The translations under genes and the position numbers were made by a program. A model generated the notes under the pieces. That model saw nothing but the letters and a program-made list of their open reading frames with translations, was not told the DNA's origin and searched no databases. DNA of 64,000 nt from an uncultured Nitrospiraceae bacterium (GTDB lineage Bacteria; Nitrospirota; Nitrospiria; Nitrospirales; Nitrospiraceae): contig CAVSTP010000004.1 in NCBI GenBank assembly GCA_963730935.1, positions 1,440,001 through 1,504,000 on the forward strand, given 5' to 3'. How positions within the stretch are numbered: the first letter of the stretch is position 1; each line of letters begins with the position of its first letter. Positions 1 to 64,000 of the stretch are shown piece by piece.

Positions 1-1
1 C

Positions 2-1255
2 AACCTGAACGCAAGCACCGGCACAATCACTGGAGCGCCGACTGCTACCGGCAGTTTCCCGTTCACCGTTCGCGTCGCCGACACTTTCGGACAGGCGGCT
101 ACGCAAGCGCTTTCCATTCTTGTTAATACATCCAATCCGCCACAGATTACACCCGCCTCGCTGCCAGGTGGAACAGTCGGTATGGCGTACGGTCCGACGA
201 CGTTACACACAACCGGAGGCAATGGCACACTTACCTGGAGTATTTCTGCGGGATCGCTCCCACCGGGTCTCACGATGTCCCCCTCAACTGGATCCAGTGT
301 AACCATTTCAGGCACTCCAACCAGTCAAGGAACCTTCAACTTCACGGTGAAGGTCACCGACTCGTTGGGTCAATCTGACACTCAGGATCTGTCGATTACC
401 GTAAGCCCGGCACCTCCCCCCCTCTCAATTACCACAACTTCGCTCCCCGCCGGACCGATCGGTCAACCCTACAGCCAGACCTTGCAGGCGACTGGAGGGA
501 CTGGAGCGCGGACCTGGAGCATCTCCGCAGGGACACTGCCAGCGGGCCTGAAGTTGGATGCGACGACCGGTGCGATTGCAGGAACGCCGATCCTGCCAGC
601 AGGCACATCGTCGTTTACCGTCCGGGTGCAAGACGCAGGGGGACAATCGGACACGCAAGCGCTGTCGATCCTGATCAACGCATTCAACCCGCCGGATATC
701 ACGACCACCACGCTTCCGGCAGGAACTGTCGGTCAGGCCTACAATCAGACGCTGCAAGCAATGGGAGGCGTAGGGACACTCGTCTGGACTCTTGCTGGTG
801 GATCGCTCCCAGCGATGCTCTCCCTAAGCCCGGCTGGTGTGATTTCAGGCACTCCGACCACTGCAGGAATCGCGAATTTCACCGTGCGAGTCACAGACTC
901 GTTGGGTCAAACTGACACGCAAGCGCTGTCGATCCTGATCAACCCTGCCGCGCCACCACCTAACCCGCCTCGTATCACGACGACCACGCTGCCGGATGGA
1001 ATCGTCGGTCAACCCTATAATCAGACGCTACAAGCGACGGGAGGCACCGGGGCACTCAAGTGGAGTCTCTCCGGTGGTTCGCTGCCGGCGATGCTTTCGC
1101 TGAGTCCAGCTGGTGTCATTTCAGGCACGCCGACCAATGCAGGAAACTCGAATTTCACAGTACAAGTCACAGACTCATTGAATCAGTCCGACACGCAGGC
1201 TCTCTCGATCGACGTCAGCGCGGCCAATGAGGGGCCAGGTAAGGGGAAAAAGTGA
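2..1255 (+). CDS. Putative Ig-domain (He_PIG/cadherin-like) repeat surface protein, 5' end outside window
   Basis: Frame is open from base 2 (NLNASTGTITGAPT...) into ORF 182..1255. It has about 4.5 tandem ~90-aa repeats of ITTTxLPxGxVGxxYxQTLQATGG...WS...GSLP...ISGTP...FTVxVxD. Confidence 0.85.
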   Translation, partial: NLNASTGTITGAPTATGSFPFTVRVADTFGQAATQALSILVNTSNPPQITPASLPGGTVGMAYGPTTLHTTGGNGTLTWSISAGSLPPGLTMSPSTGSSVTISGTPTSQGTFNFTVKVTDSLGQSDTQDLSITVSPAPPPLSITTTSLPAGPIGQPYSQTLQATGGTGARTWSISAGTLPAGLKLDATTGAIAGTPILPAGTSSFTVRVQDAGGQSDTQALSILINAFNPPDITTTTLPAGTVGQAYNQTLQAMGGVGTLVWTLAGGSLPAMLSLSPAGVISGTPTTAGIANFTVRVTDSLGQTDTQALSILINPAAPPPNPPRITTTTLPDGIVGQPYNQTLQATGGTGALKWSLSGGSLPAMLSLSPAGVISGTPTNAGNSNFTVQVTDSLNQSDTQALSIDVSAANEGPGKGKK

Positions 1256-1589
1256 ATAGCATGGGTAGAACCTTCGACAGAAAGAACCCATTAGAGTGCA
1301 TCCTTAACAGCCGTTTGTCGCTCAATACTCCCCCTTAGGTCCCAGTTCGTGGATTAAGTCACTCTCCGTGAAAGACCCGATCCTTTGGGCCATTGTCTCG
1401 TATCCAGCCAAATCAGGATAAGTTTCAGAACATCTTGTCCCGACCAACGGACAAAGTGGGCGGAATCGCGGCCAGGTCCGGGTATTCATGATCGCATCTC
1501 CTTGATTCCTGAGAACATCTTCGTCAACCCCTTAGGCTTCAGAAACGGGCCTGACGCTTGCACTACTTCAGAAAATTGAGGAGGAACCC

Positions 1590-1790
1590 ATGTATACACA
1601 TATGCTATTGGCTATGACCGCTGTGCTGATCAGTTTGGTTTCAGGCTGTACGACGGAAAAGCACTATGACGCTCCACCGCCGACGGTCATTCACGAGGAT
1701 AATAGGTCATCTGCCCCGGATGCACGTTCGGAAGCGCGGGAGGGGGCCCGTCAGGGGGCACGCGAAGGCGCTTACGACTCAGTCAGATAG
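1590..1790 (+). CDS. Small lipoprotein
   Basis: GAGGAGG RBS, hydrophobic signal and VSGC lipobox. Confidence 0.7.
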   Translation: MYTHMLLAMTAVLISLVSGCTTEKHYDAPPPTVIHEDNRSSAPDARSEAREGARQGAREGAYDSVR

Positions 1791-2199
1791 AAACGACCGA
1801 GCCAAACGCGAGCTGGTTTCTGAGGCTTCATCTCCAGCCCATGATTAACTTGGTTCGGCGAAGCCGTTCTGACGGCTGGGAGCAGGTTCGTAACACAACG
1901 GTCGTGCAATGCCCACACTATACCCCAGGCATCGCACGGGGTTGTAATTGTCACCCTCTAGGGCACTCCTAGTGTCGGACAAATAAAGCCGGTAGGGGGT
2001 GCCCTCCCCCAAACTTATTTTTACCCGTGGCCAGCCGCAGTAACCCCTTATAATCCCCGCGGGTATGATGCCCCGGGCCCGGTCCACCCGGAACTGGTCA
2101 CATTCGCAAGATCGTCGAGCAGTGCCTTGAACCGTCCGATGGCATTCGGCAGAAAGGCGTCAAGCTGATTCGCATGCTTGCGGGACCCGTTGAGCCTCT

Positions 2200-2277
2200 G
2201 CTTGCGTCACCGCATCGTGCTTCGTCGCTGACTTCGGTTTGCTGGGTGCTTTTCCTTGCGTGGACGGCGGCGATCAT
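2200..2277 (-). pseudogene. Remnant N-terminus of a serine recombinase/resolvase
   Basis: MIAAVHARKSTQQTEVSDEAR followed by an out-of-frame (S)VTR-like tract. This resembles the IYARxSTxxQ...SxxRQ catalytic start of serine recombinases, with no continuation. Confidence 0.55.
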
Positions 2278-2302
2278 CAGGCGGACCCCTTCCCTCAGCG
2301 TG

Positions 2303-2800
2303 CTAGTTGACGGTAAGAAAATCACTGGCAAATTGTTTTATTAGGGGCTCAACCACCTCGGTAACTCGATCTGTTATTTGCTGACCGATCATTGCAACCT
2401 GTACTCTGTTCCATGTACGCGCGGACATTTTTTGCTCCGGTCTGTTCAGCAATGACACTGCCTGGTGGAGTTCAACTTCTATGGCTAAACAATAGGTTTC
2501 CGCACTGCTGTGCTTGAGGGGGTTCACCTTCACGTAAAGAAAGGGTGCGGAGGGGGTCTGGAGTCGTTCTGATGCACTGAGAATCCTTACCCCGTTAGAC
2601 TGAAGAACCTGTTCGACGCTTGTGCGAATCGCATCCCGTGAAAAGCCAGCAGCTTCTTCCTCTGACAAAAATGTCTCTACGATAACCTCTACCCCAGGGA
2701 GCCTGCGTAGTGATTCACGGTCCTCAACCCGCCCTGCTCGCGCGGCGCTGGTGTCGAGGTGACTCAGAACCATCAAAGCCAAAATCAGGACATATCGCAT
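2303..2800 (-). CDS. Exported hypothetical protein, paralog of 30575..31084
   Basis: Signal peptide. ESLRRLPGVEVIVE...GFSRDAIRTSVE..L...GVRILS...YCLAIEV aligns by eye with ETLRGLPGVRLIVE...GLTKDLVRTTAE..L...GIRLLS...YCVEV. Confidence 0.7.
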   Translation of the reverse strand: MRYVLILALMVLSHLDTSAARAGRVEDRESLRRLPGVEVIVETFLSEEEAAGFSRDAIRTSVEQVLQSNGVRILSASERLQTPSAPFLYVKVNPLKHSSAETYCLAIEVELHQAVSLLNRPEQKMSARTWNRVQVAMIGQQITDRVTEVVEPLIKQFASDFLTVN

Positions 2801-3051
2801 GACATTTCCTTTGCGCTGCTCGGTGGAGGTTCTGGCGTAAATGGCGGCGGGCATCGCAATTGATCCTCCTCATGGGTGACATCCAGGAACATGCACTGCG
2901 TCTCATCGCCACTTTTCAACATCGAGAATCGGGCCTTTCCATTGGCCAACTAAGCTCCGTAGGCCCCTCTGCTCGGGACTGTCTATAGCCACTACGGCCA
3001 GTTCGCGTCTGGATAGTTGCTCCCGGCTCGGTGGGGGTATTCTATAGGTTA

Positions 3052-4701
3052 TTAGAAAGTAAACGGCAACGCCTGCAGCCGCTTGGTCAGTCGCAGATTT
3101 TCGCCATCATCAACAGGACAATCGATCACAGCCGGCACGTCGCGCTGCAAGGCATCCTCGAGGATTGGACGGAGTTCCGCAGCCTCCGTTACGCGATAGC
3201 CGGCGGCCCCAAAACTCTCCGCATAGCGCACGAAATCCGGATTGCCGAAATCCACCGACGAGGTTCGGCCGAAACGAATTTGCTGCTTCCAGCGAATGAC
3301 GCCGTATCCATTGTCCCGCCAGATCAGGATGACCAGCGGGAGCTTCAGCCGGACCGCCGTCTCCAGCTCCTGGGAATTCATCATGAATCCTCCGTCTCCT
3401 GTCACCGCAACCACTCGGCGCTGCGGATACAAGAGCTTCGCTGCAATCGCGCCCGGCACGGCAATCCCCATGGCGGCGAATCCGTTGGAAATGATGCAGG
3501 AGTTGGGCGTCTCGCAGGGAAACATTCTGGCCATCCAAAGCTTATGGGCACCCACGTCGCACACCACCACATCATCGTCCCTGAGAGCAGCACGCAGATC
3601 GCGCATGATGTGCTGCGGGCGCATCGGCCAAGACGGAGGACCAGCGAGCTCAGTCTCGAACCCATCGGTGACCGTCTTCCTGGCCTGCCGGGCCCATGAC
3701 GAGTCGAAGGACGAGGAAGAGAGGTGCTCCTGGATCAGCGGCAGCGACAAGCGCAGATCGCCCAGCTCTCCCACATCGACGATGTAATGCTCGTCCACCT
3801 CGGCCGGCAAGCCGTCCACGTGGACAATATGTTTGTCCCTGCGTGGATTCCAGAAGCAGGGCGCGTACTCCACAAAGTCATAGCCGATGGCCAGGACCGC
3901 ATCGGCCTGCTCCATTACCACCGCGGCATAGTCCCGCGCGGTAAGCCCCAGCGTATGGAGCGATAGAGGATCGCTGTCGGGCATCACGCCCTTGGCCATG
4001 AAGGTCTGCAGCACGGGAATCTGGAAGGCCCGGGCAAAGCTTCTCACCACTTCGGAGGCGTCCCTACGGATCACGCCATTTCCAGCAAGAATGACCGGAC
4101 GCTTCGCGCCTGAAATGGCACGCACGGCGCGCTGCACTTGGGAGGGCGACGGCTCCGGCATGACCGGCGCTTGCACGGCAAGCGGTCTCAGTGCGGCCTC
4201 ATCGAAGATCGAGTCGGCCACATCTTCGGGCAATTCCAGATGCGTCGCACCCGGCTTTTCTGTTTGGGCGATTTTAAAGGCCTTGCGCACGGCCTCAGGA
4301 ATGACGTCGGCACTCGGGATCGAGGCATTCCACTTGGTGACCGGCTTGAACATCGCCATCACATCAATGTACTGGTGGGACTCTTTATGGCGGCGGTTCA
4401 GAGAGGCTTGTCCCGTGATAGTCACCAGCGGAGCGTGATCGAGGTAGGCGTCGGCAACGCCCGTCAACAGATTGGTCGCGCCCGGCCCCAACGTCGAAAA
4501 GCACACGCCCGCCTGTCCGCTGAGCCGGCCGTACACATCCGCCATGAACGCTGCGGCTTGTTCATGCCGCGTGGCGACGACCTGGATCCGCGCATCCACC
4601 AAGGCATCGGTGAGTGCCAGCGTTTCCTCTCCGGGCACGCCAAAGATGAAACGCACGCCCTCGTGTTCCAGACACCGCACCAGCAACGTCGCCGCATTCA
4701 T
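3052..4701 (-). CDS. Acetolactate synthase large subunit (TPP-dependent)
   Basis: FGVPGEE, RHEQAAAFMA, TLGPGATN and the TPP motif GDGGFMMNSQE...DNGYG. Confidence 0.93.
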   Translation of the reverse strand: MNAATLLVRCLEHEGVRFIFGVPGEETLALTDALVDARIQVVATRHEQAAAFMADVYGRLSGQAGVCFSTLGPGATNLLTGVADAYLDHAPLVTITGQASLNRRHKESHQYIDVMAMFKPVTKWNASIPSADVIPEAVRKAFKIAQTEKPGATHLELPEDVADSIFDEAALRPLAVQAPVMPEPSPSQVQRAVRAISGAKRPVILAGNGVIRRDASEVVRSFARAFQIPVLQTFMAKGVMPDSDPLSLHTLGLTARDYAAVVMEQADAVLAIGYDFVEYAPCFWNPRRDKHIVHVDGLPAEVDEHYIVDVGELGDLRLSLPLIQEHLSSSSFDSSWARQARKTVTDGFETELAGPPSWPMRPQHIMRDLRAALRDDDVVVCDVGAHKLWMARMFPCETPNSCIISNGFAAMGIAVPGAIAAKLLYPQRRVVAVTGDGGFMMNSQELETAVRLKLPLVILIWRDNGYGVIRWKQQIRFGRTSSVDFGNPDFVRYAESFGAAGYRVTEAAELRPILEDALQRDVPAVIDCPVDDGENLRLTKRLQALPFTF

Positions 4702-4724
4702 CAGACCGCTGCTCCTTTATTGGG

Positions 4725-5185
4725 CCACCAAGCTTGCTCGTTCTTTCTACGAGGCAGGGCTGATTGGTCTCTCACTGCGCAAACCTTCTCACCCGCCCAG
4801 ACCCCGCACAATCCTTTTCACCCACCGATCACCGATTGCTTTGCAATCGTTTACCCGGGACGTACGCTTTGCCCATGCGAGCACCGCCTATCAATGATCC
4901 CTCCAAGCTTGCTTGTTCATTCCCTCAAGAAGCAGCCTGGATCAGTCCAAACGTGCGCGCGTCTTCTCCTCAAGGGATGGAGGCTGATTCGTCTCCAACT
5001 GCGCGCTTCGACGAGCACCGCCTGTCTAAAAATACGATGGGTCTCGTGTGCGCGTTCGGCGAGCAAGAGAGACCAACGGTCCTCGTCGCCCTGCGCTTGG
5101 TGTGGTCGAGCCGAAGCTTGGAGCGCAAGACGCCGTCTTCGCTACCCAGGCTCCACCCATCGACGGAGCGGAGGCAACCATCCAC
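4725..5185. repeat. Modular intergenic repeat (core x2 plus modules C, B, D)
   Basis: CCAAGCTTGCT(C/T)GTT cores at ~4728 and ~4902. The segment CCTTTTCACCCACCGA..CCGATTGCTTTGCAATCGTTTACCCGGGACG is shared with 38520 and with 56065 (reverse complement). Confidence 0.85.
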
Positions 5186-5188
5186 CTC

Positions 5189-5491
5189 TCACAGAATGAC
5201 CTCGCAGGGCTGCAGAAAGACTTTGAGCGGGACCTCTTCGCCATGGTTGGCGTCAATCAACTTCACATAGAGCTGCTTCACCGCATCGGCCAGCGCCGGT
5301 ACCTCCTGATCCTCGACGGCGAGCATGAACGAGACGTTCCGATCCGTCCAGGCATGCTCCGAGACGGACCCCGTCTGTCCCTTCCCGCCCAGCCCGGAGG
5401 CCACGGTGTAGCCTTTGACGTTGAGCTCGGCCAACAGGCGGCGTACGTTGGCCTCCAACGCATCGCGGCAGATAATGGTCAGCATCTTCAT
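5189..5491 (-). CDS. P-II-like (GlnB superfamily) small protein
   Basis: MKMLTIIC...KGYTVASGLGGKGQTG pattern. Paralog at 21259..21564. Confidence 0.75.
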   Translation of the reverse strand: MKMLTIICRDALEANVRRLLAELNVKGYTVASGLGGKGQTGSVSEHAWTDRNVSFMLAVEDQEVPALADAVKQLYVKLIDANHGEEVPLKVFLQPCEVIL

Positions 5492-5559
5492 GGCTTCGAC
5501 TTCTCCTCGTACAAACTGTGAGACACGCACAACGATCGGTACCCGTTGGATGACCGTAT

Positions 5560-6111
5560 TTATCCTGATGCCGAGAGGCCTGCTTTCTCAACATCCACTG
5601 ACCCCATGAACGCCTCAAAGTGCGACTGCAACCCATAGGCGCCGTACAAGACTTCGAGATCTTTCATCACGCGTCCCACCGAGGCGACGAGTTGCGCTTC
5701 TTCTCGTTTCACCTGGAACCGCAGTCGAGAAACTTCAATGGCACGGCGTACGGCGAACAATAACGTGCTTTCCTCGAGGGGTTTCACCAACACGTCATAG
5801 GCACCCGCGTCCATCGCCTGCCGAAAGAGGTCTTCCTGATGTTTTTCGACCAGAAGCAGCACCGGGCATTCGGGATGAATTTTTTGTACAGCCCGGACAA
5901 AGCCGATGCCTTCGAGGCGGGGCTGGTGTGCGTCACACAGAATGGCCGAATAGTCCATCGACCTGATCCGCTCCAAAGACGTCAGGACGGTGTCGGCCGT
6001 GTCGATGTGCGCCTGTGGAAGCTTGAGACGCAAGGTCGAAGACAGGGTATTGAGGAGATGAGGATCGTCTTCAATGATAAGGACACGAGAGGGTTGCATG
6101 GTCGTTCCCAT
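5560..6111 (-). CDS. Response regulator receiver-domain protein
   Basis: RVLIIEDD, ILCD and GAYDVLVKP receiver motifs plus a short C-terminal helix. Confidence 0.85.
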   Translation of the reverse strand: MGTTMQPSRVLIIEDDPHLLNTLSSTLRLKLPQAHIDTADTVLTSLERIRSMDYSAILCDAHQPRLEGIGFVRAVQKIHPECPVLLLVEKHQEDLFRQAMDAGAYDVLVKPLEESTLLFAVRRAIEVSRLRFQVKREEAQLVASVGRVMKDLEVLYGAYGLQSHFEAFMGSVDVEKAGLSASG

Positions 6112-6312
6112 AAGAAAGATGTGTATGATTCAACGTCCCGCTCTCGAGGCAGGTATGCCGTGGCACACGCGCGTCCGAGTTTGCGGCTGAGTCGAAGGCA
6201 AGGCGATGACTATTGCACCCGCCAACTTGTGTGTCATTATATGATAGTTTGTGCTGAGAGTGTCCGAGACAATTTTAAGGAACCTCACGGGAGGTAAAGA
6301 GAGCGCAGCCCT

Positions 6313-8460
6313 ATGAGAATCTGGCCTGGGAGTCCCTATCCGTTGGGAGCCACGTGGGACGGCGAAGGAGTGAATTTCGCGCTGTTCTCTGAAAATGCGA
6401 CGGCCGTGGAGCTCTGTCTCTTCGGGAGATCGGACAGCCCTCTGGAGACGCACCGCATTCGGATCGAAGAATGCACTGACTTCGTCTGGCACGTCTACCT
6501 ACCCGAGATACGGCCCGGACAACTCTATGGCTACCGTGTCCACGGCCTGTACGACCCGGAAGTCGGCCTCCGATTCAACCCATCCAAGGTCCTGATCGAT
6601 CCGTACGCGAAGGCGATTGCCGGCAATATCGACTGGTCGGACGCGCTGTTCGGGTACCGGATCGGTGATCCGAAGGCCGACCTCTCCCTCGACGATCGGG
6701 ATAACGCCGGCTTCATACCCAAATGTGTCGTCGTCGACCAAGCGTTCACCTGGGGCGGCGACCAACTGTTGCGGACGGCGTGGGATCGGACGGTAATCTA
6801 CGAAGTGCATGTGCACGGATATACCGCGCGACACCCGGATGTCCCCAAGCACCTGCGCGGCACCTATGCCGGACTCGCGACGCCGGAAGTGATCGAGCAT
6901 CTGCAGCAGGTGGGTGTCACCGCCGTCGAACTTTTACCGGTCCATCACTTCATCCGCGACCATCACCTGATCGAGCGCGGTCTCACCAATTATTGGGGCT
7001 ATAACTCGATCGGGTTTTTCGCGCCGGACATTCGCTATGCGACCTCGTCGGATAGCGCCCACCATGTCTGGGAGTTCAAGACGATGGTCAAGGCGCTCCA
7101 CAACGCGGGCATCGAGGTCATCCTCGACGTGGTGTACAACCATACCGGAGAAGGCAATCACCTGGGCCCGACGCTGTCGTTTCGCGGGATCGACAACGCC
7201 TCGTACTATCGGCTGGTCCCCGACCACCCGCGCTACTATCAGGACTACACCGGCTGCGGCAACACGCTGAACGTCCGCCATCCCCGGGTCCTGCAACTCA
7301 TCATGGACAGCCTGCGATACTGGGTGCTCGAAATGCATGTGGACGGCTTCCGATTCGATCTCGCCTCCACGCTGGCGAGGGAGCTGCACGACGTGGACCG
7401 GCTCAGCGCGTTTTTCGACATCATTCATCAAGATCCGGTGCTCTCCCAAGTGAAACTGATCGCCGAACCCTGGGACTTGGGAGAAGGCGGCTACCAGGTC
7501 GGCAACTTTCCGGCTGGTTGGGCCGAGTGGAACGGCCGGTATCGCGACGCCATCCGGCGCTATTGGAAAGGCGACGGGGGGCAAGTGGCGGAGCTGGCCT
7601 ATCGGCTGTCCGGAAGCAGCGATCTCTACGAAGCAGGCGGCCGCCGGCCCCATGCGAGCATTAATTTCGTCACGGCGCACGACGGATTCCCCTTGCACGA
7701 TCTCGTCTCGTACAACCAGAAGCACAACGAAGCCAACGGGGAGGAAAACCGTGACGGCACGGACGACAATCTCAGCTGGAACTGCGGCGTGGAGGGACCG
7801 ACAACGAAGCCGTCGATCGTGGCACTGCGGGAACGACAGAAGCGCAACATGCTCGCCACGTTGCTCTTGTCACAAGGGGTCCCGATGCTCTGCGGCGGCG
7901 ACGAAATGGGGCGGACACAACATGGCAATAACAACGCGTATTGCCAGGACAGTGAGATCAGCTGGGTGGACTGGACGCTCAACAAACCGCAGCAGGCGCT
8001 CCTGACCTTCACCAGGGGCCTCATCGCGCTGCGGCAGAAACATCCGGTGTTCCGGCGCCGCCGGTTCTTCCAAGGCCGCCGTATCCGCGGGACGGAAGTC
8101 AAAGATCTCTACTGGCTGCGCCCCGACGGAAAAGAGATGACGGATGAGGACTGGGCCCTAGGCTATGTCCGCTGTCTGGGCGTCCGGTTGGCCGGCGACG
8201 CAATGGACGAGAAAGACTCAAAGGGAAAACCACTTCAGGACGAAACCTTCCTCGTGCTGCTCAACGCGCACCACGAGCCCAGGCCATTTACGCTGCCCGC
8301 GCACAAGCGCGGCGTACGATGGCAACCGGTGTTTGACACCGCCCTCTATGACAAGAACGGAAAGCCAGTCACGCTCTTGAGGGGGGGAGATCAGTATGAT
8401 CTCGAAGCCCGCTCACTCGCCGTGCTCCGCTTGCGACCCAAACAGTCCCCCGTCCCATAA
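6313..8460 (+). CDS. glgX: Glycogen debranching enzyme
   Basis: [49 protein letters not shown] and GNNNAYCQD. Confidence 0.97.
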
Positions 8461-8534
8461 AAACGAGGGGGGATGGATCAGTCTGGTCAGTCCTTGTGCT
8501 CGCGAAAGGGTCAGCGGTTGGACATGTAACCACT

Positions 8535-8797
8535 GCCCCCGCGATGGGTGAAACCGCACGGCTCCGCCGCTGCTCGGCTCCGCAACTCGGTCCGTCCTGG
8601 ACTTCGTCCGAACGGACCATCGAACAGTGCGTCTCGCCATCGATAAAGATCGACCGCAGCAGCGGCGCCGTCCATCCCTCGCAAGTCGCAGGTGGTTCCA
8701 CGTCCAACCGATGGAAAACAGACAGCATGCGCGCACATTTGGACTGATCCACGCTGCTCCTTATGGGAAGGAGCAAGCGAGCTTGGAAGGATCACTT
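8535..8797 (+). repeat. Modular intergenic repeat, module A plus core
   Basis: GCGATGGGTGAAACCGCA...GGCTCCGCAACT.GGTCCGTCC...CGAACAGTGCGTCTCGCCATCG...CAAGCGAGCTTGGAAGGATCA, shared with 24080, 27750, 42125, 55940 and 59855. Confidence 0.88.
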
Positions 8798-8916
8798 GTA
8801 AGTCGGTGCTCGCATGGGCTAAGCGAAAGGCACCGAGAATTAGATGAGGGATTTGACTAGTCTGGACGGATCGCGGACGATGCTAAGACTGAACCAGGAG
8901 TTTTACGGAGGGGCCC

Positions 8917-10470
8917 ATGAGTGAGAGCGGCGGAGGGGCGCTACCTGGCCCCGATCTAGGCACAGATGGAGCGGCATCGAGCGAACTCCGCGACGGAGGC
9001 GTGTTCCTCGGCCACTTTAATGGAGAACCGGTGCTGCTGGTACGCAAGGGCACGGCCGTGCATGCCATGGGAGCCAAGTGCACGCACTATGGGGGCCCTC
9101 TGGCCGAAGGTCTGTTCGATGGATCGACCGTTCGCTGTCCTTGGCATCACGCCTGTTTTCGACCCGAAACGGGAGAAGCCGTTCATGCTCCGGCCATCGA
9201 TCCAGTGCCCTGTTATACGGTTGAGCACCGTGGCGGCCGCCTGTTTGTGACAGGGACGACATCCCAGCCTGCTGCCCCTGCTCTGTCCACCTCTGTCCCG
9301 TCATCCGTCGTCATTGTGGGAGGTGGGGCGGCCGGATTTGCCGCCGCTGAGATGCTCAGGCGCCGGGGCTATCAACAACCGGTGACCATCATCTCGGCCG
9401 ATGAAGACGGTCCTTATGACCGCCCGAATATTTCGAAGGATTATTTGGCCGGCAACGCCCCGGAAGAATGGATTCCGCTCCGGCCACCTGATTGGTACCA
9501 GAAGACCAGAGTCGATCTGCTCACGAGCCGGCGAGTGGTCAGACTCCTTCCCGACAAGCGCTCGGTCGAGCTCGACGACGGCCGCCATCTCGAATACGGA
9601 GCCTTATTGCTCGCAACCGGCGCATCGCCGATCAGGCTGGATGTTCCTGGCGCCCAATTGCCGCACGTCCACTATCTCCGGACCTTGGGAGACAGCCGCA
9701 CGATCATCGAGCGCGCGACACGGGCGCGACGCGCGGTGATTGTCGGTGCCAGTTTTATCGGATTGGAGGTCGCGGCTTCCCTCCGGACGAGGAACCTCGA
9801 CGTGCACGTGGTGGCACCAGAGGAGATTCCCATGCAACGGGTGCTCGGCGACGAGCTAGGCCGATTCGTACGCGGGCTGCATGAGCAACATGGCGTGCAG
9901 TTCCACCTGGGACAGACCGTCGCGTCGATCGCCGAGCAATCCATCACGATGAAGAACGGGACGAAGCTTGATGCCGACCTGGTGGTCGTGGGAATTGGTG
10001 TCCGACCGAATATGGAATTGGCTAAGCAAGCTGGGTTGGCAGTCGATGGCGGTGTCCAGGTGGATGAATACTTGCGCACGAACGTGCCCGAGATATGGGC
10101 CGCCGGCGACATCGCACGCTGGCCGGACCGCTACACCGGCACATCCATACGGGTCGAGCATTGGGTCGTGGCCGAACAGCATGGTCAAGCCGCCGCACGA
10201 AACATCTTGGGTGCCAATCAGCCGTACGCCATCGTTCCCTTTTTCTGGAGCGCCCATTACGACGTGACGATCGGCTACGTGGGCTTTGCGCACGAATGGG
10301 ATGACGTCAGCGTGATAGGAAGCATCGCGGATCGCGATTGCTTGGTCGCCTATCGCAAGAACGGAAAAACCCTGGCGGTGGCTTCCGTGAACCGCGATGC
10401 CGAGTCCCTGCGGATACAGGTTGCGATGGAGCGCGGCGATGTCGCCGCAGTTGAGGCCTCTCTTCGGTGA
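8917..10470 (+). CDS. Rieske 2Fe-2S / FAD-dependent pyridine nucleotide oxidoreductase (AIF/ferredoxin reductase-like)
   Basis: CTH...CPWH Rieske motif, then GGGAAG, YDRP, LLATG, GASFIGLE and AAGD. Confidence 0.93.
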   Translation: MSESGGGALPGPDLGTDGAASSELRDGGVFLGHFNGEPVLLVRKGTAVHAMGAKCTHYGGPLAEGLFDGSTVRCPWHHACFRPETGEAVHAPAIDPVPCYTVEHRGGRLFVTGTTSQPAAPALSTSVPSSVVIVGGGAAGFAAAEMLRRRGYQQPVTIISADEDGPYDRPNISKDYLAGNAPEEWIPLRPPDWYQKTRVDLLTSRRVVRLLPDKRSVELDDGRHLEYGALLLATGASPIRLDVPGAQLPHVHYLRTLGDSRTIIERATRARRAVIVGASFIGLEVAASLRTRNLDVHVVAPEEIPMQRVLGDELGRFVRGLHEQHGVQFHLGQTVASIAEQSITMKNGTKLDADLVVVGIGVRPNMELAKQAGLAVDGGVQVDEYLRTNVPEIWAAGDIARWPDRYTGTSIRVEHWVVAEQHGQAAARNILGANQPYAIVPFFWSAHYDVTIGYVGFAHEWDDVSVIGSIADRDCLVAYRKNGKTLAVASVNRDAESLRIQVAMERGDVAAVEASLR

Positions 10471-10502
10471 CGGTAAGAGGATCAACCATTCCTGTCCGAT
10501 GA

Positions 10503-10718
10503 CTAACGGGACACAGGCTCGGGCTCAGGATGGTTCAGAGACTGAAATAGTGTCGAGGTATTGAAGCGATGAGCGGGATTCAATGGATGATCCACCTGAA
10601 CGCTCTTATTGTGAGTGTTCCGATATGCCCTGAGAGCTGCTTGCACGACACGCAGAAGAAATTCGGTTTCGTTCTCGGCTCGGGGAACTTCAAAGACGAC
10701 TATGGACGACGACATCAA
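10503..10718 (-). CDS. Hypothetical protein
   Basis: 71-aa ORF with an upstream AGGAGG RBS. Confidence 0.45.
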   Translation of the reverse strand: MMSSSIVVFEVPRAENETEFLLRVVQAALRAYRNTHNKSVQVDHPLNPAHRFNTSTLFQSLNHPEPEPVSR

Positions 10719-10779
10719 ACCTCCTGATTATGTGTGAATGACACCGGCGACTCCCGAATGTTCTGACACGCATGGAGCA

Positions 10780-11430
10780 CTAGGAGGCCGTGTTGTCACT
10801 GAGCTCGGCATAGTGCTGGGCCCAGGCCAGGAACATGTCCCCACTGTCGTGCATGAGCTCTGCGCCCTTCCGCAACGTATCGACCAACTTGTCAGGTTTT
10901 CCTTCTTCCCTGAGGTCTGCAGCGCGGCGTTCCAAGGCTGGCGCCAACTTGGCCATCAACGCGGCCATCTCACCCAGGAGTTGCAGGACGTCATGTTCCT
11001 TCTCCCGCGGGGCTCCTGTTTCCACCACCACCTCGCCGCTTGCTGCGGCTTTGGCCTTGGACGGGTGCGGAAAGAGCTGCGAGAGGCGATCGACGAGGAT
11101 CTGTGCTTCCGGCGTGCTGGTGCGTCTCGGCTCGCTGGCAACATGATCCCACGCCAGCGTGTGGATGCCCGCCTCGGTCAGCCCCACGCGGATGGTCTCC
11201 GCCATCGCCTCTACGGTCAGTTCGGTCCAGGGCCGCAAGTCTAACACCCGCTGGTCCGCCCTTCGGGGAGGCGGGCTCTCGTGGATGAGCACCCAACAAC
11301 GGTCAAACATCGAGGTGCGGAGTGTGCTCGGTATGTTGAGCACGGTCAGCCGTGAGGTGCAGAGTGCCGTCACCAACAGCACGAACTGAAGATCGGGCAT
11401 CTCAGGACGATGAATGTCGAGCGTCTGCAC
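10780..11430 (-). CDS. Hypothetical protein
   Basis: 216-aa ORF, GGAG RBS, co-oriented with neighbours, plausible helical composition. Confidence 0.7.
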   Translation of the reverse strand: MQTLDIHRPEMPDLQFVLLVTALCTSRLTVLNIPSTLRTSMFDRCWVLIHESPPPRRADQRVLDLRPWTELTVEAMAETIRVGLTEAGIHTLAWDHVASEPRRTSTPEAQILVDRLSQLFPHPSKAKAAASGEVVVETGAPREKEHDVLQLLGEMAALMAKLAPALERRAADLREEGKPDKLVDTLRKGAELMHDSGDMFLAWAQHYAELSDNTAS

Positions 11431-11502
11431 GGTCTGTGGACTCCTATGTGAGGCGTCTGAATGTCATCTGGGGCGACGCCCCCGCGCCCCTGACAACTCG
11501 AC

Positions 11503-11745
11503 TCACTCGCCGGCATGTTCTTGGAAAAAGGCGTCGACGCGTTCGAGCAGTTGTGCCTTGATTTCATCCGCCGTGCCATTCGTCACATGCAGCGTCATCC
11601 TGCCCGCCGAACCGTCCGGCAGTGCTAGGGAGGCCTGAGCATCTGCCGGTTCGTGTGTCTTGACCTTATCCAACCGCATGCCGTAGCTCAGCGTATAGCG
11701 TATTTGAGGCTTCTCGAGCGTTGCCTGTGTGTGCGCGTTTGCCAT
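11503..11745 (-). CDS. Hypothetical protein
   Basis: 80-aa ORF with GAGG RBS directly downstream of the oxidoreductase beta subunit. Confidence 0.65.
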   Translation of the reverse strand: MANAHTQATLEKPQIRYTLSYGMRLDKVKTHEPADAQASLALPDGSAGRMTLHVTNGTADEIKAQLLERVDAFFQEHAGE

Positions 11746-11791
11746 AATTCGCCTCTGTGATCGGCCACGGTCGACGATCCGGCCTTGGTGA

Positions 11792-12682
11792 TTAGGCTTG
11801 TGCGATCGCCGCTACCGGTTTCTGGACGAACTCTTTGTACCCGTACCGCGCCGTCAAATATTCCTTGGCCTCATCGCTGACATATTCGGCAAATTTATAG
11901 CGATCATCCTCGACGGTCTTGGCGTCCGCCATCACCTGGTCCGTCGGAATCGCATATTCGATATTGCAGGACGTATAGGCTTGAATATAGGTCGGACCGA
12001 CCTCACGGGCGATCAGCACCGCCTTCTTAATACAGCTTTCCACCCGACGCGGATTATTCGGCACGACGGTGGCGATGTAGGCACAGCCGGCGATTTTGGC
12101 CATGGCCACCATGTCCATCTTCTCGAATTTCTTGCCGAGCGGCGCCATCTTGAGCACCGCCCCTCTGGTCGTCATGCCGCTTTCTTGTCCGCCCGTGTTG
12201 CCGTACACCTCATTATCCAGCATGATTGTCGTGAAGCGTTCCTTCCGGAACCACGAATGGAGTACCTGCTGAAATCCGATGTCGGCCGTGCCGCCGTCGC
12301 CCGCCATCACGACGACATCCTTGGGCTGATCGCCGAATCGGATGCGCAAGCCACGCGACAAGCCGCTGGCCACGCCGTTTTGGTCGCCGTAGTTGCCGTA
12401 CACGAAGGGAATGGCCGCCTGCGAAATCGCCAGCCGGCCGCATCCCGCCGTCCCGACCATGATCGTGTCTTCGGGATTGGGGACTGCGATGACCGCCAAC
12501 CGGATGAACAGCGTCATGGCGCAGCCGGCGCACATCGGATGTTCCTCGAGAATTTCCTTGAAACTCCCCATCTGCGAGACCGTGGTCTTCTTCCCGAATG
12601 GCCCGTGCTCCACCATGTCGCGGTACTCTTTCGGCATGAACGCTTCAAATCCTGGTGAAAACTTCACATAATTGAGACTCAT
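11792..12682 (-). CDS. 2-oxoacid:ferredoxin oxidoreductase beta subunit (2-oxoglutarate/pyruvate type, TPP-binding)
   Basis: CAGC, GTAGC and GDGG...DNEVYGNTGGQ motifs. Start placed at MSLNY after an AGAGG RBS. Confidence 0.92.
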   Translation of the reverse strand: MSLNYVKFSPGFEAFMPKEYRDMVEHGPFGKKTTVSQMGSFKEILEEHPMCAGCAMTLFIRLAVIAVPNPEDTIMVGTAGCGRLAISQAAIPFVYGNYGDQNGVASGLSRGLRIRFGDQPKDVVVMAGDGGTADIGFQQVLHSWFRKERFTTIMLDNEVYGNTGGQESGMTTRGAVLKMAPLGKKFEKMDMVAMAKIAGCAYIATVVPNNPRRVESCIKKAVLIAREVGPTYIQAYTSCNIEYAIPTDQVMADAKTVEDDRYKFAEYVSDEAKEYLTARYGYKEFVQKPVAAIAQA

Positions 12683-12764
12683 CGAACACCGTCCTCTCTT
12701 GTGGGTCGGCGCAGGCGCGCCGATAAGCAAATTGTTCTTGTCTGGTCGGCCCGCGCCTTTCCGG

Positions 12765-13973
12765 TCAACCCCCGCGTCCGGCCAATACCTCGGATCGGAC
12801 GCCGAGCGCCTTCTTGATTTCTTCCACGATGATTTCCGGCGGCATGGTCATGCCCCCGCACACACGCGGTCCGGCAATGACTCGCTCGGGGCGGGGGATC
12901 GTCGATTTGATCTCCCGTGCCAGCCACCCGATGACATTGAACTCGGGCACGATGATATGTGTGGCATGCTTGGTGGCTTCCCGGAGTTCTTCCTGCGGCC
13001 AAGGCCGGAGTGTCTTGATCTTCACCAGCCCCACACGGATGCCTTCATCGGCCAGCAGACGGATGGCTTCACGCCCTTGAGAGACCGCGGTTCCGGACGC
13101 CACGATGAGCACCTCGGCATCAAGGTTCTCGGTATCGATCAGTCCATCCAGCCAGGCGATCGTATGCTTCCGGGACCGTTCCGCGGCAGCCCAGATTTCC
13201 TGCTGCCAGCTCGCATGCGTGGCGTAGCTGATGTAGTTGCTCTTCATGACGAACGGATCGCGCATCATGCGGACCGGGGGACATTCCATGTCCATGCAGG
13301 GAACCGGCGACCGGTACGGATCGTAGGGCGGCAGGCACATGTCGGCGGGGGTCAGATCGACGGTATCTTTCGTATGGGTCACGAAGAAGCCATCGCAACA
13401 GAGGGCCAAGGGCAAATGCACATCCGGCTCTTCCGAGACCATGTAGCCTTTGAGAATCCAATCGTAAAAGTCCTGAGCCGTCTCCGCGTGCCAGACCAGC
13501 ATGCCGGTGTTCATCAGATAGGCGATCTCGATCGTGTCCGGCTGGATCGAGAGGGGTGAATTGATGCCTCGGCAGGTGACGATGCATTGGATCGGCAAGC
13601 GCGCCCCGGCCCACATGGGGAAGTTTTCCATTGCGCGCAGCGTGCCAGGCCCGGCGGTCGTCGTAAAGACACGGGCCCCGCCGAACGCAGAGCCGGCGCA
13701 TTGCGACATGACGGCAAATTCGCTTTCGCCGCGGAAGTAGTCGCCGATATAGCCCTCGGCAAAGAGTTCGCCGCAAAGGGCGGCTGCTTCGCTCTGGGGT
13801 GTTATGGGATAGGCCACCATAACATCGACGTTGGCGCGCCTCACGGCTTCTTTGATGACTTCGCTCCCGGTGTAGAACGACGGTGTGCGAGGCGCCTCGT
13901 TCATCATGACGCGGGGGTCGGTGATGACCTGGCCTTTTTTATTTTGTGTTCCGATGACTGATACGGTTTCCAT
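12765..13973 (-). CDS. 2-oxoacid:ferredoxin oxidoreductase alpha subunit
   Basis: AYPITPQSE, ESEFA, TTTAGPG and C-terminal KTLRPWP...PEFN...GWLA. Start placed at METVS. Confidence 0.92.
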   Translation of the reverse strand: METVSVIGTQNKKGQVITDPRVMMNEAPRTPSFYTGSEVIKEAVRRANVDVMVAYPITPQSEAAALCGELFAEGYIGDYFRGESEFAVMSQCAGSAFGGARVFTTTAGPGTLRAMENFPMWAGARLPIQCIVTCRGINSPLSIQPDTIEIAYLMNTGMLVWHAETAQDFYDWILKGYMVSEEPDVHLPLALCCDGFFVTHTKDTVDLTPADMCLPPYDPYRSPVPCMDMECPPVRMMRDPFVMKSNYISYATHASWQQEIWAAAERSRKHTIAWLDGLIDTENLDAEVLIVASGTAVSQGREAIRLLADEGIRVGLVKIKTLRPWPQEELREATKHATHIIVPEFNVIGWLAREIKSTIPRPERVIAGPRVCGGMTMPPEIIVEEIKKALGVRSEVLAGRGG

Positions 13974-14007
13974 GGATCCACCCTCCTCTAGCTTGCTGCG
14001 CAGCGAG

Positions 14008-14328
14008 TCATGCGCTGAATGAACTGCCGCATCCACAGGTCGTTTTGGCCTGCGGGTTCTTGATGGCAAAACCGGAGCCTTGCATCGTGTCCTGGTAATC
14101 CACTTCGCAGCCGACCAGCAGCGGAGCGCTTTGCGAATCCATAATGACTTTGACGTCACCCTTTTCGATGACCGTGTCGTCCTCGCCTACCTGGGACTCG
14201 AAGGCCATGCCGTATTGGTAGCCATGGCAGCCGCCGCCTTTTACAAATACTCGAAGACCAATCGTGTCTTTCTCTTCCTGCATCAGCTCTCGGATTTTCC
14301 CTTCAGCCACTGACGTCATCGTAATCAT
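14008..14328 (-). CDS. erpA: Iron-sulfur cluster insertion protein (HesB/IscA/ErpA family)
   Basis: GLRVFVKGGGCHGYQYG...NPQAKTTCGCGSSF, with AAGGAGG RBS. Confidence 0.92.
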   Translation of the reverse strand: MITMTSVAEGKIRELMQEEKDTIGLRVFVKGGGCHGYQYGMAFESQVGEDDTVIEKGDVKVIMDSQSAPLLVGCEVDYQDTMQGSGFAIKNPQAKTTCGCGSSFSA

Positions 14329-14623
14329 GTCATCCTCCTTCGGGTCGATAAGCGCTCCGGGCGCAGTAGGCCATTCCATGCGGAAGGACTACTCTCAGCC
14401 CGGGGGCGGAGTCGCCTCCGGTCATAATGTTTTGTTGCAAGAACACTCTGGCGTAGAAGCGGCGGAGACCTGGGAATCAATCGCGCTAGGGAGGGTACGG
14501 CAGAGGCGCGAAGAATAGGAAAGTCGGCGTGGCTCAATACGTCATAGGATCACCCTGAGCGCATTAGGGAGCGGAGTCAAGCGCTATTAAGGGGTGCAGG
14601 TTCGTTCAAATGATCCTCCGTGA

Positions 14624-14656
14624 CGAGCAACCTGCGAGCAATCTGCGAGCAACCGG
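14624..14656 (+). repeat. Three phased 11-bp direct repeats
   Basis: CGAGCAACCTG CGAGCAATCTG CGAGCAACCGG in the divergent intergenic region. Confidence 0.75.
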
Positions 14657-15041
14657 CACTCAGACCGCGGGCATTGCCTCATCTCAGTCCGTAACATCCC
14701 CATATCATGGATGTATTGCAGACACCTATTTATAATAGTTGACTTCGACCCTCATTGCGCCCAAGGTGGGTTTCAGGTGTGACGCTCCGTTGACTGTCCC
14801 ATCCTTCCGCTTCCGACTGCTTCCCAGCGAGAACGATTTCCCAGTCTCCGTCGTGTTTGCACAGGGACGCTCTGATTCGTTGCCTGGTGGTGTCATGGTC
14901 TGCGAATGGAGGCGGCCCAGGACTCCGGCCACTGCGTCAGAGGCCTGTCGGGTTCACTTTCACACCATAAGAGAGGAGTTGAGAGAGAACGGGATAATGC
15001 AGCGGGCCGTATGTACTAAGGAGGAGAAGGAGGAGAATGAG

Positions 15042-15278
15042 ATGAACGCTGATCAACTCAAAGGAAGATGGATGCAGTTCAAAGGCGAACTGAAAGAGAA
15101 GTGGGGGAAGTTTACCGATAACGACTTGACGGAGATCGAGGGGAGCTATGAGAAGTTTGTCGGCAAGGCCCAAGAGCGGTATGGGGACAAGAAGAGTGAG
15201 CTGATGAAGTGGGCGGAGGCATGGCATGCAAAGCCGGCGACTGAGGCCGAGGGAAAGAACAACATTCCCGTTGCATGA
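15042..15278 (+). CDS. CsbD/YjbJ family stress protein
   Basis: MNADQLKGRWMQFKGELKEKWGKFTDNDL..IEG....VGK.QERYG. Confidence 0.9.
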   Translation: MNADQLKGRWMQFKGELKEKWGKFTDNDLTEIEGSYEKFVGKAQERYGDKKSELMKWAEAWHAKPATEAEGKNNIPVA

Positions 15279-15337
15279 CGGCAAAGCACACAAGACGAAC
15301 ACATGGACACACTTTTACTTTGCGGTTAAGGAGAAAG

Positions 15338-15889
15338 ATGATGCACACAAAGATGGTATTAACGTTCTGTACAGCTTCGGTACTCGGTGGGGCGCTCATC
15401 GCCGGCTCAGTGTTCGGCAAGGCCGATGAGAAGAACATGAGCGACTCGTGGATCACAGCCAAGACCAAAATTGCGCTGTTTGCCGATTCCCGAGTGAAGG
15501 GCAGCGACATCAGTGTTGCGACGACCGACGGCGCGGTGACGATCCGCGGGAAGGTCGATAGCGCTGAAGCGAAGCAGGCCGCGGAAGGCGTCGCCAAGAG
15601 CGTAGATGGGGCGAAGACGGTCAAGAACGATTTGCAAGTCGTCGCTCCGTCCAAGCGCGAGGCGACCGATGACAAGGATGACGCGATCACGGCTCGCGTG
15701 AACGACCAGATGGCGAAAGACACGCAACTGAAGAACGCCGGCATTAAGGCCCAGACGAATGCAGGCGTGGTCTCCTTGACCGGCGAAGTGGCCGATCTTG
15801 CGACCAGTGCCCAGGCGTCTTGGTCAGCCTGGCAAGTGCCCGGCGTGAAATCCGTGAAGAACGACCTGAGGGTGAAAGAAAAAGCCTGA
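15338..15889 (+). CDS. Dual BON-domain protein (OsmY-like)
   Basis: Signal peptide, DSWITAKTKIALFAD, DDAITARV and GVKSVKNDL. Confidence 0.9.
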   Translation: MMHTKMVLTFCTASVLGGALIAGSVFGKADEKNMSDSWITAKTKIALFADSRVKGSDISVATTDGAVTIRGKVDSAEAKQAAEGVAKSVDGAKTVKNDLQVVAPSKREATDDKDDAITARVNDQMAKDTQLKNAGIKAQTNAGVVSLTGEVADLATSAQASWSAWQVPGVKSVKNDLRVKEKA

Positions 15890-16147
15890 GGCGTTCCTTC
15901 TAGAGCACGCTCTTCGTCCGTCGAGGCCGCATCAGTGGCACCGACGGGCGACAGGGTGGCTCACCCAATTCACCATGAACCCTTCGATTCGCCCGATGCA
16001 CACAATGCACTGGGGCAGTAGCTAGTCGCGCATCCGCCCGCCGCAGTCCTTCCCGAGTCAATTGACCACGCTGATTGTCGTCGCGCCCCGTGCTCGCGAC
16101 CGTCACACATTGCAGATAACAGACTTAATCAAGGGAGGGAGAATCCT

Positions 16148-16999
16148 ATGAAACAGACACGCTATGCAACAACGGCAACGATGCTCTCACTGGGCACGTT
16201 ATGGATGGTCGGCATTGTGTCTCCTGTCATGGCCGATAACGGATTTGGTGCGGCTCAAGAACGGTCTGACCGCCAGAAAGAGCAACGCGGTCCTTCAATT
16301 AGAGAAGAGGCCACGAGCGAGGCGACCGAAACCCGCCTTCCCGGAAACCGCCGTGTCACCGGCCACGTCAAGGATATCCGCGGGCAGCAAATGGAAATCG
16401 CCATCGGCAATCTCCAGACGATGTCTGTGCCGGTGAAGATGGCGACGGACAGAGGAGAAACCTTCAAGCCGGGCGATGAGATCGTCGTCACGTTGAGCGA
16501 TCACAATTCCATCGTGGACTACCACCATCCCAATGAAGCCTCGCATCACCAGGTCATCCGTGGCAAATTGACCACGCCCCTCACCGTCGGGCTCGATAAA
16601 GCGGTGATTGAAACGGATCAAGGGACCAAGACCTTTCTCGTGGCGGAACGCGCAAAAGGGAAATTGACGGCGATGCCGGTCGGCGCGGAAGTCCTGTTCA
16701 TGGCGGATGAAACCGGCCGTCTAGTTGACGCGCAGCTCGCGAGCGCGGACGCGGTCCACCAATCCGCGCTGAACAACAAAGCGCACATCAAGGGCGCCCA
16801 TGCGCAACTGAAGGCCGTGTATCAAGGCAGGGCCGGTGAAGACCGCATGATGATTACCGCTGAAGGTCAAAAGCGCGAAGTGCCGTTCCGGGCTCCACTC
16901 CGCAAGCTGGATCGCCTAAAGCCGGGGCAGGAAGTCGTCCTTCTGATGGATGACGCCGGCTATGTCATGGAGGTTTCGACACCCGATCTGATGCCGTGA
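16148..16999 (+). CDS. Exported hypothetical protein with repeated beta-rich (OB-like) units
   Basis: Signal peptide, GGAGGG RBS and recurrent KPGDEIVV / PVGAEVLF / KPGQEVVL motifs. Confidence 0.75.
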   Translation: MKQTRYATTATMLSLGTLWMVGIVSPVMADNGFGAAQERSDRQKEQRGPSIREEATSEATETRLPGNRRVTGHVKDIRGQQMEIAIGNLQTMSVPVKMATDRGETFKPGDEIVVTLSDHNSIVDYHHPNEASHHQVIRGKLTTPLTVGLDKAVIETDQGTKTFLVAERAKGKLTAMPVGAEVLFMADETGRLVDAQLASADAVHQSALNNKAHIKGAHAQLKAVYQGRAGEDRMMITAEGQKREVPFRAPLRKLDRLKPGQEVVLLMDDAGYVMEVSTPDLMP

Positions 17000-17019
17000 C
17001 GGCCGAGATAGTGTCTCTC

Positions 17020-17095
17020 CGTCACCGGAGCGCACAAAGGCGATGGTGGCGGGGCGGTGCTCGCATTGGTAAATCGCACGATTTTCGATGGGGCG
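17020..17095 (-). pseudogene. Fragment of a paralog of the 33574..33894 gene
   Basis: CGTCACCGGAGCGCACAAAGGCGATGGTGGCGGG matches 33771-33803 and encodes PATIAFVRSGDGE in both places. Confidence 0.7.
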
Positions 17096-17136
17096 CTGTG
17101 AGATACATCGCTTGAGCAGGAAAGCGCCATCCACCT

Positions 17137-18411
17137 TCAATCCTCGCGGCTGGGACGAACGAGGATCGGTCCGTAGATGAGCGCGAAGAGGAGATAGGCG
17201 CCGCTCCAACCGAACGCCGCCATGCCGAGCAGGAGATTCGTCAGCGCGGTCGGAGCGTCGGAGGCGGGCGCGAGGACCCGTAGCACCGCGCCAAGATTGA
17301 TCAACACATACATGACCACGGTCATGGAACCGGCATGCCGCGCGCGACCCGTATGACCCAAGCTCGCACGCGTCATCACCGCCAGCGTCATCGTCCCCAC
17401 TGCGCCGGTGGTGAGCACATGCACGGCATTCGCGGCCGGCAGCACACCAAGAATCGCGCCTCCAAGAGCCAGTAACGACAGCGCCACCCACCCATAGCCC
17501 ACCGTGAGGATGAATACCAACGGCTCGCGCCACGCCACCCACCCTCGCCAACGCGCGACACGAATAAGATTCGCCACGCCGGCCGCGACAAACAGTACTC
17601 CTGCCGTCTGGCCCTCGGGCTGAACGATCCACGCCAAGGCGGCAAGCAGGACCAGGAGCATCGACAGGCCATCGAAGCGGGAAAAGGATGCAGGATGCCC
17701 GGGACTGTGCTGCTCCGCCAAGTATTCGGCGGTAAACGCCGGCGTCACTCGTCCGCCAATAAACGTGAGCAACAAGAGAATGATTGAGAGCGTCAAACGT
17801 TCGGGCACATCCGTCGAGGTCCCGCGCAGCGCGAGCACATGAAACAAGATATTGGCGCCGGCATAGAAGGTGATCAGCACGCCGATGGCCGACCGGTTCC
17901 AGATTCGTGCTGCCGCAATCTCGCGCCACACGAGCGCGGCCAAGGACACAAGAAAGGAAGCATCGATCACGGCGGCGATCATTGGAATGGGCTCCGGGAG
18001 AGCAACAACCAGCCGTCCGGCCAACCACAAGACGCACAACGACACCAAGAGTGTGCCTCTCACGGGAGCTCGACCGGTCCAGTTGGGAATCGCGGTCAGG
18101 ATAAAGCCGGACATCGCGGCGGGCAGGAACCCGAACAGCATCTCGTGAACGTGCCACTCGCGGGGAGCATACAGAAAGTTGGAGCCGATCGCGCCGGTCA
18201 CGATCAAGATCCAGGCCGGCACGGCGACACCGGCAAACAGCGCGGCGCCGAGGAAGAACGGTCGGAAACCATAGGAGAAAAACGCCGGGCCATTGTAGGG
18301 AGGCAGCGTCGGTTCATCCTCTGGGCCGGCGGGCTTCGGCTGGCTGACTCGTATTTCGATCGGTGCTCCGGCCACGCGCGTCATTCTCAGCGCAGGTCGA
18401 AGAGTTGTCAA
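17137..18411 (-). CDS. nnrS: NnrS family membrane protein (nitrosative stress)
   Basis: FFSYGFRPFFL, WHVHEMLFGF, GFILTAIPNWTG, GGRVTPAFT and MTRASLGHTGR. Confidence 0.92.
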   Translation of the reverse strand: MTTLRPALRMTRVAGAPIEIRVSQPKPAGPEDEPTLPPYNGPAFFSYGFRPFFLGAALFAGVAVPAWILIVTGAIGSNFLYAPREWHVHEMLFGFLPAAMSGFILTAIPNWTGRAPVRGTLLVSLCVLWLAGRLVVALPEPIPMIAAVIDASFLVSLAALVWREIAAARIWNRSAIGVLITFYAGANILFHVLALRGTSTDVPERLTLSIILLLLTFIGGRVTPAFTAEYLAEQHSPGHPASFSRFDGLSMLLVLLAALAWIVQPEGQTAGVLFVAAGVANLIRVARWRGWVAWREPLVFILTVGYGWVALSLLALGGAILGVLPAANAVHVLTTGAVGTMTLAVMTRASLGHTGRARHAGSMTVVMYVLINLGAVLRVLAPASDAPTALTNLLLGMAAFGWSGAYLLFALIYGPILVRPSRED

Positions 18412-18723
18412 CGAGAGGCGGGGGCGCCAGGGATGCCGGGAAACGAGTTAGTTTGGAGGTAGCTTTTCAGGGCAATATAGCGAAGGCTATGAAGAATCTG
18501 AAAAGCGTCGTGAAGCCGCCATGGTAGCGGATCGGTGAGCATAATGAGCCAAAACCTCAGAACGAAAAAGGCCTCAGGTGTGGTGGCAATCACGCAGGTA
18601 AGGATGAGAAAAAGGTGATATCAAATGTTGCCATGTGCGGATGCCTCTCCTTTTTCTGTTCCAGCGCTGGATCGTAGGGGTGCTCTTCCTTTATAGTGGG
18701 TTTTTTCGTACCACAAGATCACC

Positions 18724-20829
18724 ATGCTAGCTCTGTCCTATCATCACCCTGCCGGGAAAGCGATGGCGTGGGTGGCCATCATCTGCGCCTATTTCTTGGC
18801 GGGCAAGCTCAGCCTCGGCTTCGCCTCTATCCATGTCAGTGCCTCGCCGGTATGGCTCCCGGCCGGGATGGCGGTCGCGCTCTTCCTGCTTCTCGGGTTC
18901 TCCATCTGGCCGGCAATCTTCGCCGGAGCATTCCTGGTCAATGTCACGACAGCAGGAGGGGTGCTCACGTCCGCGAGCATCGCAGTCGGGAATACCCTCG
19001 GAGGGCTCCTTGGCGCGTGGCTCATGCAAAGGTTTGCGCATGGCGTTCACGCGTTTGAATCTCCGCCGGATATTCTGAAGTCTGCCCTTCTCGCTGGACT
19101 ACTCAGTCCGACGGTAAGCGCGACGATTGGCATCACGAGCCTGACGATCGGGCACTACGCGTTACCGAATGAGTATGCCATCATCTGGCTCACGTGGTGG
19201 ATGGGCGATGCGACGGGGATTCTGATCGTCACACCGGCCATTCTGCTCTGGGCACAGCGTCCACGCATTGAATGGAGCAGTCGAGAACAACTCGAGCTCG
19301 GCCTCCTATTGCTCGTGCTCCTGTTGACCTGTGAAGCGATTTTTGGACCCTTCATCCGTACGAGACACAAGTATCCGCTTCAGTTCATGCTCGTGCCCAT
19401 CCTGATTTGGGCGGCGTTCCGTTTTGGTCCCCGAGAGACTGCCACGCTCACCGTCCTATTAGCTGGCTGGGCCACGTGGGGCACCGTCAATGGTCGAGGT
19501 CCCTTCACCACCGACTCCGAAAATGAGGCGCTCTTGCTCGGGCAAGCCTTTCTCGCCGTGACGACGGTCATGGCCCTAGCGCTGGCCGCGGCCGTGCAGG
19601 AACGCAAGAACGCCGAAATTCGATTCCAGGACACAGCTGAACGGTTGGTGAAGAAGCGCACGGCGGAGCTACTTCACACCCAAGCCCGGCTGCGCACCAT
19701 GGCTCAGGCGCTCACCTTGACCGAACAGCGCGAGCGCAAACGCATGGCCACTGAACTGCATGATTATCTCGCCCAGCTGCTCGTGCTCGGCAAAATGAAA
19801 TTGTCGCAAACGCATGCACAGATCCGGAACATTGGCGGTCCCGTGGCGAGCGTGTTTGAAGAGATCGACCACACACTGGACAAGGCGCTCGACTACACGC
19901 GGACGCTGATTGCGGAGCTGAGCCCGCCGGTGCTGCACGAGTTCGGTCTGCCGATGGCACTCCAATGGTTGGCGGATCAAATGAAGAAACATCGCCTGAC
20001 GGTCGATGTCCGGCTCGGAACATCCGAGCTGCCGTTAACAGAAAATCAAGCGATCTTGTTGTTTCATTCTGCCCGCGAGTTACTCATCAATGTCGCGAAG
20101 CATGCCGGGACAACTGAGGCAGCCTTGACGCTCCTTCTGGCAGAAAACATGTTGACCATCGCTGTCCAGGATCAGGGGAAGGGTTTCAAGACCGATGGGC
20201 TTGAGCCCCATCAGCCGGGCCAGCACTTTGGGCTCTTCAGCATCAAAGAGCGCATGGAGGAACTCGGAGGATGGCTGCGAGTCGAGAGCACACCAGGAAG
20301 GGGAACCACCGTCACGTTGGGACTGCCATTCACATCGACGGCGGCACCTTCTACGGACACGTCCGGTACAGATACGTCCGATACAGACACATCCTGGAAC
20401 GAACGACACGTGCAGCCACCGCCATCGAAAGCGGCCGGCGTGCGGCGCGTGTTACTGGTGGACGATCATGCCATGGTCCGCCAAGGCCTTCGAGCCGTGC
20501 TTGACGCGCATCCTGATTTGTTCATCATCGGAGAGGCGGCAGATGGCCGGGAAGCGGTGTCCATTGCCAAGAAACGGACGCCGGACGTCATCGTCATGGA
20601 CATCAATATGCCGCGCATGGACGGCATCGAAGCGACAAGGCGGATCAAGAAGGACCAACCCGGGATGGTCATCATTGCGGTCTCTGTCAATGACACACCG
20701 GATCTCCGGGAATCATTGCAAAGAGCCGGCGCCTCGGCGTTCGTGTCGAAAGCTGAAGCCGGTGAACGACTCTACGAGACAATCATGGCGTCGGGGCCTC
20801 TCGCGACTCGTAGAGACGACACACGGTAG
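18724..20829 (+). CDS. Hybrid sensor kinase: MASE1 + NarX-type kinase + C-terminal receiver
   Basis: MASE1 SPVWLPAG...WWMGDATG, ERKRMATELHD, ELLINVAKHA, DQGKGF, FGLFSIKER, and receiver VLLVDDHAMVRQGL...MDINMP. Confidence 0.92.
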   Translation: MLALSYHHPAGKAMAWVAIICAYFLAGKLSLGFASIHVSASPVWLPAGMAVALFLLLGFSIWPAIFAGAFLVNVTTAGGVLTSASIAVGNTLGGLLGAWLMQRFAHGVHAFESPPDILKSALLAGLLSPTVSATIGITSLTIGHYALPNEYAIIWLTWWMGDATGILIVTPAILLWAQRPRIEWSSREQLELGLLLLVLLLTCEAIFGPFIRTRHKYPLQFMLVPILIWAAFRFGPRETATLTVLLAGWATWGTVNGRGPFTTDSENEALLLGQAFLAVTTVMALALAAAVQERKNAEIRFQDTAERLVKKRTAELLHTQARLRTMAQALTLTEQRERKRMATELHDYLAQLLVLGKMKLSQTHAQIRNIGGPVASVFEEIDHTLDKALDYTRTLIAELSPPVLHEFGLPMALQWLADQMKKHRLTVDVRLGTSELPLTENQAILLFHSARELLINVAKHAGTTEAALTLLLAENMLTIAVQDQGKGFKTDGLEPHQPGQHFGLFSIKERMEELGGWLRVESTPGRGTTVTLGLPFTSTAAPSTDTSGTDTSDTDTSWNERHVQPPPSKAAGVRRVLLVDDHAMVRQGLRAVLDAHPDLFIIGEAADGREAVSIAKKRTPDVIVMDINMPRMDGIEATRRIKKDQPGMVIIAVSVNDTPDLRESLQRAGASAFVSKAEAGERLYETIMASGPLATRRDDTR

Positions 20830-21063
20830 ATGCTTCTCCTTCCGCAGTGAACAACCCTCTCACGCCGGCATAGGCTCTCATTTCAAAGAAGAGTAACGCG
20901 CGCGGTTCCACGGCTGGCCACGCAATGGTCATGTAGCAGGGCTGTCTTCTGTTGCTATTACGGGCGGAGAGGACTACCCTCAGCATTCACAACCAACGCC
21001 TCACTGTCGACGGCCTCCTGGAATATTCGACCGTCGACTCTGTCGCAGAAAGGCGGCCGCATC

Positions 21064-21222
21064 GTGAGTCCTCACGGCAGAGACATCAACACATTTGTGT
21101 CGGCATGCGAAACGATTCTTGGGATTAATGTCGCGACAGCCGATCTCACCGAGCAAGAAGGTCAGTTGATCCAATACTACATCGCCGCCCTCGCGGCAAA
21201 ATTTCCCGCCTTGGTAGACTAA
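21064..21222 (+). CDS. Small hypothetical protein (52 aa), paralog of 33908..34105; not in ORF track
   Basis: My translation VSPHGRDINTFVSACETILG...LTEQEGQLIQYY resembles DFISACEALHQ...LTREEKDLIEF. Confidence 0.6.
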   Translation: MSPHGRDINTFVSACETILGINVATADLTEQEGQLIQYYIAALAAKFPALVD

Positions 21223-21258
21223 CCCTCACATCCAACCCGGGTTTCTCGTCTTCTCTCG

Positions 21259-21564
21259 TTACACGACCGGTTCGCAAGGCTGGAGGAAGGCCTTGAACGG
21301 AACCGGATGCCCCAAGTGTTCTTCGACCAGCCTGGCTTGCGCCTGCTTCACGGCTTTTACAAGTATGTCCATTCGATCCTCGTCAAGCGCCACGAGAATC
21401 AGCTTGTTTCGATCGTGAGAGGTGTGCGTCACCGAGACCGCGCCGGTTTCGCCGCTGCCGCCCACCCCGTGAACCACGGTGTATCCCGTAATTTTCAAAT
21501 TGTTGAAAATGACGAGCACCTCATCTTCGAACTTCTCTCGACACACAATCGTAAGCATCTTCAT
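21259..21564 (-). CDS. P-II-like small protein
   Basis: MKMLTIVC...TGYTVVHGVGGSGETG...PFKAFLQPCE. Paralog of 5189..5491. Confidence 0.75.
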   Translation of the reverse strand: MKMLTIVCREKFEDEVLVIFNNLKITGYTVVHGVGGSGETGAVSVTHTSHDRNKLILVALDEDRMDILVKAVKQAQARLVEEHLGHPVPFKAFLQPCEPVV

Positions 21565-21739
21565 GATCACTCCTCCTGGTCATCCAGGCCCTATTCTGCC
21601 TTCCTCATCCGTTGAAGTCTACGATCTCGCCGGCCGATGGCGCATGCTACTCCCCTAGGGCATCCGACAGTCACACAGGTGACTCGCAGGACGTAGAATC
21701 AGTTCTACTCTCAGGTGGGCCCAACAGGAGGGTCATCGG

Positions 21740-21904
21740 ATGCCGACCTATGAATATAAATGCCTGGACTGTGGCAAGGAGTCGGAACTGAATCTCAGCA
21801 TGAGCGAACACGACCGCGGCAAGATCACATGCCCAGCGTGCACAAGCGCCCGCATGGAGCAGTTGATCTCCGCGATCTCGGCAAAAACGAGCCGCAAGAG
21901 TTAA
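21740..21904 (+). CDS. FmdB-family zinc-ribbon protein (54 aa; not in ORF track)
   Basis: My translation MPTYEYKCLDCG...ITCPACTS, with AGGAGG RBS. Confidence 0.88.
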   Translation: MPTYEYKCLDCGKESELNLSMSEHDRGKITCPACTSARMEQLISAISAKTSRKS

Positions 21905-22028
21905 TTGACGGATGCATTCCCACCTGGGGCGGCGTGTGCTCCGAAACGGCGGACTTTGGTGTGTGCGATGCGACACTAGTCGAAAGCTTGTCAACGAGCG
22001 ACAGTTCGCGTACTGTACGCCGCGCTCG

Positions 22029-23633
22029 ATGCTCGAAGCAGACCGTCCCCACACCAATCCTCCGCCGCGCCCGCGCTGGTTCGTGCGGCAAGATGTCGAC
22101 GGCTTGCTCGGGCTGGCGCTCGACAACCTCATTCAGATTCTCCTCATCGTCGGGCTCTGCCGAGGGCTGCTGGGGTATCCTTCGACACTCGTCTACGGGC
22201 GCATCCTGCCGGCCGTCGCCCTGAGCCTCATCGTCGGCAATGTCTATTATAGTTGGCTCGCCTATCGCTTGGGCGTCCGGGAAGGACGCGACGATCGCAC
22301 GGCCCTCCCCTACGGCATCAACACGGTCAGTCTCTTCGCGCACGTCTTTCTCGTCATGCTGCCGGTGAAATTGATCGCGCTCGACCGTGGCGCCACCATG
22401 GACGAAGCGATCACGTTGTCCTGGCAAGCGGGGCTCGTCGCCTGCCTGGGATCGGGAATCATCGAGCTGATCGGCAGCGTGCTCGCCGATCCGCTACGCC
22501 GCTGGCTGCCGCGCGCGGCGCTCCTTTCCACACTCGCCGGCATCGGATTGACCTTCATCGCGCTCGGCTTTCTCTTCCGCACCTATGAATATCCGGTGGT
22601 CGCGCTTGTGCCGTTCGGCATCATCCTATTGACGTACTTCGGCCGAGTCCAATTTCCGATCCCCGGCGGCCTGCTCGCGGTCCTGGTCGGGACCGCGCTC
22701 GCCTGGATGACCGGCTTGGTCCATCTCGATGAAGCCACGTTCTCACAGGCGGTGGCACCGCTCGGATGGCATCCACCGGGAATCTTTATCGATGCCCTCT
22801 GGCAATCTCGCGAGATCTTGCTCACGCAACTCAGCGTCATCCTGCCGATGGGCCTGTTCAATCTCGTGGGCAGTCTTCAGAATCTGGAAAGCGCCGAGGC
22901 GGCCGGCGATGCGTACCCGACGGCTCCCTGCCTCGCGGCCAATGGGGTCGGCTCCGTCGTGGCGGCGGTCTGCGGCTCCTGTTTTCCGACCACCATCTAT
23001 ATCGGCCATCCGGGATGGAAAGCGATGGGCGCCCGGATCGGCTATTCCTGGCTCAACGGTGTCGTGATGGCGCTCCTCTGCGTGACCGGCGCGGCGGCGG
23101 TCGTCGCCGCGATCATTCCGATCGAAGCCGGTATGGCCATCGTGCTGTGGATCGGGATCGTCATCGGAGCGCAAGCATTCCAGGCCACGCCCATGAAACA
23201 TGCGCCGGCCGTGATCGTGGGACTCTTGCCTGGCATCGCGGGCTGGGGCGCGCAGTTGATCAAGACCAGTCTTCGAGCGGCGGGGCTGGCCACCGCCGAT
23301 CGGCCGTTCACCCCGGACCTCCTGCCGATCTTCGCGCGAGCGGACATCTATCTCGGCGGGGCCTTCGCGCTCGAGCAGGGCCAGATTCTCTCCGCCATGC
23401 TACTCGCCGCCATGACGGTGTTCATCATCGAGCGGCAATTTGCCTGGGCCGGCGTCTGCATGCTCGTGGCAGCGGGGTTCTCCTGGGTGGGCCTCATGCA
23501 CAGTTACCGATGGATGCCATCGGATACCGTGCTTCAGCCTGGCTGGGGCAGCGGGGGCACGTGGGCAACCGGATATCTGCTACTGGCGCTACTCTTCTAC
23601 TGGGCCGGATGGAAGGAAGGCAGTAAGGGTTGA
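22029..23633 (+). CDS. NCS2/AzgA-like permease
   Basis: WFVRQDVDGLLGLALDNLIQ, TALPYGINT, NLESAEAAGD, PTTIYIGHPGWKAMGAR and many TM segments. Confidence 0.85.
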   Translation: MLEADRPHTNPPPRPRWFVRQDVDGLLGLALDNLIQILLIVGLCRGLLGYPSTLVYGRILPAVALSLIVGNVYYSWLAYRLGVREGRDDRTALPYGINTVSLFAHVFLVMLPVKLIALDRGATMDEAITLSWQAGLVACLGSGIIELIGSVLADPLRRWLPRAALLSTLAGIGLTFIALGFLFRTYEYPVVALVPFGIILLTYFGRVQFPIPGGLLAVLVGTALAWMTGLVHLDEATFSQAVAPLGWHPPGIFIDALWQSREILLTQLSVILPMGLFNLVGSLQNLESAEAAGDAYPTAPCLAANGVGSVVAAVCGSCFPTTIYIGHPGWKAMGARIGYSWLNGVVMALLCVTGAAAVVAAIIPIEAGMAIVLWIGIVIGAQAFQATPMKHAPAVIVGLLPGIAGWGAQLIKTSLRAAGLATADRPFTPDLLPIFARADIYLGGAFALEQGQILSAMLLAAMTVFIIERQFAWAGVCMLVAAGFSWVGLMHSYRWMPSDTVLQPGWGSGGTWATGYLLLALLFYWAGWKEGSKG

Positions 23634-23690
23634 TAGCGGAGACGTGTCACCTACTCTGAGCATCGGCTCGACCGCACTACGTCTGATCAG
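23632..23690 (+). repeat. Repeat module D
   Basis: TAGCGGAGACG.TGTC...CTCTGAGCATCGGCTCGACCGCACTACG matches 55860-55910 and the reverse complement of 5095-5145. Confidence 0.7.
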
Positions 23691-23726
23691 CGGTCAACCA
23701 CGGTGCTGGTATGCATTGAATGCAAA

Positions 23727-23951
23727 CTAGACCGGCGGCAACATAAGAAAGAGGCTCACCAGGATGATCGGTGTCATCACATACATGGCCGTTTTGCCGA
23801 ATGAATCGTACACACCGTAGATCAAAACGGCGGCAATGAAGCTGAAATAGATGTAACCGATTCCCCGATAGCCGGCGCTATGTTCAGCGGCCAAGGCGAG
23901 CGTTGGGGAGGCGAGTAGTCCCATTGCCAAGAGCATGGCAAATCGTGTCAT
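23727..23951 (-). CDS. Small membrane protein
   Basis: Signal-like N-terminus, two TM segments and AAGGAG RBS. Confidence 0.7.
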   Translation of the reverse strand: MTRFAMLLAMGLLASPTLALAAEHSAGYRGIGYIYFSFIAAVLIYGVYDSFGKTAMYVMTPIILVSLFLMLPPV

Positions 23952-24059
23952 AGCAGACTCCTTGGTTGAGGTAAGTGTACGTGGCGCACAACACCTCTTT
24001 GAGCGAGAGGCATTTATGCTGCGCTTTCCGGCAAAGGAAGTCAAATGATGGGAGGCTGG

Positions 24060-24321
24060 ACGATGGATGGGCGCCTTCCTGCTCAGGCGATGGATAAACC
24101 GCAGGACCCTATCGCGGCTGGCTTCGCAAACTCGGTCCGTCCCAGACGTTGTCTGAACGGACCTTCGAACATTGCGTCTCGCCATCGCCAAAGGCGACCG
24201 CCGCGATAAGGCGCTGCATCCATCGCAAATCGCAGCAGTCGCCCGTCCATCGTCCGTAAGGAAGAAAACAAGCGAGCTTGGAAGGGACCATTTAGGGAGG
24301 AGAAAGGGGACAGGCTACTTT
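24060..24321 (+). repeat. Modular repeat, module A plus core plus GGGGACAGGCTACTTT motif
   Basis: Near-identical to the reverse complement of 27750-27990. Confidence 0.9.
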
Positions 24322-24375
24322 ATGGATCCGATCCGATCCTGAGTCACCAGAGTATGCGGGGCATCTCCTCCCACA

Positions 24376-26814
24376 TCATTGGCTCACGAAGACCACAAAG
24401 CCGTTCGCGGGGATCGCCACATTGAGTCGGCCTTGGCTGGAAGGGATAATGGCGCCCGAATTACCGACGTTCTGACCGCCATAGCTTGCAGCATCGCTAT
24501 TAAAGATTTCCTTCCATCCGGCATCGGGAATGGCGAGGACATCCTTCTCGATCACATACCCGTTCGCGAACGGAACGTTGTTGAGGCTCGCAGCGATAAT
24601 GACTTCCTCCGATCCGTTCCATCGCTTAAAGGCAATCACGCGATTGGCGTTCGACTGGTGGAGGATGTCAATGTTGTGGCCGCGGATTGAACCAAGACGT
24701 CGGCTGAGACTGATGAGATCCTGATAGAAACGAAAGAGTGCCTGACCATTCCCACTCCGCTCGCCGAGAATGTCTTCGCGGAGGGGCAGAAACCCATCGA
24801 ACGTATACCTCTTCTGCGCTCCAATCTCTTCTCCCATGAAGAACATCGGCGTGCCCGCCGAGAGCAAGGAGAGGCCGAAGCATACGCGAGCGCGCGCCTC
24901 TGCAGAAATTCTCGTGGCAGCAATCAGCGGAGCGTCATTGACTGCAACCACCATTGTCCGTGCGGTGCCCGCTGCATTGCCCGCTTCGTCGTGCGATTCG
25001 TGGAAGACGACCCGTCTGTATTGGGTGTCGTAGAGCGATCCGGCAAACCAATCCATCTGAAGCGGCTCATTGCCGCCGAATCCCGCTCGTTTCAGCAGGC
25101 GCGCTCGGTCGCCTGCCATGTCCGAATCACCAATCAGATGATGATAGAACGCGACTTGCCAGGTGCCGTCAAATCCTAATCCGCCTTGGGCCGGCGGTTT
25201 CGTCACCGCGTCCCAGTCCGTATGGTCTTCCGCGATCAGGATCGCGGTCGGGCGAATCATGTGCAGTGTCCGACTCCACTCTCGCAGAAACTTCTGACCG
25301 AACATATTGGCGCTGCCGACAGAGCGTCCATCTGCATTGAGCGTGTTGTCACGGTGAATCGCTTGAGTCAGGTCTACGCGCAAGCCATCGACATGCATTT
25401 CCTCAATGAGAAACGCCGCACTGCTGATGAACTGCTGGCGGACGACTTCCTCCCAAAACCGCGGTGTGTACCCTGAAGAGCCGTTGTTGAGGTAACCGCC
25501 ATCTGGAGAGGAATAGTCGGAGGAACGCCCCTCATACCAGTAATAGATGTTCTGTTCAGCAGTGGTCGAGTCGTATTGCCACTGGGCGCGTTCTGCGGAA
25601 TTGTCGTAGTGATTATAGACGACGTCCTGAATCACGGCGATGCCGCGTCGGTGGCACTCCCGCACGAAATGGCGGTATTTGTCGCGACCTCCCGCGCTCG
25701 ATTCGATGCAGAAGTGATGGCTGTCGCCATAGCCCCATCCCACGTTACCTGAAAATTCCGCCATGGGAAGGAGTTCGACAGTGTTGACCCCGAGAAGAAC
25801 CAAGTGATCGAGGAACGTCATCGCATCGCTCAAATCGCCGGGGCTGGTCCTCCCAAATCCCAGTGAGCCGACGTGCAACTCGTAAATGACCAGGTCTTCG
25901 AGACGGGTGGGAACAGGCTGGCTATGAGTGAATTCCGTGGCCCAGAATTCTTCGGCCGGGATGAGATCCGGAGCCGCGCCGGCAGCCGTCGATTGGAACG
26001 TGCGGCGCACTACATCCGGATCAATCACCACGCTGCAACTCACCGTGCCGTCCAACGTGTCCACCGTTCCCGTCCAACTGCCTGTCCTTGGATTGAGAGG
26101 ATTGATAGCGCCTCTGCCAATCTGGCTGCGGGAAAAAATATCGGTGCGATAGACCGTCTGCCCTTGGGCGTTTACGATGCGATAGATGTATGGAAGGCCT
26201 TTATACTTTTCAAAGTCGCCGGGAGGACCGCCTTGCCAAACACCGTCGGCAGTGCTGAAAAGCGCGACGACCGGCTGCCCAGGATCATTTCCAGTGCCGT
26301 CATTGGCAATGTAGCCGTTCGCGGGTTTCCCAAAGACGACATTTACGCTTCGCGCATTGGGGGCCCATACGGCAAAACGCAGGCCGGGTTTGGCCGTTCC
26401 GGCTTTGATGTGCTTGTTGGCTCCCAAGCGCCGGCCGTATGTAAAGTAGTAGCGTTCGACTTGAGATGTCCCACCACCAGTAAGACGAAACTGCCGATAG
26501 CGCTCAACGGAATTCATATCTTGGATTTCGGTTGGAATCCCCCAGAGATTGTGACCCTGGGGGTCGTCGACGGCCACCCCCCACCTAAACAGCTTGTCTT
26601 GATCGGCAAGGTCGAGCGAGATCGAGGCTTTGAAGATCGGACACCCATCTTCTCCGATAGCTTCCTGCATCGGAGATTCCGTCCAATCAGCTGAATACCG
26701 GCCATTGCCGTTCCAACTACCGCGCAAGCGGCCATTTCGAAAGATCGCGCGCTTCAAGCCAGTGATGAATTGAAACTCTACTTTCTGCCTTGGCACAGTG
26801 ACTTCTCTCCTCAA
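24376..26814 (-). CDS. GH13 alpha-amylase-family enzyme with CBM48 (branching enzyme/TreZ-like)
   Basis: FAVWAPNA, IYELHVG, VELLP, WGY, DVVYNH, DGLRVD, IAED, ESHDE and PMFFMGEE. Confidence 0.9.
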   Translation of the reverse strand: MRREVTVPRQKVEFQFITGLKRAIFRNGRLRGSWNGNGRYSADWTESPMQEAIGEDGCPIFKASISLDLADQDKLFRWGVAVDDPQGHNLWGIPTEIQDMNSVERYRQFRLTGGGTSQVERYYFTYGRRLGANKHIKAGTAKPGLRFAVWAPNARSVNVVFGKPANGYIANDGTGNDPGQPVVALFSTADGVWQGGPPGDFEKYKGLPYIYRIVNAQGQTVYRTDIFSRSQIGRGAINPLNPRTGSWTGTVDTLDGTVSCSVVIDPDVVRRTFQSTAAGAAPDLIPAEEFWATEFTHSQPVPTRLEDLVIYELHVGSLGFGRTSPGDLSDAMTFLDHLVLLGVNTVELLPMAEFSGNVGWGYGDSHHFCIESSAGGRDKYRHFVRECHRRGIAVIQDVVYNHYDNSAERAQWQYDSTTAEQNIYYWYEGRSSDYSSPDGGYLNNGSSGYTPRFWEEVVRQQFISSAAFLIEEMHVDGLRVDLTQAIHRDNTLNADGRSVGSANMFGQKFLREWSRTLHMIRPTAILIAEDHTDWDAVTKPPAQGGLGFDGTWQVAFYHHLIGDSDMAGDRARLLKRAGFGGNEPLQMDWFAGSLYDTQYRRVVFHESHDEAGNAAGTARTMVVAVNDAPLIAATRISAEARARVCFGLSLLSAGTPMFFMGEEIGAQKRYTFDGFLPLREDILGERSGNGQALFRFYQDLISLSRRLGSIRGHNIDILHQSNANRVIAFKRWNGSEEVIIAASLNNVPFANGYVIEKDVLAIPDAGWKEIFNSDAASYGGQNVGNSGAIIPSSQGRLNVAIPANGFVVFVSQ

Positions 26815-27047
26815 ACCCTCTATGAGCTAGAAGGCAACTGGCATGCCCACGGGGAAGCGACATGACAGTTAAACAAATACAATGGGAATAGCAATTGTAA
26901 CTTGGCGAGAAACGTTTTGGGTGAATCGCTCTGCTTAGCAGAGCATCGAAAGCGATTCAGTGCAGCCCGACGGATTCGTAGAGCGGTTCAGCGGCTGAAA
27001 TGGTGTCGACGATTGAGGCGATTGGAGGGATTCAAGGGGGAATAACC

Positions 27048-27275
27048 TCAGGCCCCCAGCTTCAGCGACACATACGGCATTAAATAATAAGCGGCAAAGG
27101 ACACTAGCGCGCCTGCAATCACTCCGAAGAGGCCGCTGACAAGCAGTCCTACAAAGGGAAGGATCAGCACAATTAATATCATCGAGACGGCAAGGAGTCG
27201 ATGCTGATCATAGAACGTCCTTCGCTGGACATACTTGAGGGAATCGGTAAAGGACATGACGAGTGGGGAAGGCAT
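27048..27275 (-). CDS. Small membrane protein
   Basis: Two hydrophobic helices. Start uncertain. Confidence 0.5.
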   Translation of the reverse strand: MPSPLVMSFTDSLKYVQRRTFYDQHRLLAVSMILIVLILPFVGLLVSGLFGVIAGALVSFAAYYLMPYVSLKLGA

Positions 27276-27322
27276 ATGAATACTATAGGCCTCTTGTAGG
27301 ACAGATGCAGCACCTGTTCTCC

Positions 27323-27532
27323 TCAAGGTGAATACCGGACGAGGACAAGCGCACTGCAGGGGCAGGCGAGATTGGCACCACGGCTCTTCCACGCAAACGC
27401 ATTGGCCCCAGGATGACCGGCAAGGAAATTCGATGCTGGAATCGGCGTCAGTGTCCCGGGGTCGACCTCATACCATTCACCATGCCGCAAGAGTAGCGTC
27501 GTCACTTTGTCGTAATCGATAACCTCAGCCAT
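27323..27532 (-). CDS. Hypothetical protein
   Basis: 69 aa with a strong AGGAGGTG RBS. Confidence 0.6.
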   Translation of the reverse strand: MAEVIDYDKVTTLLLRHGEWYEVDPGTLTPIPASNFLAGHPGANAFAWKSRGANLACPCSALVLVRYSP

Positions 27533-27749
27533 ACGTCACCTCCTAGAGTTCGACCTCCTTCAATCGCATGTAACCACGCAGGATTGAATGGTAACACATG
27601 GTCCGTGAGGGCACTCGGCCGATTCGAGAAGTTTCGATGACAAGTCGGGGCGAGCCGTGAGGTTAGGGATTCGGCTTTTGACGCGAGAGAGGATTGTTTA
27701 CAGATGGATAATAGACTTCGCCATTTCACAGGCGGCGATGGCGAGCCCC

Positions 27750-27990
27750 TAAATGATCCTTCCAAGCTCGCTTGTTTTCTCTTTCCTAAGGAAGGTGGAT
27801 GGGTCGCCCACTGCGATTTGCGATGGATGCAGGACCTTATCCCGGCGGTCGCCTTTAGGCGATGGCGAGACGCAGTGTTCGAAGGCCGTTCAGACAACGT
27901 CTCGGACGGACTGAGTTTGCGGAGCCAAGCCGCGATAGGGCCCTGCAGTTTATCCATCGCTTGAGCAGGAAGGCGCCCATCCACCTCCGA
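27750..27990 (-). repeat. Modular repeat, core plus module A (inverted relative to 24060)
   Basis: AAATGATCCTTCCAAGCTCGCTTGTT...GCGATGGCGAGACGCAGTGTTCGAAGG...TTGCGGAGCCAAGC...CATCGCTTGAGCAGGAAGGCGCCCATCCACC. Confidence 0.9.
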
Positions 27991-27998
27991 CACTTCCT

Positions 27999-28728
27999 TT
28001 AATGCGTCCAGATTTGCTCTGGTGTGTCCGCGAACGGATAGACATGCACCATCCAGCCGAAGAGCTGCGGCACGAAGCGCCCGCCGGCTTGTTTGCATTC
28101 GGCTTCTGTCAGGATCGACCCTTTCGGGCCGAACTTCTTCCAATCCGCGCTCTGCATGTCTTTCTTCTGCGGCAGACAAATGTTCACGTGCGCGTGCCAC
28201 TGCGCAATGCTCAATGGGATCCGGTCATTCAGATTCGCCTCGCTCGCCCACTTCGGCGCGGTGAACATCGCGCCTTCCAGCTCATAGCCCTCAGGAGTTT
28301 TCCTATAGAGCAGCGAAGTCGGCTGCTTCGGATCGAAGCTGAAGGCCGCCTTGAATCCATTCCACTTGCGCGTAAAGTGATAATGCGGCTGCTGCACGTT
28401 CGGCAGGAATGGCTCATAGCCGTCATCGATGGCCACGCGATACTCCCGATATCCGAGCCAACGCCTGTCGTAGCTGCCGAAGGATGTCCCACGCCGTCGC
28501 CTGATCCGCTTGATTCGTCGGTCGAAGTGTAGTCCAGCGGAAATGCGGCCCCAAATGCGCATGAGAACCGGCCATCGAACTCACCGTCTCCGCCTCGTGG
28601 TGCCCATGCACGTGCTCCTCTTCGGCATCGCCATGCGATGGAGACTGGGCTTCCTGCGTGACCTGGTCCGGATGCCTAGAGCAGGAGATCATGAAAAGGA
28701 ATGCGAGAATTAGAGCGAGGGAATGCAT
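27999..28728 (-). CDS. His-rich lipoprotein, hypothetical; split by a 1-nt frameshift near 28454
   Basis: Removing one base joins ...LRQALAR to YREYRVAIDDGY...WHAHVNIC...FGWMVHVYP. Confidence 0.7.
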
Positions 28729-28771
28729 ACAGGTACTCTCTTTAGACTAACGGATCTGTTCAATCAACGTA

Positions 28772-28895
28772 AAAGTAGCCTGTCCCCTTCTCTCTTCCCT
28801 ACATTGAGGGCGGTGCGCGTCGAAGCGCGCACGTTTGAGACCAATCGTGCTACCCTCTCAAGTAGAGGTACAAGGAAGCTTGGAAGGAATATTTG
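28772..28895 (-). repeat. Short motif plus module B fragment plus core
   Basis: AAAGTAGCCTGTCCCC, GGCGGTGCGCGTCGAAGCGCGCACGTTTG and CAAGGAAGCTTGGAAGGAATATTT. Confidence 0.75.
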
Positions 28896-28941
28896 ATTAT
28901 AGGTCTACACCTGCGGATGGCGATGTCCGTGAGAATTGACC

Positions 28942-29151
28942 CTATTCTACGCTCTTGGCCTCGAAGTCGACGAGGGCATCGTCTTCGACGGTATAACGGA
29001 TCTCGAGAGGATTGCAGCACACCTCACAGTCTTCGACGTAGGTGTGACGGTGGACCGAAGGGTCCAGGACCATCGAAATGTCTGCGCCGCAAAAGGGACA
29101 GACGAAGGAATGTTCCACAACCAAATACGCTACCGCAGGTTGCTGTCGCAT
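28942..29151 (-). CDS. CPXCG-motif cysteine-rich protein
   Basis: CPFCG...YVEDCEVCCNP. Confidence 0.85.
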   Translation of the reverse strand: MRQQPAVAYLVVEHSFVCPFCGADISMVLDPSVHRHTYVEDCEVCCNPLEIRYTVEDDALVDFEAKSVE

Positions 29152-29377
29152 GACAATGGTTCGGTGGTCAGGATCGTCTGAAAGGAGCCGTTCTGATGTC
29201 AACACACCAAACAATTACCGATTGGATTATTAAACAGTTACGTCGATCTCCTGAACGTCAGCTTGAAGAGTTGGTGTGACACGGCACCCGCGCCCTGAGA
29301 AGGGAACGAATAACACCCGCGCTGGTCCCTTGCTCTGTGTTCGTTCGACGGCCGCAGTGGCTACGAGCGGACCACCT

Positions 29378-29698
29378 TCAGCTTTTCTTTTCTTCGATGC
29401 CCCAGGTTGTGACCAGCACCTCGGTGCCGTTCACTGATCGAAGATGTTCCACAACCCGCCAGCCCTTCAAGACTTTTCCCAACTTGTCCGGCTTATGTTC
29501 CATCAGAAACTCGGTCGAGATCACCGCGTCCCGGAATCCTCCAAAGTCGCTCGCTTCGATCCGAAACACCTGGGCCAGTCTCTGGCCATCGTATGAATCT
29601 CGAATCGACGCGTTAGGCATATGTTCATGGAAATATTCACGCACCGCCGCGATTCTCTTCGATTCATCTTCGGTATTGACGCTCTCTCCCCACGCCAT
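29378..29698 (-). CDS. Hypothetical protein
   Basis: 106-aa ORF with GGAGG RBS. Confidence 0.6.
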   Translation of the reverse strand: MAWGESVNTEDESKRIAAVREYFHEHMPNASIRDSYDGQRLAQVFRIEASDFGGFRDAVISTEFLMEHKPDKLGKVLKGWRVVEHLRSVNGTEVLVTTWGIEEKKS

Positions 29699-30219
29699 GG
29701 CTGCACCCTCCCAGATTGAGCTGCTGCACAAGCCTAGGCGCGGGGAAGGAGAGAGTCAATGCGAGACGTGCTAAGCTGAGATGGCGTGCCGTACGAACGC
29801 TCACATGTGGCGGCAACACGCCGAATGGTTCTTGAAGAGGATTCTGTCTGTCACATCTTTCTGCTCCGAACAAGGAGAACGGCCATGAAGACAGACGCTT
29901 CATGAAATGTTGAATGTCTCATCGCAGGTCTCTGAGCGATCAAGGCTTGTAAACAGGCCGACGACTCGGGAGGGCGCCATGGCGAGCCAATCACTCTTCC
30001 TTTCAATGGCAGAATGTTTCAGTAATCACTGCTGGGCACGTATTTCGCTAGGTACCAATCAGCAGGATAGCGCGTTTGGGACCGTGCACTTCTGTGTACC
30101 TTCCGAGAGAGCGATGCTCATCAAGGAGAGGGAGATGAGTCTATGAGCCGTGATAGCGTTCTGATGGGTATTGGGGACAGCGCCGGTACACTCCGCGCGT
30201 GAAGGAAAGGAGATACTCG

Positions 30220-30534
30220 ATGAAATTACAGCCGTTGCACGATTGGGTCTTGATCCGAACCGGCGAGCCAAGCGAGAAGAGCACCGGCGGCATTATCATT
30301 CCGGACACTGCGCGAGAGAAACCCAGGGAAGGAGAGGTTCTCGCCGTGGGGCCGGGTCACCTTGTCGAGGACAAGGATTCTAAGGAGAAGGTCAAGAAGA
30401 AGACGTTTGTGAAGACTACCCTCAAGCCGGGCGAGCATATCCTGTACGACAAACACGCCGCCAGAGAAGTGGAGGGCGACGAGGAAGAGTTGGTGTTGGT
30501 TCGAGAAGAGGATGTCTTGGGCTATCTTCCGTAA
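30220..30534 (+). CDS. groES: Co-chaperonin GroES (solo copy)
   Basis: MKLQPLHDWVLI...TGGIIIPDTAREKP.EGEVLAVGPG...REEDVLG. Confidence 0.92.
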   Translation: MKLQPLHDWVLIRTGEPSEKSTGGIIIPDTAREKPREGEVLAVGPGHLVEDKDSKEKVKKKTFVKTTLKPGEHILYDKHAAREVEGDEEELVLVREEDVLGYLP

Positions 30535-30574
30535 CGAGGAATGCCCACACCGTTCCATCCGAACCTCCCACACC

Positions 30575-31084
30575 CTACTTTGGATTCACGGCCATATAGG
30601 CGCGGATGAACTCGTCGACAAGGCCTTCGACAGTGGTCTTGAGGACATGGATGTTCTTGTGAGGCTTGATGCCGACCACGTTCTCAGTCACCCATGAGCG
30701 AACCCAGACCGGCAGGCTGGTCTGTCTGTGTATCTGCACCATCTCCTGCCAGACCGAGACTTCGACGCAGTAGGCATAAAGGGAGTCCGAGCGTGCCGTT
30801 TGGACCAGGATCTGAATTGTCGGACGGCCTTGCGTCATGGTGACCTCGTCTTGACTCAACAGACGAATGCCTGCGGTCCGCAGACGGGTTTCGGCAGTCG
30901 TCCGGACGAGGTCCTTCGTCAGCCCGTCCCGCTCCACGTCAGCATCGATCTTCTCGACGATCAGCCGTACACCAGGCAAACCTCGTAACGTCTCCTGGGC
31001 AAGCGGGTCCTTTGGAAGCTGCGCAAGGCCAACGATCGGCCACAAGCAGAACAGGGATAGCAGTGCCAGGATCTTCAGCCACAT
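30575..31084 (-). CDS. Exported hypothetical protein (paralog of 2303..2800)
   Basis: Signal peptide, AGGAGG RBS and similarity to 2303..2800. Confidence 0.75.
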   Translation of the reverse strand: MWLKILALLSLFCLWPIVGLAQLPKDPLAQETLRGLPGVRLIVEKIDADVERDGLTKDLVRTTAETRLRTAGIRLLSQDEVTMTQGRPTIQILVQTARSDSLYAYCVEVSVWQEMVQIHRQTSLPVWVRSWVTENVVGIKPHKNIHVLKTTVEGLVDEFIRAYMAVNPK

Positions 31085-31594
31085 CAGCGACCTCCTTGCC
31101 GGTGACCCGGACGATAACCCGCTCGCGAGAAGATGACAATCCCCTTGGTGGAACTCCGAAGAACGAGGTCGACCGTCCTGAACTTTTGATCTCCCGTGCT
31201 CGCGAAACGCGCGCCCTGATATAGACCGGATAATACCGGTTGACTAAGCTGCCCCTTCACGCGCAGTGTGGACTAACGACGTTTCAGCCCCGTTGGCTGC
31301 CCCATCCCTCGCGTTTCCTGGTCCTTCCTAGCGCGACCGATTCTCCAGTCTCCGCCGCTCCAACGCCAGCATCCCTCTGAAGCACTCTTCACGAGGCATC
31401 GCATGAGTCTAAGGATGTGTGCCGGGAGTCTGTCCGAGCTATGCGCGCCGTATGGCATGGTCAACTCGGCATGCGTAGTCGGGAGCAACGGCCCCGGACG
31501 CGCAGCGACTCAACGTGATCTTCATGCCGAGAACATCACCGATATACAGCTGAGGAGTCGCTGATGAGACCCAGGGAAACAAAGGAGGCCGGTC

Positions 31595-31924
31595 ATGGTC
31601 AAGGCCTACGTCCTATTGGTCAGTAGTCTTATCCTGAACACATCGATGGCAGTCGGTTGCGCGAGTGGCTTCGTGGAGCCAGCGAGTACGCCCCCCGCGG
31701 AAACGTACAAACACCTCAGTGACCAGGCGGTACTCTACCGTCAGGAGGCCGTGGACCTTCGGGCAGCCGCCCAATACTATGAAGGGGAAGCTCAACGGTC
31801 TGCCTGGGAGACGGGCCAGGACTCGGATCGGACGCAACGCTATCGAGACTTTGCCCAACAAGCTTCGGTGCAGGCCCTGGAGGCCGATCGTCATGCCGAA
31901 GAGTACCAGCAGCAGTTGCTGTGA
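31595..31924 (+). CDS. Lipoprotein, hypothetical
   Basis: AGGAGG RBS, AVGC lipobox and helical body. Confidence 0.7.
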   Translation: MVKAYVLLVSSLILNTSMAVGCASGFVEPASTPPAETYKHLSDQAVLYRQEAVDLRAAAQYYEGEAQRSAWETGQDSDRTQRYRDFAQQASVQALEADRHAEEYQQQLL

Positions 31925-32021
31925 TGAGCTAAGCCACGTCGCGAGACCGGATTAACGCGTCAGGCACCTTTTTCATCGCGCGCAGTGAGCACTGCCTCTA
32001 GGTTGCCATCTGCTGTTGGAA

Positions 32022-32501
32022 CTAGCCGGATGTCTCAGCGTCCAGTCGCTCGAGACCCTCTCGGGCTTGAGCCACATAATAGCGATAGCGGGGTTGAGGA
32101 AAGTTTGTGACGATCATCTGAAACATCTCACGTGCAAAGGACCGCCGTCCTCTTTCCCGCGCGATCTGACCGGCACGAAGGGCACAGGCCGCAGCCATCG
32201 CCGATGGATCCGCCGAAAGGCGGACGCTCGGTCCCATGGACGCCGGCTCCTCACTCTCAGGGGATATCGGATTTCCGGCGGAGTCCGTCATGTTCCCGGC
32301 GAGGCTCAATCGTTGTGCATCGACACGCATCGCATCAAGGTCTTCGCTTTGTGAGCAGTGGGTGTAGATGCCCCACACATCCATAAAGCGGCCATTGTCA
32401 GCGAGCAATGGTGTTGAGGATTGGCTGCTCGTGCCGCATCCGCTGATTGCCAGCGGCAAGATCAGTACGAGGATGAACCACCAGCGATGCCTTTGACGCA
32501 T
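32022..32501 (-). CDS. Lipoprotein, hypothetical
   Basis: ISGC lipobox and a C-terminal TPR-like helix pair. Confidence 0.7.
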   Translation of the reverse strand: MRQRHRWWFILVLILPLAISGCGTSSQSSTPLLADNGRFMDVWGIYTHCSQSEDLDAMRVDAQRLSLAGNMTDSAGNPISPESEEPASMGPSVRLSADPSAMAAACALRAGQIARERGRRSFAREMFQMIVTNFPQPRYRYYVAQAREGLERLDAETSG

Positions 32502-32689
32502 AAGACGCACTCTTTCCTTCTTTCCTGTTGTTCGTAACAAATACTTACACTGGGCGCAATGAGTATATGCAGTGCCCCCCAGTTGTGACTGCCACCCCGG
32601 CGTCAAGAAAAGACTCCCGACCCCCTTCCCATGCCTCAGACGGCAGGATCGGGAGAACAGCAGAACGTCGTCAGGTGTCTGGAAACTGA

Positions 32690-33082
32690 TCAGAACGGGA
32701 TGCGGAGACCCATCTGGAATTCACTCGGGGTGACACCCTGCCCAAACAAACTTCGAAGACCAGGATCAGTTTGACTGGAAGGGCTGCTATTCAACGACCG
32801 GTCTACATCTGAGGAATAGCCGTGACCAAAACCTGCACCGATATAGGGCATGATCCTGGTCCCTTTAACCGAGTAGTCTCCGCTGATGGAGGGAATGTCC
32901 CGGAAAGCTTTCGAGGCCGTCAATGATTCGAGAGAGAGGGCAGCTTCCTGGCCAACCATCTGGTTCTTTAAAGAGGCCGGATCGACTTTGTCGATAGTCC
33001 CCTCACCTGCCGCTCCCAGATTGGGGAGTGACAATAGAGCCAGAAAACACGTCACCGATATGATCGCAGCAGGGTGCCTCAT
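32690..33082 (-). CDS. Exported hypothetical protein (beta-strand C-terminus)
   Basis: Signal peptide, PYIGAGFG and terminal QMGLRIPF. Confidence 0.65.
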   Translation of the reverse strand: MRHPAAIISVTCFLALLSLPNLGAAGEGTIDKVDPASLKNQMVGQEAALSLESLTASKAFRDIPSISGDYSVKGTRIMPYIGAGFGHGYSSDVDRSLNSSPSSQTDPGLRSLFGQGVTPSEFQMGLRIPF

Positions 33083-33168
33083 CTGCCAGGGTCCCTTCCC
33101 ATGATTTTCAACATATAAAACACAATACCCAAGAGTCAAGCTCCGCGACGCCAATACCCATCATTCTG

Positions 33169-33348
33169 TCACGGCTTCTTTCGATATACGTTGAGCCCAA
33201 CCTTTTCCGCCCGATCCGGAATCGTCACATTTCCCTCCGTCGAGGCGATGATGATGGTCTTCCCCGATGCAGAGGGTCCAAACTCCTTCGAGAGATCCAC
33301 CCTGATTGTCAGCATCGTTCCCTCGACAGTCATCTCAACGTTCTTCAT
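33169..33348 (-). CDS. Conserved-looking small hypothetical protein
   Basis: MKNVEM...LTIRVDLSKEFGPSASGKTIIIASTEGN...GLNVY, with GAGGAG RBS. Confidence 0.8.
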   Translation of the reverse strand: MKNVEMTVEGTMLTIRVDLSKEFGPSASGKTIIIASTEGNVTIPDRAEKVGLNVYRKKP

Positions 33349-33573
33349 GATGGTCTCCTCCCCACCGGTTCGACTCGGTGAACCCCCACAGCACATAGGT
33401 CTGCGTTGAATAGAAACGGCTGAGGCAGATTACATCGGCTCGCTTATTATTGATAGCAGCCGTTACGGTCCATTCCAACGCGCGTCGGGAAGAAGAAAAG
33501 GGGACAGGCTACTTTTCAGCAAAAGCCTGTGGAAGGCGTATGAGGCGAGCGGAAAGGAAGTGTTTGGCGATCG

Positions 33574-33894
33574 TCACCATTGCCGATTGGTCCAATTAAT
33601 TTCCAGCTCTCGTTGCTTGAGTTCACCGTACAGACGCTCGAGGTCCCGGCCTTGCGGAGTACTGTCCAGCACAGCGGCGAGCGATTCTTGGCTGAGATGG
33701 CTCGAGGCCAGAGCGGCTGCAACCTTCTGGGCCTGTTCAGGAGTCGCTGTCTCGATCACGGCCAACTCGCCGTCACCGGATCGCACAAAGGCAATGGTGG
33801 CGGGGGGATGCTCTTTCACGAACGTTCTCAGTCGCTGCTCAAGCGCTAACGACAGCGGCGTCTCATGAGGGATATAGATTTTCGAGCCCACCAT
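33574..33894 (-). CDS. Hypothetical protein
   Basis: 106-aa ORF with a paralogous fragment at 17020. Confidence 0.65.
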   Translation of the reverse strand: MVGSKIYIPHETPLSLALEQRLRTFVKEHPPATIAFVRSGDGELAVIETATPEQAQKVAAALASSHLSQESLAAVLDSTPQGRDLERLYGELKQRELEINWTNRQW

Positions 33895-33907
33895 ATTTGG
33901 AAAGCCT

Positions 33908-34105
33908 TCAATCCAGGGGTTTCACGTTGTTGAGCAGATCAAGCGCGCTGAACTCGATCAGGTCTTTCTCCTCCCTCGTCAGCATGCCGTTGTGCGCCAA
34001 CCGCTGATGCAGGGCTTCGCACGCGCTGATGAAATCCATCGTTTCCTGAGACAACATCAGGCGGCTCTTTCTGAGCTTGTCTGTCGAGCATGGGATCGAT
34101 TCCAT
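33908..34105 (-). CDS. Small hypothetical protein
   Basis: Paralog of 21064..21222. Start uncertain. Confidence 0.55.
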   Translation of the reverse strand: MESIPCSTDKLRKSRLMLSQETMDFISACEALHQRLAHNGMLTREEKDLIEFSALDLLNNVKPLD

Positions 34106-34384
34106 GCGCGCCCACGACCTAACTGAAGTGTCGTGGACCCGTCTCCGGCCGCGGCTATGGGAATAATTTGATGACATGCGTTTCTCCCGTACAGACGCTT
34201 CTAACGTTCATAGGCGGTAGCGCTCAACGACACTTCATCTCACAGCCCATGCCTCTCGGCCAGGCAGACTGCTCATTGAAACCATACCACCCGCCGCGGG
34301 CGATTGTCGCAGTAAAAGGATCGTTCTAATGTTTCAGCGTAATAGTTGACGACCCTCCCGGCTCTGCTAGACTTTTCCCACACC

Positions 34385-35555
34385 ATGTATCAGACGCTGA
34401 TTGCAGCGTGCCTTCTCCTGGCTGTCACGGAGGCCGCCCACGCGGGCCCGCGACAAGACATCTTTCGCCACGCCAAAGCGGCGACCGTGCTCATCGTCGG
34501 GACCGACGAGGCCACTCATAGCCTCTCCCTGGGAAGCGGATTTTTCGTGGATGCCGGCGGCCTCGTGGTCACCAATGCCCATGTGATCGAGGAGAGTTCC
34601 CGTCTCTACGTCTATGTCCTCGATCGAGAAATTTATGACGCCCCGGAGGTCGTAGCCGTGGACGCTGATGCGGATCTGGCCGTCCTCCGCATCCCGCACA
34701 CCCCGTCCGATTCGCTCACTCTCGCAGCGGACCCGACGCCCGAAGGGACCGAAGTCATCGCCGTCGGCTATCCCCGGATCACGGATATTCTCAACATGGG
34801 CTTCGCACTGCATGCCACGAGCATCCCGGGGACGGTCAGCGGCCTCGTGCAGGGACCATCAAGGACGAATGGACGAGCCACAGAGTTTCTTCAAACCACC
34901 GGTCTGCTCAATTTCGGGAACAGCGGAGGTCCGCTCGTGCGGAGCGACTCCGGCGAGGTGGCGGCCATGGTGGTCACCACCGTCCCCTACTTGGAGCGGG
35001 CGAAAGATGCGCAGGGCGTTGCGATCGGAAGCGTCATGATGAAATCGGGTATCAGTTATTCAATCCCGGCCTCGACGATCCGGCAATGGCTGGCCGCGAA
35101 ACATCTGTCGACATCCCCGCCTCAACCGGTCTTGGTCCAACCGCCGCTCACCGACGCCGTTAACCCCAAAGCCGACCGTGCCTTCGCGACCGGGCATCTG
35201 CTGCAAACCATGGCGATGATGCTTCATCGAGGATGCCGATCTCTTGAAGCTGGCCGTCCGCCACTATAATGTGGCCGCCGAGCTCCGGCCGGAGGCTTCG
35301 TGGATCTTCCGGAAACTCGGGTCGGCGCATGCATCGCTCGAGCAATGGGATCAGGCAGTACAAGCCTACCGCAAGGCGTTGGCTCTGGCCCCCGATGATC
35401 CGGAACTCCGCGCCGATGCGGCCGTCGCCCAGCAGCGATCGGGCCGGGCCGAGGAAGCGGCGACGTTGTCGCAAGCCACGCTCAAAGACACTCGCCTCAA
35501 ATCCGCCGTCTCTGCTGAGATGGCCGGAAAACTCAACGCTGAAACTGCAAAATAA
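34385..35555 (+). CDS. Trypsin-like (S1C) serine protease with C-terminal TPR; frameshift near 35228
   Basis: GSGFF, TNAHV, DLAVL and GNSGGPL. The TPR continues in ORF 35244..35555. Confidence 0.85.
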
Positions 35556-35576
35556 ATGGGAGTGAGTAAAACGGGA

Positions 35577-35602
35577 TTGAGCCGGCTCCTAGGCCGGCTC
35601 AA
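35577..35602. terminator. Hairpin between convergent genes
   Basis: Perfect inverted repeat TTGAGCCGGC-tcctag-GCCGGCTCAA. Confidence 0.65.
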
Positions 35603-35616
35603 GCCGTGTAAACCTT

Positions 35617-35937
35617 CTACTTCGGCGCTCCAGCAGCTGCCTCGGCAGGTTTAATGGACAACGCGTGGCCCTTTTCCGACGCCTGGGCCTCGATCTTATC
35701 GCCGGCCTTCAGCGCACCTTCCACCTTAGTGGTTTTATCGACATGCAAGCGGATTTCTTTGCCTGAAGCATCCTTCACCACATAAAACTCTCCGTCAATC
35801 TTCAGCAGGTCGCCTTTGATCGCCTGCGCGCCAGGTGCCGCCTTATCGCCCGACGCTGCCATGGGCTCAGCTGCGTACGTCAGGGATGTCATCCCAAGGA
35901 TCGCTGCGAAACCGAGCAAACCGAGAAGCTTCTTCAT
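35617..35937 (-). CDS. Exported small beta-barrel/OB-like hypothetical protein
   Basis: MKKLL signal and IKGDLLKIDGEFYVVKD..GKEIRLHVDKTT....LKAGDKIEA. Confidence 0.8.
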   Translation of the reverse strand: MKKLLGLLGFAAILGMTSLTYAAEPMAASGDKAAPGAQAIKGDLLKIDGEFYVVKDASGKEIRLHVDKTTKVEGALKAGDKIEAQASEKGHALSIKPAEAAAGAPK

Positions 35938-36312
35938 GGGAACACCTCCTTGAGAATAATTGTGTAGGGACAAGTAGTACATCTACTGTAGGCGCTCCTA
36001 TGCACCTGAGCAACCGGTATTTCATAGGCCCTAGGCGTTATTTGGCTCGGACAACATTGAGCAATATTGACCAGACATCCTCTTGCCTCCACCGGAGAAT
36101 GGACTGCACTCTCCAGTTCCGCGTACATCCCTGCGAGGCATCTGATGGCAGCTCCTTACACTCCAGTCATGCAATCGCGTATAGCGACGATCACAGCAGA
36201 CCACATCTGGACCCGGCACTGTCCGGCGTGCAGAAAGTGGCTGCAAAAAACCTCGCCTTTGGCTTCCTGGATCTGCGCCTGCGGATGGCGATGTCCGTGA
36301 GGCTTGCCCGGG

Positions 36313-36443
36313 CCTAGGCCTTTTTTTTCGCAATCAGATCGTTCTTCACGGATTTCACACCCGGAACTTGCCAGGCGGACCACGATATTTGGGCACTCGT
36401 CGGGAGGTCGGCCACTTCGCTGCTCAATGAGACCACACCTGCG
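36313..36443 (-). pseudogene. 3' fragment of a BON-domain gene
   Basis: Encodes AGVVSLSSEVADLPTSAQISWSAWQVPGVKSVKNDLIAKKKA*, matching the end of 15338..15889. No upstream part is present. Confidence 0.85.
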
Positions 36444-36514
36444 AAGGGCCAAGAAGCGTAAGAGATAGAAATTTGTTTCGTGCATACGGGCGAGAAGATT
36501 CTGCAAGGACCAAC

Positions 36515-36820
36515 ATGAAAGCAGACACATATAGATCGCTGCAGCGTAGTTGGGTGTTAGCACGCAAGAGACGGGCCGTGGATAAGAAAGGTCTGGCAGT
36601 CGCCCTCACATTTCTCGTCGCCATGTTCGTCGGGGTCCGGGAATGCGGCGACACAACGATAGAACAGGTCAGCAGCGCCTTGCAGGAGCAGCCGGATCTC
36701 TCGACTGAAATCGAGATCCGTTCGGCAGGCAGGATGGCTCGCGAAGCGGAGTTTTCAGGGCCAGTTCAAGCGATGACAGCGGTCAGGCGAGACCTGGACG
36801 ACCCGAGGCTGCCGCGGTGA
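36515..36820 (+). CDS. Hypothetical membrane-anchored protein
   Basis: One TM segment and AAGGA RBS. Confidence 0.45.
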   Translation: MKADTYRSLQRSWVLARKRRAVDKKGLAVALTFLVAMFVGVRECGDTTIEQVSSALQEQPDLSTEIEIRSAGRMAREAEFSGPVQAMTAVRRDLDDPRLPR

Positions 36821-36922
36821 CACGACGCGGGGTCTTCCTAGTTACTGAGTAGGGACAACCGCGTACAGGCTGTAACCTCGCTAGAAGTGGATTGGGGCAA
36901 ACCATTTACCGGAGGTGCCGAC

Positions 36923-37276
36923 ATGCTCAGGAATGCAATCTGGGTTATCGTCTTCGGACTCATTCTTGGTGGTTGTGCAAGCGACCCAAAGATAGAAACG
37001 ATGCAGTCTTCTGGTGGCACTACATCCACCGTGTCGAGCCCGACGATGTCCGCTCCGGCAGCCACCGAATCGACTTCCACAAGCCCGAAAATGTCCACTG
37101 CGCCGGCCACCGAACCCAAGTCCATGAACCAGGCGAAATCAGAGACCCGTATCGCGGCAGGAGTTGAAGAAGAGACGTTGGACACGTGTCTGGGCCGCAT
37201 TCCCAAGGATGCCACGGCGGGCCAGAAGATGATGGCTGAGCATACGTGCCGTCGGGATTTTTCGGGTCGCCGTTAA
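36923..37276 (+). CDS. Lipoprotein with S/T/P-rich linker
   Basis: LGGC lipobox, duplicated SPxMSxxxATE, C-terminal Cys pair and GGAGG RBS. Confidence 0.8.
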   Translation: MLRNAIWVIVFGLILGGCASDPKIETMQSSGGTTSTVSSPTMSAPAATESTSTSPKMSTAPATEPKSMNQAKSETRIAAGVEEETLDTCLGRIPKDATAGQKMMAEHTCRRDFSGRR

Positions 37277-37292
37277 AGGTTCCTCGTGCACT

Positions 37293-37328
37293 AAAAAAGG
37301 GGACACGCAAATCAGCCTGTCCCCTTTT
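37293..37328 (+). terminator. Rho-independent terminator-like hairpin (related to the GGGGACAGGCT motif)
   Basis: AAAAGGGGACA...TGTCCCCTTTT. Confidence 0.65.
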
Positions 37329-37456
37329 CCCTCTGAATCAGCCCTCCGTTGTGTACTCCAACCTTTCCCTCACTAGGTGATCTCCTCGTCTCCGTCAACG
37401 GGCGATCCGTTTACCATTGAGCGGGGCCTCTCACACCTCTCAAGGAGGAAAGAGCT

Positions 37457-38431
37457 ATGACACAGACAATGCCGTCTACCATGCGGGCCGCCGCCATAGA
37501 CCGGTTCGGCGGTCCTGAGCTGATCGTGTTGCACAAGCTGCCCGTGCCCGAAGTCGAGCCCGACGAGGTGCTGATCCGAATCGAATCGGCTGGCGTGGCC
37601 GAGTGGGACCCGCTCGAGCGTGAAGGCGGATTCGTCAAGATGCTTGGCATGACGCCGACCTTCCCGTATGTGCTCGGCACCGATGGAGCCGGTACCGTCG
37701 CCGCAGTCGGCAAGCAGGTCACGGGATTCAAGGAAGGAGACAGGGTCTACGGCGCCTCTCTCGCAAATCCCAAAGGCGGGTTCTATGCCGAGTACGCCTC
37801 CGTGAAGGGTGAGTATGTGTCGCGCATTCCCGACAAGCTGTCGATCGAACAGGCGGGCGTGATGCTCTCCGACGCCGTCACAGGCCTGCGGGGTCTGGAC
37901 GACGTCCTCAAATTGAAGCGCGGAGAGTCGGTGATGATCTTCGGCGCCAGCGGCGGCATCGGGCATATGGCCGTGCAACTGGCCAAACGGATGGGTGCGC
38001 GCGTCTTCGCAGTCGCATCCGGCGACGACGGAGTGTCTCTGGCAAAGCGATTGGGCGCCGACGCCGTCGTGGACGGGCACCGGGATGACGTGGCCGCCGC
38101 CACTCGAAGGTTTTCCGCTGACGGCGTGGATGCCGCACTCGTCCTGGCCGGTGGCGAGGCCGCCGATCAGGCGCTCACGGCCGTGCGCGACGGCGGACGC
38201 GTCGCCCATCCCAACGGCGTAGAACCCGAACCCAAAGCGCGGCCCGGTCTGAAGGTTAGTGCCTATGACGGCCAACCGGACCGCCAGATCATCGACAAGC
38301 TCAACCGGCTCATCGAGGCGGGTCCATTCGAGGTCCACATCGCCCACATGTTCCCGCTCGAGCAAGCGGCTGATGCGCACCGGGCGCTCGAGGCGCACCA
38401 TCTCGGCAAGCTGGCACTGCGACCGCGTTGA
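37457..38431 (+). CDS. NADPH:quinone reductase-like MDR oxidoreductase
   Basis: MRAAAIDRFGGPE, FPYVLGTDGAG, GASGGIGHMAVQLAK and AHRALE...GKL. Confidence 0.9.
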   Translation: MTQTMPSTMRAAAIDRFGGPELIVLHKLPVPEVEPDEVLIRIESAGVAEWDPLEREGGFVKMLGMTPTFPYVLGTDGAGTVAAVGKQVTGFKEGDRVYGASLANPKGGFYAEYASVKGEYVSRIPDKLSIEQAGVMLSDAVTGLRGLDDVLKLKRGESVMIFGASGGIGHMAVQLAKRMGARVFAVASGDDGVSLAKRLGADAVVDGHRDDVAAATRRFSADGVDAALVLAGGEAADQALTAVRDGGRVAHPNGVEPEPKARPGLKVSAYDGQPDRQIIDKLNRLIEAGPFEVHIAHMFPLEQAADAHRALEAHHLGKLALRPR

Positions 38432-38484
38432 GGATGACGTGAAGGACCATTATCTTAGATGTGAGATCTGAGAGCCTGGCTGCT

Positions 38485-38925
38485 GCGGTCGGCATTCTCA
38501 CCCGCCCAACCCTGGGCAATCCTTTTCACCCACCGACCCACCGATTGCTTTGCAATCGTTTACCCGGGACGCGCCTTTTCCCAGGCGGCGATGGCGAGAC
38601 GCACTGTTCGAGGTTCGTTCAGACGCAGTCTGGAACGAACCAAGTTGCGGAGCCAAGCAGCGATAGCACCATGCGGTTTCACTCATCGCTGAGCAATGGC
38701 GACCCTCCGCCTGTATCCCTTCTGGTGTGCGCGTTGGGCGAGCAAAGGAAGCTGCCTAGCCTACCCATTCACTATTTTGCGGAGCCAAGCAGTGGGAGCG
38801 CACTGCGTTTTAGCCCTCGCCTGAGCAGGAATGGCCTATCCACCCTCTACCACCAAATTGCGGAGCCAAGCGGCGGTCTGCCATGCAGCTTCACCCATCG
38901 CTGAAGCGTGGACAACCACCCTCCC
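38485..38925 (-). repeat. Modular repeat: C + A + B plus three copies of a ~70-bp subunit
   Basis: TTGCGGAGCCAAGC...CATCGCTGAGC-type unit at ~38645, ~38777 and ~38858. Confidence 0.88.
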
Positions 38926-39366
38926 CTAACGCTCATTCACATAGTAGCTCGGCAAGAGGGATCCCAACCCCTCTTTGATCTGACCGACGAGGTTGCTGAT
39001 CTGATACGCTTCCTCTCCGAGCGCTTGGACATCTTCCGCGGTCTTCGTCCCGTTCGTCTTTGGTTGACAGACGGCGTCAGTGAGAACGTAGTACTGATGG
39101 TTCACTTTAGAGAACAGCGTCGTCAGCTGCTCGTCGATTTTTGGCTGCAGGGTTCTGCGGTTGTCGATATCGAGGTCACGGATAATCCATAACGACAATC
39201 CAATCAGCGCGAGACCTCCCAGTCCTAAGAAGGCGTCAGTCCATCGGATCTCTCGACGCCACAAAATGATCATCACCACGACGATGAGCACTATGAAACC
39301 CAGACCCATGCCAAACAACATGCCATAAGATTCTGCAAGCCTCCAAAGAACGTCGGTTGTGGTCAT
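38926..39366 (-). CDS. Membrane protein, hypothetical
   Basis: Two TM segments and GAGGAG RBS. A degenerate 5' copy lies at 44155-44320. Confidence 0.7.
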   Translation of the reverse strand: MTTTDVLWRLAESYGMLFGMGLGFIVLIVVVMIILWRREIRWTDAFLGLGGLALIGLSLWIIRDLDIDNRRTLQPKIDEQLTTLFSKVNHQYYVLTDAVCQPKTNGTKTAEDVQALGEEAYQISNLVGQIKEGLGSLLPSYYVNER

Positions 39367-39620
39367 GGTGAGTCTCCTCATGGCAGGTGATGGCCACTCA
39401 GCCTATTCGCATCTGAAAAAGAAAAATGGCCCAGTTATCTCGGCCTTTGATAGCACAGGCAGGTTTGACGAAAAAGTAGCCTGTCCCTCTTTGCCTCTCC
39501 AAACGGGCGGTGGAAATCGGCATCACAAGGGTGATGACTCCTGCTTGGCCTCCGGGTACTATTGACCCGGCCTGAAGGGGGACGGCGTCACGGCGGAGCC
39601 ATTCCCCTCGAGGAGATCCT

Positions 39621-41769
39621 GTGATCCCCAATTGGCGGATCGGAACCAAGCTGCTCGTCCTCACCGTCCCGCTCATCGCGGTAGCGACACTGCTGGCGAC
39701 ATGGACGCTGCACACGCGCAATGCAGAGCGCCTGCAGGAAATGCTCAAGCACCGCGCCCACAGCATTGCGGCTCAAGTCATGGCCGATCGGCAGTACTAC
39801 GGCGCTGTGGTCGTGCCCCGCGTGGGTGACCTGAAAGGCTCGCTCGGACCCGACTATCGTGACGTTCACGGGCGCTTTCCATTACCCGCGACCTTCGTGC
39901 GCGAGGTGTCCGAACAGCTCGCCCGTTCGGGAGACGGGTACATCACACGGCTGATCAGCCCCTGGCCGATCAACAAAGAAATGGGACCAAAAGATTCGTT
40001 CGAGACCGACGGATTCGCGGCGCTGGCCCATAGTCCCGGCGACCCGTTCGTGAGGACCGATACGGTGGAAGGCCGAGCGGTCATGCGGGTCCTGATGGCC
40101 GATGTTGCCACGTCGACCTCCTGCGTCAGCTGTCACAACGCCCATCCGCAGAGTCCCAAACATGATTTTCACCTCTACGATGTGATGGGCGGCCTGGAAG
40201 TCATCATCCCGATGGACCAGTATCTCGAGGAAACCCGGCAGGACATGGCAATGACGCTAGGCAGTGGACTAGTCCTGTGCTTCCTGGTGTTAGGCATCGT
40301 GTCCGTCGGCGCGCGGTGGACCGTGACCCGTCCGTTGGCTCACATCGCGGAGCGGATGGCGCAGTTCATGAGGCAGCAGCCGGATGAGCAGGTCTCGGGG
40401 CAAACACCGGCATTACCCAGCGGGGATGAAGCGGCCTACCTGACGCAATCGTTCTCCAAGATGGCGAGCGTCATTCGCTCGCAGCAGACCGCCTTGCAGG
40501 AAGCCAATGCCTCCTTGGAGCAACGCGTGCAGGAGCGAACGGCCGAGCTGCGCCGCACGATGGCCGAGAAAGAGCGCATCGGGAGCGAACTTCGAATCGC
40601 CAGCGAGATCCAGAAATCAATTCTGCCTCGCACGTTCCCGCCGTTCCCAGACCGCGAGGACTTCGAGATTTATGCGACGACGATCCCGGCGCTGGAAATG
40701 GGCGGAGATTTTTACGACTTCTTCTTGATCGATGACAAACGGCTCGGCGTCGTCATCGCCGATGTCTCGGGCAAAGGCGTCCCGGCGGCCATCTTCATGG
40801 CCGTCAGCCGCTCGCTCCTCAAAGCCACGGCGTTGGCGTCCGTCTCTCCGAGCGAATGTTTGGAACACGTCAATCGGCTGCTCTGCCCCGACAATGATTC
40901 CGCGATGTTCGTGACCGTCTTCTACGGCATCCTGCATACCGACACCGGGGAGTTGGAATTCAGCAACGGCGGCCATAACGTCCCCTATGTCATCGGCGGC
41001 GAGCGCATCGTCCCCGTCGGAACACCGGCGGCCATGGCACTTGGCGTCCTGAGACGATGCGCGGTATCACACCAGCCGCATGTCGCTCAACGCCGGCGAG
41101 ACGCTCCTGCTCTATACCGACGGGGTGACGGAAGCGATGGACGCCCAGGGCCACCTCTTCTCGACGCCGCGGTTCGAACAGACGCTTCAACGGCTGGCCG
41201 ACCAGCGGCCCGTGCACCTCCTCACGAAGCTGGTTGAGGACGTGCAAGCGTTCTCCAGCGGGGCCTTGCAGGCGGACGATATCACGCTGCTGGCGCTGCA
41301 ATATCGGCAGCCGGCCCTTCTGGAACTCACACTGGCCAATCGCTCCTCTGAACTGCAACGGCTGGCCTCGGAGTTGGAGCGGTTCGCACAGAACCATCGG
41401 ATTCCGGAGCCGGACGTGCACGCCGTGTCGTTGTCCCTCGACGAAGTCATCACGAACACCATCGCCTACGGCTACGACGATCAGGGAGCGCATGACATCC
41501 GGGTGCGTCTGACGCTGGCGAACGGTCGGCTGTCTGCCGAAGTCGAGGACGATGGACGGCCATTCAATCCGCTCACGGCTCCCAAACCGGATCTCACGAG
41601 CGGCGTCGAAGATCGGCCGGTGGGAGGACTCGGCATCCACCTGGTGCGATCGCTGATGGAGCAGGTCGACTATCATCGCGAATCCGGCAAGAATCACCTC
41701 ATCATGAGCAAGCGGCTGAGCGCGGTCGCGCAAGCCGAGACAAAGGCGGGACATCATGGAGATTTCTGA
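39621..41769 (+). CDS. Heme-c sensor (DUF3365/Tll0287-like) + HAMP + SpoIIE/PP2C phosphatase + anti-sigma-type HATPase fusion; frameshift near 41051
   Basis: CVSCH between two TMs, ELRIASEIQ, GGDFYDF, ADVSGKGVPAA, LLYTDGVTEA, DDIT, EVITN, DDGRPFNP and GGLGIHLV. Confidence 0.88.
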
Positions 41770-42094
41770 GCGGAAAGTGGGCGAGGTTTGTGTCGTAGGG
41801 ATTAACGGAAGGCTGGACTCGGGCACCTCGGACAGCCTCGCGCAACGGCTGCACCATCTGATCGATGGCGGGGAACGACGCCTGGTGATCGATGGAGAAA
41901 AGCTCGACTACATCAGCAGCACTGGGCTCCGGGTGCTGCTCGTCGCCGCCAAACGCCTCAAGGCCGTCGATGGCAGGATTGTCCTCTCGTCGCTCAAGCC
42001 GCATATTCTCGAGGTCTTCGAGATCGCCGGCTTCACGTCTATCTTCCCGATCTACGGCACCGCCGATCAGGCCGCAGCACAGATCTCGGCGTAA
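41756..42094 (+). CDS. STAS-domain anti-sigma-factor antagonist
   Basis: GRLDS...LDYISSTGLRVLL...VFEIAGF, overlapping the upstream gene. Confidence 0.92.
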   Translation: MEISERKVGEVCVVGINGRLDSGTSDSLAQRLHHLIDGGERRLVIDGEKLDYISSTGLRVLLVAAKRLKAVDGRIVLSSLKPHILEVFEIAGFTSIFPIYGTADQAAAQISA

Positions 42095-42104
42095 GTTTGG
42101 AGTT

Positions 42105-42436
42105 GGAAGTGGATGGCCGCCTGTTGCTCCGCGATGGTAAAACCGCACAGCCTATCGCTCCTTGGCTCCGCAAACTTGGTCCGTCCTAGACTACGTCCGG
42201 ACGGACCTTCGAACACTGCGTCTCGCCATCGCCTGCGGCGACCGCAGCCATAGGCCGTGCACCCATCGCAAGTCGCATGAGGCCACCATCCACCTCCATG
42301 AGCGGACGAGTAAGAACCGGGCGCCCAGATCGACGCCATCCGAAAACATGCAGGCCATGCATCACAATCACAAATCTTCAAGAGACGAGCATCCGCCTTA
42401 GGAGGGAAAAACGAGCAAGCTCGGAAGGAGCATTTG
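42105..42436 (+). repeat. Modular repeat, module A plus core
   Basis: CTTGGCTCCGCAAACTTGGTCCGTCC...GGACCTTCGAACACTGCGTCTCGCCATCGCC...ACGAGCAAGCTCGGAAGGAGCATTT. Confidence 0.88.
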
Positions 42437-42518
42437 ATATGTGAAATTCGAGATCGCGTTTCGCGCGTATTGACATCCTTTCAAGTCCTCAATATCGTCT
42501 CGATGGTTTAAGACTGGA

Positions 42519-44140
42519 GTGAGACACGTGAGTCACCTGTTTGAGATAACTGCCACAATGTTGGCCGGCCTGGGATTGTTCTTTGTCGGCCTGAAGGAGG
42601 TCTCTCGTCAGCTCACCGCCATGGGAGGCTCTCGGCTCCGTGAGATGGTCACCCAGGCAAGCGCCAACTCCGCTGCCGGAGTCGTGTGGGGAATCGTTTC
42701 AGGCTTCTTCACGCAGAGCGGACGGACCACGTCCTATGTGGTGGCGAGCCTCGTTCACACCGGTGTGCTGCCCGTACGCCGCGCGATGCCGGTAGTCCTC
42801 TGGGCCAACACCGGCTGTTCCTTCATCACGGTGGCGGCATTCCTTCCTACCGAATCACTGATCCTCTTGCTGGTCGGCTCGGCGGGGCTGTGTTACGCAT
42901 ACGAGATTCCTTCTCGATGGCGCAACGTGTCGGGCGCACTGTTCTCGCTCGCGCTCATACTTTTAGGGCTCCTCCTGATCAAAAAGGGCTCCTCTGAACT
43001 TCTCACAATCTCCTGGGCTGCGACACTGTTCGAACTCATCGGCGATTCCGGGCTCCTTGCATTTGTCACAGGCGCGCTCCTCACACTGCTTGCCCAGTCG
43101 CACATCGCGATTATCCTCCTCGCGATCGCCATGGCCCAACCTGGCGTCTACGAATCAGAGCATATTTTCATGCAGGTGTACGGCACCTATGCCGGCTCCG
43201 CCGTCCTGACGTATGTGCTTGGGGTGAGCTTCAAGGGCGTCGCACGGCAGGTCGTGATTGCGCAGGCGTTGTATGGCCTCCTGGGAGCGGCGCTCTTCGT
43301 CGGACTGTTCTATACCGAGGAACTGACCGGCATTCCCTTGGTACAGGCGGCAGCCACTCGGGTGTCCGGACAGATCGCCGTCCAGACGGCGTTCGTGGCC
43401 ATCCTGTTCAGTGTGGTCACCTCTGTACTCCTGACGCTAGTGGCGAAGCCGTATCAAGCGTTCATCGCACGCTTCTGGCCATCCACCGAAGAGGATATGC
43501 TCGCGCACACCCGATACATCAATGAGGATGCCCTGAACCAGCCGGAAACAGCCCTCCTCCTCGCCGAAAAGGAGCACCTGCGGCTCGCCAAGCGGTTTCC
43601 GCTGTACCTCGACGCGCTCCGGAGCGACCGATTGGTCAGCGGACAGCCGGACCCATCGCGTCTACCACGCGGCGTTTCTTGGTATCGGCGAGCGCCTCAC
43701 AAACTTTCTGCGCGACGCCTTGCAACGCACCGATTCTGTAGAACTCGCCGAAAGACTGTTGAACCTCCGTAACCGTCAGGAACTGCTTAAAGGCATCGAA
43801 GAGGACCTGCTGCAACAGTACGAAGCGTTGCGCGCCCGGCCGGGTGGCGCCAAGGCCGCTCAACTGTGCGGAGCGATCGTCGAGGTCCTGGATACCATGT
43901 TGCAGACGATGCTTGAGGCAGCCGAAACCGGCGATCACGACGAGCTGGCACTACTCGGCGCCATGACGTCGGACCGGGGCGAGATGATGGAGCGGATTCG
44001 CAAGAAATATCTCGCAACCGAGGAAGAAGTGACGACGGAAGATCGGGCGCTGATTCTCGATGTCACCCATGGATTTCGAGCGAATCGTGTGGTCCCTTGG
44101 GCGGTATGGCGAGCTGCTCGCACGTAGCGCGACACGTTGA
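42519..44140 (+). CDS. Na+/Pi cotransporter family protein with PhoU-like C-terminus; frameshifts near 43659 and 44077
   Basis: LAGLGLFFVG, twin TQS/AQS motifs, WANTG and a helical C-terminus continuing through ORF 43720. Confidence 0.8.
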
Positions 44141-44154
44141 ACGGGCCTCTTCTC

Positions 44155-44320
44155 CCCTAAGAAGGCTTGGCTCCATCGGATCTCCCGATGCCACAGAACG
44201 ATCATCACCACCGCCAAACGATGGAACCCAGACCCATCCCGAGCAACATGCCATAGAATTCTGCCAGCCTCCATAGAACGCCAGCTGTGCTCATGAATAA
44301 GTCTCCTTCTGGCAGGCGGC
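44155..44320 (-). pseudogene. Degenerate 5' fragment of the 38926..39366 gene
   Basis: CCATCGGATCTC.CGA.GCCACA.AA.GATCATCACCAC...CCCAGACCCAT.CC.A.CAACATGCCATA...TTCTGC.AGCCTCCA.AGAACG matches 39228-39390. Confidence 0.85.
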
Positions 44321-44364
44321 AATTCATCCGGAGAGGATCTTCAATGAACGTTCACGGCGGATAC

Positions 44365-44610
44365 TTACCTGGATTGGTCTTGCTTGGATAAAGGATTGCG
44401 TACCGAGGCAGGGTACTGTCCACCATAATCGCACCGCGTTTCATACGCCGTGTCTTTCTTTATTTCATACGTCGCGCACGGCCGCCCATTTTCGTCTTGA
44501 GAATACCCGATCGCTTGCCGCTGTTTTTCGAAGAACTCACACCCGGACAACAAGGCGAGAACGCCGACGTATAAGAGCAGCCAACGGGGGCCATAAGATG
44601 TTAGTCCCAC
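44365..44610 (-). CDS. Small lipoprotein
   Basis: LSGC lipobox. Lies about 20 nt downstream of 44632..45108. Confidence 0.65.
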   Translation of the reverse strand: MGLTSYGPRWLLLYVGVLALLSGCEFFEKQRQAIGYSQDENGRPCATYEIKKDTAYETRCDYGGQYPASVRNPLSKQDQSR

Positions 44611-44631
44611 GATCTAATCAAGCTATGATGA

Positions 44632-45108
44632 CTATGCCTGTAAGTCTTTATCCCGCTTTAGCGGGGCTAATCCGACCGCATTGACAAAGTCCTTATACCA
44701 TTCGCTGGAGTATACATAGGTGTGAATTAAACCTTCGAATAAATAGCTAACCTCAACATACGCAATCATCCCAATGTATTGCGTGAAGGCTTCGATTTTA
44801 GCGGTATGAGTACGCCGCACTTGAGACGAGGCCTGAAAGACCTCATCGTAAGTGAGCGTCGATCGATGTAAATACATTGTCTTTGTGTCAAAGGACTTAG
44901 CAATTGATAGGAAGCTTTCCCAACGCGGGTCTTCGTCACGATCCCAGGCAGCTTTTGGAAAGCCTTTGTCCTCAATAGTGCCGTAAAAAATCGTAAAATG
45001 ATGCGTCTTGCAGTACGACTCTATCTCCTCAAAAACATCATAAGTCGTGTCCCCTCGCTTGCGTTTCGTCTCCGTCGTCAACCCGCCATGGTTTGATTCT
45101 GGGTTCAT
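44632..45108 (-). CDS. Hypothetical protein (candidate WYL-regulated)
   Basis: 158 aa, GGAGG RBS, AT-richer than flanks, upstream palindromic promoter. Confidence 0.75.
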   Translation of the reverse strand: MNPESNHGGLTTETKRKRGDTTYDVFEEIESYCKTHHFTIFYGTIEDKGFPKAAWDRDEDPRWESFLSIAKSFDTKTMYLHRSTLTYDEVFQASSQVRRTHTAKIEAFTQYIGMIAYVEVSYLFEGLIHTYVYSSEWYKDFVNAVGLAPLKRDKDLQA

Positions 45109-45141
45109 ATACCCTCCACAACCCTAACATTTGCCGTCGGC

Positions 45142-45175
45142 ATCGTAGCAGGAGAGTGTGACAAATAAGGTCACA
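45142..45175 (-). promoter_or_regulatory. Putative WYL-regulator operator/promoter, copy 3
   Basis: Minus strand TGTGACC-TTATT-TGTCAC-ACTCTCCTGC-TACGAT. The -10 box ends 33 nt before the ATG. Confidence 0.75.
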
Positions 45176-45600
45176 TCCTTAAAGTATTTGTGGATCGCGC
45201 AGAAAAATCCAATATTGTAGTGTTTCGCACGGAAAGCAGAATATCCGCATTTGCCTACTGGCAATCTATCTTCCCATCCCTACCCTCACAAGCTTAGGAG
45301 CGATCTTCAAATCGTCCAAACCTCAGGCCGAAGGTTCCTGACACCTCTTCCCACCCACCTTTCCCACCTTCAGACCCAGAACGAGTGCCTGTGTGACCGA
45401 ATGTGAATGGGCTCAAGCGAAATTGAAAGCCCATAGTTGTCACCGGCACCGATGGGATGGGTATTGGCGTCAGATTCTTTCGGCCGCTCAATCAGTTCTA
45501 AAGGGTTGTCCAGGCGATCTTAAGCGTCAAGAAAAGACTCCCGACCCCGATGATGCCCACTTATCGTAGCAGTTACAGGCAAGTCAACTTTGCTGGTGCC

Positions 45601-47304
45601 TCAGCAATTGTCATCAAGTCCAACATGTCGGAGGATATCCTCCTTCGCAGCTTGGTAACTAGTATGGCCGTCAAGGAGGTGACATACATTGACATTCTCA
45701 ACGCCTTGGACATGAATGGGGTGAAGTCCAGCTATGTCCTTGAATTCTAGTTCTGCAGTCCGGTACATGTAACCTAGGACCCAGTCCTTGGGGCAATACG
45801 CGTTGACGAGGCGACCTGCCACTATATTTCGGACTTGTTCCCACCGAGCCGCATCAGCCGAAAAGGCGCCTCCCATTAGAAGCACATGGTCAATTAGTCC
45901 TTTGGAGGGATCTCCGCTTTTTGCCAGATGCTCGAGTGCGTGAAATATCAGTCTAGCACCGAGTGAGAAGCCAATTAATGTGATCGGTCGCTTACCATGC
46001 TGCGCTGTTGCTAGGTGTTCAGCCAAAATTTTTGCTGCCTTCTCGGAACGATCACGTGCAACGGACCATGGACTGTCAATAATATTCGCCAAGCTCAAAA
46101 TTGCGGTAGGCCACGCGAACCTTCGTGCGGCTATGCGACAAGCATGACGAGCAAAGACATGAACTCCCATCAGGCCAGCACTCTGAAAGCCAAACATGCA
46201 CAGTGCTTTCCCGAGATCGAAAAGGTGCTGCGACTCCCAAATTAAGGCGTGGTGCTCACCATGTCCTGTAACCGTAGGAAGGTGACTCCAGGTTTCGACG
46301 GGATTGCTGCGTTCTGAGAAAAATCCAGACACAGCCAGAAAACAGTGCATCCCTTGACCATTGAGGTGCGCGTAACGGTACTCATCAACTTTGCCTACGC
46401 GGGAGGCTACCTTCTTGCCTACTAAGCCTCCGCCAGTGAGTCCAAGTGCCGCCGCTACTGTGGCAGTCCCTCCGGCCATCCCAGCTCCCCCGGCGGCTAC
46501 TGCGCCGCCGCCAAGTGTTGCTAAGCCCGCGCTCGTCGCTGCGGCGCCACTCAGTCCCAAGAAAAAGGTGCCGATTGCTCCACCAATTGCAGGCGCCGCG
46601 ATTGGTGTTAGTAGTACGGCACCGACTGCAGCGGCCGTGGCACCAGCGACAATTTTCCATCGTCGCTCCCGTTTTTGTTCATCGGATTCATTCTGCGTAT
46701 AAGTGGCAGGGGTTGTGCGTAGCTCTCGCGCCAGCTGGTCTTCAAGAGCTGTGATTTGGTTCCAAGGAATGCCGAACATCATCGCTACATACCGGAAGCC
46801 TTCCCGTTCGCGCGCATCATACTTGCCATCTGCCACGGTGGCGGTCAGCAGGTAAGAGAGAACTGTTGACCGGACCTTCTTACTTCTGACGGCCTTCCCG
46901 AACTTCGCTGGATCGGGTTGTTCTGCAACGAGTTGTAAGAGTTTGCCCTGGCTTGCCTTCGATAGCTTGAGATGTTCATACATGCGCCTGAGAAGACTCT
47001 GATCCATGAGCCCTGCCCTAGCGGACAGAGTGGTGAGTAGTGCCGCAACGTTGAAGCGGTCCTTGTCGGAAACATGTTGAAAGAGCAGTTTGTCTTTAGT
47101 GGCGTCTTCTTTTTTCACCTTGAAGCGAAGTCGGCGATCCGATTGCATCGTTCCGGCTTTCCCTTTTAGATTTCTACCGGTAGCATTCTTCTTCGCCTTT
47201 GCCCGCGGTTCTCGTTGACGTCTTTGACTTCGCGAAGAACCTTTTTGGATCGGCCTGCGAGATTTAGACCGTCCAGATGTATGTCTCGCCAACGACTTGC
47301 GCAA
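45601..47304 (-). CDS. DUF726/TMCO4-like alpha/beta hydrolase with N-terminal TerB-like region
   Basis: ADGKYDARERE TerB-like motif, Gly/Ala-rich hydrophobic tract, IDSPWSVARDRS, RPITLIGFSLGAR, GRLVNAY...DWVL and GHTSY. Start uncertain. Confidence 0.82.
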   Translation of the reverse strand: MRKSLARHTSGRSKSRRPIQKGSSRSQRRQREPRAKAKKNATGRNLKGKAGTMQSDRRLRFKVKKEDATKDKLLFQHVSDKDRFNVAALLTTLSARAGLMDQSLLRRMYEHLKLSKASQGKLLQLVAEQPDPAKFGKAVRSKKVRSTVLSYLLTATVADGKYDAREREGFRYVAMMFGIPWNQITALEDQLARELRTTPATYTQNESDEQKRERRWKIVAGATAAAVGAVLLTPIAAPAIGGAIGTFFLGLSGAAATSAGLATLGGGAVAAGGAGMAGGTATVAAALGLTGGGLVGKKVASRVGKVDEYRYAHLNGQGMHCFLAVSGFFSERSNPVETWSHLPTVTGHGEHHALIWESQHLFDLGKALCMFGFQSAGLMGVHVFARHACRIAARRFAWPTAILSLANIIDSPWSVARDRSEKAAKILAEHLATAQHGKRPITLIGFSLGARLIFHALEHLAKSGDPSKGLIDHVLLMGGAFSADAARWEQVRNIVAGRLVNAYCPKDWVLGYMYRTAELEFKDIAGLHPIHVQGVENVNVCHLLDGHTSYQAAKEDILRHVGLDDNC

Positions 47305-47452
47305 TTAGGTCTTCCGCCTTCTCATAACAACGTCCGCCTGTCTGAAACTGTCTGGAATCTTTTATAATGGAAGCGCTAGCTGGAACGCCATGAGCCAAAG
47401 TGGCCGCAGCTTCACGAGCTTTTCGGTCGTCTCTAAATGATTATTCTGGAAC

Positions 47453-47806
47453 TTATCCCGTCGCTCTTTTCACCATCGGAGAGCACGCTAACCATATGTC
47501 TGCAATTGCTCGAACAATGGATTTTTCTCCCACGGTTGGACACGTGTCATATGGAAACGAGCAGCCTATCTGAAATTCCAAATTTGACCGTCGATGAGTG
47601 AGAGCCTCGTACGCCGCCTTGACCCACTCCGCTTGTCGCTTTGTTGGGCCGCGATATCGGCTTGAAGCAGGGAGAGCCGTTCGAGCATCAAACACTAACT
47701 GGCAATCCGGCACACCGTGCGAACGTCGACTCGAAAAGTGTCGCTGAAGCACGATAATTTGTGGAGCGTATCCTTTTACTCTTTTCAGTGCTCGAATGTT
47801 TCGCAT
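47453..47806 (-). CDS. Hypothetical protein, probably the C-terminal remnant of a longer gene
   Basis: 117-aa ORF with no clear RBS and only short ORFs between it and the upstream promoter motif. Confidence 0.45.
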   Translation of the reverse strand: MRNIRALKRVKGYAPQIIVLQRHFSSRRSHGVPDCQLVFDARTALPASSRYRGPTKRQAEWVKAAYEALTHRRSNLEFQIGCSFPYDTCPTVGEKSIVRAIADIWLACSPMVKRATG

Positions 47807-47943
47807 GATTTCGTTTTACCTCTGTACAATCTGCCGGCTTAGGCGACTTGCACCGTTCCGATATGGCGATGCCCAGTCAGCGTTGGCTCAAACGCATACC
47901 GATTTTCGCTGGACAAAGCAATCTTTCAGAAGCTCTTGAGACG

Positions 47944-47977
47944 AGTGTACTCTTCGCGTGTGACAGAACAGGTCACA
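47944..47977 (-). promoter_or_regulatory. Putative WYL-regulator operator/promoter, copy 2
   Basis: Minus strand TGTGACC-TGTTC-TGTCAC-ACGCGAAGAG-TACACT. A one-mismatch extra site lies at 48051-48068. Confidence 0.75.
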
Positions 47978-48145
47978 GGCTGGAAAGGGAAAGTGTGTGC
48001 GGGGTTTCCGGTTAGTTAGAGAAGCCGCACGAAGAGGAAACTTAATTATCTGTCACATCCAGGGTCACGAGTCGAGCTGAGTCAGAGCGACGGCGGCGCA
48101 GGCTCCGGAGGGTATTCACAGCCGGCTATATAAGCTCGCTCTCCC

Positions 48146-49213
48146 CTACCCCGACTGTTGAATGGCGGAGAGGAGCCATTTGCCCTGCTGGTGCCGCATG
48201 AAGGTCCAGAGTTCCGTCGTGTCGGTGGGGCTCTGGTCGCTCCCCTCGATGAGATACCCCGGCTGTCCCGGCTGCTTGCTGGTGGACACCGTGTAGTCCC
48301 GCGCCGTCCATTGGAGTTTGGCCGTGGCGTAGTCCGTCCCCTCTTCCGTCCAAGATTCCTCGAGATCGGCTCTCGTGAGGACCACGTCTTCGACGTGATT
48401 TTCGACTTCCTGACTCGCCTGCTCGGCGAGGGCGGTGCTGAAGTAGGCCAGCATTTCAGGCGTGACGAACCGCCGCAAGGCGGCGAGGTCCTGCTTGCTC
48501 CAGGCGGTTTGAATGTCGATCAAGAGTTGCTGGAAGGCCGCCTTATCCCCCGCCGTGACCTCGCTCTCGACGGTCGCGGTCCGGAAAGGCGCGGCCGAAG
48601 AAGATGCAAAAGAAGATCCAATGGAAGAGGCGTCCAACAGGGACCGGGGCGCGTCCGTCCCCCGGTTCATCCCGGCGAACGCGGGCACGGGCTTGCGCCG
48701 GCGGGAAAAGTAATAGAGCACCCCGCCCGCCACGACCATAAGAAGGAGCATATCCACCGTGTTGAATCCGCTCGCATGGCTCGCCGCGCCGGCCTCCCCG
48801 TCCTCGCTGGTCTTGGCGGTACTGTCGGTGGCGCCGAAGAGCATATGGCCGATCCACGAGCCGGCGAGGCCGGCTGCGATGCCGGTCAATATGGGATGCC
48901 GCTGGATAAGAGACGGATTACTCTGGGCCGTCGGGGCCGGACTGGCTGTTGTTGGTGGCGGCGTGGCCGCCGGCGTCTTGGGCGCGGTCGATTGCTCGAT
49001 CGGCTTCCCGGAGTTTTGATCGTAGGTGCGTGACCCGCGGCTGCCCATGCTGCCCGATCCGCCGCCGCGGGAGCCGCCCGAAAACCCGCCTCCGCCCCCT
49101 CGCGCCTTGGCAAAGGAGACGGTCGGCACGCCGATGAGCGCACAGACGATGCAGGAGGCGATCAGTTTCTTGGTAATCACGAGCGATGTCCTTTCGGTTG
49201 CGGTCGTCGACAC
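48146..49213 (-). CDS. Tim44/TimA-domain putative adaptor protein
   Basis: AKARGG..SGSMGSRGSRTY, GLAGSWIGHML, IQTAWS..DL..LRRFVTPEM and ELWTF...W.LSAIQQ. Confidence 0.9.
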   Translation of the reverse strand: MSTTATERTSLVITKKLIASCIVCALIGVPTVSFAKARGGGGGFSGGSRGGGSGSMGSRGSRTYDQNSGKPIEQSTAPKTPAATPPPTTASPAPTAQSNPSLIQRHPILTGIAAGLAGSWIGHMLFGATDSTAKTSEDGEAGAASHASGFNTVDMLLLMVVAGGVLYYFSRRRKPVPAFAGMNRGTDAPRSLLDASSIGSSFASSSAAPFRTATVESEVTAGDKAAFQQLLIDIQTAWSKQDLAALRRFVTPEMLAYFSTALAEQASQEVENHVEDVVLTRADLEESWTEEGTDYATAKLQWTARDYTVSTSKQPGQPGYLIEGSDQSPTDTTELWTFMRHQQGKWLLSAIQQSG

Positions 49214-49555
49214 GGCAACTGTCCTCCATCATCCTAACAGGTATGGGCGAGAGAAACCGAAGATTCGAAGGCCGTTCGACTCGCGCCGGCCGGGTCACTT
49301 CCAGGTCGAATTCATCCGATGCTTCCCACGCCGGCGGCCAACCAGCGCAATCGCAGGCAGGCCCTGATCGCCGCCCTCTTGGTGGCCTGGGCTGCCTGCT
49401 TGTTGGGCTAGACCTTTGCATCCTTCTAGACCCTGCTCGCGCTCAGTCCCTACAGTTATTGGCCGGTGCCCCGCCGGGAAGCGCTATGAAGACTGTTGCC
49501 GGTCGAAGTCCGGCGCCACGGCCGGGCGCGGAGCTTAAGCGGCGCTTCGATTGCG

Positions 49556-49762
49556 TCAGTAGGGCCGCCGGTTGTATTTGCGGTCGAACTCCTGCTGATC
49601 CAGCTGCTTTCTCATATGCTCAACGTCCAACTGCTGCTGCCGCTCGCGGAAGTAGTCGAACTTCTGCTGTTGCGGCGACCGATTCAGAGAGTCCTTGGCG
49701 ATCGCGGTGACGGCGCTATCGAAGCAGATTCCGAGCAAGATACCGATTAAAAACCCTCGCAT
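49556..49762 (-). CDS. Small exported hypothetical protein
   Basis: AGGAGG RBS, signal peptide and Q-rich helix. Confidence 0.7.
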   Translation of the reverse strand: MRGFLIGILLGICFDSAVTAIAKDSLNRSPQQQKFDYFRERQQQLDVEHMRKQLDQQEFDRKYNRRPY

Positions 49763-50010
49763 GGTGGCCTCCTGCCTGGGCATGTTCTCATGGCGATCAT
49801 CGGCCCTGAATGTTCCACCCTTTGCCGTATGGATTGTTCGGCTTGCGTCACTTGTGGTGGAGCGACGGCTGGAGGGGTGGCGCTTTGTGGAGTATTGGCC
49901 ACCTCTGCCGGCGTGTCCCCACTACCACTCGCACAACCTGAGACTAGCAATAGCAGCCCATAGCATCATTCGCATACATCACCCCACTCCTATGATTTAA
50001 CATTGGCATC

Positions 50011-50445
50011 TTACCGACCCCCTTCAATCCTCCATCCCTTCCCATACGGATTATTCGGGAATCGGGTTTGAACGGACTCCCGGCGCCGAATTGGTTATTG
50101 AGCGAGTCCGGCGAAAACGGCGATCCATAGCGGCCAAACTGGTTCGACGTCGAGTCCGCGATCGTAGGGATTGGCGCTCAGCTTGCCGCGGTAGTTGCCC
50201 TGCTGGTCGTACAGCCTCGGCGCGTCCGTCGCAAACGGGTTGGTCGCCGATGTATTGCTGAACGGACTGCCGTATGGACTGAAGGAGTTGTTGATGCCGT
50301 TGGGCGCGAAGGGGCTCCCCTTCCCGAACGGATTGCTGCTGGATTCGAAATCGAACGGATTGGCGCTGAGGTTGCCGAGGTCTTCGGCTTCGGCGTGGAC
50401 CGGAGCCATCAACAGAGCTGTCAGTAGGATCGATGCAGCGTTCAT
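50011..50445 (-). CDS. Secreted N/P/S/G-rich repeat protein; two compensating frameshifts near 50160 and 50058
   Basis: Signal peptide and two GxLSANPxD...SxxNxFGxxGSPF repeats. The corrected end reads SPNNPYGKGWRIEGGR*. ATGA overlap with the vWA gene. Confidence 0.75.
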
Positions 50446-51122
50446 GGTCGTCCCCCTTTCCCCTCCGCCTCGTTGCTCCCACTGTCCAATAGTGGCTTTT
50501 GAAGCGGGCGGAACGCTGTCTCTGAATGCCTCATCCCCCTCCGATAGCTCGCATTCATGTTGGATAGTTCATTGAACGTTTGGCCTATGTCGCTCTTCGA
50601 GAACGCCACTCGGCATTCCGACGCGATGCCTAAATCCTCGCCCGCCACCCAAACGTCGTGATCCGCTCCGAGATAGACGAACCGCCAGCCCTCCTTCTCG
50701 CATTCCTTGATAAGCGCAAAGATCTGTTTCCTGGTGTAGTCCTTCGAGGCATTCTCCAGACCGTCGGTCAGGATCACGCAGAGCTTCTTGAAGCCCTCCG
50801 GGGACTCCTGCCTGGCGGCGGTCAGCGTTTGGCCGATTGCGTCGTAGAGCGGCGTCGTGTCCTGCGGACGGTAGGTTTCGACGTCTAGCTCGGGGACCGT
50901 GGAGACTGGCACGCCGCGATAATGGACTTCTGTCCTGTGCGAGTTGAACAGGGTGAGCGTGAACCAGGTCGCAGCTGGCTCGTCCTTGAGCGACTTCACG
51001 TACTGATTGAAGCCCGTGATCGCCGCGCGTTTGCACGATTGCATTGAGCCGCTTTCATCGAGAATGAGCGTGACGTAGAGCGGTTGAGGTGCATTCTCTG
51101 AGATTCCGTCGTGTGCTTTCAT
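50442..51122 (-). CDS. Stand-alone von Willebrand factor A (vWA) domain protein
   Basis: MIDAS DESGSM, TPLYDAIG, ILTDGLENAS and GWRFVYLGA. Confidence 0.92.
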   Translation of the reverse strand: MKAHDGISENAPQPLYVTLILDESGSMQSCKRAAITGFNQYVKSLKDEPAATWFTLTLFNSHRTEVHYRGVPVSTVPELDVETYRPQDTTPLYDAIGQTLTAARQESPEGFKKLCVILTDGLENASKDYTRKQIFALIKECEKEGWRFVYLGADHDVWVAGEDLGIASECRVAFSKSDIGQTFNELSNMNASYRRGMRHSETAFRPLQKPLLDSGSNEAEGKGGRP

Positions 51123-51155
51123 GCTCGCCTCCTGGTTGAGTGTTTGAATGGAGGC

Positions 51156-51189
51156 ATTTTATAGAAGCGGTGTGACACGTGAGGTCACG
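51156..51189 (-). promoter_or_regulatory. Putative WYL-regulator operator/promoter, copy 1
   Basis: Minus strand CGTGACC-TCACG-TGTCAC-ACCGCTTCTA-TAAAAT. The -10 box ends 33 nt before the vWA ATG. Confidence 0.78.
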
Positions 51190-51203
51190 CTCAGAGGAAA
51201 AAA

Positions 51204-52276
51204 TTACGAGAGCTGAGCCGAAAGAGAGGGAGGAGCAGGAATGTCAGGAAAGACGCTTGGTTGCGGGGGATCCGTTCGGAAGCCGGCTCCGGCAGCTGCA
51301 TGAAAAATGCGGCGGGATTCGGTCTCCACGGCGGCCCTCAGACTAGTCAGGCCGAACGACACCGAACGCCGCTGCCGAAGCTTAAGACCCAGCCGACGAG
51401 CTCGCGGCTGTCGGCAACGGTCAGGGTCATAAGCATCCCGCCATTCTTCAAGGACGTGAGCTTCTGAGTGGGATGCCAGAGGCGGTCTTTCGCCCAGGCC
51501 GCGGTGGCCTTGTCGAACCGCAGGGCCACGTCGATTGGCCTCCCGCGCATGACGGTCAACGAGTCCCGCACGAACGCCTCCAGGTCGAAGCCAAGCGGCA
51601 TCTGGTAGGGGTGGTCGGTGAGTGTCACCGCGCGCATGCGCTCGACGGCAAACATGCGGGGTTCCTTTCGCTGGTGGCAATAACCGACCAGATAGAGCCC
51701 GCCCGAGGCATACCAGAGCCGGTAGGGATCGACTTCTCGGCGCGTCGTGCGTAGGCGCGACGCGGAATAGTAGCGCATCTGCACCGTTCGCTTCTTCGCG
51801 ATGGCCTGCGTGAGGCGGTCGATGGTTTCCCGATGCAGACGATAGGTCTTGTGCGGGCCTAAGCCAACGGCAAAGACGTTCTGCATCTGTTGCACGTAAT
51901 CGAGGGAATGCGGCGGCAGGAGCCGTGAAGCTTTGGCCATCGCCGATTCCAGTGCCGCCTGGATTTCGGTGCCGGCCAGCGGCTTGAGCAGCGATCGGCT
52001 GATCACGAGCGCCATCAACTCGGTCGGCGAAAACCCCAGCGCAGGCGCCTGACGGACGCCATCCATGAGACGCCAACGTACGCGGCCGTCGATGCGTTCG
52101 TTGATTAGCGGAAAGCCTGCCGATTCGAGCGCTTCCAAATCCCGCCGCACCGTCCGACCGTGCCGGGGATAATCGGCAGGCAACCGGCTGACGATTTCAT
52201 CGAGCGTGACGCCTCGCGGCGACTCCAGCAGTCGAAGCAAATGCCATTGGCGGGTAACCTGATCGTTCCGAGGCAT
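51204..52276 (-). CDS. HTH-WYL-WCX transcriptional regulator (PafBC/DriD-like); two 1-nt insertions near 51345-51362
   Basis: RTVRRDLEALESAGFP HTH, RREVDPYRL...LYLVGYC...RMFAVERM WYL, and WCX WHPTQ...ELVGWVLSFG. The corrected tail reads VRVVRPDSLRAAVETE. Confidence 0.93.
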
Positions 52277-52694
52277 AAGTGCTGAGACACTTACGCCCCC
52301 CGATGACCAAATGCAATCATTCGGAAGGAGGGGCGGAAGGAAGCGAACAGGTAATCGACGCTCCCAAGGCAAGCGGTGAATCGACGACGGGCAAGCTGTT
52401 GCCGAGACGCCTTGAAACTGGCTCGTAGGCGAGGCTCTATGCCCATAAAATAGGCAATGAGGTGCGGAGTTGCCACCTGAGAGGGTAAAAAGGCGCTTTT
52501 TTAATCATCCGCTCGTAGGCCGCCAACTGACCCTTTTAAGCCTTCCGGTCGCGTGCGACTACTACCTCTAATTTGCCGCCAGGGTCGCCACCAGTCGGCA
52601 ATCGCGCTTGTTTCCCTTATTCTCAGGTGCCTCTTGTTTACCCTTGCTCAGGCGCTTTATTGTGTACATGCAGGGGCCGCAGGGAAGAGTCGCG

Positions 52695-53225
52695 ATGAAC
52701 CGGATTCAGGTCAGCTTCCTCATTCTGCTCTACGGGACCCTCGCGTCCTGTGCGCACGCGCCGACGCCCCCGCCGGCACAGACGCCGCCGCCAGGCCACG
52801 CGTCGATCGGCGACTTTATGGATTACGTCTTGGAGCCGCTCGCCTTGCGGGTCGCGGATGAGAAGATCAGCGAAGCCAGTGCCGGCCTCAAACTGGCGCG
52901 GACGCCGAAAGGCGCCGTGCAGAGCGTCGCCAGCCTACTGCAGGATGTTCCGTGGGTCGGACCGCTGCTCAACTTTTCGACGGTGTCCCAGAAGGCCCGC
53001 CTTGAAGAGGATTTAGCGTGGCTCGAGACGCGGCGCATCCCGTTAAAACGAGAGTTATTGGATGTGTTCGTGTCGCGGACGGCTCACGCGGACGACACGT
53101 TCACGGTCTGCATTGACCGCGTCGAGCGCCGGTATCAAGCGCTGGATATCAACCGCTTCACCCGCCTACCTGACGGCCCCGGTCCCTGCGAACCGTTGCA
53201 GTTCAGTAGCCTGAAGAAAGCTTGA
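52695..53225 (+). CDS. Lipoprotein, hypothetical
   Basis: LASC lipobox and Pro-rich linker. Confidence 0.7.
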   Translation: MNRIQVSFLILLYGTLASCAHAPTPPPAQTPPPGHASIGDFMDYVLEPLALRVADEKISEASAGLKLARTPKGAVQSVASLLQDVPWVGPLLNFSTVSQKARLEEDLAWLETRRIPLKRELLDVFVSRTAHADDTFTVCIDRVERRYQALDINRFTRLPDGPGPCEPLQFSSLKKA

Positions 53226-53319
53226 GCCTCACAATTTTCGGGTCTCGTCAGCGAAACGCGAAGGTATCCCTCTCCGTTCTTAGCTTTGCGCCTGAAGTGC
53301 CGGCCCGTCGATGGCGAGC

Positions 53320-53680
53320 ACCCAAATGGTCCCTCCAAGCTCGCTCGTTTCACTCCTTTAGTGTTCCAGTCATGCTCATCGATGCTATCAATGCATCTCG
53401 CGTTTGTTTATACCTCTGACAAAGAGTTGTCAGTTGCGGGTGGCGTCGACCTGGGCGCCTATCTCACCCGCCCACCCAACCGCGCCAAGACGCGGTTTTC
53501 ACCAAGCGGCCGCAGCGTTCCCGAGAATCTCGCTCTAGCTCGTCATTCTTTTCAGGGGTGGCCCGCTTAGCCTCAAACGTGCGCGCGTGAAGGAGCACCG
53601 CCTAGCTGAACATACGATTGGTCTGGTGTGCCGCCTTCCGCGAGCACAAGGAGGCTAACGGGCCGCCCTGCCTCTTTACC
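53320..53680 (+). repeat. Modular repeat (core plus C and B fragments)
   Basis: AAATGGTCCCTCCAAGCTCGCTCGTTT, TCTCACCCGCCCA and CAAACGTGCGCGCG..GGAGCACCGCCT...ATACGATTGGTCTGGTGTGC. Confidence 0.8.
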
Positions 53681-53735
53681 CTACACCGGGCGGGGTGCCA
53701 AGCCGGACGGGCTGGTTGGCGACAGGACCCGCAAA

Positions 53736-55792
53736 TTAGCTTTTCGCCTGAAGTGCAGGTCCATCGATCGAGAGCGTGATATGGAACGCCGTCCCCTCCC
53801 CTTCCTTGCTTTCCACCGCAATCGTCCCTCCATGCGCATCCACGACATCTTTCACAATCTTCGTGCCGAGTCCCGTGCCCCCGACCTTTCGGCTGATCGC
53901 CTTGTACGAGAAGAGACTGTCGCGGACTTCCGGTGACATGCCCTTTCCCGTGTCAATCACCGACAGCACCACGTGCTTGCCCGATTCGTCCAGGCGGCCC
54001 CGAACCGTGACCGATCCACCCGCCGGAACCTCCGGGATCGCATTGTTGACCAGGTTATAGATGCATTAAACAGCCGGCTTTCATCAGCCCGGATGACCGG
54101 CAGCGTGTCGAGTCCCTCTTCGCGGAGCGCCACCTTACCTTCATCGGCCAGGATGCGAAGGGTCTGGTACACGTTCGACACGACGTCGGCCAGGCGGCAG
54201 GGCGCAAACTGCGGAGGCCGCGTCAGGCCTTTGACCGAATCGGCGATCTCTTTGACCCGGTCGTTGATGCGCCGCGAGTTTTGCTTGATCATTTCGGTTA
54301 GTTCATGGGTTCTCTCGCGCGCGGGCTTGGCGGCTGTCACTATTGACTCAGGCAATTTTGAAAAACCTTCGCTCAGTTCCTCTTCGAGCAACTCGGCGCC
54401 GCCCGTAATGGGCATGAGCAAATTCTTGAGGTCGTGCCCGATGTCTCCCAAGACCCGCGCCACTTCGCCGAGCCGTTGCTCCTCAACAAGGCGGGCTTCG
54501 GTTTGCCGGAGCTCTTCTTCCGTCCGCTTGCGATCGACGAACAGGCCGACTTTGATCCCGATATCCGCGACCATATCGAGCACATCCTGATCCGGCTCGC
54601 GGCTCTGCCGGCTGAAAAATTCCATGACGCCATACAGCTGCTCGCCTTTGCACACGGGAAAGGCAATCCCTCCCCGGAGGCCGACTGTCGTGGCAATCTC
54701 CGTGCGGCGGAACGTCGGATCGGCACAGACATCCGGGATCCAGATCGGCTTGCCGGTGGCCCAGACGCGGCCGATGAGTCCTTCCCCCCGTTGAAAGGTC
54801 CGGTCCCGGCTGTCGTCGACGAACCCGCCGGCTTCCACGTGCGGCGCATGCCACAGGGCGACAAAGCGGAGGGCTTGTATCTGTTCATCCCTACTCCAGA
54901 ACATACCCAGCTCCCACTCGAGGCTCTCCCCGAGGGCACGCAAGACTGCCTGAGCCGCATCTTTCAGGGTCGCCGACTCGGCCAGGGCCCTGGTCACCGC
55001 GTATTCCGAGGCCAGACGCCGTCCCGACCGCTTGATCACGGCCAGCGCTGCCCGTGTGTCGCCCACCATCCGCACGTAACCACGGCTCACATAGATCAAC
55101 GCGAGCACGTACGCGATGAGTCGAACGAGATGCCACACCCACCAGGCACTGTCCCAGGGTGCGGAAAACAGGAACATCACTTCGGCCAATCCGAAGAGCA
55201 ATCCCAGCGTCGCGAGCAGCTGATGTTCCGCCCTGCCGGTCCGGCCGGCCTCGAGCCAAAACCCCGCCGCACCGGCAAGGAACAAGACGGCTGCGAATCC
55301 ATTGACCGCGAGCGCAACGGGCGCAAATTGCTCCTGCGTTGTGAATCGTGGCAGTTGATAGGGAGCGACGACGACGAACAATCCGAAGGCCATCGTCCCG
55401 CATGTGACCAGGTAAGGAATGAGGTCCCTGGTCCGCCTCCCGAGCATCCCCGGCGGATGCCACACGAACGAGAAGGCCACGCCGCCCAGTAGACTCGCCG
55501 CGCTGCGCAAGAGCACGAAGCCCTGGTCCGAAGAGGAGACGGCGTGGAACCCTTCCAGGATCCCCATGCCCAGCAGCCCGCTCGCCAGCCCCTGGAGCCT
55601 CTCATCTTCCCACTCCGCTTTCCGTGCGAGTAACACGAGGCCCATCAGGACTGCCGCCAACCCGCCCAGGGCTTCCACCGTCGAATGAAGAGGTACGTGA
55701 ATCGAGATCTGGTGCGGCCAGAGGAAGTGAACGAGCAGACCGGAGAGCAGCGCGGCGGCGACCATACCGATCGGAATGAGAGCTCGAGCCAT
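53736..55792 (-). CDS. Membrane sensor histidine kinase (multi-TM + GAF + HisKA + HATPase); frameshift near 54061
   Basis: About 8 TMs, GAF GEGLIGRVW.TGKPIW, GHDLKN, DTGKGM and GGTGLGT. Confidence 0.88.
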
Positions 55793-55854
55793 AGCACGCC
55801 CCGCGACAGGATAGGCGAGGACATTACGATGGGGGGGAACCAAGGGTCAAGCGG

Positions 55855-56370
55855 AGGGGCTAGCGAAGACGGTGTCTCCCTGCTCCGAGCTTCGGCTCGA
55901 CCACACTACGCTAAGGTGAAGGCGAATGATCGCCTCTGCTCAGCGATGGGTGAGACCGCAGGGCGCTATCACTGCTTGGCTCCGCAACTTGTTCCGTCCT
56001 TGACTTCGTCAGAACGGAACTTCGAACAGTGCGTCTCGCCATCGCCACCTGGGAAAAGGGCGCGTCCCGGGTAAACGATTGCAAAGCAATCGGTGGGTCG
56101 GTGGGTGAAAAGGATTGCCCAGGGTTGGGCGGGTGAGAATGGCGATCGCAGCGACAGGCCCTGCACCCATCGCAAGTCGCCGGAGTCGACCAATTCCCCT
56201 TCTCGGGAAGGGAATGAGCAAGCTTGGAACGACCATTCGAGCCTGCAGCAAGTCGCGGCTAAGACACCGTCTCCGCCATCGTTTGAGAAGAATAAGGCAG
56301 TCCTCATAAGCCGAGGCAAGGGACTATCCACCTCGTGAGCAGAGGAAACAAGCGAGCTTGGAAGGATTGT
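55855..56370 (+). repeat. Modular repeat D + A (with embedded C) + core + D fragment + core
   Basis: Segments match 5095 (rc), 38485-38690 (rc) and 8540. Cores at 56214 and 56346. Confidence 0.88.
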
Positions 56371-56832
56371 TTATAAGGTGTGCCGCTTCAATTGCTTGAC
56401 GAGGTAGAGGACGATGACCAGGTTGACGACGAGGAGGATGATCCTCGGCAACGTCACCCGCTCGATGAGCTCATAGACTTCGATCGGCACGAGCGCGCTG
56501 GTCGAGACCACCGTCAGATAGGCCGCCCACGATACTTCCAGCCACAAGCCGATTCCTTCCGCCAGCAACAGCACGGCATAGCCGAGGCTGAGCAATCCCG
56601 CCATTAGCACGCTATGAGGCTTGAGCGCATCGACCTTAAGCACCAGCGCATGCATCAGGCGGGTGTCGGCATTGATGTGGAGGAACTCAAGAAGCCGCGA
56701 AAACAAGCTCGCAATGTCGGCGTGCATCAATTCGAGCAGCCCGAACCCGACGAGCAGCAACAGTCCTCCCTTAAACAGCTTGAACACCGCGATGGCGGCC
56801 ATCCCGGTATGGTGCCGGCTCGCACGTTCCAT
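56371..56832 (-). CDS. DUF2127 family membrane protein
   Basis: AIAVFKLFKG...EGIGLW...WAAYLTVVST...PIEVYEL...VNLVIVLYL. Confidence 0.88.
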   Translation of the reverse strand: MERASRHHTGMAAIAVFKLFKGGLLLLVGFGLLELMHADIASLFSRLLEFLHINADTRLMHALVLKVDALKPHSVLMAGLLSLGYAVLLLAEGIGLWLEVSWAAYLTVVSTSALVPIEVYELIERVTLPRIILLVVNLVIVLYLVKQLKRHTL

Positions 56833-57129
56833 GACGGGATCTCTATCATAAATGCTGGCCCCATCGCGCGATTCAACAGCCAAGGTCCAATTAAGTTGGC
56901 GCCGAACTGTCGGCACGCTGCCGATATGACGACGGGATCCCTTCGTCACCCGGGTCTCCCCCCGCCATAAAAATCAGGTGGTTTTCACCAATAACGCGTT
57001 TGCTTTTACCGACTTAGGTTACCGGTCGAGGAGCGTCAGTCGCTTGGCACGCTCTCTGCGATAGTCCAGAGACAACTGGGTGAAGCAGAAGGATAAGGGG
57101 TTCAAGGTCCGAGAAGAGGAGCTGTCATC

Positions 57130-57219
57130 ATGGCGTCTTGGTTAACAATCATTTTCGCTTACGTCATCATCGTCGTGGGAATTTTCAACATCGTTGTGTC
57201 TGACTACCTTCTGTTTTGA
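57130..57219 (+). CDS. 29-aa single-TM peptide (not in ORF track)
   Basis: My translation MASWLTIIFAYVIIVVGIFNIVVSDYLLF*, with a GAGGAG RBS. Confidence 0.5.
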   Translation: MASWLTIIFAYVIIVVGIFNIVVSDYLLF

Positions 57220-57302
57220 CAATCAGGAGTGGCATTGCAGCCTAAGTCTCGTGTGCGATTTAGGGATCTGAGACAATTTCATGCACTGAGGAGGGAGACC
57301 AG

Positions 57303-57506
57303 ATGAGACAAATGATTTTGACTTTCTTCATGGTGATCGCCGTCGGAGCTTTCGCAATCGCCGAAGGTCGGGGTCCGAATGCCCAGACGCATCAGCAGAA
57401 GGAGACGCGCCAGCAGAATGAGGGTTGTCAGCTAATTCCCAATGGGGACCTGAACAAACAAAAGACCGAGCGAGATAGTTCAACTATGAAAGGATTGGTG
57501 TTTTGA
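57303..57506 (+). CDS. Small exported protein
   Basis: GGAGGGAG RBS and signal peptide. Confidence 0.6.
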   Translation: MRQMILTFFMVIAVGAFAIAEGRGPNAQTHQQKETRQQNEGCQLIPNGDLNKQKTERDSSTMKGLVF

Positions 57507-57665
57507 GATGGATAGGCCTTGCTGCTCAGGCGATGAGTGGAACCGCAGCGCGGTGTCACTGCTTGGCTCCAGGCAGCGGCGGGCCGTGCGCGGTTTCATG
57601 ACTCGCTGAAGCAGTGGTTATACGTCCAGCTGTTTACCTTCCGTGAGCACAAGAGACCACGGGGC
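57507..57665. repeat. Repeat fragments (head-to-head module A ends plus B fragment)
   Basis: GCTCAGGCGATGAGTGGAACCGCAG...CTGCTTGGCTCC followed by GCGGTTTCATGACTCGCTGAAGC. Confidence 0.7.
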
Positions 57666-57680
57666 GACCGCACTATCTTG

Positions 57681-58160
57681 CTATTTGAAATACCGTTCCA
57701 GCACTTGCGATTCCACGTCAGTGCGCTTCTGCTCGATCTTTCGCCTGTTGCTTCTCAATTCCTCTATGGTTTTCATGTATTGCGCCCGTCGCTCCGACCA
57801 TTGGTCCCCGATGGCGGCCCTGTCCTGCGGAGCCGCCTGGGCCTGCTGAATGGAGTCCAGCGAGGACACGAGATTATCGCGTTGGAGCATCCATTGGTGA
57901 AGGTGAAGTTCCCAACTTGCGAGATCTAACCCCTGCAGCTCTTGCACTCGCGGATCGGAGTCGATCGGCATCTGTTTGAGGTCGGCGATGTGGTGCTGGA
58001 GTTCTTCGATATTCCCGTTCAGCTCGATCACTCCCTGGTGCAGCATGGTGATGACCGTATCAGGCTTTGGTCCGCGTGTTTCTTTCACGACGGCCCCGCC
58101 GTCGCAGGCAGTGGCGGTCAACAAGACCAGACTAACGATCATTGCGTGGTGAGTCTTCAT
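57681..58160 (-). CDS. Lipoprotein, coiled-coil
   Basis: ATAC lipobox and GAGGAGG RBS. Confidence 0.75.
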   Translation of the reverse strand: MKTHHAMIVSLVLLTATACDGGAVVKETRGPKPDTVITMLHQGVIELNGNIEELQHHIADLKQMPIDSDPRVQELQGLDLASWELHLHQWMLQRDNLVSSLDSIQQAQAAPQDRAAIGDQWSERRAQYMKTIEELRSNRRKIEQKRTDVESQVLERYFK

Positions 58161-58199
58161 CCTCCCCTCCTCTGAACTGACTGCCATCTGCGATCCACG

Positions 58200-58694
58200 T
58201 CAACTGTAGTGAATTGCCGTGCCTTTTAAGGTCGTGATGTGCACCGAGTACTGCACCGGGACTGCTCGTTGATAGCCCCACGAGGGTCCCCATGGTCCGT
58301 AGCGATAGCCCCACGGTCCCCAATAGCCATACGGGCCGGGACCATAATAAGACGGCGCATAGTATCCCCATGGGCTATAGGCGGGCTGATACGCCACGCG
58401 TTGCTCAACGTGTGTGATCGGCGTCGAGAACACGACCGCATCGGCTCCAAGCTCAGCTGCCTTCTTGAGAAGATGTCGTTGGAGCTTGTTGAGATTGTCC
58501 GATGACGATGTTTCGCTCAGTTCGGCGATCTTGTCATATTGGTGGCCGGGAAACTGACTGAGGATGGCGACGTCCTCCATCTCGCGAGCAGGAAACGTCT
58601 CGGAGGTCAGCCGAAGGACTTGGACCTGAGAGCATCCGGCGCTCCACCCGAGAAGCAGACCCATGGCGACGACCAACATGCGAGGACTCATCAT
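58200..58694 (-). CDS. Lipoprotein (YbjQ-like core, YGPW/G low-complexity insert)
   Basis: SAGC lipobox, LLKKAAELGADAVV and terminal KGTAIHY. Confidence 0.75.
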   Translation of the reverse strand: MMSPRMLVVAMGLLLGWSAGCSQVQVLRLTSETFPAREMEDVAILSQFPGHQYDKIAELSETSSSDNLNKLQRHLLKKAAELGADAVVFSTPITHVEQRVAYQPAYSPWGYYAPSYYGPGPYGYWGPWGYRYGPWGPSWGYQRAVPVQYSVHITTLKGTAIHYS

Positions 58695-58724
58695 GACATC
58701 CTAACCTGTCCTCCGCCGCGAAGT

Positions 58725-59070
58725 CTGTAGGTGCCCGACGCGGGGCGCATAGTGCGATGATGAAAGAGACACCTCGCTCGCTCGTTTCTCTCCGCAGGGC
58801 GAGAGCTGATTGATCTCCCACGGCTCGCTTCGACGAGCCATATAATGCTCCCTCCAAGCTCGCTCGCATTTCCTTCCCACAGCGAGGTGGATGGTGGGCT
58901 AACGCGCCCTGTGATGCTCCTTCCAAGCTTGCTCGTTTCTCTCTTCAGGGCGAGGGCTGATTGATCTCCCACTGCGCGCTTGGACGAGCACCGACTTTCT
59001 CACAATACGATTGATCTGGCGTGCGCGTTCGGCGAGCAAGGGAGATCAACAGCCCTAACGCCCCTCGTTC
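58725..59070. repeat. Modular repeat: cores and module B in mixed orientation
   Basis: Cores at 58843 and 58913. AGGGCGAG.GCTGATTGATCTCCCAC is duplicated. GTGCGCGTTCGGCGAGCAAG matches 5048. Confidence 0.85.
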
Positions 59071-59139
59071 TACTGGGGACAAACCCAGCCGGTATTTTTT
59101 CCGCAGAGAATATAATGAGGGATGAGCGGAAGCTTGTCG

Positions 59140-59829
59140 ATGACGGGTATCGCCCTAGTCACGGGAGCCAATAAAGGCATCGGTCTGGAGGTCGTTCGAC
59201 AGTTGGCGACGCTCGGATGGCGCGTGTTTCTGACCGGACGCTCGCTGGCCTCGGTGCGGAAAGCGGCCTCCCCGCTTGGCCCCTCGGTCATCCCGGCCCC
59301 CCTCGACATCACCAGCAAGATCAGCGTCGAAGCCGCTTTTCATGTCGCCTCGCAGGCTGTGGATCATCTCGACGTCCTGATCAACAATGCCGGGATTCTG
59401 GACCACGACGAAGGGTCAATTTTCGAATTGCAGGCCGAGCGGCTCCGGCGAATGTTCGAAACGAATACGATTGGAGCGCTGCTCGTGAGCCAAACGTTCT
59501 TGCCGCTGCTTCGCAAGAGTCAGTCCGGCCGGATCATCAACGTTTCGACCGGAGCCGCTCAACTTTCCGACATGGGCACCTGGGCGCCGGCCTACAGCAT
59601 TTCCAAGACGGCGCTCAACGGCGTGACCGGCCAATTCGCGGCCGCACTGGCAGACTCGAACATCGCGGTCAACTCCGTCTGCCCCGGCTGGGTCAAGACC
59701 GACATGGGAGGACGCGACGCGACGCGTTCGGTCGAACAAGGCGCAGACACGATCGTGTGGCTCGCGACCGAGGCGCCGCAGTCCATGACCGGCTTGTTCA
59801 TCAGCGACCGCAAACCCATCCCCTGGTAG
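59140..59829 (+). CDS. Short-chain dehydrogenase/reductase (carbonyl reductase-like)
   Basis: TGANKGIG, INNAG, YSISK and CPGWVKTDMGG. Confidence 0.93.
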   Translation: MTGIALVTGANKGIGLEVVRQLATLGWRVFLTGRSLASVRKAASPLGPSVIPAPLDITSKISVEAAFHVASQAVDHLDVLINNAGILDHDEGSIFELQAERLRRMFETNTIGALLVSQTFLPLLRKSQSGRIINVSTGAAQLSDMGTWAPAYSISKTALNGVTGQFAAALADSNIAVNSVCPGWVKTDMGGRDATRSVEQGADTIVWLATEAPQSMTGLFISDRKPIPW

Positions 59830-59832
59830 TGT

Positions 59833-60105
59833 GGGAGGTGGACGGGCGCCCCTGGTCAGCGATGGATAAGACCGCATGGCCCTGTCGCTGCTTGGCTCCG
59901 CAAACTTGGTCCGTACCGGGCTTCGCCCGCACGGACCTTCGAACACTGCGTCTCGCCATCGCCGCCGGGGAAAAGGGCGCGTCCCGGCGCGCCCGGGGTT
60001 GGGCGGGTGAGAATGGCGATCGCAGTGACAGCGCGCTGCTCCCCTCGCAAGTCGCAGGAGGCGACCGTCCCCCTCCTGTTGAAATGAAGCGAGCGAGCTT
60101 GGACC
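59833..60105 (+). repeat. Modular repeat, module A (with C fragment) plus core
   Basis: GCTTGGCTCCGCAAACTTGGTCCGT...GGACCTTCGAACACTGCGTCTCGCCATCGCC...GGGTTGGGCGGGTGAGAATGGCGATCGCAG...GCGAGCGAGCTTGGA. Confidence 0.88.
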
Positions 60106-60147
60106 AGATTAAGCCGAAGCGCGGTCTCAGCGGAGTAGAAGGGCCGT

Positions 60148-61065
60148 ATGAATGTCGTCGTGATCGGAGGGACAGGATTCATTGGACGAGCCTTATGTAT
60201 GTTCTTGTCTCAAAAGAGCCATCGGGTGACGGTCCTCACGAGACAGGGCCGAAGCGCTTCACGGCTGTTTGGCTCTTCAGTCACGACGGTTGAGTGGAAT
60301 GGTCATGATCCAGGCGTCTGGGAGGAGAGTCTTGAAGGCACTGATGCGGTGATAAACCTGGCAGGGGCGCCGATTGCCGATGCACGCTGGACCGATGCGC
60401 GGAAACGACTCCTAACCGATAGCCGAGTGCACCTCACGCGACGTCTGGTTGAGGCGATATCGCATCGGGCTGCAAAACCGACCGTCCTCATCAGTGCCTC
60501 CGGCATCGGATACTACGGCGCAAGCGATGATCGCGTGTTAAACGAAGCGGCACCCCCGGGTCAGGGATTTCTTGCCGACCTCTGTATCGCATGGGAAGAG
60601 GAAGCGCGACGGGCGGCGGAGTTCGGCACTCGCGTCGTGGTGTTACGCTCCGGAATGGTACTCGAACGAGACGGCGGCGCGTTGCCGAAGATGCTTCTCC
60701 CATTTCGTTTGTATGTGGGCGGCCCGATCATGCCGGGGACACAGTGGGTATCGTGGATTCATAGGAGGGATCACCTCGGACTGATCGAGTGGGCATTGAC
60801 GACGCCGACTGTCTCGGGCCCCATTAACGCGGTCGCGCCAGAGCCGGAGAAGATGCAGGCGTTTTGCGCGATACTCGGACGTGTGCTTCGTCGGCCTTCC
60901 TGGATTCCAGTACCCGAAACGGTTTTATCCCTCGCACTCGGTGAGTTGGGCACGGTCATGACGACCGGTCAACGAGTGAGCCCTCAGAAGGCGCTCGCGG
61001 GTGGATACGTCTTTCAGTATCCGGCGCTCGAGACGGCCTTACAAGCCGTCCTCAAAAGGGCATAA
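60148..61065 (+). CDS. TIGR01777-family NAD-dependent epimerase (YfcH-like)
   Basis: GGTGFIG, INLAG..IADARWT, SASGIGYYG, WEEEA, SWIH and GQRVSP. Confidence 0.92.
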   Translation: MNVVVIGGTGFIGRALCMFLSQKSHRVTVLTRQGRSASRLFGSSVTTVEWNGHDPGVWEESLEGTDAVINLAGAPIADARWTDARKRLLTDSRVHLTRRLVEAISHRAAKPTVLISASGIGYYGASDDRVLNEAAPPGQGFLADLCIAWEEEARRAAEFGTRVVVLRSGMVLERDGGALPKMLLPFRLYVGGPIMPGTQWVSWIHRRDHLGLIEWALTTPTVSGPINAVAPEPEKMQAFCAILGRVLRRPSWIPVPETVLSLALGELGTVMTTGQRVSPQKALAGGYVFQYPALETALQAVLKRA

Positions 61066-61110
61066 AAGCACTTCTCCTGCTCATTTCCCAGCAAGGGCGG
61101 CTAAAAAAGA

Positions 61111-61374
61111 TGTGGATAACCACTTTATATTTGAAGCTGAACGGCGTGGGCTACGTAGATTGCCTCAAGGCGAACTATGGTCACACTCGCGCTGATTTAC
61201 TAATTGTATTCTTCACTGGCTGGGAAAATCCGTCACACCATATATAGTAGTGAGAAGATGCAGGGCTTCTATGCCTAACAAATAGGCAATCTGGTACCCA
61301 CTTGCTACCGGACAGCTTAAAAAAGATGTAAAAAGTTTGTTGTGCACAGATTTATCCACAGAAGGTGTGGACCC
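61111..61374. promoter_or_regulatory. DnaA-box cluster in an AT-rich convergent intergenic region
   Basis: Perfect TGTGGATAA (61111) and TTATCCACA (61352), with degenerate TTGTGCACA (61340) and TGTGGACCC (61366). Confidence 0.55.
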
Positions 61375-61434
61375 ACAAATCACTATCGTTCGCGGGTCGC
61401 CATGAGAGGTCCGTGAGGGAACGAGAAGGCATCC

Positions 61435-62553
61435 CTATTTCGTTTTTCGATATGCAATCCGATAAATCACTCCCGCCTCATCATCCGACACTAACATCGA
61501 CCCATCGGGCATCTGCAGAATGTCCACCGGCCGTCCCCACGCCTGCTCGTCTTGCTGCCACCCTTCTGCGAACACCGAGTATCGCAACTTCCCGTCTTTC
61601 TGCGGCGTAGCCATCGTAATGCGATACCCGATTTTCTTGCTGCGATTCCACGAGCCATGCTCGGCAATAAAGATGCGCCCTCGATATTCGGGCGGAAACA
61701 TCGATCCCGTGTAGAACTTCATCCCCAAAGAGGCCACGTGCGGTCCTAATTCAAGGGCGGGGGCACGAAACTCGCTGCAGGGATGTTCTTTCCCGAGTTC
61801 CGGATCGCTAATGTCATTCCCATGGCAGTATGGATAGCCGAAGTGTAATCCGTCCTTGGGCGCATGGTTCAGCTCATCCGGCGGTTGATCGTCTCCCAGC
61901 CAATCCCGGCCGTTGTCCGTAAACCAGAGCTGCTTGGTTGATGGATCCCAGTCGAAACCCACCGAGTTGCGAATGCCGCGCGCGACGACTTCATAGCCTG
62001 AACCATCGGGGTTCATGCGGGCAATATGGCCATGCCGCTCGTAGTCGACTTCGCAAATGTTGCACGGCACCCCGACCGCCACATACAGTTTGCCATCGGG
62101 ACCGAACGCCAGATATTTCCAGCCGTGGTGGTGGTCTTTCGGGAGTTTATCCGTGATGACGATGGGAGCCGGCGGATCGCTCAGATGTTGTTCGATGTCG
62201 TCAAACCGTAGAATCCGATCCACGGCCGAGACATAGAGAGATCCGTTTCGATAGGCCACCCCGACCGGCATGTCCAAACCTTTGGCCAGCATGTAGACAC
62301 GGTCTGCCCGATGATCGCCATTCTCGTCCACCACGGCGTACACGCGGCCTTCTTTCCTAGTGCCGACAAAGAGCGTGCCCTTTTCTCCGCGCGCCATGCC
62401 TCTCGGGTTTTTGACATCGTTCGCATAGAGCGTAATCGAAAACCCGGGCGGTAACTTGACGCTGTCCAGCGCGAGCGAGTCAGCGCGCAGGCACTGCGCA
62501 TAGAGAACCATCGCGAAGATGGCGGTGATGAGGGCACAGAGACGCATCGTCAT
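61435..62553 (-). CDS. PQQ-dependent sugar / L-sorbosone dehydrogenase family protein
   Basis: Signal peptide, KLPPGF, GIRNSVG, DNGRDWLGDD.PPDELN, HGSWNRS and GRPVD. Confidence 0.9.
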   Translation of the reverse strand: MTMRLCALITAIFAMVLYAQCLRADSLALDSVKLPPGFSITLYANDVKNPRGMARGEKGTLFVGTRKEGRVYAVVDENGDHRADRVYMLAKGLDMPVGVAYRNGSLYVSAVDRILRFDDIEQHLSDPPAPIVITDKLPKDHHHGWKYLAFGPDGKLYVAVGVPCNICEVDYERHGHIARMNPDGSGYEVVARGIRNSVGFDWDPSTKQLWFTDNGRDWLGDDQPPDELNHAPKDGLHFGYPYCHGNDISDPELGKEHPCSEFRAPALELGPHVASLGMKFYTGSMFPPEYRGRIFIAEHGSWNRSKKIGYRITMATPQKDGKLRYSVFAEGWQQDEQAWGRPVDILQMPDGSMLVSDDEAGVIYRIAYRKTK

Positions 62554-62568
62554 AGGCTGTCCTTCACT

Positions 62569-63654
62569 TCATGGCACCATATGAAGCGCTCTCTTCCGCA
62601 GCGGCGGTCGCGCGGAGGTCTGTTCCGCCAAGCCGCGGGCCGTGTGAATCAGATGGTGATCCGGGGACCAGCGGCAGACTGGATCCACGGCCTCGAGATG
62701 ACCGGTCAGATGGAACGCCTGACACCGGCATCCGCCAAAGTCGATGGCGCGGTAGACACAGCTGCGGCAGGTGCCGTCCATCCACGCCTCCCCTCGAAAC
62801 CGATTGAAGCCTTCAGACTGTTCCCAGATGTCCAGCAACGGTCTCGTCCCGGCGTGCTCGAACGTGAGCCCCGGCAGCGTGTGGGCCAGATGGCAGGGAA
62901 GGACCAACCCATCCGGACTCACGACGAGATGACGCCGGCCCCACCCGTCCATGCAGGCGCGTGGAACGTCTGCATAGTAATCGGGCGTCACAAAAAGAAT
63001 TTCCATCCTGCCTCGGAGTCTTTCTCGTGCCGCGTGGGCGATCAGCCTCGCCTGTTCGAGCTGTTCTTGGGTCGGCAGCAGGGCGTGCCGGTTCATGAGG
63101 GCCCAGCCTAAATACTGGGTGTTCGCGAGTTCAAGCCTGTCGGCGTGCAAGCCTTCGGCCAGGGCAATGATGTCACGGATCTGTTCGATATTCTGGCGAT
63201 GCAACACGATATTCAACGTCAAGGGGATGCGAAGCACATGCGTCCATCGAGCGACCGCCAGCTTCTTTTTGTGGACCACCAGACCGGCGATTCGATCCGC
63301 GAGCCCCTGCTCTGTCGACTGAAGTGACAATTGAACCGCGTCCAGTCCATTGGCGCGAAGTCGCGTGAGCCGGCGGCGGCTGAGCGGGACGCCGCTGGTG
63401 ATGAGATTGGTATACAAGCCGAGGCGGTGCGCGTGTGCGATGAGTAACTCCAGATCGCTTCGCAACAGCGGTTCTCCGCCGGTCAAATTGACCTGCATGA
63501 CCCCTATCGAGTCCGCTTCAGCGAACAGACGGCACCACTGTTCCGTGTCCAACGCTGGCCGGTCGTCATACGAGATGGGGTTTGAGCAATAGGCGCAATG
63601 AAGCGGACAGCGATAGGTCAGCTCCGCAGTCAGCGTGTAGGGGCGTTCGGCCAT
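62569..63654 (-). CDS. pqqE: PQQ biosynthesis radical SAM peptide cyclase
   Basis: AELTYRCPLHCAYCSNP, ELANTQYLGWA, CMDGWG and DFGGCRCQA. Confidence 0.95.
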   Translation of the reverse strand: MAERPYTLTAELTYRCPLHCAYCSNPISYDDRPALDTEQWCRLFAEADSIGVMQVNLTGGEPLLRSDLELLIAHAHRLGLYTNLITSGVPLSRRRLTRLRANGLDAVQLSLQSTEQGLADRIAGLVVHKKKLAVARWTHVLRIPLTLNIVLHRQNIEQIRDIIALAEGLHADRLELANTQYLGWALMNRHALLPTQEQLEQARLIAHAARERLRGRMEILFVTPDYYADVPRACMDGWGRRHLVVSPDGLVLPCHLAHTLPGLTFEHAGTRPLLDIWEQSEGFNRFRGEAWMDGTCRSCVYRAIDFGGCRCQAFHLTGHLEAVDPVCRWSPDHHLIHTARGLAEQTSARPPLRKRALHMVP

Positions 63655-63660
63655 GAGAGG

Positions 63661-63939
63661 TCATTCCAAGGTCAGGAGGCCGCGGCGGGAGAGGTCACGG
63701 ATCAAGCAGTGCACGTCCTCTTCGATCATATGACGGCGCATGTCGGGGTATTGCCTGGAGAGCGCGTTCACAATGTTTGAAAGGGTCTGATCTCCGCGAC
63801 AGCGTTTAAGGATTTCGCTCGCGGATCGGTTCAACAAGAGACCGCGTTCCGGCCAGAGGAGGAAAAACGCGTCTCGCTGGCGGTCGTAGCGGAGACGGGC
63901 TTTAGGAGTCAGCGTGGGACGGCTCGTATCGTTCATCAT
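63661..63939 (-). CDS. pqqD: PQQ biosynthesis peptide chaperone
   Basis: RLRYDR.R....LLWPE....LN.SA.EIL..C.G, immediately upstream of pqqE. Confidence 0.88.
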   Translation of the reverse strand: MMNDTSRPTLTPKARLRYDRQRDAFFLLWPERGLLLNRSASEILKRCRGDQTLSNIVNALSRQYPDMRRHMIEEDVHCLIRDLSRRGLLTLE

Positions 63940-64000
63940 GAACCCGGCTTCCGCAGTGGGGGCACACATAGGCTGCGTACAGACAGTCCAGGATGTGCCA
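63902..64000 (-). CDS. pqqC: PQQ synthase, 3' end only
   Basis: WHILDCLYAAYV matches the PqqC C-terminal LWxxLDxxxxAY pattern and lies upstream of pqqD. Confidence 0.7.
   Translation of the reverse strand, partial: WHILDCLYAAYVCPHCGSRVHDERYEPSHADS

Follow-up and report, generated by a model that had tools for sequence, protein, structure and literature searches.

A DriD/DdaA-type WYL regulator and its putative operator at defence genes of the Nitrospira family

What does the lone WYL-domain regulator of an uncultured Nitrospiraceae bacterium control? In the window, the 64,000-nucleotide stretch of DNA analysed here, the regulator gene is followed by genes for a vWA protein, two exported proteins, a Tim44 protein, ORF117, a TerB-like/DUF726 protein, ORF158 and a lipoprotein, all of them on the minus strand between 52276 and 44365, just as the original prediction had placed them. 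That prediction took these genes for one membrane-directed system under the WYL activator. The best explanation, to which we assign a probability of roughly 0.75, is that a WYL activator of the DriD/DdaA type switches a family-wide defence regulon, three promoters of which would lie in the genome of the window.

The operator-promoter and the WYL gene

The operator/promoter predicted to precede each of three gene blocks was found at 51188, 47976 and 45174, and these are its only matches in the genome. The shared element reads GTGACC-N5-TGTCACAC, with TAnnnT placed at a constant 10 nt past GTCAC; the pattern GTGAC-N7-GTCAC-N10-TAnnnT occurs 3 times in 4.05 Mb, always in the island beside the sole WYL gene. 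P1 (51156..51188, minus strand) consists of a palindrome at 51188-51172 and the -10 hexamer TAAAAT at 51161-51156, P2 (47944..47976, minus strand) of a palindrome at 47976-47960 and TACACT at 47949-47944, and P3 (45142..45174, minus strand) of a palindrome at 45174-45158 and a TG-extended -10, TACGAT, at 45147-45142, the distance from P3 to the ATG being 66 nt, the same as for P1. All three palindromes are perfect and their -10 hexamers intact. A weight matrix trained on genomes other than that of the window scored P1-P3 at 27.8-32.8 bits, as compared to 17.8 bits for the next best site in the genome and 12.3 bits at most for the reversed-matrix control. Upstream of P2, at 92 bp, lies a distal auxiliary palindrome with one mismatch and no -10 (48052..48068, minus strand). 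Long repeats flanking the three window operators, which would hint at cassette recombination, were searched for and none was found; relatives carry repeats of 60-490 bp that span the promoter or the promoter and leader gene. Scans for sigma-70 promoters and terminators stayed at chance level. The AT-richer part noticed originally is real, with a GC of 0.50-0.55 in 44001-48000 vs ~0.60 in the flanks.

The regulator (51347..52276, minus strand), present in one copy, is a wHTH-WYL-WCX protein of DriD/DdaA type (Pfam WYL E 5e-22, WCX E 3e-10, with a weak match for the HTH domain). Its closest PDB entry is DriD, with a full-length alignment at E 5e-16; BrxR was found at E 0.022, and one further WYL entry, which we take to be CapW, at E 0.14. 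Arg42 and Arg46 of the recognition helix, kept in 10/10 aligned orthologues, align with the base-reading Arg37 and Arg41 of DriD, and the alignment also provides counterparts for the ssDNA-pocket residues Tyr168, Ser172, Arg176, Tyr192 and Arg204. The position of Arg207, which DriD needs for full activation, is occupied by Ala, so the ligand may differ from that of DriD. In this assembly the ORF is frameshifted near its 3' end, placing the last helix out of frame, and the orthologues extend 17-23 aa past its end. The family also holds a second WYL paralogue, 28-34% identical, which adjoins a variant of the same palindrome, indicating that some operator sites belong to the paralogue. A search of viral contigs for close relatives of the WYL protein gave none.

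The operator and its cargo across the family

The operator pattern was detected in 65/201 family genomes, the reversed control in 2/201. It is present in 57/89 WYL-positive genomes vs 8/112 WYL-negative genomes, i.e., those with no WYL match at E<=1e-40, kin among these genomes not being independent. The eight exceptions include the near-complete G040, G064 and G084, and many of the 32 WYL-positive genomes that miss the strict pattern have GAnnnT or one-mismatch variants. Anchoring the search on genes, a perfect palindrome was found within 260 nt upstream in 22/23 vWA loci and at none of 30 recA loci, and the recA of the window genome shows no weight-matrix match. A model in which the WYL protein replaces the SOS response was rejected: besides the 0/30 recA loci, the 85 operator sites lead no core repair genes except one RadC/UvrD pair, and thus WYL has not replaced SOS. 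LexA was detected in 10/201 family genomes.

When palindromes were anchored on WYL and chosen regardless of a -10, TAnnnT followed at 10 nt in 20/49, as against 2 for all the remaining spacings between 3 and 24 nt. The -35 hexamer agrees at two or fewer of six positions in 74/83 sites, and the fixed 10-nt spacing together with the missing -35 would fit an activator. The same spacing separates half-site and -10 in the PafBC motif, TGTCGG-N10-TA-N3-T. A distal palindrome accompanies 37/126 promoter sites of relatives, in 25 cases at 101-103 bp. Hijacking of the operator by phages was considered and dismissed, as the 111 matching viral stretches are about the chance estimate for 15 fixed bases, the size of the collection being assumed; WYL, vWA and leader genes are missing from all 111 of these loci.

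At 40 of the 85 operator sites, the next 6 kb downstream contain core defence genes in the same orientation. The count rises to 54 when toxin-antitoxin and candidate systems are included, leaving 31 with no recognised defence gene downstream. The operator-led cargo in relatives comprises type I and III restriction-modification (RM), CRISPR I-C, I-E, I-G and II, BREX, Ssp and AbiE, and is thus mostly DNA-targeting immunity (RM, CRISPR, BREX, Ssp) and not membrane effectors. In one genome assembled as a single contig (G055), five operator sites spread across 1.1 Mb stand ahead of Cas3 or type I RM genes. The genome of the window has no RM or CRISPR-Cas target of the operator. Judged by this distribution, the operator appears to be the switch of a family-wide, trans-acting anti-phage regulon with interchangeable cargo, and the predicted link between a WYL activator, a shared operator-promoter and defence gains support from co-occurrence, spacing and the cargo of relatives.

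Genes behind the operators of the window

Pfam bore out the predicted HTH/WYL/WCX, vWA, Tim44 and DUF726 domains and, weakly, TerB. The predicted genes are present, with the corrections that ORF117 is a 3' remnant, that the WYL and NPYG ORFs are frameshifted and that the DUF726 protein starts at ATG 47148.

P1 leads the vWA gene (50442..51122, minus strand; Pfam VWA), which is a recurrent first gene behind the operator and is found in 22/201 family genomes; its family is common in large phages (phrog_7371 E 1e-45; 217 phage records). It is followed by a leader gene for an exported Asn-Pro-rich (NPYG/NPFG) repeat protein (50011..50445, minus strand), which had no match in a Pfam search and has homologues in 19/40 WYL loci. 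Intact homologues in relatives are ~143 aa long, and the window copy is frameshifted near its 3' end and runs across three frames. Among viral contigs, 9 carry NPYG relatives, and a search of GenBank phages gave none. A small exported protein of 68 aa (49556..49762, minus strand; cluster c28), with an N-terminal hydrophobic stretch, is encoded in 4/40 WYL loci and comes after the NPYG gene in relatives. Operator-controlled cargo is often led by such small genes, for vWA, exported Asn-Pro repeat proteins or an HD protein. The proposed survey of WYL neighbourhoods yielded vWA and the motif; Tim44 and DUF726, as well as ORF117, ORF158 and the lipoprotein, were absent from the 40 WYL loci surveyed. 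By this survey, only the vWA, NPYG-repeat and small exported genes of the window appear to recur with WYL.

The Tim44-domain membrane protein (48146..49213, minus strand; Pfam Tim44 E 5e-24) is encoded in 92/201 family genomes, and in none of the 20 Tim44 loci fetched does it stand directly behind the operator. In the closest relative, G121, its gene precedes WYL and has a conserved 5' region of its own; the 184 nt upstream of Tim44 are 89% identical between the two genomes. It also flanks cas operons in relatives and is a frequent flank of defence loci. Tim44 is probably a bystander under no operator control.

ORF117 (47806-47453) belongs to a decayed 3' remnant (47453..47932, minus strand) with 24 longer homologues at 61-80%. 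The region matches residues 264-421 of a protein of 400-430 aa, three stops interrupt this match upstream of ORF117, and no other piece of the parent gene was found in the window genome. The N-terminal part of the parent weakly resembles PD-(D/E)XK nucleases (PDDEXK_4 E 0.21). ORF117 is what is left of this nuclease-like gene after decay. The parent is present in 4/201 family genomes; the full-length gene follows an HD leader gene in G081, and in G081 and G139 no operator lies directly upstream of it.

On record as a 515-aa protein, 305 nt behind ORF117, the DUF726 gene product (45601..47148, minus strand) combines a TerB-like domain (E 0.007, weak), a glycine-rich hydrophobic segment and a DUF726 alpha/beta-hydrolase (E 2e-73). 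Ser395, Asp455 and His495 are invariant in 24/24 homologues and, judged by the motif, would form a catalytic triad. The GFSLG nucleophile elbow and the Ser-Asp-His residues are shared with the TMCO4-like proteins (PF05277), of which the animal members are 32-33% identical to this protein; what sets the window protein apart is its bacterial origin and the TerB-like domain at its N-terminus. The gene is found in 1/201 family genomes, that of the window, and homologue loci have defence-like neighbours in 3/12 and ordinary neighbours in 9/12. PADLOC, suggested originally as a check, produced no convincing match for any operator-target gene of the window, only partial PDC-M09A matches to the glycine-rich segment of the DUF726 protein; among 59 other window genes 4 were matched, all partially and all ordinary enzymes. 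We found no paper linking DUF726 to phage defence.

P3 precedes ORF158 (44632..45108, minus strand), a soluble alpha/beta protein of an unnamed family with 11 full-length homologues at 64-91% and 111 profile matches. A deeper fold gave a structure model of pLDDT 87 (first fold, pLDDT 38), which against solved and viral folds reached a best Z of 4.2 and no Foldseek match at E<=0.001. ORF158 is found in 1/201 family genomes, with homologues at two weak loci in a metagenome scan. It is probably co-transcribed with the gene of a small predicted lipoprotein of 81 aa (44365..44610, minus strand), which has an LSGC lipobox-like sequence and a weak coding score, and of which two homologous stretches (49-55%) occur in another operator-bearing locus. 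TerB-DUF726 and ORF158 may be regarded as strain-specific cargo and as candidate defence genes.

Known regulators, rival explanations and significance

From the operator, its spacing, its co-occurrence with WYL and its cargo, all read directly in the genomes, we infer binding by the WYL protein, activation, a ligand and a defence activity of the window genes. The WYL protein would be a constitutively made, homodimeric activator of the DriD/DdaA type, the pocket of which may bind single-stranded nucleic acid arising from phage, plasmid or DNA damage. The ligand-bound dimer would bind GTGAC-N7-GTCAC across the -35 position and, as the geometry suggests, recruit sigma70-RNA polymerase where a promoter offers a -10 and lacks a usable -35. 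In the window the three promoters would drive the leader block, the decayed nuclease-like gene with TerB-DUF726, and ORF158 with the lipoprotein. Points against this reading are the eight WYL-negative genomes with the site, the 32 WYL-positive ones that miss the strict pattern, the 31 sites that lead no recognised defence gene, the ordinary neighbours of most DUF726 homologues, the PADLOC outcome for the window genes, the TG-extended -10 of some sites, the WYL frameshift, the Ala in place of Arg207 and the sites that belong to the paralogue.

This kind of regulator is already known, as DdaA, a WYL protein of Moraxellaceae, activates RM and CRISPR genes (PMC12392091); what stands of the claim that no named system was recognised is that the Nitrospira lineage of the regulon and its operator were not found in print, and the supplement of that paper holds 0 matches for Nitrospira or Nitrospirota. 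As far as the accessible parts of the DdaA papers go (PMC12392091; PMC13010146), DdaA is likewise a single wHTH-WYL-WCX activator, its palindrome CGWCA-N5-TGWCG has the same GAC-N7-GTC core, its sites precede RM and CRISPR-Cas promoters, its host lineage largely lacks LexA, and in DdaA, too, the first WYL arginine is replaced by Ala. The two, compared by architecture, site and cargo, differ in phylum, in the outer bases of the site (GTGAC...GTCAC here) and in that DdaA sites include recA and core repair promoters; recurrent leader genes and paired operators are Nitrospira features that those parts do not mention for DdaA. DriD of Caulobacter crescentus (PMC13004042; PMC10853764) shares the core palindrome and the absent -35, and GTC lies 12 nt from the -10 both in DriD promoters and here, as counted by eye on printed oligonucleotides (PMC13004042). 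DriD Glu40, which reads the outer C, is Arg in the window protein, matching the C-to-T change in the site; DriD targets, unlike the immunity operons here, are damage-response genes (didA, bapE, recJ, dnaG). In the accessible part of their description (PMC10693628), the mycobacterial PafBC and SiwR are also WYL activators at a -26 element, yet PafBC acts as a heterodimer and its site is no palindrome, in contrast to one gene and a full palindrome here. The Nitrospira regulon thus appears to be of the DdaA/DriD type, restricted to defence, often with a second operator ~102 bp upstream and with exported repeat leaders.

It is conceivable, although in our view quite improbable, that the same protein and site constitute a BrxR/CapW-type repressor that blocks the -35 region until a ligand releases it. 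The operator does overlap the -35 position, the TG-extended -10 of 26/83 sites could permit WYL-independent transcription, and the pairing of operators hints at looping, a frequent feature of repression. However, the 10-nt spacing is fixed and the -35 missing, the full-length match is to DriD and not to BrxR, and among the loci listed no perfect palindrome lies within 1.5 kb upstream of WYL. BrxR/CapW regulators adjoin the phage-defence systems that they control and bind inverted repeats (PMC9122601), yet in the accessible text they are local, autoregulated repressors whose box lies between the -10 and their own gene, whereas the Nitrospira operator lies upstream of the -10, would act at distant loci and is missing in front of wyl. 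Less probable still is one fixed, membrane-directed system of vWA, exported proteins, Tim44 and a DUF726 lipase, as first envisaged. All genes are co-oriented behind WYL, the three leader-block genes recur together, short contigs from related soil strains cover the passage from the small exported gene into Tim44, and Tim44 lies within ~6 kb of WYL in G121, G170 and G065. This model is largely refuted by the distribution of its genes: DUF726, ORF158 and the ORF117 parent are rare, Tim44 is not operator-led and, like the cargo genes, is missing from the WYL loci, ORF117 is a remnant, and GC3 is 0.44-0.58 in the cargo vs 0.73-0.80 in WYL, vWA and Tim44.

A larger, though still minor, share of our belief goes to the regulon being real in the family while the window locus is a decaying relic, with a truncated WYL protein and targets devoid of defence function. 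The frameshifts in the WYL and NPYG genes, the ORF117 remnant and the degenerate distal operator speak for decay, as does a genome that has no Cas1 and no operator upstream of its single N6-methylase locus. On the other side, the three operators and their -10 hexamers are intact, as are the DUF726 triad and the full-length ORF158; unrelated ORFs elsewhere in the window run over several frames as well (39621-41769, 42519-44127, 53736-55843), which points to assembly indels, and both extra WYL bases, at 51365 and 51347, are absent from a related contig (depth 4, weak). The sequencing runs compared contained at most 12% of the sequence words.

Returning to the activator, a broader reading can be offered tentatively, and we would sooner doubt than trust it as a whole. 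Nitrospira-type nitrifiers, mostly without LexA, may run a dedicated immunity regulon in which one WYL sensor activates all defence loci of a strain in trans. The portable promoter module would pair two phased operators, spaced by 92, 102 or 113 bp and looped by WYL dimers, with a leader gene for an exported Asn-Pro repeat or vWA protein, and would be duplicated ahead of newly acquired cargo; the leaders might serve a new surface-level defence or alarm, and TerB-DUF726, as a bacterial TMCO4-like lipase, and ORF158 might be new anti-phage effectors.

No defence regulation was found in print for the Nitrospira family. Our analysis puts forward a defined operator, and the regulator that would act on it, by which this nitrification-driving family may control its immune genes (RM, four CRISPR subtypes, BREX, Ssp, AbiE). 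A second phylum would thereby join that of DdaA, with a regulon confined to defence, and the promoter geometry of DriD appears to recur with a change in one outer base of the site and in one residue that reads it. As the operator apparently switches on whichever anti-virus genes a strain carries, the site may be used to spot new defence genes among those that it leads and that are not annotated as defence, the DUF726 hydrolase and ORF158 being two of them.

The operator in this genome and in the family

The ORFs and their order across 44365..52276 on the minus strand are as the original prediction gave them, and the stretch that it called AT-richer (44.6-48.1 kb) indeed falls to a GC content of 0.50-0.55 across 44-48 kb. 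The common operator and promoter that it placed before three blocks, GTGAC-N7-GTCAC followed after 10 nt by TAnnnT, has exactly three matches in a pattern search of the 4.05 Mb genome, at 51188 (P1), 47976 (P2) and 45174 (P3), all on the minus strand and downstream of the genome's only WYL gene. A weight matrix trained on 80 sites, all from other genomes, ranks P1-P3 as its top three matches genome-wide (27.8-32.8 bits; next best 17.8), while the reversed-matrix control reaches at most 12.3 bits.

The labels carried by homologues suggest Nitrospira, a name used here on that footing. Among the 201 sampled genomes of Nitrospiraceae, 89 have a WYL relative at E<=1e-40, 65 the strict operator pattern and 2 the reversed pattern. 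The operator pattern occurs in 57 of the 89 WYL-positive compared with 8 of the 112 WYL-negative genomes, counts that include kin and are not independent, so that we give the p-value no weight; one of the eight has a broken WYL gene (locus L100) and three (G040, G064, G084) are near complete. The unpublished genomes G006 and G076 are counted in these WYL and pattern tallies, one G006 locus is counted among the WYL-near palindromes and paired-operator sites, and the unpublished G053 enters one other tally only; no conclusion hinges on the three. Two further tests used loci chosen without selecting on the operator pattern. A perfect palindrome lies within 260 nt of vWA in 22 of 23 vWA loci (the window locus counted), and a palindrome with at most one mismatch lies within 900 nt at none of 30 recA loci. 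Near WYL genes, 20 of 49 distinct perfect palindromes carry TAnnnT at exactly 10 nt and just 2 at any other spacing from 3 to 24 nt. The shared operator pattern is real, beyond chance, and extends wider than the window. Outside the family close WYL orthologues are sparse, nine other genomes of the phylum sample matching, two of them at 50-58% identity.

A second palindrome is found within 250 nt upstream at 37 of 126 promoter-type sites, some pairs being counted from both ends, and downstream at 0 of 123. The upstream spacing is 101-103 bp in 25 of the 37, others lying at 91-92 or 113 bp, and P2 itself is paired with a palindrome 92 bp away. Successive spacings thus differ by 10-11 bp, which might reflect helical phasing and a DNA loop, but we treat this as a lead only because spacings of 45, 57 and 132 bp are also seen; among the papers listed by a literature search on WYL regulators and looping there was no such report.

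Fourteen sites lie in elements with a DnaG-type zinc-finger gene, mostly beside a second WYL paralogue (28-34% identity), and a spacer variant is frequent there. At eight loci (L083, L089, L091, L094, L099, L103, L104, L063) the second paralogue and a palindrome variant head elements in which the zinc-finger gene is joined by a pair of small conserved ORFs and by GmrSD/Mrr/PemK cargo; these may be satellite-like mobile elements with a shared operator. The best plasmid relatives of WYL (~29%), on cyanobacterial plasmids (L390, L391), stand directly upstream of cas operons.

Genes behind the operator

Gene content was surveyed around 40 WYL genes and at another 40 loci with the operator, hand-picked with long contigs favoured; genes were called and clustered, and one representative was scanned for each of 99 downstream clusters. 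The cargo comprises type I and III RM, Cas3 with I-C, I-E and I-G genes, Cas9-Cas1-Cas2, BrxABC, SspBCDF, HmaA/DrmD-like helicases, AbiE, AriA, GmrSD, Mrr and TA pairs. With defence labels given by hand, a core defence gene follows on the same strand, at most 6 kb away, at 40 of 85 distinct sites; adding TA and candidate systems raises this to 54, and the other 31 have no recognised defence gene, part of these lying at contig ends. The window's 59 remaining genes gave four partial matches, to ordinary enzymes.

Of 10 loci from genus g31, fetched on the ground of Tim44 near a site, nine have a cas operon led by the operator, and I-C and I-E-like CRISPR-Cas alternate behind it at one chromosomal site (L244-L253), bounded by a fixed upstream gene and Tim44. 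As genome G055 has five operator sites across 1.1 Mb, the regulator appears to act in trans.

The first gene at 46 of the 85 sites belongs to one of six small "leader" families, namely vWA, two exported Asn-Pro repeat proteins, a small exported protein, an HD protein and a Cys-rich protein. At L092 (8127-11301) and L066 (4114-5870) the operator and an exported NPLNP-repeat leader stand in tandem, in copies of 240-540 bp that are 81-90% identical, each preceding different TA or RM cargo in the manner of a cassette array. A ~1140 aa RNase H-like and SF1 helicase protein, recurring behind the operator (L034, L049, L055, L057, L058, L101, L110) and partially matching Mokosh models, is a candidate single-gene defence system. 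In G001, short degenerate CAGCACT-rich tandem repeats abut operators on the upstream side at L032 (6047-6128) and L072 (6118-6366).

Genes of the island

The original prediction of a membrane-directed response, combining vWA, Tim44 and a lipase-like effector under WYL, is not supported as a fixed system. In 40 WYL loci, co-occurrence with WYL holds for vWA (14), the exported Asn-Pro repeat gene NPYG (19) and the small exported protein (4), and fails for Tim44, ORF117, DUF726, ORF158 and the lipoprotein (0 of 40). The vWA family is abundant in large phages (217 records; phrog_7371), which fits a conflict role and is no proof of one. Tim44, present in 92 of 201 family genomes, adjoins cas operons, and three genomes have it no more than ~6 kb from WYL; it stands directly behind the operator at 0 of 20 Tim44 loci fetched, and in G121 it is upstream of WYL, with a 5' region 89% identical. 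ORF117 is the terminal part of a 400-430 aa protein lacking the initial 260 residues, the match to its parent continuing upstream interrupted by three stops.

The DUF726 gene, found in 1 of 201 family genomes, combines a TerB-like part, a hydrophobic glycine-rich part and a hydrolase part, with an invariant Ser-Asp-His. Among the 12 loci with the longest matches out of 42 homologue loci (78 of 115 ORFs scanned), three have defence-like neighbours and nine have none such: the three sets are an Lhr helicase, BrxC/D-type ATPase and PLD; a DEAD/MrfA helicase; and a WCX protein, ADP-ribosylglycohydrolase and PD-(D/E)XK. The gene starts ~800 nt downstream of P2 and may be driven by a promoter of its own. 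Between it and P3, 25-29 nt of window 45505-45533 are repeated at two other places in this genome, G000:C4:1472600 (near 32600 in the window) and C4:860298.

ORF158 starts 66 nt downstream of P3, the same distance as vWA behind P1. It is conserved in metagenomes, and its predicted fold (pLDDT 87) has no match among solved or viral folds. Since distant relatives of about 250-350 aa (P0134, P0138, P0142, P0150, P0190) bear a C-terminal HTH, its domain may serve as a sensor or as a partner.

Mode of action of the WYL regulator

We put at roughly three in four the probability that WYL is an activator which is made constitutively and which single-stranded nucleic acid turns into the active form. 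Action as a repressor seems to us very improbable, activation being favoured by the likeness to DriD set out below, because the -35 match is poor (at most 2 of 6 positions at 74 of 83 sites) and because a perfect operator upstream of WYL itself is absent from the WYL loci of the palindrome survey. A locus decayed in this strain only, which is compatible with activation, is also unlikely. The WYL and NPYG genes are both frameshifted in this assembly, and assembly error is a likelier cause than decay, because both extra WYL bases are missing from one related contig (depth 4) and unrelated window genes are split too. A phosphatase/anti-sigma-like gene (39621-41769), a Na/Pi cotransporter (42519-44127) and a histidine kinase (53736-55843) are split across frames, which suggests assembly indel errors.

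The best solved-structure match of WYL is DriD; the PafBC motif was a further point of comparison. At promoters without a -35, the DriD site ATACGAC-N7-GTCGTAT covers the -35 position and keeps a set distance from the -10 (PMC13004042); by our own count on the oligonucleotides printed there, GTC lies 12 nt from the -10, as in the window operators. DriD Arg37 and Arg41 read the core G and C and Glu40 the outer C (PMC10853764); their counterparts here are Arg42, Arg46 and Arg45, and the outer operator base is T instead of C. At the Arg207 position WYL has Ala, as reported for DdaA, and for this reason the ligand may differ. DdaA activates RM and CRISPR genes via CGWCA-N5-TGWCG (PMC12392091; PMC13010146). 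The window regulon would work in a similar way, but it lacks the recA sites that are a feature of DdaA. BrxR differs in box position and autoregulation (PMC9122601); SiwR (PMC10693628) is a further WYL regulator used for comparison, and a preprint on protease-activated hydrolases (10.1101/2025.11.14.688446) proved irrelevant.

Although 10 of the 201 family genomes, this one not among them, gave a LexA match, the regulon is not an SOS substitute, a reading ruled out because recA lacks the site at all 30 loci. When whole recA loci were searched, CTAGGTTT-N10-16-(G)GTATAAT proved conserved in 25 of 30, in a family mostly without LexA (for example at about 64480-64530 of G000:C4 in this genome, L327, and at L331-L359); it is either a variant form of the -35 or a site recognised by an unknown regulator.

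The openly available literature yielded no account of this regulon, whether for WYL in Nitrospira, for the operator motif or for defence regulons under WYL, nor of DUF726 in defence. In a family where we found none described, this is probably a variant DriD/DdaA-type regulon given over to immunity.

Follow-up and report, generated by a model that had tools for sequence, protein, structure and literature searches.

Three minus-strand sites in the 64,000-nt window (the whole stretch of DNA analysed, from an uncultured Nitrospiraceae bacterium) share the layout GTGACC-N5-TGTCAC, exactly 10 nt and then a −10 box (Table 1); each is, with a probability of about 0.82, a housekeeping-sigma promoter that lacks a −35 box and depends on the neighbouring WYL protein. 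Judged from sequence, the sites are best read as DriD/DdaA-type activator promoters whose arms are TGAC in place of CGAC. A motif search of the window places the copies where a preliminary description of this DNA had put them, and reproduces its 10-nt gap between TGTCAC arm and −10 box (exact in 3/3 copies) and its 33 nt from the ends of copies 1 and 3 to an ATG start codon. A simple sigma-70 scan returned six sites against 3.9 expected, the three copies not being among them, and no RNA family was found in 43000–54000. A dip in GC content spans copies 2 and 3.

Table 1 Features around the three predicted promoters (window positions)
Feature	Position	Strand	Details
WYL regulator (wHTH-WYL-WCX)	51347..52276	minus	Pfam WYL 2.8e-22, WCX 3.5e-10
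Copy 1	51188-51156	minus	operator 51188-51172; −10 box TAAAAT 51161-51156
Stand-alone vWA protein, 226 aa	50442..51122	minus	Pfam VWA 8.6e-6
Asn/Pro-repeat protein	50010..50445 (3′ end approximate)	minus	N-terminal hydrophobic stretch; homolog cluster
Tim44-like membrane protein	48146..49213	minus	between copies 1 and 2; Pfam Tim44 4.7e-24
Auxiliary operator of copy 2	48052..48068	minus	one mismatch; no −10 box; 92 bp upstream
YAA element position	48006..48018	minus	34-36 nt past auxiliary operator; semi-conserved, weak
Copy 2	47976-47944	minus	operator 47976-47960; −10 box TACACT 47949-47944
Leader, 135 nt	47800..47933	minus	~70% shared with relatives G009 and G015; ends in ATG
Candidate ordinary-looking promoter in leader	47921-47893		TTGCTT-N17-TATGCG
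117-aa ORF	47453..47806	minus	3 homologs of 125-182 aa
TerB-like + DUF726 alpha/beta-hydrolase protein	45601..47148	minus	Pfam DUF726 2.3e-73, TerB 0.007
Copy 3	45174-45142	minus	operator 45174-45158; −10 box TACGAT 45147-45142
158-aa protein, small conserved family	44632..45108	minus	12 homologs, 64-91% identity

The full pattern, GTGACC-N5-TGTCAC-N10-TANNNT, has three matches in the 4.05-Mb genome, all of them these copies and all downstream of the genome's one WYL gene, at most 6.2 kb away, in line with the earlier statement that the window holds no further full copy; an order-0 model predicts 0.09 matches per genome and 0.0014 per window. Its parts occur at background frequency: the bare GTGAC-N7-GTCAC palindrome 11 times in the genome (0–9 for spacers of 3–13) and TGTCAC-N10-TANNNT alone ten times (3–11 for spacers of 5–15). 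The four palindromes found in the window at up to one mismatch are not above shuffles (mean 2.25). With a matrix built from 26 sites of other genomes, the three copies rank first in their own genome (38.9, 34.7 and 16.6), copy 2 barely exceeding a fourth, weak match (C2:452956, 16.0) that was not counted, having AATCTT as its −10 and overlapping a gene end.

Among relatives, the pattern is present in 18/61 genomes (reversed control, 0 matches), and three positions left free in it are nevertheless conserved (C6 and T7 in 23/26 each, T12 in 24/26). A phylum-wide scan gave 67 sites in 31/401 genomes (control, 1). The preliminary description had named a background-level motif in genomes without the WYL gene as evidence against its proposal; the pattern occurs in 29/59 genomes with a WYL match (E ≤ 1e-60) versus 2/342 without, and within the family in 26/54 WYL-positive versus 0/34 WYL-negative genomes, related genomes not being independent in either count. 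The strict form is absent from 30 of the 59 WYL-positive genomes, and those inspected carry relaxed versions. At 38 loci picked by protein alone, xAxxxT lies at offset 10 in 34/56 sites and at any other offset from 6 to 14 in at most four.

The N7/N10 layout also recurs beside the WYL genes of distant clades, some of them arranged divergently as for driD (in Acidobacteriota and Bdellovibrionota). The arm-end base differs according to a residue of the WYL helix; for clades with TAQRD or TIY/FRD helices, a filtered search found no such site within ~800 bp. A WYL gene lies within 2.5 kb in only 10/80 cross-phylum matches, and many of those without one nearby may be chance. Viral contigs yielded 111 motif matches, approximately chance by arithmetic and none with a WYL gene nearby; neither a relative of the WYL protein nor paired sites were found there. 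The matches in sequencing runs are contigs of relatives, at small shares only.

The best −35 match reaches at most 2/6 in 59/67 phylum sites, leaving no −35 consensus. Between the copy 2 region and a relative's contig there are 22 differences, and the 12 listed all fall outside both arms and the −10 box. Co-occurrence, adjacency, fixed register and the lack of a −35 consensus together indicate that the adjacent WYL protein very probably binds this motif, which lies at the −35 position. This part of the earlier proposal stands; its second part, a new hybrid of DriD and PafBC geometries, does not, because DriD promoter sequences already have the same layout. The DriD palindrome is described as covering the −35 position, its distance to the −10 being constant (PMC13004042), and by our own count the printed oligos for didA and CCNA_03891 run from downstream arm through 10 nt to a −10-like hexamer. 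The PafBC consensus quoted earlier is in print as tGTCgg-N10-tA-N3-T (PMC8635444).

The regulator is the only WYL-domain match in the genome, and a single gene fits a homodimer. Its best PDB match is full-length DriD (E 3.7e-16), with DriD and PafBC the best structural relatives by sequence. The recognition helix is RTVRRD, of which RTVRR aligns to RTAER of DriD. In the alignment the base-reading R37 and R41 of DriD are identical, as are its ssDNA residues Y168, R178, Y192 and R204; R176 is ambiguous at a gap and R207 is replaced by Ala. A residue tally by regular expression mis-matched some rows and is used qualitatively only. R207 is reported as required for full activation by DriD (PMC9186387), so the ligand may differ from that of DriD, the same change having been reported for DdaA. 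In the assembly the reading frame is lost for the final ~20 residues, with single extra bases near 51365 and 51347. Both are missing in a ~97%-identical contig and the tail is present in another frame, so the break is probably an assembly error.

The site, its fixed register, the missing −35, the link to the WYL group and the target genes are seen in the sequence. By analogy with DriD, a WYL homodimer would use its WYL domains to sense ssDNA that stems from damage or from an invader; its two winged helices would then contact TGAC-N7-GTCA, which spans about −39 to −23, and the bound dimer would recruit RNA polymerase, with transcription starting ~6–7 nt past TANNNT. It is improbable that the protein instead acts on these promoters as a BrxR/CapW-like repressor released by ssDNA. 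Paired operators, present in front of some promoters (see below), are typical of looping repressors and fit such a role, and a protein bound across the −35 position could keep polymerase off. Defence operons repressed by WYL proteins provide a precedent (PMC13004042, PMC9186387). However, there is no usable −35 box to repress, the rigid 10-nt register to the −10 is what an activator needs and what DriD has, and its sequence points to DriD and PafBC as the closest structural relatives.

Two further readings leave the WYL protein aside. The first, that the palindrome serves site-specific recombination or forms a cassette junction and so marks where variable genes insert, is very improbable. Inverted arms do flank an asymmetric 7-bp core, the copies are direct repeats with variable cargo behind each, one core is common to 15/67 sites and the GC dip falls at copies 2 and 3. 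The arms are only 5–6 bp, though, the 67 sites contain 31 different cores (all three in the window differ), a strict −10 box stands at offset 10 and the arm-end base follows the WYL helix residue. There is even less chance that an ECF41-type sigma factor (TGTCACA-n16-CGTC) uses TGTCACA as its −35 box, or that the palindrome belongs to another regulator: what is conserved is the upstream arm and TANNNT, and across clades the site tracks the WYL gene, despite a −35 consensus equal to the downstream arm (PMC3426412) and a CGTC 15 nt past the arm in copy 2. An ECF41-type −10 was found in 3/72 phylum sites, and an ECF41 promoter was rejected.

With the WYL-dependent activator promoter as the preferred reading, the predicted regulon would be accessory, with vWA and Asn/Pro-repeat genes heading variable islands, and would exclude recA. 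The vWA gene is the commonest first gene past the site in close relatives (a cluster of ten ORFs, two of which are the same gene in overlapping loci). The Asn/Pro-repeat protein, probably exported, has no Pfam, NCBIfam or PADLOC family, and its Atlas matches are unnamed clusters; its ORF is out of frame near 50159 as assembled, and the extra base is absent in contigs of three runs. The leader behind copy 2 has no Rfam match. The 117-aa ORF that it precedes is probably the leftover 3′ part of a longer gene, now fused to the leader; in one relative (G008) the homologous DNA follows a different, coding-like sequence, not the leader. The TerB-like/DUF726 protein has a weak PADLOC PDC-M09A match, and the 158-aa protein behind copy 3 returned no Pfam match, no Atlas match and no metagenome loci.

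No recognised defence system was found downstream of the window's own copies. Behind sites in relatives, and not in the window, lie cas9, cas3, cas6, hsdM, type III restriction–modification (R-M) and SspBCD genes; at 10/17 loci, which were chosen from the 67 sites and have no background control, the first three genes on the same strand include an R-M or cas gene. In many relatives the regulon would thus add R-M, CRISPR and other defence or helicase/nuclease operons, in the manner of DdaA. A regulon scan along the lines planned in the preliminary description returns vWA, Asn/Pro-repeat and R-M/CRISPR genes, and does not support the recA-type repair regulon suggested there: 0/30 recA upstream regions have a site, and the genome has no other strong one. 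A recA half-site at offset 9 (3/30 regions) is not conserved and was rejected. In other phyla, ssb and gyrB follow motif matches.

The closest known WYL systems include DriD of Caulobacter crescentus (PMC13004042, PMC10853764, PMC9186387). Shared are the wHTH-WYL-WCX architecture, the two base-reading arginines, a GAC-N7-GTC pseudo-palindrome over the −35 position at fixed −10 distance without a −35 box and, in the printed oligos, the inner asymmetry (C past the first arm, T before the second). The arms, in contrast, end in T/A here (TGAC/GTCA) and in C/G for DriD (CGXC-N7-GXCG), whose C-reading Glu40 is Arg here, as its R207 is Ala. The driD gene is divergent with a site in its own upstream region and the targets are didA, bapE, recJ and dnaG, whereas here the gene lies upstream and co-oriented and the targets are vWA, repeat-protein and defence genes.

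DdaA of Moraxellaceae (PMC12392091, PMC13010146) is likewise a homodimeric WYL activator with a related site (CGWCA-N5-TGWCG), and carries the same Arg-to-Ala change in its ssDNA strand (compared by description). It activates R-M and CRISPR-Cas operons, here predicted from sites in relatives, and works in lineages without LexA; no LexA domain was found in the present genome. Unlike the regulon predicted here, that of DdaA also includes recA, uvrA and ssb, and its CGWC-type site is reported ~50 bp upstream of the start. Mycobacterial PafBC (PMC8635444, PMC11804915) has the GTC triplet in the same register, but comprises two adjacent WYL paralogues that act as a heterodimer through one non-palindromic half-site (the −26 element) and sigma adaptation, against a single WYL gene and a full conserved palindrome here. 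SiwR of Mycobacterium smegmatis (PMC10693628) is another WYL activator that works as a homodimer; its regulon is small and local, its imperfect palindrome lies between −35 and −10, and its described targets are divergent and dinB-like.

The data offer a predicted site and a predicted regulon for a group of WYL activators not studied before, in Nitrospira-like bacteria and probably also in Acidobacteriota and other phyla. They suggest that WYL proteins activate R-M and CRISPR systems beyond the case demonstrated to date, DdaA of Moraxellaceae. Sequence comparison indicates that DriD, PafBC and the present group place a GTC triplet at an equal position relative to the −10, which makes regulons of other WYL activators predictable.

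Overlooked in the preliminary description is a second operator without a −10 box in front of some promoters (18/88 of those having 300 bp upstream). Copy 2 has one, at a spacing also seen in two metagenome loci; copies 1 and 3 have none. Operator pairs are mostly 100–105 bp apart, with satellites at 92 and 112–113 bp (one helical turn less or more). This phasing suggests looping between two WYL dimers: the second operator, ~ten turns upstream and unable to start transcription, would most likely let two dimers cooperate across a bent spacer. For DriD, no second operator ~102 bp upstream is described in the text available, and bapE has two putative sites; we found no paper, in the literature as far as accessible, on the motif or on looping or a two-operator switch for WYL activators. 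If true, the phased second operator would be an addition to the DriD mechanism.

A somewhat unlikely alternative is that only the proximal sites are functional, the upstream copy being left over from an old duplication and kept in place because it overlaps the WYL stop codon. Its TGA is that stop codon in 14/34 loci, pairs may descend from one ancestor, the minority occurrence given above would suit a relic, and the spacings 57 and 116 bp do not fit the helical phase. Yet the entire 16-bp site is kept beyond the TGA, pairs persist where detached from the stop codon, barely alignable spacers retain their 100–105-bp length, and the five spacing outliers with a −10 box all differ by one turn, shorter or longer, to the nearest 1 bp.

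In its fullest form, which we put forward tentatively and at rather less than even odds, cooperation between dimers would make a two-operator switch used by this WYL clade. Dimers at an operator (often starting at the gene's own stop codon) and at the promoter operator, 9, 10 or 11 turns apart, would make contact across a spacer that an IHF-like protein bends. Such contact would sharpen or gate the induction by ssDNA of islands with defence genes, and might also shield these islands from WYL-gene read-through. The residue at DriD position 40 of the recognition helix would set the outer base, E/Q reading C and R/Y/W reading T. Within the spacer, the YAA element is IHF-like in relatives only; its A at +36 is present in 21/24 pairs, in 30/33 pairs of a further count and at copy 2.

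The full element, a palindrome joined to a −10 box, is present in three copies on the minus strand with a shared architecture, as the preliminary description had it. That description found no further full copy in the window, and the same now holds genome-wide: 4.05 Mb contain three full matches, every one within the window, against 0.09 expected under an order-0 model. Bare palindromes (11 per genome) and half-sites with a −10 box (10 per genome) stay at background level. A matrix built from 26 sites in other genomes ranks copies 1–3 top in their own genome, copy 2 only weakly (16.6; next genome match 16.0). The three-copy element is real.

Features of the window and of related loci (L numbers, individual records)
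Feature	Position	Strand	Context
WYL-domain gene	52276-51347	minus	Upstream of copies, co-oriented; genome's only WYL-domain gene
Copy 1	51188-51156	minus	Downstream: vWA gene, then Asn/Pro-repeat gene
Fourth palindrome	48068-48052		92 bp upstream of copy 2; one mismatch, no −10 box
Copy 2	47976-47944	minus	Downstream: shared 135-nt leader, gene remnant, TerB-like/DUF726 gene
Copy 3	45174-45142	minus	Downstream: conserved 158-aa protein, function not assigned
~135-nt leader	47933-47800; L488:1501-1633; L483:59-191		Ends in ATG
Asn/Pro-repeat genes	50445-50010; L063:15014-15400; L082; L085; L090		Often just before R-M operons
RelA/SpoT-type HD-domain genes	L062:11430-11993; L063:6085-6648; L064:9383-9946; L068:13556-14119		Right behind site
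Vicinamibacterales records	L135, L136, L142, L161, L193, L197, L200, L204, L211		Small Cys-rich proteins after site

Single extra bases put the final ~20 residues of the WYL protein, and likewise the Asn/Pro-repeat gene, out of frame; close relatives' contigs lack these bases, so the breaks are likely assembly errors. Single-base indels relative to relatives, or split-looking genes or stretches, at 39621-41769, 42519-44127, 49279-49400 and 52296 are consistent with an error-prone assembly. GC drops locally to 46-56% across 44500-48000. The ~135-nt leader carries ordinary promoter-like sequence and precedes unrelated genes in three genomes (the remnant in the window, a TM0106-like helicase-nuclease in the relative G009), and resembles a junction formed by gene capture. 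Among the matches listed, Nitrospira records L140, L160 and L182 share the window's site and cassette, which suggests a Nitrospira-like host.

The motif tracks the WYL protein. A loose pattern recovered 29 sites in 18/61 related genomes (reversed control, 0), with positions left free in the search conserved (C6 23/26, T7 23/26, T12 24/26); a strict pattern gave 67 sites in 31/401 genomes of the phylum (control, 1). The preliminary description had named a background frequency in genomes lacking the WYL gene as one outcome that would count against it: the strict pattern is present in 29/59 genomes with a WYL match at E ≤ 1e-60 versus 2/342 without, the two being 89-92% complete congeners of one WYL-positive genome. 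Within the same family alone the figures are 26/54 and 0/34; P values for the association are too strong, because related genomes are not independent. Among 38 loci picked by WYL protein only, 34 of the 56 sites detected outside the gene have xAxxxT at offset 10, other offsets reaching at most 4 each. The best −35 match is ≤2/6 at 59/67 sites, and a start codon lies 30-39 nt past the −10 box in 28 of the 52 sites with one in range.

A cross-phylum collection yielded at least 120 stretches, 80 with flanks; a WYL gene lies within 2.5 kb in 10 of these 80 listed matches, seven of them divergent, as with driD. The remaining 70 are a mixture, since by our arithmetic about a thousand chance matches to the 15-base pattern are expected there. 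In a separate metagenome group (L496, L502, L512, L549, L551 and L569) the operator occurs three or four times, together with GATAAT or TATAAT boxes, and no WYL match lies within 1.5 kb.

Full-length DriD is the closest solved relative of the window's WYL protein (E 3.7e-16). The preliminary description took the element to combine two known geometries; we do not regard it as a new hybrid, because DriD promoters already hold the palindrome at a single fixed distance from the −10 box (PMC13004042; we count 10 nt from arm to −10-like hexamer in the printed didA and CCNA_03891 oligos) and the PafBC element, tGTCgg-N10-tA-N3-T (PMC8635444; PMC11804915), sits in the identical register. Judged from sequence, the architecture is of DriD type. 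DriD proper is excluded by site, Glu40 and gene layout, and the window's system falls outside PafBC; its mode of action appears to be like that of DriD and of DdaA, the latter of which activates R-M and CRISPR systems plus recA (PMC12392091; PMC13010146). DdaA regulon membership fails on recA: the site precedes none of 30 recA regions, which also answers the earlier suggestion of a recA-type regulon. SiwR offers a local, homodimeric WYL example (PMC10693628), and an ECF41 promoter (PMC3426412) was rejected as the identity of the site. A title-level search covering few subscription papers returned no relevant title on the motif with WYL, or on WYL with Nitrospira. We read the element as an activator promoter of DriD type, specific for TGAC, whose regulon resembles that of DdaA and leans towards defence.

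Transcription activation dependent on the WYL protein is our main reading (probability roughly 0.8). Site, register, missing −35, linkage, targets and pairing are read from the DNA, and the steps of activation are borrowed from DriD (PMC13004042, PMC9186387): ssDNA would release the winged helices, the dimer would then occupy the −35 position and, once bound, would recruit polymerase. DriD residues Y168, R178, Y192 and R204 are unchanged and R207 is replaced by Ala, an equivalent also described for DdaA (PMC12392091).

In DriD, R37 and R41 read the site and E40 the outer C (PMC10853764); the aligned recognition helix is RTAER there and RTVRR here. Tabulating helix residue against adjacent site (labelled by the −10-proximal arm, as assigned by us) for 112 proteins gave TGAC with R (47), Y (9) and W (1), CGAC with Q (4), and mixed sites with H (5) and Y (1); R (7), Y (7), Q (20), F (2) and unparsed (9) proteins had no site. 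Q/CGAC and H/mixed each form a single clade in a quick tree, so the association amounts to two or three events plus DriD, and that the residue sets the outer base is a lead, not a proof. N7 and N10 are retained in all site-bearing R, Y, W, Q and H clades. A second WYL clade of the same family (L046, L052, L417, L422) has an exact CGAC-N7-GTCG site of DriD type in a divergent layout, with TANNNT at offset 10.

Many promoters carry a second operator, for which we found no earlier description. With 300 bp upstream examined, it precedes 18/88 promoters (15 at 100-104 bp, others at 57, 92 and 132) and follows 0/88; looser matching places 24/96 pair distances (40-300 bp range) at 100-105 bp, with spacers barely alignable. 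The WYL stop codon is the TGA of this operator in 14/34 loci, and pairs are still found away from it. A metagenome scan permitting 85-115 bp gave 102 loci, 48 being removed as duplicates or repeats of at least three copies; 43 of the 54 retained have a −10 box behind the downstream copy, spaced 92 bp (2), 99-107 bp (38; mode 101-102) or 112-113 bp (3), with none at 93-98 or 108-111 bp. The five outliers, about four independent events only, lie one helical turn off, within 1 bp; some of the metagenome loci duplicate genomes counted before. At 100-105 bp (36 loci), the box follows the downstream copy in 33 and the upstream copy in none, and WYL is nearby in 28. The pair at copy 2 is spaced 92 bp and has TAA at +34-36. 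Because the spacing is phased, we tentatively propose that two WYL dimers might loop the intervening DNA, though we hold this somewhat less probable than not. An A at +36 is retained in 21/24 and 30/33 spacers, and scores for the reverse-strand IHF consensus WATCARXXXXTTR (PMC2709558) peak there at 4.1-4.5/9 versus ~2.6 elsewhere, which is no more than suggestive of an IHF-like element; the host has four HU/IHF-family genes. The title-level search, again with few subscription papers, gave no relevant title on WYL with DNA looping or IHF.

The conserved core order is WYL, site, vWA, repeat protein. Additional sites stand before R-M genes of types I and III, before an HD-domain gene, a DrmD-like SNF2 gene and SspBCD, and before a type I-G CRISPR operon; no recognised defence system is among the targets of the window's own copies. 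Of seventeen loci, hand-chosen from the 67 sites ahead of annotation and counted without a background control, 10 have an R-M or cas gene no later than third on the same strand, cas9 and two cas3 included. First genes of 59 listed matches in other phyla include ssb (2), cas3 (3), cas6 and hsdM, and also gyrB, a Dam-class methylase and SNF2 helicases.

No genes follow the site more constantly than those for small Asn/Pro-repeat proteins with hydrophobic N-termini, which fall into two groups, neither matching a known family or function. Stand-alone RelA/SpoT-type HD-domain genes (four loci) are followed by restriction or helicase genes. In the complete genome G001 (L079), which lacks this WYL gene, a shortened vWA gene and type I R-M operon are kept, and the sole site-like sequence is atypical and oriented away from both. 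No LexA domain was found in the 99.9%-complete host genome; upstream of recA, ATTCT(T/C)(C/T)GCTAGG is conserved ~20 nt before a TATAAT box in most same-genus genomes (L428, L448-L467). An RCRFSFKCP-type small Cys-rich protein without a Pfam match follows the site in L083, L094, L095 and L174, once before cas3. In the Vicinamibacterales records the site stands before genes for the small CxxC proteins, frequently in divergent orientation to the WYL gene, and before ssb in two of them; IS1595-family transposase genes lie ~30 nt past the site in two Desulfobacterota records (L141, L188).
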